A DNA stretch of 64,000 nt from Isurus oxyrinchus (taxonomy: Eukaryota), in contig JANJGN010000016.1 in NCBI GenBank assembly GCA_026770705.1, forward strand, positions 25,234,001 through 25,298,000, written 5' to 3'. The notes beneath the pieces are model-generated. The model was not told the origin of the DNA, did no database searches, and worked only from the letters and a program-made list of their open reading frames with translations. A program made the translations under genes and the position numbers. This document shows positions 1 to 64,000 of this stretch, one piece after another. How positions within the stretch are numbered: position 1 is the stretch's first letter; the number at the start of each line of letters is the position of its first letter.

Positions 1-627
1 GTACATTTAAGCTACAGGTGCATACTAAAAAGTACTGCACTGGCTGAAACATGGTATTTGTGATCACAGGCAGAAAGTGGTGACAGAGGCAGGAGCAGGA
101 ATGCACTTTGTGGAGAACCAGCTTGCATTCTGCCTCATTGTAGAACCTGGTGAGCACAGGGTCTGCTTTTAGAAGAAGCACTGAGAGTTCATGCCTTCCC
201 TCAACAATCTTGAATTCTATAAATTGCAAAGGATTAGATAAAGTGAAGGAAAGAAACTAAAAGGTCATTGTTACCTTAGGGAATCCAAAATACTGATATA
301 TGGGGTAAATGCCTCTTTTAATGAAAAACTGTGAATGACTCTTTTCCTCCTTAATTAATAACCCGCTAATAAAATTGCTCTCGAGCACTTTGAAATGTGC
401 AACTTCTGAGTATGTGGGGAGTCAGGTTTCATTAAATGTGACGACATCTGTCACGAGATTATTTTATTCGTACCAATCTATTTAAACTTTGTTTCCTAGA
501 TGGTAGATTTTTGTCTCTACTAACATTTGGAGATTACCAATGTCAGTTCAATTAGGGAGTGGTAGGAAAGGGAAAGGAGGATGCAGGAAGCTTTCATCTC
601 TTTAATTACCCATAAATGCGTCTTTTT

Positions 628-1606
628 CTGATTGGCTAGGTGTGACAAGTGGAGTCCCGCGGGGGTCTGTGCTGGAACCATGTCAATGACTTAGATGAGA
701 GGAGCAAAGACATGGTAGCTAAATTTGCAGGTGACACAAAGATAGGTAGGGAAGTAAGTTGTGAAGAGGACATTGAAGGTTGCAGATGGATATAGATAGG
801 TTGAATATAATGTGGGAAAATGTGAAGTTATTCACTCTGGCAGAAAGAATAAAAAAGCAGAGAATTACTTAAACAGAGAATGACCACAGAATTTCAAGGT
901 GCAGGGGGATCTAGGTGTTCTAGTGCATGAGTCACAAAAAGATAGTATGCAGGCACAGCAGTAATTAAGAAGGCTAATGGAATGCTATCCTTTATTATGA
1001 GAGGAATTGAATATAAAAGTAAGAATGTACTGCTTCAATTATACAGGGCATTGGTGAGACCACATCTCAAATGCAGTGTGCAGTTTTGGTCCCCTTATTT
1101 AAGGGAGGATGTAAATCACAGAATGTTTGCTAGACTAATACCTGGAATGCGCGGGTTGTCAAACGAGGAAAGGTTGGACAGACTGGGCTTGTTTCCACTG
1201 GAGTTTAGAAGAGTGAGGGATGACTTGATTGAAGTATATATGATCCTGAAAGGTATTGACAAGGTGGACATGGAAAGGATGTTTCCTCTTGTGGGTGAGT
1301 CCAGAACTAGGGGACACTGTTTTAAAATTAGGGGTCACCCTTATAGGACAGAGATGAGGAGAATTTCTTTTCTCTCAGAGGGTTGTGCGACTTTGGAACT
1401 CTCTGCCTCAGAAGGCGGTGGAAGCAGGGCCACTGAAAAATTTTAAAGTGGAGGTAGATGGATTCGTTTTAGGCAAGGGAATCAAAGGTTATCAGATGTA
1501 GATGGGAAAGTGGAACATGAAGCACAAACAGATTAGCCATAATCTTATTGAATGGCAGAGCAGGTTCAAGGGGCCGAATGGCCTACTTCTGTTCCTATTT
1601 CGTATG
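628..1606 (+). mobile_element. CR1/HER1-like LINE, 5'-truncated 3' fragment
   Basis: RT C-terminal peptide (LYRALVRPHL..VQFWSPY; ORF 982..1446), GVPRGSVL remnant and 3' UTR GGGCCGAATGGCCTACTTCTGTTCCTA. Confidence 0.9.
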
Positions 1607-1732
1607 CAGTTTTAAAACCATGATCACACAAGATAATTTATAACTGTGGCAAAAGTACAAAATGATCACCATTTAATAACTTATAGGTGGTTACTAGAAT
1701 ATTGTATGTCCATTAAAACAAAATCATGTATA

Positions 1733-1887
1733 GGTCAGAATGTTCCAGCCCCTCACACCAGCAGGATCTTCTGGTCCCGCTGATGTGAATGGGGATTTCA
1801 ATGGTTTGCTGGCATTGGCACGGGGTACCTGACGCAGGGGAACCCGCAACGGTGGGGGGGCGGGGGGAGGGGTGGAAAATTCCGGCT
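1733..1887. mobile_element. Short Harbinger-type MITE (155 bp)
   Basis: Ends GGTCAGAATGTTCC / GGAAAATTCCGGCT with ATA...ATA 3-bp TSD. Confidence 0.7.
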
Positions 1888-2060
1888 ATAGATGCAAAAC
1901 ATTGTTAAGCCAGTTAGCTAAGATAAAAGAGTTAATTCTTCAACCTCATGCTCCCATAGGTATCCAAACGAAAAAGGGAGTATTGAAGCACAACATTAGG
2001 TCAACAATCAACACTTTAAGAAATAAACTCAACGAGGAGTTTTCATTTTAGATACAACAT

Positions 2061-3571
2061 GGCCCAGAAATTTGGGGCAGAATCTTCCAGTCCCACCAAC
2101 AGTGGGACACATGGCAGGTGAGGGAACTTAATTTTGTGGGAGGCCAAAAATCATTGGGATGAACTGTTGGAATTCTGTTCTCAGGACTTTAAGGTGGGTT
2201 GAAGGAGTGTCGAGCTTCCTGGCGAGCAAAGTCGGGAAGCTCTTTTGCATTCATTAGCATGTCATGTATGCACATTAAAAGGCCACCTCACAGAATTAAG
2301 TTCCCCTGCCAAATTAAGTTCCCTCAGCAGGAAATTAGAATGATCACCTTTAGGACAGTATATAAGTGGCGTGCACCTGGTAAGTTTCACCTCTTGCATG
2401 ACTTTGAGGTCAGTAGATGTTGATTTTGCCTTCCTGGGGATCGATCATAACTTCACTCATATCGGATACTGGTAGCACAAGCTACGCACATGCTGAAAGC
2501 TGGGTGGGTGGTGCTGGGAGAATGGGGGGGTGCGAGATGTAGGGTGGACAGGATGCAGGTTGCTGGACCTGAGAGGGGGGTGTTGGGAGGGAGGCTGTCC
2601 AGGTGCCCTATAAAAATGGTGCCCAGACCTTCGACCCCATGAAGTAATGCCAGGGATGGTGACTTCCTGCCCAGCCCTGCCGCTAGATTTCTCATGCTCT
2701 GCCCAGATGCATAAGTAATGAGTTGAGCAGCGCAAGATCCCAAGTTTTTAGCCATCTGTCCCCCAGCGAGAATCACTCACACTTCTGCGCCCGCCACTTA
2801 ACTTAGGCTTCAGAGTAGAAGATTCGCCTCCTTGGAGCGGGGAGAGGTTAGCGGGGGGTGGTGGTGGTGGGTGGTGCTCCTGGTTGCAAGTCTTGAGATG
2901 CCCTGATATTGAGCCCATAGTCTGATTTCCATTGAGCTGGTGTCCTGTAGAGAGTAACAGGTAACTTGCTGACCTAGTGGGCTTGATGATCTGGGCTTCC
3001 TGGACACCGGCAGCAGCCCTCAGGTGAGTGAGGAATGGGGAAGTGGGGTGATGGGGGAAGATAAGAGCAGGAGCAGGGGATGCAACATTGCCAGAAAATA
3101 AGGTGCCTGGAGGGAAAGAAGTTGTACCAAATGAGGGTGCGTGGCGTGATGCGGGCAGTGATAGTCAAAGGGAGTGACAGCTATTGGAGGAAAAAGAGCA
3201 GTGGCAGTCTGAGTGTGGGATGTGTGGGAGAGGAGGAAGGAAGGAAGGAAAGGGGAGGGTGGCAGTGATCAGAAGGTGGTGGGGCTGGAAGCAGCTGGCA
3301 GCTTCTTCCAGCTCTGTATTAAGATAATTTTATTTTAAAAGCCTAATCGTTAGCTGCGGCCTAACCAAACTTGCGAAAGGGGCCTCACAGGCATTAGGCC
3401 CTTTATTTGCACTTGCAGAGGACGGACCACCTGTTTCAGTCATGGGCACAGCACATACATTTATTGCTTCCTATCAATATGGCTGGTGGTGAATGTGAAC
3501 ATGCTGCTCGCTTCCTGGCTTCGGAGCTCCTTTTAGTGGCTAGGGAACAGGCACGGTCAAATTTCTAGGCT
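2061..3571. mobile_element. Composite non-autonomous Harbinger-like elements (inner element ~2075-2831)
   Basis: Outer ends GGCCCAGAAATTT / AAATTTCTAGGCT; inner begins GGGCAGAATCTT and ends AAGATTCGCCTCC, flanked by TTG/TTG; inner subterminal sequence resembles 27290-27460. Confidence 0.5.
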
Positions 3572-4620
3572 CTTATGCTCAAATAGATACTGCCACCACT
3601 GTCAGGAGTAACAAGAAGACTTTGAAAAATGCTCTTTTTAAAGGCCAAAGCATTGCCTTGACAACAATCTTTAAGGGTAAAATCTCCATTCTTAAAAATG
3701 CTATTTTCAGAATACAAAGAGTACAATTAATCTTAGGCTTTCTGTCGTTCTGCTTGATATGGTACTATATGATAAATATGACTCACAGCTCAACAATGAA
3801 TTCATCACATGCCAAGCAACACAAATGCTGAGGTGACTTGAGTTCATCAATGCCAATGATTACCTTGTACTCTCTAAAGCAGTAATAGGTTCTCAGTCTA
3901 GTAACTGAGTAATGGTTCATTTGGAAACAATCTTTTCATATAAGCACAAATAGCTTCAAACCACTGTTCCCAATGTTCAATCTCTCAGCTTGCTAACATC
4001 AGTTTGTAAAATCATTAATTCACAATAATTATGTAGCTGAATCTGAACTGTTTAAATTATTCTGTGCTTCTCTCGTCTCTGCACAAGTGCTATTGGATTT
4101 TCAGTGCATTTCAAGTCCAAAATCATTAATGGGGGGAAAATAATTACGTTTCTGCAGATGGCTATAGTCATTTAGCTCTGTGCACTTGCTTCTCATCTTG
4201 TGATCATTTGGGGGAGATGATAATATTCAGAAAATATTGATCTCAATCAAAGCATCTAACAAACCTAAGAAACTCGGGGGCCATGGAGTTAAAATTCAAT
4301 TTCGTCAGGAACATAAAATTGGGTGGTAGCGAACCATCCACCTGTCATATGCCCGCCTGATTTTCATTTCCAAGCAGTGTATATAATAAGTGACCAATCT
4401 GCTACCTCCTACTGAAGTTCAGTTTTACTCCCTAGATTCCTCATGGTTGTAAGATCTTCTCTTATGTCCTACAAACTGGAGGATCTGCAACAACAGACAC
4501 AGGGATATAACAGTTATATAAGTTGGGCACTCCTCCTTCTCCATCACTATCCCAAAACCTTCCCGCAGGAAGATATTTGTCTGCTGACTATTCTTCTCAG
4601 AGGGCAAAAAAAGCAATAAG

Positions 4621-4762
4621 AACAAATAATGCAAGAAATGTTCAGCAGGTACAGGCAGCCTGTGGAGAGAGAAATGGAATTAACACTTCAGGCCGATGAC
4701 CTTTCATTAAACCTACTGAGTACTTCCAGCATTTTTTATTTTTATTTCAGGTTTCCAGCTTC
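4621..4762. repeat. Penelope pLTR-derived short fold-back repeat (degraded)
   Basis: Inverted CAGCAGG..CAGC / CCTACTGAGTACTTCCAGCATTTT arms resemble the 3' tail of the Penelope elements at 46220-46270. Confidence 0.6.
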
Positions 4763-4905
4763 AACTCTTGTGTAAGAAGTAAGAGCTTAGTTAACTGCTG
4801 TGCAAAAGGATCATGAAAGGATTACAAATCTAAAAACAAATGAGATATAGTGTAAATAGGTAAAGTGATGAAAATAGAGAATACACTAGTGTGCACAGAG
4901 ACCTA

Positions 4906-5566
4906 GGGCAGAATTTTTATCATTGGTGAACGGGTGTAATCGGTGGATCCAGGATTGGCCGGGGAAGGACCACTGACCGTCCGACCACGATTTCACACTG
5001 GCTGGCTAATTAACGGCCAGCTAGCATAAAGCACGTGCTGAAACGCTCAGCGCTGCTGGGGTGGGGGTGGGAGGAAGGCGGGCGCTGTCTTTAACGCGAT
5101 CACGGGCGAATGTTGAGTGAAAGCTCCCTGAAGGTAGGGAGCTGATGACTTGAAAACAGTTAAATAAAGTTTGTAAGATCATGAAAAAACCGTCCGAGCA
5201 TCACAATCGGTCACCTGAAATTATACATGATAAAAATGCAGTCTATAGATTTTCATTTTTTAAATTTAACAATGGAAACCTCATCCCGACCTTGGATGAG
5301 GTTTCATGAAAAATGCAAAGTTCCCTCTGGCCGATTTGCCCATCCGTCAACCGTAAGGTTGGAGGGACCATGAAAAATCGGAGGCAATACAACTTTATAG
5401 GTCTCTGAATTGTCGGCTGGCATGCTTCCGGCTTTTGCGCGCGCCCGACCAAAATATCGTGCAAGCGTGGAATGACGTTGGGACGTTCACTCGACATCAT
5501 CTCGCGCAATTTTGTGTCCAATCGGGCCAGAGGCTTACCTGCACGCCAAACCTAAAAATTCTGCCC
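4906..5566. mobile_element. ~660-bp Harbinger MITE (GGGCAGAATTTT family)
   Basis: TIRs GGGCAGAATTTTT / AAAAATTCTGCCC, flanks CTA/ATA, internal GAAACCTCATCC..GGATGAGGTTTC palindrome. Confidence 0.88.
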
Positions 5567-5583
5567 ATAGGATAGATTTACAT

Positions 5584-6261
5584 GGGCAGAACTTTGCCCT
5601 TGTTGGGCGGGTGAGGGCGGTCGGGAAGCTGACCACTGCCTGCGATTGAGGCTGGACCGTGATTTCACGCTGGCAGGCCAATTAAGGCCCGCCCGGTGTG
5701 AAACACGAGCGGCAGTGCCCAGCGCTGCCTGTGTGGGCAGAGAAGGAGGGCGAGAGCATACTTCACGCATGCGTGATTGCACGCTTGAAAATCTCCCCGA
5801 GGCACAGAGCTGTCTCAGGAAGATAAACAGCTTTGAAAATTAGAAATAAAGATTTGAAAAACATGAGAAAACATGCCCCCTCTTGTGACTCAGTGATATG
5901 AGTAGGGACAGGTTATAAATGAAGTTTTAAACATTTTATGTTATTTGTAGTTGATGGTGGAAACCTCATCCTTCCCGCGGATGAGGTTTCCAAAAAAAAT
6001 GCAAAGGCCTCTTGGCTTTTTTGCCTGCCTGTCAACCGTAAGGTTGGGCAGGCAGTGAAAAATTTGTTTCAATGTCCTTGTTAATGGCCTTAATTGGACT
6101 TTTAATTGGCGGCGGGCACACTGCTGACTCCAGCTCACCTGCCGTCCGAAATATCGCGCGACTACATGATGATGTCGGGCGCTTGCCCAATGTCAACGCG
6201 CATCATTTTATTCTTGAGCGGGTCAGGTGCACACCCGCCTGCCGATGTAAAAATTCTGCCC
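5584..6261. mobile_element. ~680-bp Harbinger MITE (GGGCAGAATTTT family)
   Basis: TIRs GGGCAGAACTTT / AAAATTCTGCCC, flanks CAT/TAT, same internal motifs as the adjacent copy. Confidence 0.88.
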
Positions 6262-6332
6262 TATGTGTCTATATAGTTCCTATTTTCATATATGTCTCTT
6301 TGTTTTTCTATTTCTGCTGTGGTCCCATCTCT

Positions 6333-6984
6333 GAGCTGAATTTTGCCAAAGATGATCAAGCCCCTCCACCGGGAATAAAAGTGGGAGCCCACCCTGGGTG
6401 GCTGGTGATGACCTATTAACAGGCTGTGGTGGGACTTCCATCCAAATAAGGGAAGCGGCCTGCTCCCCAGGACTGGCAGCCCATTCACAGGGCCTGTATC
6501 GTCATGGCTTGTGGTGGCCATTGCTGAGGCTGCATCAAAAGGAAGGTGCCCTCGAAGACAGGTGAGCTTTTTTGGAGATACTGAGGTCAGGCTGACAGGC
6601 TCTGGCAATCGGGGAAGGCAGTATTTGTATGGCACTGGCGTCCTGGGTGCTGGGGCGGCCATTGCTCCTGGTGGACCCTCTGTGGACCATGATGTCCCCA
6701 TCAAAGAAGGCCATCCCCATCCTGGGAACCCACTCACAAGGGGAGGCAGGCGCTACCAACATGGGAAAAATGCCTGCTCAGGTGGGAAGTACCCCATAAC
6801 TGGGCGATTATAAATGGCTCAATTGGCTGTCAGGTGAGTGGCTGAGCCACTGAGGTTCCCATTGCTGGCAATATGACATAGCAGCAGGAAGATGTCCAGC
6901 TCCCACCCTGATACCTTCCCCAGGCATATTGCCAGCCCTCCCAACTCCCAGTCTGTCTCCAATGGTGCTGGGAAATTTCAGTCC
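6333..6984. mobile_element. Non-autonomous Harbinger-like element, second family
   Basis: Ends GAGCTGAATTTT / AAATTTCAGTCC with a GC-rich interior; TSD not clean. Confidence 0.55.
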
Positions 6985-7454
6985 ATTGTCTTTCAGCCAA
7001 GATTAGCTCTACTCTCTCCTCTACATCACCAACAGGAGCAACATTTTACAGAATGATGGGATAAATCATCCTGCCAGTCTATCTTCTTACAGTACCTAAT
7101 GGAAGGCACAACTAGAATGAGGCATTTAGTCTAGAAATCTAGGCAAGACCCTGCAAGATGGGAACAGTTGAATTCCGATGTCAAGGGCAGGATTTTAATC
7201 TGGGTCCCCAGCACTCATCCACAATTGTGCTGTTAAAAAATCTTTTTAAAATGACAGAGGTGACAAGTTAGTGTTAAGAAATTAATGATAGAAAGATGGA
7301 TTGCTCTGCTTCTAGTCGTAGCAAAGAGATTTAAAATCATGCTCAGTGCAAGGCTGAGCCAAACTTTGTGATTCCACCTGCTGCCCATAGGTGGCTTCAA
7401 AGAGCTACACCCAGACTAGCATTGGTGAGTAACTCACAATGCCCTACCTACATA

Positions 7455-9295
7455 CTGTAGATCAGCATGTATTAAGCCGAGCTGGCATATAAGATGACCC
7501 TTTTAGTGCTAAAAATCACGCTTTTGAATATACTCGTCATATAAATTGACTTCCCAATTTTCAGCTCCAAAGTGCCATACTCGCAATAATAGTTGGCCTC
7601 AATAAATGCACGTTCTACTTCCTTATTCTGTAAGTCCATGCGTGGGCTCAAGCAGGCTGTGTTGCAAAGAAAATGTGCGGGAGTTTAAGGCACGCCCACG
7701 GAGAGAAGACCACACATGGCATCGTGAGTTACAAACAGAAATGAGTGCTCCAGCAGAACGAATGAAGTATGAAGCTGTTTTCAAGCTGTAAGTCATAACA
7801 TTTGCTAACTCATCAAATAACTACTGTATGAGAGTATTCGGTGTTAGTGAAAAACTGGAATGGAGAAGGAATCCGCTCTGCAGAAGTTGCCAAAGTCCAA
7901 ATGAGCCCTGAGAACCGGGACCAGACATTGACCTGATCTTGAGGAGCATGTATCAGAATGGGTTCTGGAAAATTGTTAGAACGGTTACATTGTCACCAGA
8001 AATGCAACATGTATAGACATACTTAAGTGGGCCAAATCAAACGCTGAGTCCAGCAACAATTTCACACCAACAGCTATTTGCTGTAGCTGCTTTATGGAAT
8101 TAAACAGTATTGCCGCAGAAGACCAATATTACTCAGGGAACAGCAAAAGATTTTGCTGCCAAAATGACCAGTTTCCAATGATTCATCATCAGACAAAGCA
8201 TGAGTACACATTAAGTCACATTGGCAACATGGATGAAATGCCCATGGATTTCGATATGCCAGCAGCCATACTGTGGAGTGGAAAGTTTTGAAAACAGTTC
8301 TAGCCAAAATGACAGGGCAGGAAGACAAGATTCACAGCAGTGCGAGCCTGAATAGCCAATGGAACTAAATTAAAGCCTACTGTAATTTTCAAATGCTAAA
8401 CCATGCTGAACATCAAGTTCCCCACAGGAGTTTTTGTGCACGTCTATGACAACAGCTAGATGGATGAGGATGGAGTGAAGTTATGAATCTATATTGTGTG
8501 GAATAGCATCCCGGTGGCCTATATAAAGAATGCAGCTTATTAGTGTGAGGCGTATTCAGATTCCATGCAACCAATGAGACTAAGAGTTACCTGTGAAGAA
8601 ATAACATCCATGTTGCAGTTATACCAGGGGGGGGCTAACATCCATAGTGAGGATGTCTGCCTCAACAAGCCATTCAAGGATCATGTTCACGCTGAATGGA
8701 ATAGGTGAACAGTTAATACAGAAAAGACCTTAGCAAAAAGTTGAAATATGCATGCTGCCCCGCTTGATGTTCTGTGCGGCTTCATTACCAAATCATGGAA
8801 TACCATCGGTGCATAAGGATCATCATATTGTTCAAAAAATTGCAGAATTTCCAACTCAATGAATGAAGAGAGAGATGATTCGTTGTGGAGCGATAATTCT
8901 GAAAGCGAAAGGCCCACATCTGATCCAGAGTGGGATCCTTACAGTGATGCTACAGCCAAAGTGACTGAGAATGAGGTCAATGAGCTCTTTGCATTGGATG
9001 CCAAAGACAATAGCCGGGATTTTCTGGTCCTGTGACTGGTGGGACCCATTGCGGGCGAGACAGCCAGAAGTGCATTGACTTGCGATGGGACTGGAAGATC
9101 CTGGTGGCGAGTGGGTGCAGAAAATCCCACCCAATGAATTTAATGGTCTTAAAATGCTTTGATTGTGGTTAAAGGTGTCTTTATACAATTGATATGTTCA
9201 ATAAACCGTGCCACAATAATTTAATATGACTTGCCGATGTTACTTTTTTCACATTATATAATTTTACATTCAGTTTGAGGGTGAGAAATTTTGGT
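7455..9295 (+). mobile_element. pogo/Tigger-superfamily (POGK/Passer-like) DNA transposon relic
   Basis: TA|CTGTAGATCAGCATGTATTAAGCCGAG left end. Broken transposase from ~7741: Brinker-like KYEAVFKL*VI, then IGNMDEMPMDFDMP (ORF 8094..8291), VAVIPGG..DVCLNKPFKDHV and an acidic tail. Many stops; right TIR not seen. Confidence 0.85.
9012..9132. mobile_element. Short Harbinger-type MITE (121 bp) inserted in the pogo 3' end
   Basis: AGCCGGGATTTTCTG / CAGAAAATCCCACCC ends, AAT/AAT TSD, central AAGTGCATTGACTT shared with 25622-25737. Confidence 0.8.
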
Positions 9296-9309
9296 CTGGG
9301 ATGAGTGTG

Positions 9310-11085
9310 TTAAATTTGAATAAAGACAAGTACAAAGGTACAAGGACAGAGTTGTCTAAATTGGACTGGGTAAATAAATTAAAGGGTATGATGGTAGATA
9401 AGCAGGGTCAGAAACTTAAGAAGATATTTCATAATTCTCAACAAATTGAGAAAGAAACTCTAGAAGAAGGTTGAACCATCTGTGGCTAACTAAGGAACTT
9501 AAGGGTGGTAACAAATTGAAAGAAAAGGCATACAATGTTATGAAGCTTAGAGGTATGATAAAAGATTTAGAAACCAGCAAAGGCTGGACTAAAGGCTGAC
9601 AAGTCCCCTGGACCTAATTGGACTGCATCCGAGGGTCTTAAAAGAAGTGACTGCAGAGATAGTGGATGCATTGGTTGTAATCTTCCAAAGTTTGCTAGTT
9701 TCTGAAAAGAACCCAGCGTACTGGAAAATGGCAAACGTAGCACCTCTATTCAAGAAAGGAGGGTGACAGAAAGCGGAAATGTATAGGCCAATTAATTTCT
9801 ATCATTGGGAAAATACTGGAATCCATTATTATGGAAACAACAGCAGGGCATTTAGAAAATCATAATACAATCAAGTAGATGCTTTTATGAAAGGGAAAAC
9901 ATGTTTGACAAATTTATTAGGGTTCTTTGAGGATGTAAGGAACAGGGTGGATAAAGGGCACCCAGCAATGTAGTCTATTTTGATTTCTGAAAGGCATAAC
10001 AGGTTACACAAGGTAAGAGCCCACAGTTTTGAGGGTAATATATGAGCATGATTAGAGGATTGGCTAACAAACAGAAAACAGAGAGTTGGGATCAACGGGT
10101 CATTTCCATCTTAGTAACCAGTCTGGTATTCCACAGGGATCAGTGCTGGAGCCCCAACTTTTTACAATTTATATTAATAATTTGGAAGAAGGGGCCAAAC
10201 ATGCTGACAGTACAAAACAAGGTGGGAAAGCAAATTGTGAGGTGGACACAAAGCACCTGCAAAGGGATATAGATAGATTAACTGACTGGGCAAACATTTT
10301 GCAGTTGGAGGATAATATGAGAGAATGTAAGGTTGTAAGAATAGATTTTGTAAGAATAGAAAAGTCAAATATTTAAATGGGGAGAGACAACAAAATGCTG
10401 CAGTACAGAGGGATTGTACAAGAAACACAAAAGTTAGCATGCATGTACAGCAGGTAATTAGGAAGTCAAATGGAATGTAAGCCTTCATTGTAATGGGAAT
10501 GGAGTATAAAAGCATGGAAGTCTTGCCACAACTGTACAGGAGATTAAAGAGACTGTTTTCATCTCTTTATTTAAGGAGGGGAGACCTAAATTGGAGGCAG
10601 TTTAGAGAAAATTCACTAAGCTGATGCTGGGATGAAGGCATTGTCTTATGGGGAACATTTGAAAAAGATGGGCCTCAACACATTGGAGTTTAGAAAAATA
10701 AGGTGATTTTATTAAAACATATAAGGTTCTGATAGGGTAGATGCTGAAAGGATGTTCTCTCTTGTGGGGGAATCCAGAAGTAGGGGGCATAGTTTCAGAA
10801 TAAGGGGTCACTCATTTAAGATGGAGATGAGGAAGAATCTCTTCTCTCAGAGGATCATCAATCTTTGGAATGTTCTACTCCAAATAGCTGTGGAGGCTGT
10901 CATTGAATATATTAAAGGTCGAGATGCAAGGATTTTTGTACTACTGGGTAATCAATGGTTATGGTGAACAGGCAGGGAAATGGAGATAAAGCCAAGATCA
11001 GAACAACCATGATCTAATAAAATGGTGACACAGGCTTGCGGGACTGTCTGGTCTATTCATGCACCTATTTCTTACATTCTTACAC
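9310..11085 (+). mobile_element. CR1/HER1-like LINE, degraded ORF2 and 3' UTR
   Basis: KSPGP..LHPRVLKE, WKMANVAPLFKKG, GIPQGSVLEPQLFTIYIN remnants. Confidence 0.88.
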
Positions 11086-11575
11086 TTTGTCAGTGGTAGA
11101 GAATTCCAAAGATTCACAATCTTTTGAGTGAAGAAATTACTTGTCATCTCAGTGTAAAATAGGTGACACATTGTTCTGCAACTATGTCCCTAGTTCTATA
11201 CTCTCCAGCCAAGCGAAATATCCTGCCAACATCTACCGTGCCAAGTCACTTGAGAATTTTATACATTTTGATGAGATTACCTCACATTCTTCTAAACTCT
11301 AAGGATATGTGCCAAGTATATTCAACCTCTGCTCAATCCCCTTATGTGAGGAATCAATCTGGTGAACATTCGCTGCATTCCCTCCAATGTAAGTGTTAGG
11401 GTCTTGATCTTCCAGACAGGCTTCTCATTAGAAAAACTGAACTTTATTTACAGCAGCAGTTACATGCTTCCATCAAGCTCCAGGACTAGAAGAAGAACTC
11501 TCTCACTCTAAGGTTCCCTGCGCTTAGAGCTGATTCGGTCATACTGTCACTACATTCTTTAAAGCTGCAATTACA

Positions 11576-11588
11576 TTCCTCTCCCTTT
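11576..11588 (-). promoter_or_regulatory. Polypurine tract of the LTR element
   Basis: AAAGGGAGAGGAA immediately before TGTAA of the 3' LTR. Confidence 0.85.
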
Positions 11589-14181
11589 AAAATTTTTGTA
11601 CAGTTTGTATTTACAAGAACATCTACCTTCATGACATTACAAATATATACACGGGCATGGAAGTATAAATTCAATCTCTCAGATGGTTTCCTGATCCGGG
11701 TGGAACACTGTAGCTCCACAACTTCCGAATCTCTTACAGAATCCACATTATATGGAACCACAGCAACATCATGTACCTCTTTAGACATAGGCAGTTCAGT
11801 GTTATCTACTCCGACAGAGACATCTGATATGTGTATCCTTGGTTGAACAATTTCAATAGGGACCACAGGCTTTACATTAGTTACAGGTGGAATATCATTT
11901 TGTTGTGGTATCTCCCTTCTTTTCAAATGATCCATGTTTTTGTGGGTGATCTGGCCCTCCATTTCTACATGGTACAACAAGGGTCTGGTCACAGAAACTA
12001 TTACACCAGGTAACCAACTCGATCAAGCACCAAAGTTTCGTACATATACTGCTTCACCTATAGTAAATTCTCGCTCATGACTATGTAAATTATCAGCCGC
12101 TCTTTGATTCCCTTGAGTTTTCTTCACCTTCCCCTCTAAGTTGGTAAGTGCAGGCTTAATCTCGTTAGAAGGTGTCGCTTCATATGGAACTCTGAGGGTG
12201 TTGAACCTGTAGCGGGTGGTTGTTCATTGTCTTTTCTGAACTTTCTTCTATTTTGTCTTCTTCTGTCTACCACAGAGTTTAGTCTCATCCTTCATTTTGA
12301 CTTTACAGTCGGCCAGGCTTCTCTCAGGCGAAATCTCAACTTAATTCCGTTCAGGGGTTGAGCTACCCAGGGCTTCATTACCCACTTGCATTTTGGACAA
12401 TTCCACGACTTTTCCTTCTAAGGCCTCTTTTGTTTCACTCAGCTGATTCTTCAGCTCTTCTGTCTCCTTCTTGTATCTGTTGGCTTCCTCCTGGAACCTT
12501 GAATATTGTTGCATCTTCTCTGCCAGCTGGTTCTTCAGTTTGTTCAGAGTGACCGTTAAATTCTTTCTGCTTCTCTTTGTAATTTTTCAGAGGTACAAAC
12601 TTTGACCTGAAGGATTCTTGTAGTTTTTGAAGATCTTTCAGTTGGTTTTCCTTTTCTTTGAAAAGCTCACTCGCTTCATCTTGAATTCTGTAATTCAGCA
12701 GAATCTCCTTGAGTCTCTTCTGCTGTTCTTCCATGCTGCTGGTTCAGTCTTCGTTTCCTCAGGTTGCTGAATGGCTACACACGCCTTTTGCATCCTGTTA
12801 AGGTCCTTTGGCTCTCCAGGCTCTTTCTGAAATACCTTGTCTTGTTCCTTTCCCAACTCAAGAACTCTTCCTGCTTCCTTTTGAAATCTCACTAGCCAAT
12901 GGATGATAATTTCCCTCAACCAATTACGACCTACAAGGCTTGGTCCTTCGCCTTCTACCACTATCATTGGGAGTTGTGCTGTTTGATGCTTATAATAAAC
13001 AGGTATAGTTGTAATACCCTTCACTTGGATAGCTTTGCCAGTACAAGTTTTCAATTTGGCTGAAGTTTGCTCCAAATTCAATTGTTGAGTACCTTCGTTT
13101 AAATATGTCTCCCACTGCAGTAGTTGAAGCACCAGTGTCCACTTCCATCATTTAAAGGTTTTCCATTTACCTGCAGAGTAACAATGATTGGTTCCGTCTT
13201 CCCTATTTTTACATTAAATAGGGAGTAAATATCAAAATTGGTGGTTTCTGGTTCTTCCACATTATGTACTTCAATTAACTTGGTTTGCTGCCTGGGAGTC
13301 TATCTCGATCTTGCTTTACAATCCTTCAGTATCTGCCCTCTTTTATGGCAAAAATACCACTCCATCTCTTTAAAACGGCAATTTTCAAGAGCATGATTGC
13401 TTCCACATCAGTAACAATTCATTTTCAAATTTGCTGCTGAGCTGTTTCCTGTATTTCATTCAAATTTTCGGGTTGCGGGGACTGTCTCCTACTTTGCGGT
13501 GGAGTACTGGCTTTTCGCATCACTTCCAGCTGCCTGTCCCTGCCCCAATTGGAAAACGGCACCATTTTGTGCACCCTGCACATCCATTGGCGCTTTTCAT
13601 CATGGACGCTATTTCCAGTGCTTTTGTTAAATTGAGGTTTACTTCAGCTAATAATCATCATTGAACAGCATCATCTTGCGCATCATGTACCAAACAATCC
13701 CTGAGCAACTTAGGGTTGCTCTGAAATTACAGTGTTCAGTCAGTTGTTTCAATTTTGCCACGTATGTAAGCAATGGTCTCCCCTGGGGCTCTAATCCTTG
13801 AATTAAACCTGAACCTCTGCATGGTGACTGATGGTCTGGGTTGAAAGTGTCCCTTAACGAGGTCTATCAATTCACCGAAGGTCTTTGAATCGGGGGCATG
13901 CGCGGCTGTTAAACTTCAGGTTAAATTATAGGTTTTACTCCCGCAAATTGCTTAGGAGAATTGCTCTCCTGTTTTCAGCTCCCATTATTTTGTCTGCCCG
14001 GAAATAGAACCTGAGACTTTCTACATATCGAGACCAATCCTCTGTGGACGGTTCGAAGGGGTCAATCCTGCCAAAATGTGGCATATCTGAGTACATCTCA
14101 GATGAGAGTACATCTTCCTTTTCTTCTGTTTAAACAAGAAACTCACAGTAGCTGGGCAAGGGGCAATCCCGGACCCGATTT

Positions 14182-14194
14182 ATCCTCTTCGCCA
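14182..14194 (-). promoter_or_regulatory. Primer-binding site, tRNA-Ser(GCT)-like
   Basis: TGGCGAAGAGGAT just inside the 5' LTR; 12/13 match to TGGCGACGAGGAT, the complement of the vertebrate tRNA-Ser(GCT) 3' end (recalled, not searched). Confidence 0.75.
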
Positions 14195-16255
14195 GTTTGT
14201 AATGGACATGATTTTCCAGACTGGTTTCTTATTAGAAACATAGAACTTTGTTTACAGGCTGAAGCAGCAGTTACATACTTCCATCAAGCTCTACAACTAG
14301 AAGGAGAACTCCCACTCTAAGGTTCCCAGCGCTTAGAGCTGATTTGTTCACACTGTCATGTGATACTATACAACACAATAAGTCTTAAAGCAACAGTCAC
14401 TACATTCCTTAAAGCTACAATTATTACAGTAAGCATATCTTTCCTTGGGTAAAGAAAGTAAAATGAACACAGTAATTCTGTAGTGGCCTCACCAAGTCCC
14501 GATAATAACTACAGTAAGACTTACTTATTCCATAAGAAAATGGGAAGAATATTTGTTCCATCATAGTTTCTCTATGACCTAGAAATGAATTTCATGGTGC
14601 TGTCTTTCATGCCCATGGGCGTCTGAAATATTTCTGACTCCAACTTCAAGTGCTCTTGTAGTTACATAGAACCAGGTGTTAGGGCACTAACATATGTAAA
14701 TCAGGGGCATAACACCTGTTTTAGGAACCCTTTCTAAAATTGCTACATGTTGGCTATCATGTACCTCTTACAAAGCCTTTATCTGTACTGCCTTTATTTG
14801 AAGTGGAATAAAGATGGATGAATGGCAGCCAAGGCTTATGAAACACATAAATCAACCAGAACAAGTGCAACAAAGCTCATGTTTCAACCACAATGATCAA
14901 ACATGCCATTGATATCTTGAAGTAGTGCTTCAATGTCTGGGCTGATCAAGGACAGTCTTACAGAACAATTTCTCACCCTAAGGATTTCCTGAATAATTGT
15001 CAATTGCTGTCTGCTCCATAAGTTTGCCCTGAAATGTAGCTCCATGATTGGCAAAATGGCAAAATTAAGAGGGTGAAAATGCCAATGAGAAATTATCAGC
15101 AATACTAGCAATGCAGCGAGAAAGACAGATGAGCTTTACTTTAACTTTAGATGCCTTCCAAATAGTGCCTCAGCTGCACCATATCTTTAAGAAGCAAATT
15201 CACATATGCTAAATAACTGTGTCCAAACCAGCTTGTCCCACACTTTCATATTTGGTTCTTCAAGTGTTCATTATCCAGTGCTGGCTTCCTGCTATAGTGC
15301 AATCAAATGACAAATAAATATGCAACACAGCACTGAAGTCAAGTGCAAGACATGTATTTTCATTATCATACCAGCGCGAGCATTGGCTGCTTGAATTGGC
15401 ACATGTTGGTGAATGTGCTTTGTTTCAGATGTGTGACACTTAACCTGCCACTCCTTCTAAATGAGTCCCTAGTGAAAGAAGTAAGTGTATTCGCTGGCTG
15501 CAGGATTTAAATGGCAGTCTGCTGGGAGTCCTCTGGCTGTGCACTGCGAGGGCCGGGGGTGTGAGTCAACCCCATCCAAGTCTGTGGTGACTGAGTGCTA
15601 TTGCCAGCTTGAGGAGTCTTTCTCCCCTACTTGATGTGCCAGTTGCTTCTTGGATGAGGGCAACAATTTTCAAAGGGGCAGTGTGTCTGCTCAGAGTCCT
15701 TAGAACTCCACAGCTGTGAAATAAGCTTCTTGTTCTGTGCAACGCCGAATTCTACAGCAGTTATGCAGATTAAAATACAGGTATTTTCTTCATGGTGCTG
15801 TTTCGGGTGCTTAATTATTTAGATTTAGTGCACAGTTGACATGGAGGATTATTTTTATTAGGGGGCATGGTGTTATAATTAAACCTTCAATCTGAAAACA
15901 GCAAAATCAACAGCTTGCATTTATATAGCTTCTTTAACATCCCAAATTGCTACTAGGAGGAAAATCAAACAAAAAATTACACAGGTCGTCCCAGATTTGC
16001 ACAAAGTGTGGTAGTAGGCGGGAAAAACAATGTTTTACCTGCCAGCTGCAATGGTGGCTTCTCACGCCGTATCATCCCAATCCCACCACATTAATTATGC
16101 ATTCCCAGGAAACACGCCACCTCAATGGTGGGCAGGTACTCATTTGCCCGCCACAACATCACCCTGCCACTTCATCACACCGGGCACCATGTTTAATGTG
16201 CAGCCGCGTACACACCTTTCAGCGCTTCCAGCCTATGACTGCTGCACGGAAGACT

Positions 16256-17886
16256 TGGCTCCAAAAGGAAAAAGACTACAGCCCCCAGGTTCAATGTCGC
16301 ATCCCCTGAGCGCCTTTTGGATGCAGTGGAGGCGCGCCATGATGTCCTCTACCCCCGCTCTGGCTGCAGGATTGGAAGCAACATCACCAATCTGGCTTGG
16401 GAGGCAATGGCAGCGGTGGTTAGGGCCAACGCCCTGCCAACGAGGACCGCCACCCAGCACCATGAGAGGATGAATGATCTCCTTCGTTCTGCCAGGGTAA
16501 GTCACTCTTCTCATCACCCTCAACTCACACACTCACAAACCCATCACACATCCACAGGGCCCTCACTCACTGCCAGTTCAAGGGACATCACCATTGACTC
16601 TCTCACACACACCTTCATTGTCCTCACTCTGTCCATGGGACCACTCATCACCTACGCATGACAGGCATACTTATCAGCTGGCCTGGCAGGCATCCTGCTT
16701 ACACTCTTTCCATTTCTATTCATGCAGGACAAGCTGGCACACAAGAGGGAGAGGTCACAGACTGGTGGAGGAATGCTTGAAATTAAGGTCCTCACTGTCT
16801 TTGAAAACAGAGCCATCCAGATGGCCGGCAAGGATCTGGACCATTCCTGTGCTGACGGTGAGATCCAGCAGTAAAACACTCATCAGACAACCATGCTGTG
16901 AGTAATGAGTCCTGTTTCACAAGCCTCTGCTATGCACTAATGATCTCTCCTTGCTTTCACAGGCACATCAGAGGAATATGAAGGCACCCTCCTTGAAGCC
17001 CCGTCACACAGCTCACCCACACCCTCCAACAGAGCAGAGGCACACATCTCGGTGGGACCTAGCTTTAGAGTAGCCTCGAGATCACAATCTGGTGAGTACA
17101 TCGCACTTTCTGATCCACACCAGGTGGAGGCAGGAACTTCCCAGGTCCCCTGCACATGGAGGACTGCTGGAGGCCAGAAATTTGCTAGGTCTGAGTCAGA
17201 CGATGAGCCTCTAGACTCAGTCATGCCTCAGTTGCTGGAGCTGCAAAGGCAAGCTCGGCAACATCAGGAAGGGATGTCCGCTGCACTTCTCAGAATGCAA
17301 GGCACGATGGACGAGTCTGTCCAGCCTTAGGCTGAGGGAAGAGCACCGGCACGTCAACATGCCAGCACACTGAGATCAACACTGGTAGGATGATGGCCAC
17401 CGGGGAGACCTTGGTCCAGGAAGTCGCTCCTGCATGGCTGCATGGGCTGGGCTCCATCGCTGATGCCATAGTTGGCCTCCAATAGTGTATACGTGAGAGG
17501 GGTGCTGGCAGCTCAATCTCACTCCAGTTTCCCTTTCTCCTCAAGGAGTCAGTCTGGGGCCCTCTGGCACCCATAGGGAGGAGGATCAGCAGGTGCACAT
17601 ACCCTGGGTCCATCAACCAGGTAACTCCGGGAGTGTCTGGCCCATCCGAATCCCCTCTTCTTGTGACCCCAGCATCTCCAGCTCCACAGGTAGAGGAGGG
17701 TGCCACTGCCACACAGCAGGACCCCGAAAGCAGGACAGAGCCCTTAGGGACTCAGCCCTCCAGAGGAAGCCTGTCAAGTTCATCACAGACAGGGCATAGC
17801 AGTCAGCAGGCTGCCTCCACCTCCGCTGTGGATGTCTGGGGAGCACCAAAATGTAGGGGCTGGTTAGGAATGTCAAGAAGATGTAG
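16256..17886 (+). pseudogene. Harbinger Myb/SANT-like DNA-binding gene (outer element), 3 exons, frameshifted
   Basis: LLDAVEARHDVLYP..AWEAMAAVV..RMNDLLRSAR|GTAAGT (exon ends 16496); exon 2 from 16728 DKLAHKRERSQTGGG; exon 3 from 16963; AATAAA at 17941. Confidence 0.8.
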
Positions 17887-19189
17887 TTGCACAGCCTGGA
17901 CACGGGCGTTAATCACTTGCACATACTGTTCACTATAATCAATAAACTCCCATGAATGTCTCCCTGCCTATGGCTCCTTGTTCTGATGAGCAGTATTATG
18001 ATCACTCAGGTGTGAAACCTTTCTGCACGAGATAAAGACTGGCGTCTCAGTCCACGGCCTCTTCCCTGTGCTCCGTGCAGCCACCGGACCAAAGTGATGG
18101 TCCAGCCTCACACTCCCTGGGAATATTACTGATACCTGCACCTCCACGGTGCTTGTCATTGCTGCCAGAATGTAGTGGGCAGGCGCCATAGAGTTCCGTC
18201 ATTCTTTCTGTGTGCTCTCAGCACCTTTAAGGTAGGATTGGCCCCCATCTCTTCAGCATCTGTGACCAGTGACACTGTGCTCCTGAAGGGATCAGGTGCT
18301 AAAGGTGGGACAAAGGATTAGATGCTTTTAAAGTTTTACAGCTGCGTTTCCATGATATGACCCTGATCACAGAGCGCAAGCGAACTGCCCTCTGACAGGA
18401 GTCAGACATTCTCAGAGGCTATGTAAAGATCTATGGGGCATCCTCACTGCATGTCAACATCATCCTCCTGCAGTGGAGTGACAATTTGGGGCTCCACTGC
18501 GTCTCGATGAAAGGAGCATTATCACAGAGATTACTCACTCTGCCATAAGCCAGACTGGAGTCAAATTTTCACAGATGTAATGTGAGGATCTATGTGGTCA
18601 CCTCGGGATCTATGTGGTCACCTCACAGCATGTCATCATCATCCTCCACAAATCTAGCAGCTATGAGGTGACCACCTGAACGCCATGCCAGTGAAGTAGA
18701 TGGCACCCTGAACCAGTAGGAAACCTGGGGGAGAATTTTCCTCATGTTGGGCGGGCAGTGCGGGAGTGGGTACAGATCAGATTGCCGCCCACGACCGGGT
18801 CCGCACTGCCATTTTATGTGGGCTGGCCAATTAAGGCCCACCCAGCGCAGTTCACGACTCCTGTGCATAGCACATCCAGCTTTTGTGGAGCAGAAGGAAA
18901 GTGAACCAAGCTGATTCCTTTAGCATACTTTGCTTTGGAATATTATTATTACATCTTTATGAAGTTTTCAGCTTTAGCTATGAAGATCACAATCAGTATA
19001 TCTTTCAGAAGTGAGGTGGAAAGGGTGCTCCAAGGAGTGGCTGAGTCCAATGGTGACCTGGCAGCCTGTTTAAATGAAGGTTTGGCAGCCTTGGAAAGGC
19101 TGCTTACAGAGGGGCAATGTGCATCATGCAAGTCCGGAGGGTAGGCCATCGGGGCAGGCCAGGCCAGAGGGTAGGGCAGTGGGGCAGTG

Positions 19190-19434
19190 TGCCCCTCATT
19201 TTTCCGACAAGCTGCCCTGCTGGAGTAGGTGGTAGCACAGCGGAAGGTCCTTCTTCCGAGGGATAGGAGGCGGAGGCCTCCCCACCTGACTAAACGTGTG
19301 TGGGAGGAGGTGGCCGCGAGTGTTAGCCCCCATGATGTGATGTGGTATACATGGCTCCAGTGCCGCAAAAGATTCAACGATCCCCTGCGCTCGGGAAGGG
19401 TGGGTACCATGTTGCCTCAAATCACTTAATGCAG

Positions 19435-19467
<33 letters not shown>

Positions 19468-21260
19468 ACCCCCAACTCCTCCCCTCCCCTCCCTCCGGCA
19501 ACTCTGAGTACAGTAACAGCAGTGAATCCCTCACAGCATGTATCCCTCGCTGGGCATACCAGCAGAGAATGCCCTTGCCCAGTTCACCCTAAGAAGGTTG
19601 AGCTAGGATAGGGTCTGCATCCGCAGCACGTCTGACACTGACACCCAGAGTATAGAATGGGGTTGAAAGTCAAGGGTCTGCACCTAGGCAGAGTGCTGGA
19701 ACTGGGAAGCATGTCAAAGTCAGGGTGCTAACATGCTGGGAGGGGAGCTTCTACCAATCCATCTGCTGGTCTTTGCGCTCCACATGCTTGTGCCTCCTTT
19801 TTTAGCAAAGTTACACCTTGTGGTGCCACATGTGAAGGAAGCAGCATTTGGGCAATGGTGGGGGGGTCAGCCCTGGTTTCTTTGTGTGAGTGTGCGGCAG
19901 CTGCATGGTGACAAGGAACTGGAGTCCTGCAATGTCCCACTCTGGCTGGGTTGGCAGGGATGCGATGGGAATTCAGGTACAGGCTGGACTAATCAATGCT
20001 CCTCTCTCCTTTTCAGGAGAAGACTGTGCACAATGCCTCTGAACGAATGCAGACTGGCGGAGGACAGGCCCAGTTGGCCATCCTAACACCTTACAAGCAA
20101 CAGACCATGGATCTGGAGAGGTGCCGTGCCCCCAGGTCCACTGGTGGTGGTAAGGCTGGGGTGCCACGGGGAGGTATGTTTGGCGAGCACTCAGGTCACC
20201 ATGTGTGTCACAGAAGCCATGGCACTGCTGAATGCTCAGTGATTGAAGTTAGCAACATGGGTTTGCCATTGATTATAGAAGGATGAACACATAATAATCT
20301 GGGGGATCGGCATGCAAGTTGACATTGTCAGCACTGTAACTAATCAAATGTCCTTTTTCTTCCTTTCAGCATCACTGGAGCAGGGCCAGGAGGAGGAGGC
20401 AGAGGGCCCACCTCTCACTCCTGAAGCCCCCAAGCAAATCCACTCACCAGCGTCACACCATCTCAGCCAGGCAGGCACCAGCGCAGATACTAGTACCTCA
20501 GTGGGAAGTAGATATTCAGCTAGTGTCCCAGGGCATGGCAGTGAGGGCACTTCACACTCGCTTGAGGTACGGGTAGAAACAGAGTGCCCAGGGCACCGCC
20601 AGTCGGAAGACTGCTGGGAAGCAGGTACATGCTCGGTTGGTGGCTGATGATGTGTCTCTGGAGTGGTCCATGAGGCAGCAAATGCTGGAATTGGATCAGG
20701 ATACGCGGAACGATCTGGCAGAGATACATGAAACTAAGCATGGCATGGTGCCAGTGCTTGAGGAGTCCACGCAGAGCATCTCCGATGCAATGAGCCTCAT
20801 GGCTGAGCGCCATGCTTCCTCCATGGAGAGAGTGGTGACTCACGTGGAGAGGTTCCTCCAGGAGAACAATCAGGGCCTCCTGGGGTTGCGCTCAGACCTG
20901 CAAGCCCTCACAGCGGCATTGACCTCAGCTGGTCAACGACCTCACGTCGGCGCAGCAGCTGCCTGTCGTCTACGCGGGCTCCTCTCAGGGTGGTCCAGAT
21001 GAGGGCAGCAGCTCCTCCGCCCCTCTGCCAGTGATTGTGGCATCCGATGAGGCTGCAGCAACTGGGGAGAAGCCAGCTGTGGAACTGGCCGCTCCCTCCC
21101 AGGCGGGGCCATCAAATACTCCGTGGGCCAGAGGACATACACCAAGGTCATCGAGGCCAACAGGACAGCACAGTGAGCAGGCTGTCTCAGATGCCAGTGC
21201 CAGCGAGGGGACAGCAACTAGACGTAGCACTCATAAGCGTAAATTTAAGGCACTTTATAG
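19190..21260 (+). pseudogene. Harbinger Myb/SANT-like gene (inner element), 3 exons, disrupted
   Basis: VWEEVAASV..TWLQCRKRFNDPLRSGR|GT (19399); exon 2 20017-20173 EKTVHNASERMQTGGG; exon 3 from 20370, with a coiled-coil region and basic RRSTHKRKFK end; start approximate. Confidence 0.85.
19435..19467. repeat. Poly-C homopolymer (~33 nt)
   Basis: Direct C run inside intron 1 of the inner Myb gene. Confidence 0.95.
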
Positions 21261-21584
21261 GCACACCACGGCTTTCTCACTGGTGCTTTTACGTTGGCCA
21301 TAGTACTTACTGGAGTACTTGGTATGATGTTCTACACTGTTTTTGTTTTGCTTTATGAAGTTACATTTGTTCACTCAATAAATTTTGACATGTTGCCATG
21401 TCTCAGGATGATTCCTTCCTTCTGCAAGTGGATGGGAACCCATGTTGTTATGAGTGAGTTGTTTGACATTGAGCTTTATTGAGAAGGGCCTTAGTTAATG
21501 TTAGTATCTAGGCTGATTTAGCACTCAGGTATCGAGTATGGAGCCTGCAGCCCTGGCATGTGTTGAAGGTCCATCCATGGTGAG

Positions 21585-22790
21585 CTAGCTGAAGGTTCTT
21601 TGGATTAAAGCCTCCCAGGTGTCCCTGCGTCCCTGGAGTATGACCGGGTCAGCGTCTACCGCCTCAGCGTTCTCCTGTGTGTGCTCATCCTCGGACTCAC
21701 TGCCGGACTCATCGTGTGCATCAGGAGCAACTGCGTCTACGTCTTCCTCATCACCCCTTTCCAGCGCCAGGTTGTGGAGAGCGCAGCATGCAACCAATAT
21801 CAGCGACATACGATCTGGGGGGTACTGGAGTGCACCCCCTGAGTGGTCCAGGCATCAGAAGCGCATCTTGAGAAAACCAACGGTTCTCTCCACGCAGCCC
21901 TTGTGGAGGCGTGGCTCCTGTTGTACCACTGCTCAGCTTCTGTTCTTGGATGATGGAGAGACATCATCAGCCACCTTCTGAGGGGATAGCCCTTGTCACC
22001 CAGCAGCCATCCACCCAGCCGGGCTGGAGCACTGAACAGTCTCAGCACCTGGGAGTGTCTGAGTATGTAAGCTCATGGGAGCTGCCTAGGTACCTTGCAC
22101 AGACTTGCAGAATCTGCATCCTGTGATCACACACTATCTGCACCTTCATGGAGTGGAAGCCCTACCTGTTGATGAAGGCACCGGGCTCATCTGCTCATAG
22201 CCACGTGTGTACAGTTTATAGCACCCTGGATGCGGGGGAAGCCAGCAATGGCTACAAAGCCTCTGGCTCGCTCTGTCTGGCTGGCATCATCCCAGAGGTA
22301 GTGGATGAAAGTCAATGCACACCTGAATACAGCGTCTGTCACCAGCTTGACACAATTGTGGACAGCTGATTGGGAGACACCTCAGAGATCATCCACTGAC
22401 CCCTGAAAAGAGCCAGAGGCATGGATGTTGAGGGCAGCTGTGACTTTCAGAGCCACTGGCATGGGGTGTCCACCCACACAATTTGCAGAGATCTCAGGGC
22501 CTGTCATCTGACAGATATAGTTGACTGTCTCTCTTGAGGGATGGAGCCTCCTTCGGCATTGGACCTCAGGCATACTGAGGTAGCTGCTTCGCCACCTGTA
22601 TACCCTGGCAGCAGGATAGTGGCATCTTCTGCAGCCCCTTCCACCTTGCACTTCCCGTTGGCCCTGTGTCCCTTGTGCCTGCGCCTCTCCTCCCACTTGG
22701 AGGCTGAATGTGGACTCATGGCCTCCTCCCCCTTCTGATCCTCTCTTCCTCCTTAGAGGAAGTGCCTCCAGTGGAGAGCATAACGCCCAT
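21585..22790 (-). pseudogene. HARBI1-type DDE transposase of the inner Harbinger, frameshifted
   Basis: HPMPVALKVTAALNIHASGSFQ, GFPRIQGAINCTHV (first Asp is Asn), [41 protein letters not shown]. Confidence 0.93.
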
Positions 22791-23288
22791 TCCCAGGCTA
22801 AGTGAAAGCTTCCTGAAAGCTGCAGGCCCCTGAAATGATCTTTATTGTAGAGTCCTGACCAAGGCTTTTACTCCTGTCCAAGCAGCTGGCATGAGTTTTG
22901 AACTATTCCTGCTCACACAGACTAGTGTAAGTAACTTTCACACTTAAATACCAGAAAGGTCACATTCGCGACCCCACTCACCCCTCTTTCCCACCCGTGG
23001 ATGAGGTTTATACAAATGTCTCCTACCCGCCTGCCCGTTGTGCCCGTGAGATGTCCTGAAGATCGCATGGGCTGTGAAAAATCGAATTCAGTTGCTGCCT
23101 CAAGGGCCTTAACTGGCCCGTTAATTGATGGCGGGCGCGCCTCCGAACTTATAGCATGCACGCGCCTTCCCAAATATCGCGATGGCACGTGGTGATGTCG
23201 GGTCGCTCACCCGATGTCACCATGCGTCATTTTACGTGTGGGCGTGCGGGGCCCGCCCCCATTCACCAATGGGAAAATTCTGCCCCTG

Positions 23289-23822
23289 AGATCTGGGAAA
23301 ATCCAGTCGTTCTTGCATCCTGGCTCTCCTGATTCAGGGCGAAATACACAAATTTGCGTGCTCTCATGAAGATGGCAGCCGTGATTTCATGGATGCATTT
23401 GTGGGCGGAGGCTTGTGATATCCCACAGAGGTCACCTTTGGAGCCCTGAAAGGAGCCACTGGTGTAAAAATTGAGCGCTGTGGTCATTTTCACAGCCACT
23501 GGCAGTGGATGCTCTCCTTGGCGCCAAATCCTGCAGTAGCTGGCAGATGTGACCAACCAGTTCTCTAGAAATACGCAGTCTTTGGTTCTCAGTCATCTGC
23601 AGGAATGAAAGGGGGTCTCTATAGAATCCAGGATCTAGCTCGGCGCTGACCAGCAATAGCTCGCTTTGGCTTTTCAGCGGCATGTGCGAGAGAGCCAGCC
23701 GCCCCTTCTTCCTGAAGATGCTGCTCCTCACTCTGCCCAGCCAGGAGCCTCAGTTGTTCTCTCCTCCATTGTCTTCGCTCTCCGTACACCACGAGGCAAA
23801 CAGCTAGTTCACCAGGGTCCAT
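23289..23822 (-). pseudogene. Outer Harbinger HARBI1-type transposase, N-terminal half (continues at 18727-~18620)
   Basis: HPLPVAVKMTTALNFYTSGSFQGSKGDLCGISQASAHKCI..GFSQISG; resumes beyond the inner element as GFLLVQGAIYFTGMAFR, then jumps to the C-terminal IAARFVEDDDDM, so the DDE core is deleted. Confidence 0.85.
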
Positions 23823-24969
23823 GCACCTGATATACTCCTCCTGCAGGGTGAGAGAGAGAGACGTTTGGGTTAGCTTGGGTATTCTAAGAACCACTCTTGG
23901 TTAAATCTGAAGGCCCCTTAATGCATCCTGGAGAGCGCTGGCCACCACTTGGATGGCCAGAGATTAGTGCGCTGCATGGCTGCCCAAAACCCTTCCCTCC
24001 TCTGCCCCACTCCACGTGATCGATTGATGGCAGCTTTGCCCATTGGACTGCATGCTGTGCTCTCAGCTCAAGTGCAGGCATTCTCCTAACCCATACTGCA
24101 AGGCTGCACTGCTAGCTTGAACCATGGAGGAGGCTGGCCTAAACTGGGATGATGACATTGCAAGGGTCTGCGAGCGCCTCCACCAGTGACTGCCCCATGG
24201 CCAGCAATAGCAAGGAGATTGTCCAGTCATCCAACTATTCTGCAGTCCAATAAAACGCTCATTATTTTGCAGTCTGTGCTCGAGGGGTGAAAAGCTCTGG
24301 AGGACTTGTTGGCACTTTCATGCCTCTGTGCTGCTTGACTGAGCAGAGATGCTAGAGGCCCGACTCCACGCATGTTAATATGGCTGCATCTAAGCTGTCT
24401 CAGCTGCGGAGGAATGGCCATTGTATACAAGGTTTCCCTAATGCATGGCCGCTTCCCTTCCCCCCACCCCGCACGTGCTTGTTCACTACCTACAACTGCA
24501 GGGCAGCCCATACCCCCCTCCCCTAAGTCACCTCAACCGCAGAGCAGTCCTTAACCCCTCCCCTAAGTCGCCTCAGCTGCAAGGGCAGCACTTGCCCCCA
24601 CCGGCCCCCTGCACCAAGCCACCTCAACCTCAAAGCTCAACAGGCAACCCTCATGAGTGCTGCGTAATGTTACTGTGCACTCACCTCTGAGTTCCCCTCA
24701 AAGTGCAGCTCACCAAGTGCACACCTGATATGTTTGTTGTGAAACGACAAATGGGTGGATGATCCAGCGAGAGGGCGATGATTCCTGCGGGCTGGCCATA
24801 TAATGATATGCAGATTTATTACAACGCGGTTCTCGATGTCCAATGGGCTGGGCAGACAATTGCGAACTGGTGTCACGACGTTGTGAAACCGATTTTTGGC
24901 CTCCTCGCCGTATTGTCCGCTCACACCGCCGATTACGCCCGATGCCAGCAGGCACGGAAAATGCCACCC

Positions 24970-25900
24970 AGAGCTGACAGTGGGGATTGGTGACTAAATG
25001 GACGGATGGCTGAAGGCACAACTGCCTTTTGCAGGTGATGGAGGTAGGTGAAGAAGAAAGAAGAAGAACAGAGAGTTCTCTGTATGTTGTGGGGCTGAAC
25101 CAGGTTACAGAGATAGGAAGCTGTGAGACCATGGGGAGATTTGAACATGAAGAGGAGTATTTTTAAACTGAGGCATTGGTGGATCGAGAACCAATCTAGA
25201 CCAGTGAGCACAGGAGTGACGGATGACTAGGATTCAGTGCCAGCCAGGATACATGCAGCAGATTTTTGGATGAGCTTAATTTTATGGAAGGTGCGTGATT
25301 GGCTGGAATAGCATTACAATGGTTGAGTCTGGAAAGAACAAAAGCATGGAGAGGGTTTCAGCAGCAGATGGAATGATGCAGAGCGGAGGAGGGTGATGTG
25401 ATGGATGTGGAAGTAGGCAGTTTTTGTGATGGAGAGTATATGGGGTCAGAAAGGACACTCAAGTTGTGAACAGTTTGGTTCAGCCTGAAAGAGGCATAGA
25501 AAAGATATGGTATCAGTAACTAGGGAATGCAATTTGCAGTGGAGGAACAAAGACAATGGCTTCAGTCTTCCCAATATTAAATCAGAGGAAATGTCTTATC
25601 CAGGACTGAATGTCGGACAAGGGCCGGGATATTCCAGCCCCGCTGCGGACAGACCAGGCGGCGCCCCAGCCAGAAGTCCATTGACTTGCGGGGGACTGGA
25701 AGATCCCGGCAGCAGGCAGGTGCCGAAAATCCTGCCCAAGCAGTCTGACAACATAGAGAGTGGAGAGGTCATGAAAGGTAATGGGGAGGGAGAACTGGCC
25801 ATCAGTATACTTTTGAAACTTGAAGCTGTGTTGAAGGGCAACACATAAATGAAAAATAGAAGGGGACAAGTACAGGTCTTCAAAAACTCCAGAAGTATTG
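24970..25900 (-). mobile_element. L2-like LINE 3' fragment (tail continues at ~15900-15983)
   Basis: Minus-strand peptide remnants (LKILLFMFKSPHGLTASYL) and an L2-type tail split by the outer Harbinger. Confidence 0.7.
25622..25737. mobile_element. Short Harbinger-type MITE (116 bp)
   Basis: GGCCGGGATATT / AAAATCCTGCCC ends, perfect AAG TSD. Confidence 0.85.
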
Positions 25901-26989
25901 GTTCATTTTTTGAGTTCTATAAACTTTAGAATGCATATTACATCTGAGCCTACAGGAAATTCAGCAAGCCAGGTGCTTCTCACTGTGTCAGGTTTGTCAC
26001 AGGTAAAGTCTGCGGGCTCTTTGAATTCCTTCAGCATGCCAACAGAAACTACCTACCAATTCCACTTTTCCAGTTAGAAGAGCAATTCATAGTCAGGGGC
26101 ATGCATTCCAGACAAAGAGATGCTCCGAGGAGGCAGATGCGTCAACGCGCATCAAGCTTGCAATTTACAATAACTACAGAACTGAAAAAAGAATTAATTT
26201 TACCGCATTTCCTAGATTGTGATTCTTTCAGGAAAGAAAGCAGTAGTTGCCTTGAGGAAATCACTGAGCTTCCACATTATCCCCTGCGATGTGGACACAT
26301 AGAAGGGCTCTATAGCATCAATGTTGAGAATCTTCACTGCCGTTAGTAGGTTATTGCAGATATCTAGATGTTCCTCCAAGACTTCACGAACCAGACAGTA
26401 CACCTCAGTCGCAGCTTCCCTGATGAGCTTAGCATCCTTCATGTACCCTCTATCATGTTTAGGGGGCTTTCTCAGTTGCAACGGATTTGACCCTGTGGTC
26501 ATAATTGCAGAGAGGCATGTGTTTCATATGGTTCTGCATATCTAGGTTGTTTTTCTCCTCCTCCTCCAGTGCAATATAACCACAAATGGCCCAACGCACA
26601 TCCACTGAGACAAATAAACTCCTCTCAGCTATTTGTTTCTGCATCTGTTTTGCTGGCTCATTTACATGCTCCAGTTCTTTAATGCAATAACTTTAGCTTA
26701 ACTTGGAGGAAAATATTCATGTTTCTATTTGGCTGTGCAGCTGCAGACTTCCTAAATTCATTTGCTAATCTTTATTAATCCAATTTTTGAAGGTTAGGAA
26801 TCTTCATATCAGCACTAAACATGGGTAAACAGTGGGTTAGTACTTCTGATTGACATTAATTCCCTTTTGATCATATCTAATTTCAGTAAGATTAGCACAA
26901 GAAGAAAGAGTATGACCCTAAATACCTGATTGTTTTCAAGTCAGGAATTTAAGGGAATCAACAAGTCTTGGGAAGTTTCTGATGAAAAT

Positions 26990-28700
26990 GGTGAAAGTAC
27001 CAGACCTGGGAGGTGGCTGAGGTGTGACCTAATAAAGGTCTTTAACAGCATGAAAGGTTTTGATAAAGCATGCATAGGCAATAAGTTTCCATTTATGAGT
27101 TCAAAACTTGGGGTCATAAGTATAGGCCGGGATTTTCTGTGCCCGCTGGCGTCGGGCGTGTTCGGTAGCGTGAGCGGACAATATGACGAGAAGAGCAAAA
27201 ATCAGTTCCACAACGTCATGAAGCCAGTTTGCAATTGTCCACTCTGCCCGCCAATGACGGGCCATGTTTCTCGCCATCGGATATTGGGGACCTCATTTTA
27301 ATACATCAGCATCTCATTATAAGGCTTGCGCGCTGGACTCGTCACCCGCCCCCTCCCCCGCCACTGGCTTGTCCGCCCACATCAGTGGGAAAACTGACAT
27401 CTTTCACAATGGCACATAAGTGACTTGCACCTGGTGGGCTGCACCTCACTCGGGGATTAAGGTTTGTTTGCCTACTTGCTTCGGTCAGCACTCGCAGTCA
27501 TCAGTGCCAGGCTTCACAGACAGCACATCGCTTTTAGGGGGGTCTCACAGGTAGGTCTCTACCTACCAGATTGGCCATATGTGGATGGCTTTTCAATGGC
27601 TGTAGGGTTAGGCCTTGCTTGGCGAAGGGGGAGAAGTGACCTCAGAGAAGGGAAGAGGTTGCAGGGTGAAGGTTGTACTGGGGAAGGAGGGTATCCTAGG
27701 GTGTGTGTGGGGGCACATGTTGATCTGTGCAAGTGGCTTCAAGATGGTGAGGGCTGAGGAGGCAATCTCCAGAGGAGGTGAGGCCAGATGGACATGTAAG
27801 GGTATGTGTATGAGAATGGGTGGTGATGTCCCTTGAGCTGGCAGTGAGTGAGATGCCAGTGAACGTGTGATAGGCTTGCGTGTGTGAGTTTAGAGTGATA
27901 AGACGGTCGCCAGACCCTGAATGCACAGATTCGTTCATCCTCTATCTGCATTGGATGACCAACATCTGTGCAGCAGTGGCATTGATCACCACTGCCATCG
28001 CCTACCAAGCTGGAGTGGTAATGTAGCTGCCCCTCCTCCGGCCAAAGTGGGGTTAGAGGACATCACAGCGGGCCTCCATGGTGTCCAAATGGCATTCCAG
28101 TGACGCGTCATTAAACTGGCAATCTTTTTGCCTTTCGTGGACATCTTCCCTGTAGTAGTTGTGAGCAGGAAGCAATGAGATGTGTGCGCTCGGCTGGACT
28201 TTAAATATGGCGGCTGATGAAGTGGCGAGGTGATGGCGTGGCGGGCGAATGAGAGTCCGCCTGCCATGGAAACGGCGCGTTTCCCGGGAAGGCATAAGTA
28301 ACGCGGCAGGTTTGGCATGATACGTTGTAAAAACCCGCCATCGCAGCCGGCGGGTAAAACGTTGTTTTGCCGGCCTGCTACCACACTTCATGCAAATCTG
28401 GGACAATTCTGCCCATAAGATAGACACTAATAAATTCAATAGAGAATTCAGGAGAAACTTTTTTACCTAGAAGGTTATATGTGGAACTCACTACCACAAG
28501 GAGCAGTTGAGGCTAATAGCATTGATGCATTAATAGCATTGATGCATTTAAGGGAGAAACTAGGGAGTAAATGATGGAGGAAGGAATAGAAGAATATGTT
28601 GACATGGTGAGGTAAACTAAGGTGGGGACCACAAACATCAGCATAGACCTGTTGGGTCAAATGATTTGTTTCTGTTCAGTGAATTCTACATAACTCTGTA
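26990..28700 (+). mobile_element. CR1-like 3' end, split by the 27125-28414 element
   Basis: RWLRCDLIKVF..GFD; GGGTCATAAGT-ATA-AGATAGACACTAATAAA rejoins across the insert. Confidence 0.75.
27125..28414 (-). mobile_element. 1.3-kb internal-deletion derivative of the outer Harbinger
   Basis: GGCCGGGATTTT / ACAATTCTGCCC ends, perfect ATA TSD; retains Myb exon 1 on the minus strand (FNDASLECHLDTMEARCDVL) and the intron sequence seen at 16500-16610. Confidence 0.9.
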
Positions 28701-28749
28701 TAAATCCCAGGTAAGTATTATAAAAAAATATAGAAAGAACTAGAGAGTT

Positions 28750-29060
28750 GTAAAGTCCCAGGTTGAGTTCCTGGTTAAGTCCGTGACCAGTTCTGAGGCT
28801 AACTGATCTTAACTAGGTTCTGGTAGGAATGCCACTGTTCACCATAGTCTCCTTCGGGTAGAGAGGGGAAAATATTGGCCAGGGTTGCCACTCCACATAA
28901 CCATTCAGTGCACGTGTTATGAGGACCGGATCATGTTCATCTATGGTGCTCCCTAGACATACAATGTCTCACATATGAAGAACAGTCACTCTGATGAGGT
29001 ACGAAGTATGAATCAAAATGTCCTAGCACAAGTCAATACATTGAGAAGGGAGGGGAGAAT
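28750..29060 (+). repeat. Old SINE-like interspersed repeat (related reverse copy ~34330-34740)
   Basis: Box-B-like GTCCCAGGTTGAGTTCC head and motifs shared with the reverse-strand segment near 34400; family not assigned. Confidence 0.35.
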
Positions 29061-31906
29061 TTTGCAGGTGAAATGGAAATAATAATGAAGGCAGATAAAG
29101 TAAGCAATTCTGTGCACCATTAAGTGTCTATGGTGAACCTTACTTTAGAGACTTAATAAAATTCATAATTTGCACATTGTTACGCTGACTAAACTAGAAG
29201 AAAAATTGCATTTCCATTTCTTTCAGCCATAAAAGGGACATTAAATAAAATGTGCTAAGAGACTAATGGCTATATCACTCAAGCTTTGGGTTATAAAACT
29301 AGAGTCTGAATCCCAGTCTCAACTGACATTCATGCTGAAATTCCCCATAGAGATCAAGTAAACTAGTCTCTGGTGGGCCATCTGGAGATCAAGGCAAAAC
29401 TGAAAGTTGGTATTCATGGCAGCTGTGAGGTGTGAGAAATTGCCCTGTTTTCTAATCTTGAAGAATAGTGAACGTGTAAATGTGAGGGTTTCATTCAGGA
29501 GGGAGGGGATAGACAGTGATAAAGCAAAACATTTTAATCAAAATATCAACCACTTTTACATTATCAGCAATTATCGCTAAATTGTTAGCCTAACTATTAG
29601 GTTACTTTCTTCATACTAGATTTGCACAACAATCAGGTTTGTGAGTCAAAAGTTTGAATCTTCTTTACTACTTTCTGGCACAATACTTAATTTGTAACTT
29701 TGAATGAAAAAGTGAGTCATACCAATGGAACAAAAATAAATTAAAATAAATGGGTTACTTTTAGCGTTAACGTTAGGAAATTTACACCATGCCTGATTTT
29801 CATGTTATTAGTATTCAGGAATGTTTTATCCAAGTCTAAATATAATTGTGTTCATGGATGGGCAAAATAAGAGATGGATCTGATAAAATTCAATCAACTG
29901 TATGACCAATCAGCATGGAACATGTATTCTGTAACACAAGATTTCATACAATTTTCTAAGAAATATATGCAGAAAAAGGGATTTCTTTTAAATGTTCAGC
30001 CATTCACTAGGCTCTCTAACACACTCTTTGGAACACCCTTTCCATATGTTCCACCTCACTTCTGAAAGATACACTGATTGTGATCTTCATAGCTAAAGCT
30101 GAAGACTTCATAAAGATGTAATAATAATATCCCAAGGCAAAATATGCTAAAGGAATCAGCTTTGTTCACTTTCCTTCTGCTCCACAAAAACTGGATGTGC
30201 TATGCAAAAGGTTACCTGTAATTTTTTTCAACAGGGAATAGAAGTGATAAAGACCAGAAATCATTTTGTCTTAAAAATTAATCCACACATGTCCAAGGGC
30301 TAAGGTGCTTGATAAATCCCTAATGCAGATGGACAGAGTAACCAAACCATTTTGTCCGTAGTACCAAACTCAAGGGAAAGATCACACATGGGTTTCAATT
30401 TAATGTTGTGAGATAATAGTTTCATGCTTGGGTTGCAGCATGAATGCAAGGACGTGAACTGTGTTAATTCAGCGAGCTCCATTTTGCTTACCAGAGCATG
30501 ATTGTCAATATTTAGCTCCCGGCATGTATGTCATGAATCTTTCTGGAAATTTGTTTAAATACATGATAAAACAATCCTCCAAGAGTCTAAGTTTTTTTTT
30601 ATAACTAGGTTAAGTTCCATTTCTGTTCTATTAATTGTTACTTTCTTAATTTATAAACAGAATACAGTTGAAACACGACTCTTAAAATCTCAGCAGTGTT
30701 TAGACATGGTTGAATTTAAAAGCTGCAGAACATAGTATAGTTTATCAGATAAAGATAGTGGGGAATTGCATTCTAGTCATGCCCACCTTTCCTAATTTTC
30801 CTTTCTCTATTTTGTCTCCCTTCCTGTTCCCCGAGGACTAGGGTGATTGATAGCCTAATCCAATGACTGTATTACAGCAGCCTCATCTTGGAATGTTTCC
30901 TTATCATTAGCAGTTACCCTATGGTTAAATTCACAGCTCAGTGCTTGATACAGCCCCTGAGATTTAAAGGTCTGGCCTTTAGAAAATATTTAAAATAAAA
31001 CTGAAATCTTGACAGTACTAAGATCTTGGTTCTTTCTGTTTTTTTAAAAAATTAATTTGACGTACAGTACCCTGGCCCCATGTAAGTCTATAATGTGACC
31101 AGCTGTTGCAACAACTAACTGAAACGCGCTGCTACATTAAGCAGCAACAAGCATGCCGTGACAGTGAAATACAGTATCTATATTTGATTTTTTTTAATAT
31201 GCTGACTAAGAGCAATGTTTGTTCTAAAAGCAAGAATGGAGACAATGTGGTTCAAAGATTTAAATCACTGCCCCATTTTGAGACAGTCAGTAAATGCAAA
31301 GCCGCCTGGAAAACGGCAGGAACTCCCAAGTGTAAAATAATGCATCTCATAAACTTCTATTCTGTGGAAATGTCAAGCCATGGCTGTATAGTACTTCAAA
31401 GCCAGTACCTGGCATTTTCCATTGTCTGCTCTGTTGTCATCAAGCAAACTTGAACATTGAAGATTAATGTAGGGCAGGCAACAGCAAACTTCTGATCTAT
31501 TATCACAGCTTAACACATATAGCACCTCCATTAACAGCAATATGCTCATGGCGGGGGATAAGCTTTGCTTAAATAACAAAATTAACATGTTTTGCTCCAT
31601 TTTATTCATACCAACAGATTTTTTTAAATAGTAAACTCAACAGCTTGAATTCTAGTACCATCTTAAGCAGGAGAATAATCAGCACATTTTGTTTTTTGTT
31701 TCTGCACAGCCTTAGCCAGATATGAAAATCAAATGGGCTCCCTGCAGGAAGAATTGACCATTGAAGAACACATTGCAGAGAAATGTAGGCATTGGGGGTT
31801 GGAGGTGAGGTGGGGGGGGAAATATGAAAATTAACACACAAGTTGGAAATCTGCAATAAAAGGCTGGAAATGTGCAGCATTTGTAAACAAAATAAGGGCT
31901 AACTAA

Positions 31907-32045
31907 GATAAAAGCAAAATACTATGGATGCTGGAAATCTGAAACAAAAACAGAAAATGCTGGAAAATCTCATCAGGTCTTGCAGCAAGATCTAGCTGAA
32001 ATGCTGCTAGACCTGCTGTGTTTTTCCAGCATTTTCTGTTTTTAT
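31907..32045. repeat. Penelope pLTR-derived fold-back element with 14-bp TSD
   Basis: Arms AAAAACAGAAAATGCTGGAAAA..CAGGTCT..CAGCA / TGCTG..AGACCTG..TTTTCCAGCATTTTCTGTTTTT; TSD TAAGGGCTAACTAA at 31893-31906 and 32046-32059. Confidence 0.85.
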
Positions 32046-32384
32046 TAAGGGCTAACTAACCCTTGCATATTTAATGGCTTTGATAAAGATGCTGGTTGGC
32101 CTGCTATACATTTCCAATATTTTCTGTTTTTGCACCAGAAAATTTATTTTTTCCACTTTTTGTTTCCCACTTTTGCACTCTACAACCCAAAGAAATACAG
32201 TCTCTAATCATTTATCTGAATATAAACTCCAGTAATAGTTATCTTATAAAACTATCAAAGTAGTTAATTTTAAGTAAATGTGATGAAGTACAGGGAGTTA
32301 TCATCTTAGCAGAAATGAAAGCATGTAGATGATGATAATGATTCTTTTGGCTCACAATATACATGACAAAGGCAAAGTCTACAT

Positions 32385-33064
32385 GGGCAGAATTTTGCCG
32401 TCGGCGAGCAGGGGACGGGGCCTGCTCGCCGACATGTAAAATGACACCGGATTACGTCAGGAGGAACCCCCGACGTCATCCCAGTCCATTTAAATGTTCA
32501 GAAAGGCAGGCCCACAGCAAAATCAGCTGCGGGTCCGCCGACCTGTCAATGGCCAATTGAGGCCATTGACAGGATCAATTATACAATTAAAGGACCTGCT
32601 TGTCCAACCTTAAGGTTGGCGGGCAGGCCAGGAGCCCCGGCAGGATGAGGTTTCATGTAGGGTTTAAAAAAGTTTAATAAACTTATTATGTAAATTATGA
32701 ACATGTCCCATCTCATGTGACATTGTCATATGAGGAGGGCATATTAGGGAATTTTTTTTTTACTTTTCATATTTTTCAAAGTGGAAGCGATCTCCCTGAG
32801 GCAGCACTTAGCCTCAGGAATATGTGTGCTCTTTCGTGCACATGCGCAGAAGAGCGCACTCTCGCTTTTGGGGAATCCCCACACCCCCACCCCCGGCCTG
32901 CACAGGAAGCGCATTGCACTTCCTGCCAGATGTCACGCTGGACGGGCCTTAATTGGCCTTCCCATTAAAATGGCGGCGAGGCCCACTTCTCTGGCGGGGA
33001 TCGTCTCCCCGCCCGCCGGAGATTGGGTCGGGTCCGTCCGCCTGACAGGCAGAAAATTCTGCCC
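32385..33064. mobile_element. ~680-bp Harbinger MITE (opposite orientation to the 44137 and 55084 copies)
   Basis: Perfect GGGCAGAATTTT / AAAATTCTGCCC TIRs, CAT/CGT flanks. Confidence 0.9.
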
Positions 33065-33395
33065 CGTGTGTTTTGTTTTTCTAATATGCACACTAAATAT
33101 AAATGTGAAAGGATAGTACACTAAAACGTATCTCTGCAACACAGACTTCAAGGTGCTTTTCTTTTCAATTCTACAGTGACTCTTCCCCCCAATTTACTGC
33201 AGTGCTGTGCTAATAAAAGAAATAGGCATTTCAAACTCAATCTCCTCCAACTGTCATGACTATTAGCCTTGTTGACCAGCAGTCAGCAAGGTTTGTGCAT
33301 TGGTAGAGAGATGATGTTATAAGTTGCTACAAGAGCCTCCCAGTTTCTCTACCATCTCTCAGGAAACACTGTACGGTGATGAGGGCAATACTTAC

Positions 33396-33515
33396 CAGAT
33401 ACACCACCATATGTGGTTCGCCTGTCTCTACCAACAGCAGGCACTGGTGTACCGTCTGCAAGTACTCCTATCAGCCCAGAGACTGTATTCGTTGCTGTAA
33501 CACCATTTGCACCAC
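33396..33515 (-). CDS. DPYD: DPYD coding exon (equivalent to human exon 18, 120 bp)
   Basis: CAG|GT GGT GCA AAT GGT GTT ACA GCA ACG AAT ACA GTC...GTA TCT G|GTAAG = (G)[39 protein letters not shown](G); phase fits the previous exon across a 294-bp intron. Confidence 0.97.
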
Positions 33516-33809
33516 CTGTGAGAAAAGGCAGCAGTTAATTAAATTCCAATCCACAGAAAGATACCTTTTTGACTTGGATTGAATTGCAATAGCTAAAGAA
33601 TAGACAACAATCATTTCAAAGTTAATGACACAGGTGGACAATCAAAGTAGGACAATATTAAAATAAAAGGTGTATTTTTAAAATTGAAGCATTTAAACAA
33701 TTTACAAGAATATAAAAGCCAGAAATAGAAAAGAATTAAAAGAAAAACAATTATTCTCCGAGTAGCATTTTACATCCCTGCGCAGTCAGTCCCCGCTATA
33801 GCTTCTTAC

Positions 33810-33930
33810 CTTCCTGAGCTGCCATCGCTATGTTTACAATGTCTGTGACGTTTGGGGTCAGCTTGGCAAAGAATGGAATCTTAACAGCTTGTCGTACCCA
33901 ACGGCAGATGTTTCGCACCAGCTTTGGATC
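33810..33930 (-). CDS. DPYD: DPYD coding exon (equivalent to human exon 17, 121 bp)
   Basis: CAG|GAT CCA...CAG GAA G|GTAAG = [40 protein letters not shown](G); KLTPN motif; part of ORF 33796..34026. Confidence 0.98.
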
Positions 33931-35149
33931 CTGTTCAAATGGGTCAGTTACAGAACTAGATGAGAAACTAATCTGATAAAGCTGTGCAGAGAGACTGGCA
34001 CAGCTTAATGCTGCCAATCTGCCCACACTGCATGCGACACTGAAGGCACTGTAACCATCTCATTATTTGATCCTCAGATCACAGCAGCAAACAGCAGAGC
34101 CGTAATAATATCATCTAATGCAATTACATTTTTCTTGTGTACAGAATAAGCCGAATGACTCAGCCTCCATTTATAATGGAATTTACAGCAATAATAGTAC
34201 TACTTGCCTACTGTAGCTAATGCTGATTGGCACAGATCAGTTGCTTTGAATTATCTATTTAGATATTAAAGCCTTTTTTTAAATAATAACATCTTTCATC
34301 TTTGTCCTGGTAACAAGAAAAAAACACTAAATCTTCTCCTTTCTTCTCTTGCCAATTTTTTTCCATCTCTTGAAAGCTTGGATTCTCTTCTTGGTTACAA
34401 TTTCATGTACACTAATCACCCTCTAAGTCCTTGCTCAAGTGCCATTTATTCACATGTGAGCCTTTACAGTGAGTGTTCAACCATGGGAAGGGATGGAGCC
34501 AGGGTAGAGCAACAACACAGTACAGCCTATTCCCATCTTTACTGGTTGTTCAGTTAGATATGCCATGATCTAAACTGAGTCACAGAACAGGTTTGAGGAG
34601 CTGAATAGCCTACTCCTGTCCCATTATTCGCACACTCACACCATGGATCACTGCACAGTGATCAACAACAGGGATTAAATTTCCTTACCCACATAATGCT
34701 AAAGCCAATTATAAATACCCAACTGGTGAGAGAAGGCAATTGGGAAAGGTAAGCATGGCCGGCAGGGGCCTATGGTTTCAATGTGACGCCAGGAGCAGTG
34801 GAAGTACCACTGCTATGTTCACAATTAGTAGTAGCACTCTGTGCTATGCACAGTGCTTGTTGCAATCAGTTGCAAACCTATTGTACAAAGGAGCCTGAAA
34901 CAGACAGTAGGCATAAGCAATGGACCCAAATCCAGTTTCAGTGGGTACTCCCAAAAACTGTTTGGTGCCTTAACCAATATGGTGTGTCGTATACTTAATG
35001 TGTGGACAAAGGACTCACATGTAGCATGCGTATCGGTCCTTTCTCCCATAAAACCCCACAATTTAACTTTTAGGCCATGGTGTTCATTTTTCAATTGTGA
35101 CATTAGTAGTCTTTCTTTCAGTGGCAGGAATATGGGTCCTTTCAGGACC

Positions 35150-36220
35150 ATAGAACATTTCACCCAACTTAACAATAAATACTTAGGTCCAGGAATAGGC
35201 CATTAAGCCCCTCGATCATGTTCTGCCATTTAGTTAGATCATGGCTGATCTATACCTTAATTTTATTTGTCTGCCTTAGTTCCTTATCCCTCGATACCTC
35301 GTCTAACAAAAATCTATTGATCTCAGTTTTGGAAATTTCAATTGATCCAGTAGCAACAGCCTTTTGAGGAAAGAGTTTCAGATTTACATTAACATTTACG
35401 TGTAAAAATTGCTTCATGATTAGACTCATAAATGGCCCAGCTCTGATTTAATGAATATGCCATCCTATTCCAGATTTTACCACAAGAGGAAATTGTTTCT
35501 CTTTTTATCAATTAGATCACCTCTTAACTTTCTACTCTAAGGAAGACAAGCTAAGTTCATACATCCTATCCTCATAAAGTAACCCTTTAAGATCTGGTAT
35601 CATTCTGGTGAATTTGTGCTGTACCCCTTCCAGGGATTCGGTGCCCCAAGATGAATGTAGTGCTCTGGGTGAGGTCTGACCAGGGCTCTGTATAACTGAA
35701 GCACCACTTCCTGAACTTCATTTTCCAAACTCCCTTCAAATAAAGGCCGACATTTTTTATTACTTTTTGCATTTCAGCACTAAACATTTTGCAATTCGTG
35801 TACATGAACACCTAAATCTATTTGCTTCTTCACAATTGCTAGTCTCTCACTCTTACGAAGACTGAGCTCCACCTGCCATAGTTTTGCCCACTCATAGTCC
35901 GGCTGTGTCCCTTTGTAACTTCCTGCTCCCATCTGCACAACTTAAGGAGTCTCCTGGCATAAGGTCAGCTGCAAACTTGGACATACAACTCTCTCTTCCT
36001 TTATTTAAGTCATATAGTGAAAATCTGAAGCCCCTATGCAGATCCCTGGAGAACCCCACTTATCACATATTACCGATCAAAGAATGTTCTCTTTATTTCC
36101 AATCTTGTCACCTTCCTGCAAACCAATTACTGACCCACATTAGAAGGTGATCTTTAATTCTGCGTGCTTCCATTTTTGCTAATAATCTCTTTTGCGGAAC
36201 TTTCTTGAATGTCTCCTGGA
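35150..36220 (-). mobile_element. CR1-like LINE 3' fragment, degraded
   Basis: Reverse 3' UTR (AGGAATAGGCCATT..GCCCCTCGA) and ORF2 remnants. Confidence 0.75.
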
Positions 36221-36612
36221 AAGCCATATCGACATCAAAATTTATTCCTGCCAGGATTCTGCCTGTTCCACAGCACTGGGAGGCTCTGATGGAATGGCAG
36301 ATGCTACTTATGCCCGCATTCCCTTTGTCACATCAGCATTTTTGGATGCTCTCTGGTAGGATCCTGGTCTACTCTATTAATTCAGCCAGAGACTCCATGG
36401 ACAAAATTTTATGTTTTGAGTCGATTTTATTTAATTGGCATCCTTCCATCTGCAAGAGAATGCAGCATCAGAACTTTGGTGGGGAGATGATATCATCCGC
36501 TACATTTCTTTTGATGGCTGAACAAGCCGATTCTGGAAGGGCATAGTCCGCCACAAGTGTCGCATGAAATTGTCCCTTGCCGGCGATGTGGAAAGATCTC
36601 TGCTGATACCTT

Positions 36613-36980
36613 GGGCAGAATTTTTAGGTCGATGGGTGGGTGCGATTGGCTGACCGCGATCGGCCACAACTACGATTTCATGCTGGCTGGTCAATTAGCG
36701 GCCAGCCTGCATGAAACACGTGCTGAGCAACTCAGTGCTGCCGGGGTGGGGCCAGGAAGAGTTGACGTCAACGTGGGTATGGGACAGCGCTGAGAGAAAG
36801 CTCCCTGAAGGCAGAGAGCTGCCTCAGGGAGCTGCAGACCCGATAATCCTCAAAAAAGCTTTTGAAAAGCAGAAAAAACTGTCCAAGCATCCCAATCAGG
36901 CACTTGAACATATATGATAAAAATGCTGTCCTTGATTTTTATTTTTATTTTATTTCATCACGGAAACCTCATCCTCACCC
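36613..36980. mobile_element. Truncated Harbinger MITE (left half)
   Basis: GGGCAGAATTTTT start, similar to the 4906 copy, breaking off at GGAAACCTCATCC. Confidence 0.8.
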
Positions 36981-38100
36981 TTTGTCTTAGATTTCAGTCT
37001 TGATAGGTTGAGGAGTTTCTTGTCTGGTCATGGGGGGAGGTACACTCCTTCCATGTCGACAGCGAAAGAATAGGTCAGAAGGACAGAGGAAAAGTACCAA
37101 ACCGAGCAGGGACTCAGACCTAACCCTGTTTAACTCCATTTTTGAGCTCAAAAACTGTCAGGGTTGGGGCTGCTGAACTGAATGGTGCTGTGTACGTTAT
37201 CATGGAAGGTCCATACGAGACTGCAGAGATTGGGAAGGTAGCTGATTTTCTCCAGTACCCAGTAGAGACCTATCCTGCTCATGGCGCCAAATGGTTTTGT
37301 GATATCTATAAAAGCAAGGTAGGGTGGTATTTGCTCTGTCTGCACTTCTCTTAAAACTGATGTAGGGAGATGGTCATGTCTACCATGGTTCTGCTTGCTC
37401 TGAAGCCACATTGTGCCTCCAGATATATTCTGTTGGCTAGTTGATGGAGCCTTGTTAGAATGACTCTGGCAAAGGTTTTCCCAGTAACGCTGAGGCGTAA
37501 GGTGCCCTGGTAGTTGTTGCAATCCCCTTGAGCGCCTTTGTTCTTGTGTAAGGTGATGATGTGTGCGTCACGCATATCCTGTGGGACAGAGCCTACTTTC
37601 CAGGAGAGGTCATGAAGGTATGACTGCAGGTGAAACTTTCATACCTGAATAGCTCAGCTGCTATTCTGTTACTTCTAAGTGTTTTCCATTTGGTTAAGGA
37701 GTCAATGACCTTTCCAAGTTCAAGGAATGAGGATTCTGCATCAAGCTCATACATGACAGGTAGCTACAGAAGATCATCAAGCTCAGGCAGAGGGATATTC
37801 ATCTTACGTGAGTATAGCCCTGAGTAGTGCTCTATACAGCAGACCATTTTCTTGTTCCTGACAATGAGTACTTTCACATCTGTGGATTTCAAAGAAGTAA
37901 CTTTGGTGATGCAGGGGCTGAATGCGTTTTTGATATCTCAGACATAGTGCAATGATTACCATTGTCTCTAGCAGTTTGTATTTTCTTGCATAGGTTTACC
38001 TAATGCTTGTTGGCACAGTACCTTGCTGTGTTCTGTACAATTGCTTTGGCTAGTATGAGATTGTCATGTGCTTTCGGGCTAGGAGACAGGTTGTAAGCCA
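36981..38100 (-). mobile_element. RTE-clade LINE fragment
   Basis: MRDAHIITLHKNKG..DCNNYQG..LSVTGKTFARVILTRL, QCGFRASRTMVDM, YLAFIDITKPF. Confidence 0.85.
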
Positions 38101-38588
38101 GGGGAGCTGCGCTCTTGACTTCAGCGACAGGGTTTTGGGTCAGTATCCATATCAGGGTCAAATGGGAGTCCCAACTGTGCCAAGAGCAGTCATCTTGCTG
38201 TGAATTTCCCTTCATTGGCCAATTAATGTCCAGAGGACATGCTTGCCATCCATTTAAGGACAGCAGATGGGCTCTGGAAGCTGCAGGGTCAGTAGGAAAT
38301 CCTGGAACATGGAAGGAGCTGCAGCTGCCGTCACAGGTAAGGGAAAGAGATGGCACCTCTATCTTGAGGTACCCTCTCAGAAAATTTAACAAATTTGTAT
38401 CAAAAATGGCCACAGCTCCCGGACAACCATAGTGGAGGTGGGTAGCCCTTCCACCCCCGATCCCGCCTCCAGGAAAATGGCACGGGGTCGAAATGGTGCC
38501 AGCAAACCAGCACACTGACTGGCAATGCGAAATTGCATGCCTGCCCACCTCCATTCCTGCCCCCATTGGCCCATGAAAATCCTGCTGC
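38101..38588. mobile_element. Non-autonomous Harbinger-like element within the RTE
   Basis: Right end AAAATCCTGCTG, GC-rich interior with GGCCAATTAA motif; left end uncertain. Confidence 0.45.
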
Positions 38589-38776
38589 ATATCTAAGCAG
38601 TCAGCAATTGCACCTGTAGAAAGTTGTCCTTGCTGTACAGGATCAATGTGGGCCCCTGAAAGCTGTGCTAAAATGCCAATTGGACATAGGTAGCTCAGTT
38701 GTTTTTAGAACTTGGAACCCAATAGCAAGGGCATAACAGAAAAGAGCATCTCCAGCCTTAGAATCTTTGGCTAGAC

Positions 38777-39136
38777 TAGGGTTGCCAACCCTCCAGGATT
38801 GACCTATGTCTCCAGGAATTTAAGATCAATCTCCAGGACACTGCTGTTTGCAACTCTGGAGAAATATCTTAGGGACGTTAAAAAAGTTTTTTTTAATTTT
38901 CTTTCAACATTTCTCTTTGCCAGATATAGAAACATTGAAAATGGGAAAAAAAAGGGACTGTCTGGCTGACAGTTAAGCATCATCCAATTAGGTAATGCAT
39001 CTTTTTGGTTTCCAATTTGCGTAAGAAGGCAGTGCATCACAAGAATTGATATATTGGCTGACTAATGCCTGGAGCATGTGACCAGTCATGGGTTGAAATT
39101 TCCAGGAATACACCTAATTTGCAGTTGGCAATCCTA
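38777..39136. mobile_element. hAT-type MITE (360 bp)
   Basis: TIRs TAGGGTTGCCAAC / GTTGGCAATCCTA; 8-bp flanks GGCTAGAC / AGCTACAC (6/8); subterminal TCCAGGA repeats. Confidence 0.8.
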
Positions 39137-39238
39137 AGCTACACCAGAATGTTGCACCCGCCCACGGCAACCTCCCCAAGCACAGAGGCTCTAAAATCCT
39201 ACCAGGTTCGTGGATGCCCAGTTGAGCATGGAAATATG

Positions 39239-39994
39239 GGGCTGGGTTTTATATACCCATCCCCCCCCCTCCCCCCCGCCCCCCAGGGCATGTTCTCAGC
39301 AGTGGGGGGAAGCAGGGTGCCACATAAATAGGGTGGGTGCCCAGCCCACCACCAGCCCACCCACCGCCGAGCTCACTTGGCACGAGCTATATGTAAATAG
39401 ATAATTAAGGGTTAATTGAGCTTGTTGACAAGCCAATTGACCCCGATAACATGCTGCCATAATATGGCTGGGCAAGGGCAGTCAGGCGACAGTGGGCAGG
39501 CCATTTTTTTAAGAAAATTTATTTTAAAGGGTGGGAAGGAAATAGGAATACTATCTTTGGGGGATGCACTTTGCACTCTGGGGAGGGAAGCCCTCCCTTT
39601 GCGCTTTGGGGAGAGAAGCTCTCCCTCAAAGATAGCACCCCCAACCCTTTCTTCCTACCCCGCCTGCTCTCCAATGCCCACCACCCCCACCCCCATCCCT
39701 AAGCTGACCAAATGCTCCCTGCCTAACACCTTGGACTTACCTCACTCCAGGATCCATTAAGCCTTTTTCTTGGGGCTGGTTACAGTCCCAGCAGCACCCA
39801 CTAACGAGCTATTGGCATTGCCAGGACTGTTGAAACTGCCAGCCAGTCCGAGGGCAGGACTCTGTGAGGGGCGGAAGTCCCACTGTTGGTCAAGTTAGCT
39901 TACCCGCAGCATGTTATGGCTTTCCTTCCAGGAGGAGCCAGTCATCCACACCACCACGCACACCTCCCCCCCTTCCCCCAGTAAAATGTAGTCC
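39239..39994. mobile_element. Non-autonomous Harbinger-like element (~755 bp)
   Basis: Ends GGGCTGGGTTTTA / TAAAATGTAGTCC, ATG/ACG flanks. Confidence 0.6.
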
Positions 39995-41019
39995 ACGTTG
40001 TCCCGCATAACATGAAAAGGAAACCATCCCCAGGATTATGGATGACCATGGGAACAGGATGAAAATTACACTCTACTACACTTTGGACTGCACAAATGTA
40101 CAGGCAACGGTGAGTGAAAAAAACATGGTCATTTATTAAGGAACATACATTTTGATGTATGCACGTGACAAAAAAGTTAACAATAGATATTTTAATTCCA
40201 ATTGGGTGTGAATAAAAGCTTTGACAGTTGTTTTTAAAATGGTGCAGACGCATTTTTTTCATCCTAAACAAAATCCCCTCTCTTTCCCCGATCCTGCTGC
40301 TCATTTCAATTCAAGCTGGTGTGACTTCAGTTTGTCAACATGCATGAGCAGAATGTAAAGTGAAACAGGTTTATCTACCCAACGCTTTAATGCATCAGTT
40401 GCTCAAACCATATGCATAATACTGACCAATGTGTGCATAATGCAGCTGTATCATTCATCTTGAGCACTTCATATCCAACAGTCCTAGAAATGAATTAGAC
40501 TGTCTTTGTATAAGTATTAGCCTGAATGCGATAAATGAGAAGCTAGCTATTTCAGTCACATACTGGAGATCTGAACAAACGTCATGTGTCGTGTGAAGAA
40601 TGGTGTAATATTTTGAACAGTCATTTGTTTACAAAACTTTAAAAATCTTTGAAGAAGTGTTTCCTACTAATTCCTGGTATATACAATTAAAAAAAGAGTT
40701 ACATATATCAATCAATGTACTATACAGATCAACTCACAAGATGATCCAGCAGTTAAATTGTTGCTTTATGTTACATTCAATGGGTAATGAGAAAAAGATT
40801 TGTTTTAAATTATAGAATAGTAAAATCTGGTCTACTGCTACTTGTATAAAGCTTAAATAAACAAGTTATCAATGTTTGTGTACATATGTTAAGTATAATT
40901 ATCATTCTACATGCATTGTTTAAAGAAATATTTCAGTTCTGAAAGAGACGTCAAATATATTATGGTTATATACACGAGAAGTAAATACCTTTGCTAAAAA
41001 CAAGAATAAGCTCTTCTTT

Positions 41020-41990
41020 AACTACTTGGGTGAAGTACTCCAAGACTACAAAGTCACTATCAACAACACACCCTTCCTTCCAGTACAAAAGATGTGCTAT
41101 CTTGGGAATATCCTCTCCAATAACACTGCTCTGGATGACAAAATCAACCACTGCCTCGCAAAAGCAAGCTCAGTATTTGGGAGATAGACTCACTCACAGG
41201 GCAGAATTTTACCGCCCCATTTCGGTGGGGACTGGGCCATAAAATGTGACGGGCCGTTATAAATGCCACTGACGACAGCGGGAGTGTAAAATCCCACTGT
41301 CGTAAAATTATGCTCACGGACTTTGGAAAGAGCATGGGGTTTGTCCCCAGAACAAAGGTCAAAATCTGCCAAGCAATGGTTCTTACATCACTTCTTTATG
41401 GATACGAGATTTGGACAACCTACTGGCATCACATAAAGCGACTAGAAGTATTCCATATTCGCGGCCTGAGATCAATTTGCAACATCAGGTGGCACGGCAA
41501 AATCCCCAACACTGAGGCTCTTGCCAAGTGCTCATTACCTGGCATCAAGAGCATTCTCATCAGAGTTCAGCAATGCTGGATCAGTCATTTGGTTAGCATG
41601 GAGAATTAATGCACACAAAGGGTAGTACTCCATAGTAGCTAAGCACGGGAACTTGCACCACAGGGACATCCCAAACTTAGATATAAAGGCAATCTGAAAG
41701 CCAACTGCAGGGCTTGCAAGCTGGATCCCAATACAAGGGGAAAAAACAACCTTGGACTGACCCAAATGGAAAAGTCTTTGTCATCAAGTCATTTCGACAT
41801 TTAAGGAGAGCAGAGTCAAGTGTGTTCAGGACATGTGAGCGCGGCACCAAGCCGATACTTCCATCGATCCCTCCTTTCCTAACTTCATATGCAGTTTTGC
41901 AATTAGTTATGCAAACCATGGCTTGACCTAACATCACACGAGACATCAACCTACGCTGTAAACAGGTCTTTTTCTTCTGCTGAACTCTCA
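41020..41990 (+). mobile_element. RTE-clade LINE 3' fragment
   Basis: TKVKICQAMVLTSLLYGYEIWTTY..LEVFHIRGLRSICNIRW..IPNTEAL (ORF 41310..41609). Confidence 0.85.
41199..41315. mobile_element. Short Harbinger-type MITE (117 bp) in the RTE
   Basis: GGGCAGAATTTTAC / GTAAAATTATGCTC, ACA/ACG flanks. Confidence 0.8.
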
Positions 41991-43844
41991 TCCATTGAAG
42001 CAACAGAATCAATCAAATATTTGGGTTCATTCAAATGAAACAGAAATGTTCAGAAAGTTTTGGCAGCCATTTTTAAAGGGTTTTCTTTAACATATTCTAA
42101 TATTATGCTAGTTGTGCATAATTCTGCTAGCCAGCATTTGCATTGATGGATGGTACTATAACATTTCAGTCCTATCGTGTTTATACATTTTAAATTATGT
42201 TTTAAAGAAAAACTGACTTGTCATCTTAAATTTTAAATCATGCATAAAACACTCCCACTATTCTAAAGATGGATATTTCTAAGAAAAAATCTGTCTACAT
42301 ATATATTAAAAAGTAGATTACACAAATCCACATGAAATTAGTATTTCATACATAATGGCTAAAAATAAATTACTCACAGGATAAGTTGTGCAAAATTATA
42401 ATGAACCAAACAGCTGGCATTGAATACTTCTTCCAAATGTTGGTTTACCAATAAATTAGCTCTTTGACAGGACTTAAACTCAAACACAATTCTTTCTACA
42501 ATTTTCTAAATAACTAAAACATCCAGTAGTTTCTGTTTAAATGAGCTGATTTAATCTGTCATCAATTAAGGCAGTCATTATCAACTGTCTAGAGACATCA
42601 AGGATTTCGCCATACTTATATATCCTAATAATATTTGGATAGGACCTTTCATGCAGAAACATCTCAAAAATGCTTTGTACAATGAATTGCTTTTCTTTTA
42701 AAATGCACATACTGTTGCTGTACTGGCAAATCTATCACAAATCATTCCACAAACACAACAGGACTCTTTAAGATGTTCTTGTATCTCGCCCATACACAAT
42801 AAATGGTACAAATTCACCAAAGTGTGGTTGAGATTAGATCTGGACTGCCAATATAAACATTAATTAACCCTAAGGATTCCATGGAGAAGTTTACTTATTT
42901 AGCTGGTGCCATGCCCAGGGAGCTAATAAAGCACCGGCAGCATGTGGAAGCTGGTTCTCAACCAACGGATACCCATTTTTAAAACACCGAACAGTGCAGT
43001 GTGCTATTTACCTTGACCCCTCTGTCCTTGCAAACAACTACCCCACTGTTGACCGGAGGTCACCAGTAACGGTTATTGGCTTAGTACAAAGAGAAGAGTC
43101 AATTCTCTCTTAACTCTCAATTCATTTTATTCACATCATTGGATCATATACATGTAGCTTATATGTCTGGTTAGAAATAGATATGCAGTTTACAGCAGGT
43201 TATAGAGTTTTATACGCAAACTAGGATCTAAATGCACACCCACTAGGTTTCTCTGACACTCCCTGAGCGGTCACAGAATATAAAAGCTAATACCCAAAAA
43301 GGAGAACTGACGCTCTCTTTTGACGTCATCTCTACATCGCTTTTTCCACTTCCACGATGGTTGTTCTCCAGAGTCTTCGCTGGCTCCACACCCGAGATTC
43401 TCCATTCTTATTCTGAATCTTATCTCTTCAAGCTGTGCTGTCTCTCTCTCTCGTTGGTTTAGGCATGCTCACCTAGCCCATGTCTTCTCCTTATTGGCTC
43501 TGTCCCAAGGACTTAGGTAGCATTATCTCATTACTCTTTTTCTAAATAAGGACTTGTGCCGTATCACATTTCCCTTGTTTTTCATGAAACAGCTCATTCA
43601 AACTGGTTCCAGCCAGCTCAGGACAGCAACTGAACTCAGGTTTCTTCAGTTCAAAAGTTGCTTTTGCCTGTGTGTCAGCAGTTCGGCTACAGCCCCTGGC
43701 CAACACCACCTCCAACCTTCCCTTCTTCTCCAAAGCTCCTGAATGTGCTGCCATCTCCCATGCCCATGCCCACCTTTCCCGGAACTTTTTGTTTGACCAC
43801 TGCACTGTCATCACTGAGATCATATGCGACAGTGACCATCTTTC

Positions 43845-44136
43845 ACGAGACCTTAATCCGAGGCTCCATCCACCCTCTCAAATGAATAGAAAAGCTCCCA
43901 TGGCACTATTTCGAAGAAGAGCAGGGGAGTGTCTTGCCTAATATTTATCGCTCAATCAACATCACAAAAACAGATTATCTGGTCAATATTACATTGTTGT
44001 TTGTGAGAGCTTACTGTGCATAATTTAGCTACTACATTTCCTACATCGCAACAGTGGCTGCAGCTCAAAGGTACTTCATTAGCTGTAAGGTGCTTTGGGA
44101 CGTCCTGTGCTCACAAAAAGTGTAATAGAAATGCAT
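43845..44136 (+). mobile_element. DeuSINE (SacSINE1/AmnSINE1-like); tail resumes at 46584-46597
   Basis: CCCATGGCACTATTTCGAAGAAGAGCAGGG..AACAGATTATCTGGTC..GCTTTGGGACGTCCTG Deu-domain-like sequence with an L2-type tail. Confidence 0.8.
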
Positions 44137-46583
44137 GGGCAGAATTTTGCCCTTGGTGGGCGGGCGGGCCCCACTGGCTCGGCGGGGGTCGGGCAACCGA
44201 CTCCCGCCGCCGAAATGGGCCTGCCGTCATTTTGAGTGGGCGGGCCTTGCGGCCTGCCCGACAGCGCTTCCTGTGCGGGGGGAGAAAGGGAATCCGCAGC
44301 TGTCAAAGTGTGCTCTTTCTGAGGCAAAGTGCTGTCTCAGGGAGTTTACTGACAGGTAAGAAAAGTCAAAAAATAGAGAACTGTTAAAATTATTAACATG
44401 TGCCCCTCATGTGACAATTTCACATGAGATGGGACATGTTAATGAGAAACACACAAAGTTTATTAAATTTTTAAAAAACGGACATGAAACTTCTTCCTCG
44501 AACAGAGGCCCGAACAATCCCCATCCACCACTACTCTCCTCCGTCTGGCTGAACTTGTTCTCACACTGAACAATTTCTCCTTTAACTTCTCTCACTTCCT
44601 CCAAATAAAAGATGTGGCTATGGGTACCCACATGGGCCCCAGCTATGCCTGTCTCTTTATGGGGTATGTGGAACATTCCTTATTCCAGTCCTATTCCAGC
44701 CCCCTCCCACAATTCTTTCTCCGGTACATCGACGATTACTTCGGTGCTGCTTCATGCTCTTGTCGGGACCTCGAAAAATTTATTAATTTTGCTTCCAATC
44801 TCCACCCCTCCATCATTTTCACATGGTCCATCTCTGACACTTCCCTTCCCTTCCGTGACCTCTCTGTCTCAATTTCTGGTGATAGACTGTCCCCCAATAT
44901 CCATTACAAGCCTACCGACTCCCACAGCTACCTCGACTACAGGTCCTCACACCCCGCTTCCTGTAAGGACTCCATTTCATTCTCCCAGTTCCTTCGCCTC
45001 ACTCGCATCTGTTCTGATGATGCTACCTTCAAAAACAGTTCCTCTGACATGTCCTCCTTCTTCCTTAACCGAGGTTTTCTACCTACGGTCATTGACAGGG
45101 CCCTCAACAGTGTCCGGCCCATCTCCCACGCATCTGCCCTCATGCCTTCTCCTCCCTCCTAGAAACATGATAGGGTCCCCCTTTTCCTCACTTATCACCC
45201 CACCAGCCTCCGCATTTAAAGGATCATCCTCCATCATTTCCGCCAACTCCAGCCTGACGCCACCACCAAAGACATCTTCCCTTCACCTCCCATTCTGTAG
45301 GGATCGTTCCCTCCGGGACACCCTGGTCCACTCCTCCATCACCTCCTACTCCTCAACCCCCACCTACGCCACCTCCCCCTGCAAACGCAAAAGATGCAAC
45401 AACTGCCCTTCACTTCATCTCTCTTCACCGTCCAAGGACCCAAACACTCCTTTCAAGTGAAGCAGCCATTCACTTGCATTTCCCCTAACTTAGTCTACTG
45501 CATTCGTTGCTCCCAATGCGGTCTCCTCTACATTGGAGAGACCAAACGTAAACTGGGCGACCGCTTTGCAGAACACCTGCGATCTGTCCGCAAGAAAGAG
45601 CCAAACCTCCCTGTCGCTTGCCATTTTAACACTCCACCCTGCTCTCTTGCCCACATGTCTGTCCTTGGCTTGCTGCATTGTTCCAGTGAAGCTCAACGCA
45701 AACTGGAGGAACAACACCTCATCTTCCGACTAGGCACTTTACAGCCTTCTGGACTGAAAATTGAATTCAACAACTTTAGATCTTGAACTCCCTCCTCCAT
45801 CCCCACCCCCTTTCTGTTTCTTTCCCCCTTCCTTTTGTTTTTTCCAATTATTTATATAGATTTTTCTTTTCCCACCTATTTCCATTATTTCTATATCTAT
45901 ACCTTTTATGCCCTGTTAGTCTTTCCACCCCACCCCCACTAGAGCTGTACGTTGTGTGTCCTGCCATCCATTCTTAATTAGCACATTCGTTTAGATAATA
46001 TCACCACCTTCAACACCTCTTTGTTCTTTTGTCTGTGACATCTTTTGATGATCTGCTCCTATCACTGCTTGCTTGTCCCTACAACCACACCCCCCCCACT
46101 TCTCTCCCCCCCCACCCCCCCCCAACCTTAAACCAGCTTATATTTTACCCCTCTCCTAATTTTACTCAGTTCTGTTGAAGGATCATGAGGACTCGAAACG
46201 TCAACTTTTTTCTTCTCCGCCGATGCTGCCAGACCTGCTGAGTTTTTCCAGGTAATTCTGTTTTTGTTTCTGATATGAAACTTCATCCCACCAGTGGATG
46301 AAGGTTTCATGAATAATCTGGAGTCCGCTGGGGCTTCTGGCCTGCCCGCCAGCCTTAAGCTTGGACGGGCAAGGGTCTTTAACAAGGTTAATTAGCCTGT
46401 CAATAGCCTTAATTGGCCATTGACAGGTCGACGGGCAAACAGCTGATTTCGCTGCTTGCCCGTCTTCCTAAAGATTTAAATGGACTGGGATGACGTCGGG
46501 GGTTCCTCCTGATGTCATCCCATGTCATTTTCCCCTTGGCGAGGAGGCCCCGCCCCCAAATCGCTGACGGGAAAATCCTGCTG
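44137..46583. mobile_element. ~680-bp Harbinger MITE interrupted by Penelope copy 1
   Basis: GGGCAGAATTTT / AAAATCCTGCTG ends, perfect CAT TSD. Confidence 0.88.
44494..46270 (+). mobile_element. Penelope-like retroelement copy 1 (5'-truncated RT + GIY-YIG, disrupted)
   Basis: AMGTHMGPSYACLFM, LRYIDD, HYKPTDSHSYL; GIY-YIG NLVYCIRCSQCGLLYIGET (45394..45786); flanking duplication GACATGAAACTTC / GATATGAAACTTC. Confidence 0.95.
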
Positions 46584-46596
46584 CATGTCTTTCTTT

Positions 46597-47285
46597 TGCT
46601 TCCTCGTCCTTCTTGACCTGTCTGCAGCCTTTGACTGGATTGACTACACCAACCTCATTCAACATATCCCCTCGATTGTCCAGGAGGATTCTTTTCATAT
46701 CTATCCAGTCATATCCAAAGAAGCATCTACTTTAGCTACTTTTCCTGCTCTCGCACTTTTACCTCTGGAGCCCTCCAAGGATCTATCCTTGGTCTACTTC
46801 GGTTTCTCATCCACATACGGCCCCTTGGGAACATCATCCTAAAAGACTTCAGGTTTAACACGTTCGCTGATAACATCCAGCTCCAGCTCACCACCATCTC
46901 TCTTGATCCCTCTACTGTCTCTAAATTATCAGGCTACTTGTTTAACATGCAGCACTGGCCTGCAACTCTCCGAGATTGCTGCATTCCTTCAACTCTGGCC
47001 TCCTGAGCATCCCTGATTTTAATTGCTTCACCATTGGTGGCAAAGTCTTCAGCTGCCATCGCCCTCAGCTCTCTAATTCCCTCCCTAAACCTCCTTGCCT
47101 CTCTACCCTTCTCTCCTCTGTTACAATGCTTCTTAAAACCTAGGTCTTCGATCAAACTTTTGGTCATCTGTCCTACCATTTCCTTATTTGGCTCGGTGTC
47201 ACATTTTGTTTGATAACACTCCTGTGAAGTGCCTTGGCAACCTGGCTATGTTAAAAACGCTGTATAAATGCAAGCTGTTGCTGTT
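46597..47285 (+). mobile_element. L2-like LINE fragment
   Basis: LVLLDLSAAFD, FADNIQL remnants and 3' tail ..CGCTGTATAAATGCAAGCTGTTG. Confidence 0.75.
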
Positions 47286-50023
47286 TTACTTCTAGGATTT
47301 GGCATCAAAGCTAACCTAGATGGATGGGATGAACGTTTGCTATATTCCCTGCCTGTAAGGGTTTCATGTGAAATGAGTTGGTTAGTCTCAACCAGTTTCC
47401 AATGGACAATATGTGTCTCTAATTCTGAATTAATTGGCAATTTCCCGCAGAGAGGTCTGAGAATGTTTGGTGCGGGACATGGAAAAACGTCACACTGGCT
47501 CATTAAGGAAGCTGCTGCAGAATGCTTTTCACCGCATTTAACCACATTAGATCTGAACTAGGAGCTTTTCATGCTCATACAACAGTCATATCACTGAACA
47601 TGAGGAGCACTATAACCTGATGCTAAGTGCCAAATGCCCTTGACTCATTCCCCACAATATTGATGAGAAATGCCTACAACGTTTCCAAGGCACTGAGCAC
47701 ATCACAGTGCGGCTGTCCAACACAAAGGTCACATGATGTGTTGGAAATAGTTGCTGAAAAAGAAGTCTCAATTTAAAAAACACCCCTTCCTTGCAGTTGT
47801 TGCTATGACTGCTCTGCTGTCACCCTTGCTCTGAGGCTCCTGCTTTCCAACAATGAACTTGCGCTCTACGGGTAGCCAGTAGCTCTTGACTGAATCATGG
47901 TGCATGAAGTTTTGACCCTGTCCCTAAATCATCATTAGTGATTTGCACAAGCTTCCAGAAAAATATGCAAGCCAGTTGACCTTGTACTATTGGGTAGAGT
48001 CAGCTCATTCCTAGCATATGGAGCTCTTTAATTGTGCTGACTCTGACAGCCCATATTATTGATCCCAGAGAGAGAAGTTGCTGACTGGGGTTGAGAGAAG
48101 GATCGCCTAACAGAAGTTTTATCACTGATATGGGCTAAAAGCACAAGGGGCAGGGGGTGGCAAAAGCAGTTTCCACATTTGGAGGCATCATTAGTTCTTG
48201 AACAGTCTTGGGCCTAATGGAGATTTGAGAGTATAAGAAGTGCTTTGTATGAAAAAGTAAACCTGAGGGTAATTTTGAGGCCTCCTGCCTGCTGGGGAAT
48301 GGCTTGCTGCCCCCTTCCTGCTGACGATGTGGCTGTTCCTATCTTCCTCACCTGAGGCAGGTGATAGATCCTGTTATACTCAAATCGAGGTCCAAGCACA
48401 CATGAAGAACCCCTAATTCCATTTTCAGACAGTATTGAGAGGAGTGTACATTGCACACGCACTGCCCTGTATCAGCTGGCTCTCCAGACGAGGAAAAGCC
48501 CAACAGCTCAGTTTGAGTTAATTTTTGTGGGATTAGGAAAAGAGAAGGAAAATGAGGACTGATACCATGGTGGGTCCCTCCCCCTCCCGAGAGTCAGTTC
48601 CCCAGGACTACCTTCTTGCAGCCCATAGAGCACTTGATTTAATGGTGGCTCAGAGTCAGTAGGCTGCCCCAGGGCATTCATTTTCTGCCCGCAGCTGACT
48701 AGTCCTGTGTTAATAAGGCCTGGCCTGAAAATGTTGTGGACCTGCTTTGTGACCACTGGGGAATTGGCAAACACATTTGCTACCCGAGCCCCTCTTACAG
48801 GCAAAATCTACCAGCAAGTGTCTTGGAGACAGTTTCAGCAATGGAGTTATGAGGGCTTACTTCAGGCAGAAATAGTGATGCCAGAATAGTCCATAGATGA
48901 AGGACTAAGATTGAAACCATTAAAGGCAACTGTCCTTTAGATTTTCCAGTGACATTTGAAGAGCAGGGAAAAAGTTGAACTGCCGAGATTCACACTGCAA
49001 GAGGACTCAGCATGGAGCTGAAGGATGCTGATAAATATACAATGGGATTATCAGAATAAAAGGCATGGGGACTGGATGTGATTAGAGGAGGTCATGGACA
49101 GGAATAACTAGTTCCTGCCTCCAGATAATACAAGGAATAGATTACTGCTGGCAGTTATCATTCATCTAAATATATTCAAATAAGATCCAAAAGTTTGATA
49201 AAAGGGCATAATAATTGCTATTTTATTTTAATTATGCTTAATATTTGTTCTTAAATTTAAAACGAGGGATAAAAATAGTTCCTAGTGTAGCACATGGTAA
49301 AACTAAATATTATACCTTCATTAATCTTAACTAGTGTTTTTCTCAAGCATTCCAGTAAATCGTATGCTGAACATTGCAAATGCATCGAAAATGTCTGTTC
49401 ACGTCCATTTTGTTTTGCGTTTTAAGCACTGTCAACCAACCAACCAACCATAAAATAAATAAATGGAAAGCAGAGAAATGCTATATATATTCTTACACCT
49501 TATAAAAATATTGTTTTTAAGAACATAATAAATGTTTCAAAAGAATAACTAGGCCTCAAAATGAGCTAAAGTGCCAGGATGTGGCAACCTGGAGCATCCG
49601 CTGGTGACCTCACCAAACTCATGCAGTCAAGAGGCAGTCCCTTCTTTCAATGCCATAGCAGGCATCTGCACCATTCTGCATGCCAGCCATAGGCATCAGG
49701 CTATAAAGCCTGGTGAAGGTGGCATGCTGGGTTGAGGGGCATTGTGATGGCTCTCCTTTCTCTAGCAATGGATCCACATTGCATTGTATTTTTTTTTATT
49801 TTAACAAATTGCAGGGCTTCCTCTCTCCTCTATCAATGGCCACGTAAGGGACAGATGGAGGTTTTTTCCCCCCCAACAGGCCGCTCCAGGTATTGTAGCA
49901 CAGGGCTTGGGCCTCCCAGATCCCGACCCGAATTTAAGTCCCATCTGAGAACTCATGCTGAGATTATGGTAGAAGCACGGCAATAAAGCAGTCTATGGTT
50001 TTGACAGAATGCAAAAGTGATTA

Positions 50024-50119
<96 letters not shown>

Positions 50120-53075
50120 CTACCAAGGATGAAGAATTTGAGTACACTGCAATGTCACAAATGCAAGGCGCCAAACTGTTTCTCTGAACAGAGCAGCTTG
50201 TGCCAACATATGATAGAAGTAATTAGATCTTTTCTACAGAATGAAAGATAGAGCAGCTGGCCTGATACACTGCGATTTGATGGGAAATTTGAATAAAGAG
50301 CAAATTTTGTATTCTATTTCCGGGTTTTGTAATTTTGACTGCTCACCTTTGCTGAAAGCATGTGTTCACGGTCAAAAAGCATGTGGTTTATTGGATTACT
50401 GAAGTTTTAAAAATCAAGCAAGAATCAGTTAAGAAAAATATTGTCGAATTACAATACAAATACAATGATCCTAAAAACAAATTCAACTCACTGGTAATAG
50501 ATTTTTTTCCTTTGTAAAGAAAAATGATGTCATTTACCTTAAATGCTGGCACAGTAAAAAATAATGTACTAATTTTTGATGGCCCCAGGTCTCCAATTCT
50601 CCCCGGTGCCTCGGAAGATGCACTGGGGGACCCTTCCTTGGAAGTTTCCATGCAAGGACTGCCCGGGAAGGCAATTAGCCTGTGTTTGGAACCCTCAGAA
50701 ACTCCAGTTTCAAGTCAGAGACTTCGAATGATTCCGACTTACTTAGTAGAATAGTTACCCAGGAAAAGTTAGAAGGATTAAAACTAATTCTAACTCCTGG
50801 GTAACAATACTACTGACTCTCCTGGCACCACCACCTCTACACCCACTCCCCCCTCCCCCCGGATCCCACTTGATCTCTTGAGAGGCAGGCTCCCAGCGGC
50901 AGGGGCTCCCCTCCTTAATGATGCCCTGGCAGCTTGGGTGTAGATTTATTATTCTTCTCAAACTGATAGCCATTAGAGATGTGAAAAATCATAAGCATTT
51001 TACACCTTACAGAAAGCAAAGGAACAAGCTGCATGATAAAGTCATTCATCATAGTCAGCAGTTAGACAGTAAAGCTCACGTTAAGCCAGAATTTAGCTAC
51101 AGCTTTCACGGTCAATTGGGCCAAACAGGTTTAAAATGGATCTAGAGCTTACGATCACAAAACCAATTACTAATAATGTTTAATTTAATTTCCCTTCAGT
51201 AAGCCCTTTTAAATCTGAGATTTTGTACTACAGTTTGCAAGGTTCACAGAGAAAATGGCTAGCAATTTTAAGGATCATTATTATGAGAATTCGCAGTCAA
51301 TAGCTGTAACTAGAGGGAGCTGATATTCGAGGTTTTCGAAACACTCGCTTCTGTTTTACCAGTAGTGGGCAGTTCAAGGCAGGTTGGATTCAGATTTGAA
51401 ATTTTTAACTTCCAACCTGACCCAACTAGGTGTTAAAATTGCACCCCACATTTCAGATGGATCACATGCTAACCCAAGGATTTTGTACATCCATGAGAAA
51501 TGTGGTAGCAAGAAACAAAATATAGGAAATCAGTCATTTACTATTTCATGTTACTGTGATCAGATGCACACCACAGGAGAACAATGAAATTCATTTTATT
51601 TTAATTCTACCTTCATTAAAAAGGAAAATTAATGGCTGTATTCCGTTACCCTCTCCCATCATATAAACTCTTTTACCCATATGCACAGCCATGCCCTTGA
51701 CCTGGCCATCTCACACAGTCTCTCCATTCCCATCATCTCAATGACAGACAAGAGCATCTCTGATGACTTCCTCGTATATGCTGCCACCCACATTCCCCTT
51801 CCAACCTTACTTGATTCTGTAACCACCCCTGAAAAATGTTCTACCTCAAGTTAGATGTAATAGGGACTGCAGCAAATCAAGAAGGCAGCTCACCACCACC
51901 TTCTCAAGGGCAATTAGGGAAGGACAATAAATGCTGAATCTAGCCAGTGATGTCCACATCCCATAAAATGAATTTTTAAAAAATGGGGCTTTGAAAATCC
52001 TTTCTAACCTTTAGCCCTCCATCACCACAAAATTTCTGCAGGTACCTGCCTGCTCAATAACATCTCATCTCATCACTTTTATTGACCTTGTCTTCAGTAA
52101 AATCCTTAATCTCTTCCAGCTTGGTACATTCTCGATCTTCACCTCCTTTTGTCCAAGGGAAGCAGATGTGAACGTTAATTGCACACAACCAACTTAGCTG
52201 TTTCTTATGTCGCTTGGTTCCCAGAAGTCCAAAATAATCAAACTTTTAGAGTCCAGTGCTGAAGCTTCACTGAATGTATTTCTTGCACCTCTCATGTAAC
52301 TGGTGATATATTACTGCTTGGCACACTGACTGTAGTGCAGTAGTGAGTGGTGTGGCATTCTGACTATACATGCAAACCTACACATGACAGCACAGTTCCT
52401 AAATCATATCGGAATAATATAACCCCACTCATCACCAGGTCTGGAATACATTGGGTCACATTTGGTAGTTCGGCATTAGGGCTGGCATATCCTCAAAATG
52501 ATGATCCTTAAAATTGCAGTACCATTATCTGTCAGAAAGTTGCAGAAATTAAATGCAGTCTTAAAAAATATTGGAAATAAAAAGTTGGCATACATTAAAA
52601 CTGTTGAAATTTTCTAAAGGGACTGCCAGTGCTTTTTTGGGAGTGTAACTTACTGTCCTTTACCTGTCTGGCGTGTACATGACTTCAGTCCCATGCCAAG
52701 GTGGTTAACTCTTTTAGCTGCCCTCTGAAGTGGCCCAGAAAGCCATTCAGTTGTATCAGGCAAAGAATAGCACCTGGACTGCACGTGTTTCAAGAAATAT
52801 GTTCACCACCATTTGTAGGCAACTAGGAATGGGTAGTGCCAGCCTTTCCCATTTCTTTAGTTGTCCTTCCCACCCTGTCTAACAACAGTGGTTGCTTAAA
52901 CTAAAATTCATCTAATTTTGATGGATCGATATAAAATAAAATTGGAAATAGTGCAAAATGTTCAAAGTTCATGTATAATTAATGCACTGTACCCCAAAAA
53001 TGCAATGTGAAGTTCAGTAAAACTGTTCAAAGCGATTCTGTAGTGAAATAGAAAGTGTATAAATAAAATACCTAC

Positions 53076-53144
53076 CTCTGCCATTTTTGCAAGTTTTGTC
53101 CAATCATTCTTGTTGTAAGTGCACATGAGGCTGGCAATAATAAT
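53076..53144 (-). CDS. DPYD: DPYD coding exon (equivalent to human exon 15, 69 bp)
   Basis: Minus strand reads tttcttttttTAG|ATT ATT ATT GCC AGC CTC ATG TGC ACT TAC AAC AAG AAT GAT TGG...GCA GAG|GTAGG = IIIASLMCTYNKNDWTKLAKMAE, matching human [23 protein letters not shown]; length 69, phase 0/0. Confidence 0.96.
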
Positions 53145-53353
53145 CTAAAAAAAGAAATTTCATTGAACATCTGTTACAGAAATGTTAACAAATAATATCG
53201 GAGAAAAAGTTCTTTACACCGACAAATGTATTCTGTAGCTTGTAAACCAGCTTTTTGGGGTGTTTTTATTGAATATTTCAACCGCACAATCCCCCCAACT
53301 CAATGGGCCGAATGGCCTAATTTCTGCTTCTAGGTCTCATGGTCTTATGGTCT

Positions 53354-54230
53354 AATCCCGAACAGCCCTCTTCTACCCCCTTCCCACAATCCATCAACAA
53401 GATTGCCCTGGTCAACTCATTATTTTAGCCATTTCTGTTCCATTGAACTTATTTATTCCTATCCCGACTCCATTTTTTTTCCCCTCTGTACAGATTTTTC
53501 CTATTTTCATCCGTGATTCTTCCAACGCCCCATGTGACTTTAACAGTTTCCAGTTTCCTGGCCCTAAGCATTTCCTCTTCACTATGGATGTCCAATCTCC
53601 ATTTCCCACCTGGACAGGCTCAGAGCTCTCCGCTCCTTCTTTGAACATGGACCTAACCAAACCCGATCCAGGCTCCTCAACCTGGCTGAGCCTGTTCTCA
53701 TTCTAAACAATTTCTGGTTCAACTCCACTCACTTCCTCAAAATACAAGTTGTTACTATGGGTACAGACATGGTGCAGACACGATGGGCCGAATGGCCTCC
53801 TTCTACATCGTAACAATTCTGTAATTCTGCACCTGCATGGGTCCTAGCTATGTCTGCCTTTTTGTAGAATATGTGGAACAATCATTATTCCAGTCCCACA
53901 TGGGACTTCCATCACTTTTTTTCTGCTACATTGATGATTGCATCAGTGCCACCTCCTGCTCTCACCATGAATTGGAAAATTTCATTGAAATTGCTTCTAC
54001 TTCCCACACTTCTCTCGCCTTTACCTGGTCCATCTCTGACTTTTCCTTCCTCGACTTCCTATATCCAATTATGGAGATAGGGTATCAGCTAGTGTTCACT
54101 ACAAACCCACAGGCTCCCACAGCTACCTTAACTACATCTCCTCACATACTGCTTCCTGTAAGGATTCCATTCCATTCTCCCAATTTCCCTGTCTGCATCA
54201 CATCTGATCTGATGATGCAACCATCCACAT
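53354..54230 (+). mobile_element. Older Penelope-like RT fragment (with a short CR1-tail insert ~53769-53826)
   Basis: FQFPGPKHFLFTMDVQS, MGPSYVCLFVEYVE, CYIDD; more diverged than copies 1 and 2. Confidence 0.85.
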
Positions 54231-56400
54231 CAATACAGCTACAACACTGGCATCTACCAGGCAATATGGAAAATTGCCCAGGTATGTGCTGTACACAAAA
54301 AGCAGGACAAATTCAACCTGGCTAATTACCGCCCCATCTGTCTACTCTCCATCATCAGTAAAGTACTGGAAGGGGTTATCAACAGTGCTACCAAGCGGCA
54401 CTTGCTTAGCAATAACCTGTTCACTGACTCCCAGTTTGGGTACCGCCAGGGCCACTCAGCTCTTGACCTCATTACAGCCTTGGTTCAAACATGGACAAAA
54501 TTGCTGAACTCCTGAGGTGAGTTGAGAATGACTGCCCCTGATATCAAGGCAGCATTTGACAGAGTGTGGCATCAAGGAGCCCTAGCAATACTGGAGGCAA
54601 TAGAAATCAGGGAGAAAATTGTCCACTGGTTGGAGTCATACTTAGCACAAAGGAAGAAGGTTGTAGTTCTTGAAGGTCAGTCATCTCAACTCCAGGACAT
54701 CACTGCAGGAGTTCCTCACGATAGTATCCTCAGTCCAACTATCTTTAGCTGCTTCACCAATGACCTTCCTTCCATCATAAGGTCAGAACTGGGGATGTTC
54801 GCTGATGATCGCACAACGCTCAGCACCATTCGCGACTCCTCAGGTACTGAAGCAGTCCATGTCCAAATGCAGCAAGACCTGGGCAATATCCAGGCTTAGG
54901 CTGACAAATGGCAAATAATATTCGCAGGACACAAGTGTCAGGCAATGACACCTCCAAGAAGGGAGAATCCAATCATCGCCCCTTGATGTTTACCGGCATC
55001 ACCATCACTGATTCCCCCAGTACCATCATCCTGGGGGTTACCATTGACCAGAAACTTCTAACTGGACTAGCCATAAAAATACTGGGTTGAATTTGTTGGG
55101 AGGAGAGTTGGATGGTGGGCACGCACAGGCGCGCTTCCAATTGGCGCCCCCCAACTGGGGGCACGGCGCCATTTTGTGTGGGCGGGCCAATTAAGGTCCG
55201 CCCAGTGTGACGTCCGCATAGAAGCGCTATGCACTTCCTGGCAGGTGGGGGCGGGGAGGGAATCCCAAAATCGAGAGTGCCTTCTTTCGCACATGCGCAC
55301 AAAAGAGCGCACTCATCTCCCTGAGGCTAAGTGCAGCCTCAGGGAGATCGGCTGTAAATGTCAAAAACCTAAAAATAGAAAAATAAAATATCCCTAATAT
55401 GTCCCCTCATGTGACAATGTCACATGAGTTTGGACATGTCCATAATTTTCACAAAAACTTTATTAAATTTTTTTAAAAGCTACATTAAACCTCATCCCAC
55501 CCTTGGAGGAGGTTTCATGCTTTTTCTAATTCGCACTGGGGCTTCTGGCCTGCCCGCCAACCTTTATGTTGGACGGGCAGGTCCTTTAATTAGTTAAATG
55601 ACTCTGTCAATAGCCTCAATTGGCCATTGACAGGTAGGTGGGTGCGCAGTTGATTTCACTGCGCCCCCGCCTTCCTGAAAATTTAAGTGGGGTGCAGTGA
55701 CATCAGGAGTTCCCCCTGATGTCAACGTGCGTCATTTTACATGTCGGTGAGCGGGCCCCACCCCCGCTCGCCGACATGTAAAATCCTGCCCTCTGTGGCT
55801 ACAAGAACAGGTCAGAGGTGAGGAATAGTGTGATGAGTAACCCACTTCCTGACTCCCCAGAGCCTGTCCACCATCTACACAGCACGTTAGGAATGTGATG
55901 GAATACTTCCCATTTGCCTGGATTAGTGCAGCTCCCACAACACTCAAGATGCTTGACATCATCCAGGACAAAGCAGCCTGCTTGATTGTCACCACATCCA
56001 CAAACATTCACTCCCTCCACCACCGACACACAGGAGCAGCAGTGTGTACCATCTACAAGATGCACTGCAGGAATTCACCGAGGCTTCATCGGCAGCACCT
56101 TCCAAACCCACAGCCACTACCATTTAGAAGGACAAGGACAGCAGATAGATGGGAAAACTACCGCCCAGAAGTTCCCCTCCAAGTCACTCACCATCATGAC
56201 CTGGAAATATATCGCCGTTCCTTCAATATCGCTGGGTCAAAATCCTGGAATTCCTTCTCTAACAGCACTGTGGGTGTACCTACACCACATGGACTGCAGC
56301 GGTTCAAGAAGGCAGCTCACCACCACCTTCTCAAGGGCAACTAGGGATGGGCAATAAATGCTGGCCCAGCCAACGATGCCCACATCACATGAATGAACTT
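54231..56400 (+). mobile_element. CR1/L2-clade LINE (second family), RT and 3' tail, interrupted by a MITE
   Basis: DIKAAFDRVWHQG, AGVPHDSILSPTIFSCFTND, MFADD; tail GLQRFKKAAHHHLLKGN*..AATAAATGCTGG. Confidence 0.9.
55084..55791. mobile_element. ~700-bp Harbinger MITE
   Basis: GGGTTGAATTT / AAAATCCTGCCC ends, ACT/TCT flanks; the LINE rejoins across it. Confidence 0.88.
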
Positions 56401-56572
56401 TTAAAAAGCACATAACCAATTAAAACCAGAATATAGCATTTATCTTAGTGCTGAAGTTATCTCCAAAGTCTCATTTGATATAATCAACTTGCTATTAATA
56501 ATGTCAATTATAGTTTCTATCTATTATTTACTGTGGTGTGAGAATAAAATGTTCTTTTAATTAATTTACTTT

Positions 56573-57890
56573 TTATTCATTCAAAGGATGGAAGCATTGC
56601 TGGCAAGTGCAGCATTTGTTGCTCATCCCTAATTGCCCTGAGAAAGTGGTCATGACCCGCCTTCTTGAACCACTGCAGTCCAACTGGCGTAGGTACACCC
56701 ACAGTGATGTTAGGGATGGTGTTCCAGGATTTTGATCCGGCGACAGTGAAGGAATGGTGATACAGTTCCAAGTCAAGGTGGTGTGTGGCTTTGGAGGAGA
56801 ACTTGCAGGTGGCTATGGTTCCATGTGTTTGCTGCCCCTGTCCTTCTAGGTGGTAGAGGTCGTGGGTTTGGAAGATGCTGTTGAAGGAGCCTTGATGAGT
56901 TGCTGCAGTGCACCCACACTGCTATCAATGTGTGTCAATGGTGGAGAGATTGAAAGTTTTAGGTGGCGGATGGGCTGCCAATCAATTGGGCTGCTTTGTC
57001 CTGGGTGGTATTGAGCTGCTGGAGTGTCTCTGGAGCCAGACTCATCCAGGCAAGCGGGGTACATTCCATCACACTCTAGCCTTGTGCCTTGTAGATGATG
57101 GGCAGGCTTTGGGGATTTAGGTGAGTTAATCACCTCAGAAGTTCCAGACTTTAACCTTCTCTTGTTTTTATATGGCTGGTCCAGAAAAGTACCTGGTCAA
57201 TGGTAACCTGCAGAATGTTGATGCTGGGGGATTCAGAGATGGTAATTGGTTTTTACTGGGTTAATGTGGGACTGAGTACAGTACCATCCACGCAGGCATG
57301 TAAGAAGGCATATTACCAAGATCTAGATTCATTGTGATGTTGAACAGAGACCTGTTAAGGCCTAGATATGGAGATAGCTCCTGGCCTATACCCTTTACTG
57401 CATATACGTATATAGTTACAAGTAGTCAATAAAGGCTTGCTGTTAACATTCACAGAAGACTACAAAGACTTCCTTAACAGACTTAAAATTCTTTAACCAA
57501 CACCATTACAACAGCAATGAGGTTAAATGTCCAGGGGAGATGGTTAAATTCTCTCTTGTTGGAAATGGTCATTGCCTCACACATGTGTAGTACGAATGGT
57601 ACATGTCACATCAGCCTAAGCCTGAATGTTGTCTAGATCTTGCTGCATGCGGGATGGGCTGCTTCAATAACTGAGGAGTTGCAACTGGTACTGAAGAACG
57701 TGTAATCATTAGCGAAAATCCCCACTTCTGACCTTGCGTTGGAGGAAAGGTGTGAGGTATGATTCCAACCAATGGAGAGTTTTCCCTATGATTCTCATTG
57801 AGTTCAGCTTTGCCAGTGGATATCACATTCAGTCAAATGCTGCCATGGAGGTGATAATGTCCCAGGCATCTGCTGTACTTATTCTTCTAG
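56573..57890 (-). mobile_element. Same LINE family as 54231-56400, reverse copy (tail to tail)
   Basis: SFTVAGSKSWNTIPNITVGVPTPVGLQWFKKAGHDHFL on the minus strand; interrupted at ~57246-57500. Confidence 0.85.
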
Positions 57891-57894
57891 AATA

Positions 57895-59810
57895 AGGAAA
57901 GCTCAGAGGGAAAGTGAAAAAAAAAGAAAAGCAAAGAGAGATTACAGGAAGAGATTGGCAGTTAACTTAAAAGGGGAATCCAATGTCTTCTATAGCCATA
58001 TAAAGAGTAAAAGGTTGTTCAAAAAAGGGTATAAAAAGAAGCCCAGCAACTAGAGGCCAGTCAGTTTAATCTTGTGGTGGGAAAACTCTATGGGCAGAAT
58101 TTTTCGCTGAGCGGGCAGGCGAGCACTCGACCCGCTCGGGTATGAAATAGTGCGCGATGAAGTTGGGCGATCCGACATCATCGTGCACTCGCACGATATT
58201 TCTGTCGGTGGGCGTGTGCTAAACTCGGAAGCACGTCTGCCGACAATTAAACTCATGAACAGTACAATTAACAGATTTTTCGTTCCCCATCCAACGTTAC
58301 GGTTGGCGGGCGGGCGGCTTTTGCATTTTTCAGGAAACCTCATCCGCTGGCGGGATGAGGTTTCCATTACAAATTAAAATTAAAATAAATTTCTGTGGAC
58401 AGCATTTTCAGTACCTACATTTTCAGGTTACTGATTATGAAGCTTGCACACTTCTTTTCGGTTTCTGTGACCTTTATTTTAGGTTGCTCAGGTCTTCAGC
58501 TCCCTGAGGCAGTTCTCAGTGAGTGCTCGCCCGCACTCGTGCTGACTGCAGCGCTCACCCTCCTCCTGCCCCTTGCCCCAGCAGCGCTGATTCTTTCAGC
58601 ATGCGCTTCACGCTGGGTGGCTGTTAATTGGCCAGCCAATGTGAATTTGTGGTCAGGTGCTGACCGCAGTCAGTGGTCCAACCCCTGGCCGATCCTGGAC
58701 CCGCCGACCGCGCCTGCTCACCAAACTGAAAATTCTGCCTGGTGAAACGATAGTCGGGGACAAAGCAACAGCCAGTTGGATGAAGGTGGATTCATTAAGG
58801 AAAGCCAGCAGGGATTTGTTAAGGGCAAATTGTGTTTGTTTGAGGTTTTGATTAGGTAACAGAAAAGGTTGACGAGGGTATGCAATTGATGTGGTGTATG
58901 TGGACTTCCAAAAGGTGTTTGACAAAGTGCCACATAACAAGCCTTTCAGCAAATCTAAAGTTCATGAAACAAAAGGGACAGAGGCAGCATGGATACAAAG
59001 TTGGCCGAGTGACAGGAAACAGTAGTGGTGAAAGGCTGTTTTTTAGATTGGAGGATGGTATATAGTGAGGATCCCCAGGGGTCAATATTCGGACCACTAC
59101 TTTTCTTATCTATATTAATGACATAGACTTGAGTGCAGAGCACAATTTCAAATCATTGAAAGTGACAAGGCAGGTTGAGAAAGCAGCTAAGCACACAGGA
59201 TCCTGGGCTTTATAAATAGTGGATTGAGTACAAAAGCAAGTTATAGTGAACCATTATTAAACATTGCTTCAGCCTTAACTGGAGTATTGTGTCCCATTCT
59301 GGGCAACACACTTTAGGAAAGATGTGAAGGCACTGAGAAGGTTTACAAGAATGTTTCCAGGGACGGGAGACTGCAATTATGTGGGTAGATTGGAGAAACC
59401 GGGGCTGCTTTCCTTAGAGAAGATTGAGAGGGGATTTAAGAGAAGTGTTCAAAATCGAAAAGGCGGTTAGGCAGAGTAGGTAGAAATGGTTCTCATTGTT
59501 GGAAGGGTCAGGAACCAGAGGACATTGCTTTAAGGTGATTGGCAAAAGCAACAAAGGCAACATGAGAAAAATCTTTTTTACGCAGCAGGTGGCTAGGATC
59601 TGGATTACACGGTTTGGAAGTGAGGTGGATTCAGGTTCAATTGTGGCTTTCAAAAGAGAATTGGATAATTATCTGAAAAGGGAAAAAATTGCAGGGCTAC
59701 GGGGAAAAGTGAGAGGAGTGGAACCAGCTGAGACGCTCTTGTAGAGAGCCGACACGGCGACAACGAGATGTGGCCTCCTTCTGTGCTGTAAGTATTCCAT
59801 GGTTCTCTGA
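57895..59810 (+). mobile_element. CR1/HER1-like LINE fragment, interrupted by a MITE
   Basis: DVVYVDFQKVFDKVPH, PQGSIFGPL, EYCVPFW, TRGHCFKV remnants and GGCCTCCTTCTGTGCTGTA tail. Confidence 0.85.
58092..58740. mobile_element. ~650-bp Harbinger MITE
   Basis: GGGCAGAATTTT / AAAATTCTGCCT ends; reverse orientation of the 4906 subtype. Confidence 0.85.
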
Positions 59811-60440
59811 ACACACAACCTTCTGACTAATTTACTGCCGTTATTTGCTCAGTCCCTAATATAAAAAGACACTGGGTAGCGTTGTTATTGCAAATTCACC
59901 TTTTGTACATATGCTGTATGCTTTCCAATAGCATTGTGCAGTGATTGAGTTTAATACTCTAAGCAAAACAATCAGATTTGACTTAGCAGCTAGATTATTC
60001 TGTTTTGGTGCTGTGATTCACTTTACTTGTTCACTCGGTCACTTTCCCTATGCACTGCAAATTAATTATTTCCACTACCTTTAAATCAATGTTCCAATCC
60101 TTCTGCTATATTCTGTGGGCGTGCGTAATTTTTATCTTCCATATTGCAGCATAAGTCACCCTCTAAATAGCTAACCTTACAGTCTTCTAAAGTGATTACT
60201 GCCCTTGAGGCTAACCTGCTAAATCTGCCAAGTGAGTACTCAGCATTCTCCTGACTGCAGTAAAGAATACTGGTCACTTTTGACCTTTTTCCAAATTGCA
60301 AATCAAAATTTTAAATTAGTTCTGAATACAAGGGCTTGGTTTCCTTCCTTAGGGTCACAAGAAGGAAAAATGGCACCAGCTCCGGTTCAAATTGTTCTAA
60401 TTTAAATCATACAGCACAGAAGGAGGCCATTCAGCCCACT

Positions 60441-63400
60441 GGGCTGGATTTTCGGCCCCCACTGGGATCAGAGGTATGAGGGAACTTAAAATAGCCTTGG
60501 CAGCTGACATGCCGGTTTCCTGGTTCCCAAACAAAAACAGAATTACCTGGAAAAACTCAGCAGGTCTGGCAGCATCGGCGGAGAAGAAAAGAGTTGACGT
60601 TTCGAGTCCTCATGACCCTTCGACAGAATTTGAGTTCGAGTCCAAAAAAGAGTTGAAATATAAGCTGGTTCAAGGTGTATTGGGGTGGAGGGGGGGGGGG
60701 GGCGCGGAGAGAGAGAGAGAAGTGGAGGGGGTGTGTGGTTGTAGGGACAAACAAGCAGTGATAGAAGCAGATCATCAAAAGATGTCAACAACAATAGAAC
60801 AAAAGAACACATAGGTGTTAAAGTTGGTGATATTATCTAAACGAATGTGCTAATTAAGAATGGACGGTAGGGCACTCAAGGTATAGCTCTAGTGGGGGTG
60901 GGGAGAGCATAAAAGATTTTAAGATATTTAAAACTAATGGAAATAGGTGGGAAAAGAAAAATCTATATAATTTATTGGGAAAAAAAGGAAGGGGGAAAAA
61001 GAAAGGGGGTGGGGATGGGGGAGGGAGCTCACGACCTAAAGTTGTTGAATTCAATATTCAGTCTGGAAAGCTGTAAAGTGCCTAGTCGGAAGATGAGGTG
61101 TTGTTCCTCCAGTTTGCGTTGGGCTTCACTGGAACAATGCAGCAAGCCAAGGACAGACATGTGGGCAAGAGAGCAGGGTGGAGTGTTAAAATGGCAAGCG
61201 ATAGGGAGGTTTGGGTCATTCTTGCGGACAGACCACAGGTGTTCTGCAAAGCGGTCGCCCAGTTTACGTTTGGTCTCTCCAATGTAGAGGAGACCACATT
61301 GGGAGCAACGAATGCAGTAGACTAAGTTGGGGGAAATGCAAGTGAAATGCTGCTTCACTTGAAAGGAGTGTTTGGGCCCTTGGACAGTGAGGAGAGAGGA
61401 AGTGAAGGGGCAGGTGTTGCATCTTTTGCGTGGGCATGGGGTGGTGCCGTAGGAGGGGGTTGAGGAGTAGGGGGTGATGGAGGAGTGTCCCGGAGAGAGC
61501 GATCCCTACGGAATGCCGATAGGGGGGGTGAAGGGAAGATGTGTTTGGTGGTGGCATCATGCTGGAGTTGGCGGAAATGGCGGAGGATGATCCTTTGAAT
61601 GCGGAGGCTGGTGGGGTGATAAGTGAGGACAAGGGGGACCCTATATTGTTTCTGGGAGGGAGGAGAAGGCGTGAGGGCAGATGCGTGGGAGATGGGCCGG
61701 ACACGGTTGAGGGCTCTGTCAACGACTGTGGGTGGAAAACCTCGGTTAAGGAAGAAGGAAGACATGTCAGAGGAACTGTTTTTGAAGGTGGCATCATCGG
61801 AACAGATGCGACGGAGGCGAAGGAACTGAGAGAAAGGGATGGAGTCCTTACAGGAAGCGGGGTGTGAGGAGCTGTAGTCGAGGTAGCTGTGGGAGTCGGT
61901 GGGTTTGTAATGGATATTGGTGGACAGTCTATCACCAGAGATTGAGACAGAGAGGTCAAGGAAGGGAAGGGAAGTGTCAGAGATGGACCACGTGAAAATG
62001 ATGGAGGGGTGGAGATTGGTAGCCAAATTAATAAATTTTTCCAAGTCCCGACGAGAGCGTGAAGTGGCACCGAAGTAATCATCGATGTACCGGAGAAACA
62101 GTTGTGGAAGGGGGCCGGAGTAGGACTGGAACAAAGAATGTTCCACATACCCCATAAAGAGACAGGCATAGCTGGGGCCCATGCGGGTACCCATAGCCAC
62201 ACCTTTTATTTGGAGGAAGTGAGAGGAGTTGAAGGAGAAATTGTTCAGTGTGAGAACAAGTTCAGCCAGACGGAGGAGAGTAGTGGTGGATGGGGATTGT
62301 TCGGGCCTCTGTTCGAGGAAGAAGCTAAGGGCCCTCAGACCATCCTGGTGGGGGATGGAGGTGTACAGGGATTGGACGTCCATGGTGAAGAGGAAGCGGT
62401 TGGGGCCAGGGAACTGGAAATTGTTGATGTGACGTAAGGTGTCAGAGGAATCACGGATGTAGGTGGGAAGGGACTGCACAAGTGGAGAGAGAAGGGAGTC
62501 AAGATAACGAGAAATGAGTTCTGTGGGGCAGGAGCAAGCTGAGACGATCGGTCTACCGGGACAGTTCTGTTTGTGGATTTTGGGTAGGAGATAGAAGCGG
62601 GCCGTCCGAGGTTGGGCGACTATCAGGTTGGAAGCTGTGGGAGGAAGATCCCCAGAGGAGATGAGGTCAGTGACAGTCCTGGAAACAATGGCTTGATGTT
62701 CAGTGGTGGGGTCATGGTCCAGGGAGAGGTAGGAGGAAGTGTCTGCGAGTTGACGCTCAGCCTCCGCGAGGTAGAAGTCAGTGCGCTAGACAACAACAGC
62801 ACCACCCTTGTCAGCGGGTTTGATGACAATGTCAGGGTTGGACCTGAGAGAATGGAGTGCAGTAAGTTCAGAGGGAGACAGGTTCCCATCCTGGGCCATT
62901 TTCTTGGAGGCAGAATAGAGGGTGTCAGGGTGACCGGCCGATACTAGGCAGGCAGCCAATCAGGCTCAATAAGAGCTTAATTGAAGCCAATTAAAGGATG
63001 TCGACTGGAATTTTCCAGCCAGTTTCCCACACCAACAGAGTCAGGTTTAGGGCCTGGAGGTGGGCACTTGTCATCAGGCCAGGGGCCAGTATTCCATGCA
63101 GACCTAGGAACCCTTTTTTCCCTGCCTGGGTACAGGAGCAGCTGCCATGTAGGGTGTAGAATGTAGAGGGGTCCTTTCCCACTAACCCCCCAACCCTTAC
63201 ACTGGTGGCCTGGCTGCTGAGTCCATTTTTCAGTTAATGATTTTAATGAGTTGGAGAGAAGGCAGCTCCATGTTGAAGCACCCTCGCTCTTCCATTTCAG
63301 CCTGCTTCCTCTCTCAAGCTGGAAGGCTTCTGGTTGGCCCACTGCCCCTTAATTGGATGGAGAACCTGAATTCAGGCCAATTAAGGGGATGCGCCCTTGA

Positions 63401-63504
63401 AAATCACAATAAGTGACTGTTTCCCCCTTGGTTTGAGGTGCGGATTTGGGACCTGGAAGCAGTCACAACCTCCGTTTCCCATCCTTGGTGTGAAAATCCA
63501 GCCT
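60441..63504. mobile_element. Non-autonomous Harbinger-like element interrupted by Penelope copy 2
   Basis: Ends GGGCTGGATTTTC / GAAAATCCAGCCT, inserted in a reverse CR1 tail (GGAGGCCATTCAGCCC..ATCATGCCT). Confidence 0.75.
60530..62880 (-). mobile_element. Penelope-like retroelement copy 2 (5'-truncated; RT nearly intact, one frameshift before GIY-YIG)
   Basis: ORF 61355..62479 (FTMDVQSLYTSI, GVAMGTRMGPSYACLFM, RYIDD) plus 61029..61358 GIY-YIG; 8-bp TSD GGTTCCCA (60522-60529, 62881-62888). Confidence 0.96.
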
Positions 63505-63829
63505 ATCATGCCTCTGCCAGGTCATGATGGAGCTATCCAATTAGTCCCACTTCCTGGTCCTTCCCCATTATCCTGCAAATTTTTCCTTTCCTTGCCAGTG
63601 CGTGGCATCTGACTTTATTGCCTGCTAGCTGCCATTTTCTCCTTACATAGTGGAGGCCAAGGAGTAAATAGGGCCCTGGTCTGAAATTTCTGAGAGTGGG
63701 TGTGTTTCCCAATTGTCCTGCCCACACATTATACCTTTAAAAGGTGGGGGGAAAAAAACATACATCCTTCATCCTTCCAGTATGAAACAATCATAAACAT
63801 CAGAATGTTTGTGCAATAGAAAAACATGC

Positions 63830-63972
63830 ATGCAGGAAATGTGAAAAAAAAATCCAGAAAATAATGGAGTGCATCTGGAAGAGGAAGAGTGTAATATTTC
63901 ATCTGGGCTCCTTCATCAGACGTCAGTGTTGATTGACCTGTTTCTGCATCTCTTTCTCTTTTCTTATTTCAA
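63830..63972. repeat. Degraded Penelope pLTR-derived fold-back repeat
   Basis: GCATCTGGAAGAG..CTTCATCAGAC..GACCTG..TTTCTGCAT arms, similar to 31907-32045. Confidence 0.5.
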
Positions 63973-64000
63973 AGTACTGTTTAATGTGTGCTGAGAATTC

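Follow-up and report, generated by a model that had tools for sequence, protein, structure and literature searches.

A Gypsy-type element in the genome of the shark Isurus oxyrinchus raises the question of how a long coiled coil came to occupy the place where related retrotransposons carry their polymerase. The element lies at 11394-14428 (3035 nt, minus strand) of the window, by which we mean the whole 64,000-nt stretch of DNA that was analysed. Its ends are TG...CA, and it is flanked on both sides by the 5-bp target site duplication (TSD) GTAAG (11389-11393 and 14429-14433, plus strand). Read along the minus strand, on which all of its features lie, it opens with a 231-nt 5' LTR (14198-14428; TG...CA), which has 14% mismatches against the 3' LTR, followed immediately by a predicted primer binding site (PBS)-like motif (14194-14183). 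The gag remnant (13198-14096) has stops and frameshifts in the window copy, but is open in the sister copies L124 and L125; it is common to the pol-bearing parents described below and co-linear with loci L197-L208. Next comes an aspartic protease with a DTG motif (12907-13197), broken in the window copy and recognised as gag-asp_proteas on sister copies at E=2e-5 to 8e-4, which is below the curated cut-off. Behind it stand a diverged protease-RT linker from an older parent (12794-12906), which moves together with the cassette, then the coiled-coil insert and a further tail (12232-12344). An integrase C-terminal tail (11663-12224) restarts at the parents' RTTPHTTTG motif, with a stop codon at the junction, and a polypurine tract (PPT, 11588-11576) and a 182-nt 3' LTR, shortened against the 5' LTR by two internal deletions (11394-11575), complete the element. 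All the parts that the initial annotation had named for a non-autonomous Gypsy element (LTRs, PBS, PPT and a 5-bp TSD) were therefore located, and with parents that have full pol, the window element is a decayed non-autonomous derivative of a Gypsy-type LTR retrotransposon. Exact TSDs at aligned LTR ends were also found in L130 and in the parent L200 by a crude search, in which most other copies were inexact. Pfam gave no match for the integrase tail, and a PDB sequence search with gag-protease gave none either.

The two coiled-coil peptides first reported at this locus are present on the minus strand at 12734-12555 and 12553-12344, with a change of frame at ~12554. This break is absent from some copies, as L004, L006 and L019 are open across it. 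Pfam returned only sub-threshold generic coiled-coil matches for both window peptides. The open frame of L004 (224 aa) matched five proteins at E<=1e-3 among 2326 candidates: four are named UACA (catshark, horn shark, sawfish and sawshark), and the fifth is unnamed with the same ankyrin domain layout. Identity to these proteins is 45-61%, the best match having E 6e-37 and 59-61% identity over 111 residues. The host proteins are ~81% identical to both carcharhiniform and horn-shark orthologues, as would fit a galeomorph, possibly lamniform, shark. Within the same genome, host UACA has a 911-codon open exon (~2.7 kb) on contig C25, and comparison of the window with this locus gave two exon pieces, at 76% DNA identity over 355 nt and 71% over 111 nt. 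Piece 1 (12447-12793, ~117 codons, containing the frameshift of the window copy) corresponds to 3004-3356 of the host exon L021, and piece 2 (12345-12455) to 3798-3908. The two lie 450 nt apart in the host and are joined at a 9-nt overlap, so that the UACA part (12345-12793) has a 450-nt in-frame deletion. The proposal of a UACA/RAI14-like coil therefore stands for UACA, in protein and host-locus DNA alike, and falls for RAI14 and ANKRD24, as neither name occurs among the L004 protein matches; nor were the best matches to Gypsy pol or env or to other transposon proteins. On these sequence matches, the insert is best described as derived from the coiled-coil exon of host UACA, and not as a chance similarity.

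The same arrangement recurs across the genome, in what we call family A. A 25-mer at the 5' junction was found in 70 places at <=2 mismatches, with 0 for the reversed control. This filter was passed by 7 of 40 UACA-bearing loci picked via protease or integrase tail, which would put family A at roughly a few hundred copies by extrapolation. All 20 insert-bearing loci that were fetched match the window element's other parts, mostly co-linearly, and the top protease matches have UACA directly behind the protease in 30 of 30 cases, these loci being top search matches and not a random sample. A single frame of gag, protease, linker and UACA runs for 508 aa in L124 and 466 aa in L125, the longest open frames seen, in copies whose LTRs are diverged. 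Every copy examined is decayed, and LTR divergence is 0.08-0.175 in A, 0.095-0.14 in the parents and 0.11-0.23 in a second family, B (one doubtful 0.04 pair aside). Six near-identical A copies (L106, L107, L110, L117, L118 and L120) are clustered on C26, and L136 on C23 is a 97%-identical tandem duplication; these are likely to be segmental duplications rather than transpositions.

The parents were recovered with the integrase-tail peptide as query. Besides the window it had 29 matches, ten with UACA, 16 with an integrase core and three with neither, while none of the top 30 Integrase_H2C2 loci match the element. Twelve UACA-free loci were fetched whole, and most share the LTR, gag and protease to ~12907, where the DNA match of most parents to the window element stops at the protease end, and again the tail from ~12224. 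Between these flanks they carry ~2 kb of RT-RNase H-integrase, giving the order gag-protease-RT-RNase H-integrase, with domains read from translations. As the parents have ~2 kb of pol where A has UACA, the insert replaces pol and is not a later insertion. This agrees with the initial annotation, in which a coiled coil had taken the place of the RT-RNase H-integrase core, leaving the integrase C-terminal tail, in an element that transposed as a unit: the junction is multi-copy.

Family B was found via the UACA protein search as loci with longer UACA pieces (host 2359-3909). It has its own LTRs and a different gag remnant, and matches the window element only in UACA and ~113 nt downstream. There are at least 150 matches to the B piece (170 matches for a ninein-TPR query, from 150 candidates scored). 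One B frame of 196 aa fuses ninein 1175-1250 (63% identity) to TPR 188-306 (65%), the host genes being on contigs C19 and C16, respectively. When B loci were tested against upstream TPR exons, 20 of 20 crossed at least two exon-exon joints within single alignments, and four crossed all six. Because the host has AG/GT-flanked introns of 0.8-8.5 kb at those joints, family B captured spliced TPR mRNA. The UACA and ninein pieces each fall within one large exon, which limits the evidence of splicing to TPR. Most internal joints in B have alignment overlaps of ~1-19 nt, and the shared deletion has one of 9 nt; at the 5' joint of family A no more than a few letters are shared, the linker there being diverged from that of extant parents. 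Among the junctions common to at least two B copies, phase 0 is the commonest class in 15 of 16 distinct ones by our own grouping of bins; one junction lacks a modal phase, and another is in frame in just two of four copies.

B has further pieces. Between its gag remnant and UACA runs an in-frame stretch that resembles a coiled coil (L036:5504-6043, minus strand; also L048 and L038), and a spacer of ~86 nt separates UACA from ninein. A search for the source of either found none; they are possibly fourth and fifth donor genes. In the permuted copies L036, L037, L042 and L044, UACA 3831-3909 and the spacer precede UACA 2424-3770, unlike in other B copies. L082, L083 and L084 carry another, upstream ninein piece (host 3736-4069) with no UACA or TPR match, and are perhaps a further capturing family.

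The link between the two families is provided by subfamily B2, which has the same 450-nt deletion as A, with the same 9-nt joint, and the same ~113-nt non-UACA tail, which in B is the spacer before the ninein piece. In a tree of the 353-nt piece (L093 left out), A is one clade (100/100), and A together with nine late-B2 copies forms a branch (100/98) that excludes the host, B1 and three early-B2 copies. The higher LTR divergence of B than of A fits B being older. Judged by these shared features, A most likely received its UACA piece second-hand from B, and the capture from mRNA would have happened in B. An A-type copy with a shorter 5' junction (L051, C23:36.26 Mb) lies ~4 kb from a B2 copy.

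We consider it probable that A is a gag-protease fused in frame to a UACA piece that replaces the pol core, the piece having been relayed from B by RT template switching. In the first step B would have packaged host mRNAs, stitched at short overlaps into one frame behind its gag remnant; RNA capture is established for TPR and presumed for UACA and ninein. In-frame deletions, including that of 450 nt, then trimmed the B cassette, as its nested structural variants show. The shared junctions and the tree point to a third step, in which a B2 RNA may have recombined with an unrelated pol-bearing Gypsy RNA and replaced most of its pol. Backbone trees show that the cassette next changed backbones, ending up on at least three diverged ones, presumably by recombination with co-packaged helpers that give RT and integrase in trans. 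Lastly, purifying selection may have kept the first ~117 codons, with the coil working in a Gag-protease-coil polyprotein.

Re-mounting shows when backbone and cassette are compared. Family A has three subfamilies in its tree (L099 dropped as a duplicate, L005 and L115 for coverage), and net divergence between them is ~0.15-0.25 in LTR, gag and protease versus 0.004-0.06 in the linker and piece 1. In both the 5' and the 3' backbone trees (L206 not included; four and three rows dropped for coverage), two A subfamilies, including that of the window, interleave with different pol-bearing parents, and monophyly of A is rejected in both backbones (p ~1e-61 and 1e-90). The UACA cassette thus occurs on three or more diverged backbones, and two of these intermingle with relatives that have pol. 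Following the template-switch model of PMC5131818, we infer that repeated recombination of co-packaged A and helper RNAs is the simplest reading. As A subfamilies interleave with parents, the strong third-position excess in gag and protease reflects the helpers' history and not that of A.

The coil can be judged by its own codons. Within groups, divergence of piece 1 is even across codon positions (in A, 0.137/0.107/0.146), as expected under neutral decay after insertion. Net A-vs-B1 divergence of the same piece is 0.049/0.068/0.200 (P=0.001), with third-position excess also for A against early B2 (P=0.002) and late B2 (P=0.016), where P values throughout are codon bootstraps that ignore tree structure, on samples of top matches (L002 and L051b left out). 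Net divergence between A and B1, early B2 or late B2 is 2.4-3.9 times higher at third codon positions; when sites are sorted by host base, all four bases have their largest value at the third position, and net dN/dS is 0.19-0.31 versus 0.5-0.65 within groups. Late B2 against B1 has a non-significant excess (P=0.15), and the near-star tree of the TPR pieces makes a selection test on them unfeasible.

The main competitor to selection keeps the same history and makes the coil a passenger, and we give this a substantial chance, though one somewhat short of even. Here an open frame alone was needed (for RNA stability or cis-preference of Gag), or nothing was, and the elements spread via LTRs, PBS, PPT and packaging signals. 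The decay of all examined copies is consistent with this, as are the lack of third-position excess in piece 2 (net 0.30/0.19/0.26) and in the spacer (net 0.39/0.19/0.10; L002, L019 and L051b not included, L053 as frame reference) and the weak UACA signal between A subfamilies (P=0.07, 0.32 and 0.23; L124, the frame reference, and five of the six C26 near-copies left out). The in-frame null is also high, since 7-9-nt microhomologies between these genes are 55-90% in frame anyway, and 15 phase-0 junctions in a row have a chance of 0.0005-0.035 under per-junction nulls of 0.6-0.8. A passenger does not readily explain, however, why first and second positions of piece 1 moved by 0.03-0.07 versus 0.19-0.31 in the adjoining piece 2 along the same path, as an open frame alone does not conserve amino acids. 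We lean slightly towards the view that purifying selection for a functional role of the coil preserved the first ~117 codons. Maize Bs1 is a likely precedent for such selection on captured sequence, as a 1994 title by Jin and Bennetzen reportedly speaks of nonrandom mutation of its captured fragment.

If selected, the coil would most plausibly serve in dimerising Gag-protease where RT used to sit. A two-copy model gave a symmetric coiled-coil interface with a score of 0.39, against 0.03 for the best of three controls (pLDDT >=77; contact agreement >=88%); among solved structures, 21 of 30 homodimers (7 of 16 for animal homodimers) attain this score mark and 0 of 23 monomers do. The result may reflect memorised coiled coils. 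Engineered leucine zippers have reportedly been placed behind the C-terminus of retroviral protease, where RT normally helps to dimerise Gag-Pol (PMC3291649, PMC11998509). They are a possible model for the coil of A, but are laboratory constructs from another element class, and a drop in particle yield is announced in the title of PMC3291649, so that the analogy could point in either direction.

Capture of UACA mRNA by the Gypsy element directly, independent of B, was the version of the initial annotation, and we now regard it as improbable. What holds of that version is RNA-level capture from a host coiled-coil gene. The deletion might conceivably have arisen twice through its 9-nt overlap, and a separate capture, from a different period or species, would likewise yield third-position excess, through selection on the host gene. 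However, A carries the non-UACA tail of B right after host position 3909, which largely refutes direct capture, and to the grouping of A with late B2 is added an AU test (L002 and L051b left out) that rejects A with the host, at the modest value of p=0.039. Capture at the DNA level, by gene conversion or by insertion with its own TSD, is less probable still: the UACA pieces lie within one 2.7-kb exon, which makes a DNA source formally possible, but ~2 kb of pol is replaced and not interrupted, the same junction is in 70 places, every host piece has the orientation of the element and the co-captured TPR is spliced. No UACA intron sequence was found beside the insert in 20 loci (L036-L055), where host-locus matches stayed within the exon.

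The mechanism proposed here belongs to a class that is already known. Maize Bs1 is an LTR element that joins pieces of three unlinked host genes, with shared switch points, secondary retroposition and 1-5 copies, according to PMC5131818 and PMC13317346. The shark families resemble it in having three donor genes within an LTR element, shared junctions and secondary retrotransposition. Unlike Bs1 as described there, A junctions number 70 or more and B-piece matches 150 or more, all three donors are long coiled-coil proteins, the host is a vertebrate, and the cassette seems to have passed into another LTR family, unrelated to the first, and onto several backbones. LTR-mediated retroposition in metazoans (zebrafish, chicken, mouse) produces partial mRNAs that replace internal ORFs, short joint overlaps, multi-gene chimeras and non-autonomous re-transposition (Tan et al., 2016, PMC5131818). 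The shark families share with those retrocopies the absence of introns (TPR in B) and secondary retrotransposition with shared junctions; the cases considered here from that paper are young and low-copy, whereas the shark families add large-scale amplification and, probably, between-family relay, with possible master-lineage selection. Rotifer retroelements exchange extra acquired ORFs among diverse elements (PMC5408684), but these are separate ORF3 genes with remote homologs in complete elements, while the shark piece is traceable to the host and fused to protease in place of pol. A literature search found no description of these shark families, and an entry in Repbase, Dfam or supplements may exist. 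Set beside the literature found, the shark case stands out by its scale, by three coiled-coil donors sharing one frame, by the likely transfer to an unrelated family, by repeated backbone swaps and by the selection signal on a coil fused to protease.

Together, the families give a vertebrate, high-copy and stepwise record of gene capture by LTR elements in one genome, with three donors, nested deletions, a family jump and backbone swaps. More tentatively, shark Gypsy elements may on repeated occasions have picked out long coiled coils in particular (UACA, ninein and TPR) from host mRNAs. They would have assembled a Gag-coil fusion in one frame and handed on a dimerisation module of ~117 UACA residues, maintained by selection, from one LTR family to an unrelated one, where it stood in for RT in its structural role. 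This would be a host-to-transposon exaptation, the reverse of gag domestication, by which defective elements came to compete with their helpers in abundance. Should selection on the coil be borne out, a structural domain of the host was turned to use by a transposon, and one can then test why three separate coiled coils were collected.

The families also extend beyond this genome. In the basking shark, the RefSeq proteins XP_078401457 and XP_078395215 correspond to an A-type and a B2-type piece, and contigs of two organisms carry family A, one of them spanning the left flank of the window element and its LTR; families A and B are thus common to several sharks. A contig set presumed to be RNA-derived gave only short matches to the element. 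These repeats seed false gene models, and may confuse the annotation of UACA, NIN and TPR, as well as read mapping, in sharks. Two 'uncharacterized proteins' of the basking shark in RefSeq, LOC144678955 and LOC144682709, are likely to be repeat-derived gene models, with matches to B2 and A copies at 69-72%.

Elsewhere in the window, an RT-encoding element with a 476-aa open frame is present as an inverted pair of copies with 89% identity, at 60529-62785 (minus strand) and 44488-46269 (plus strand); from its motifs we take it to be Penelope-like. The 8-kb stretch at 16001-24000 has ~54% GC, against ~40% around it.
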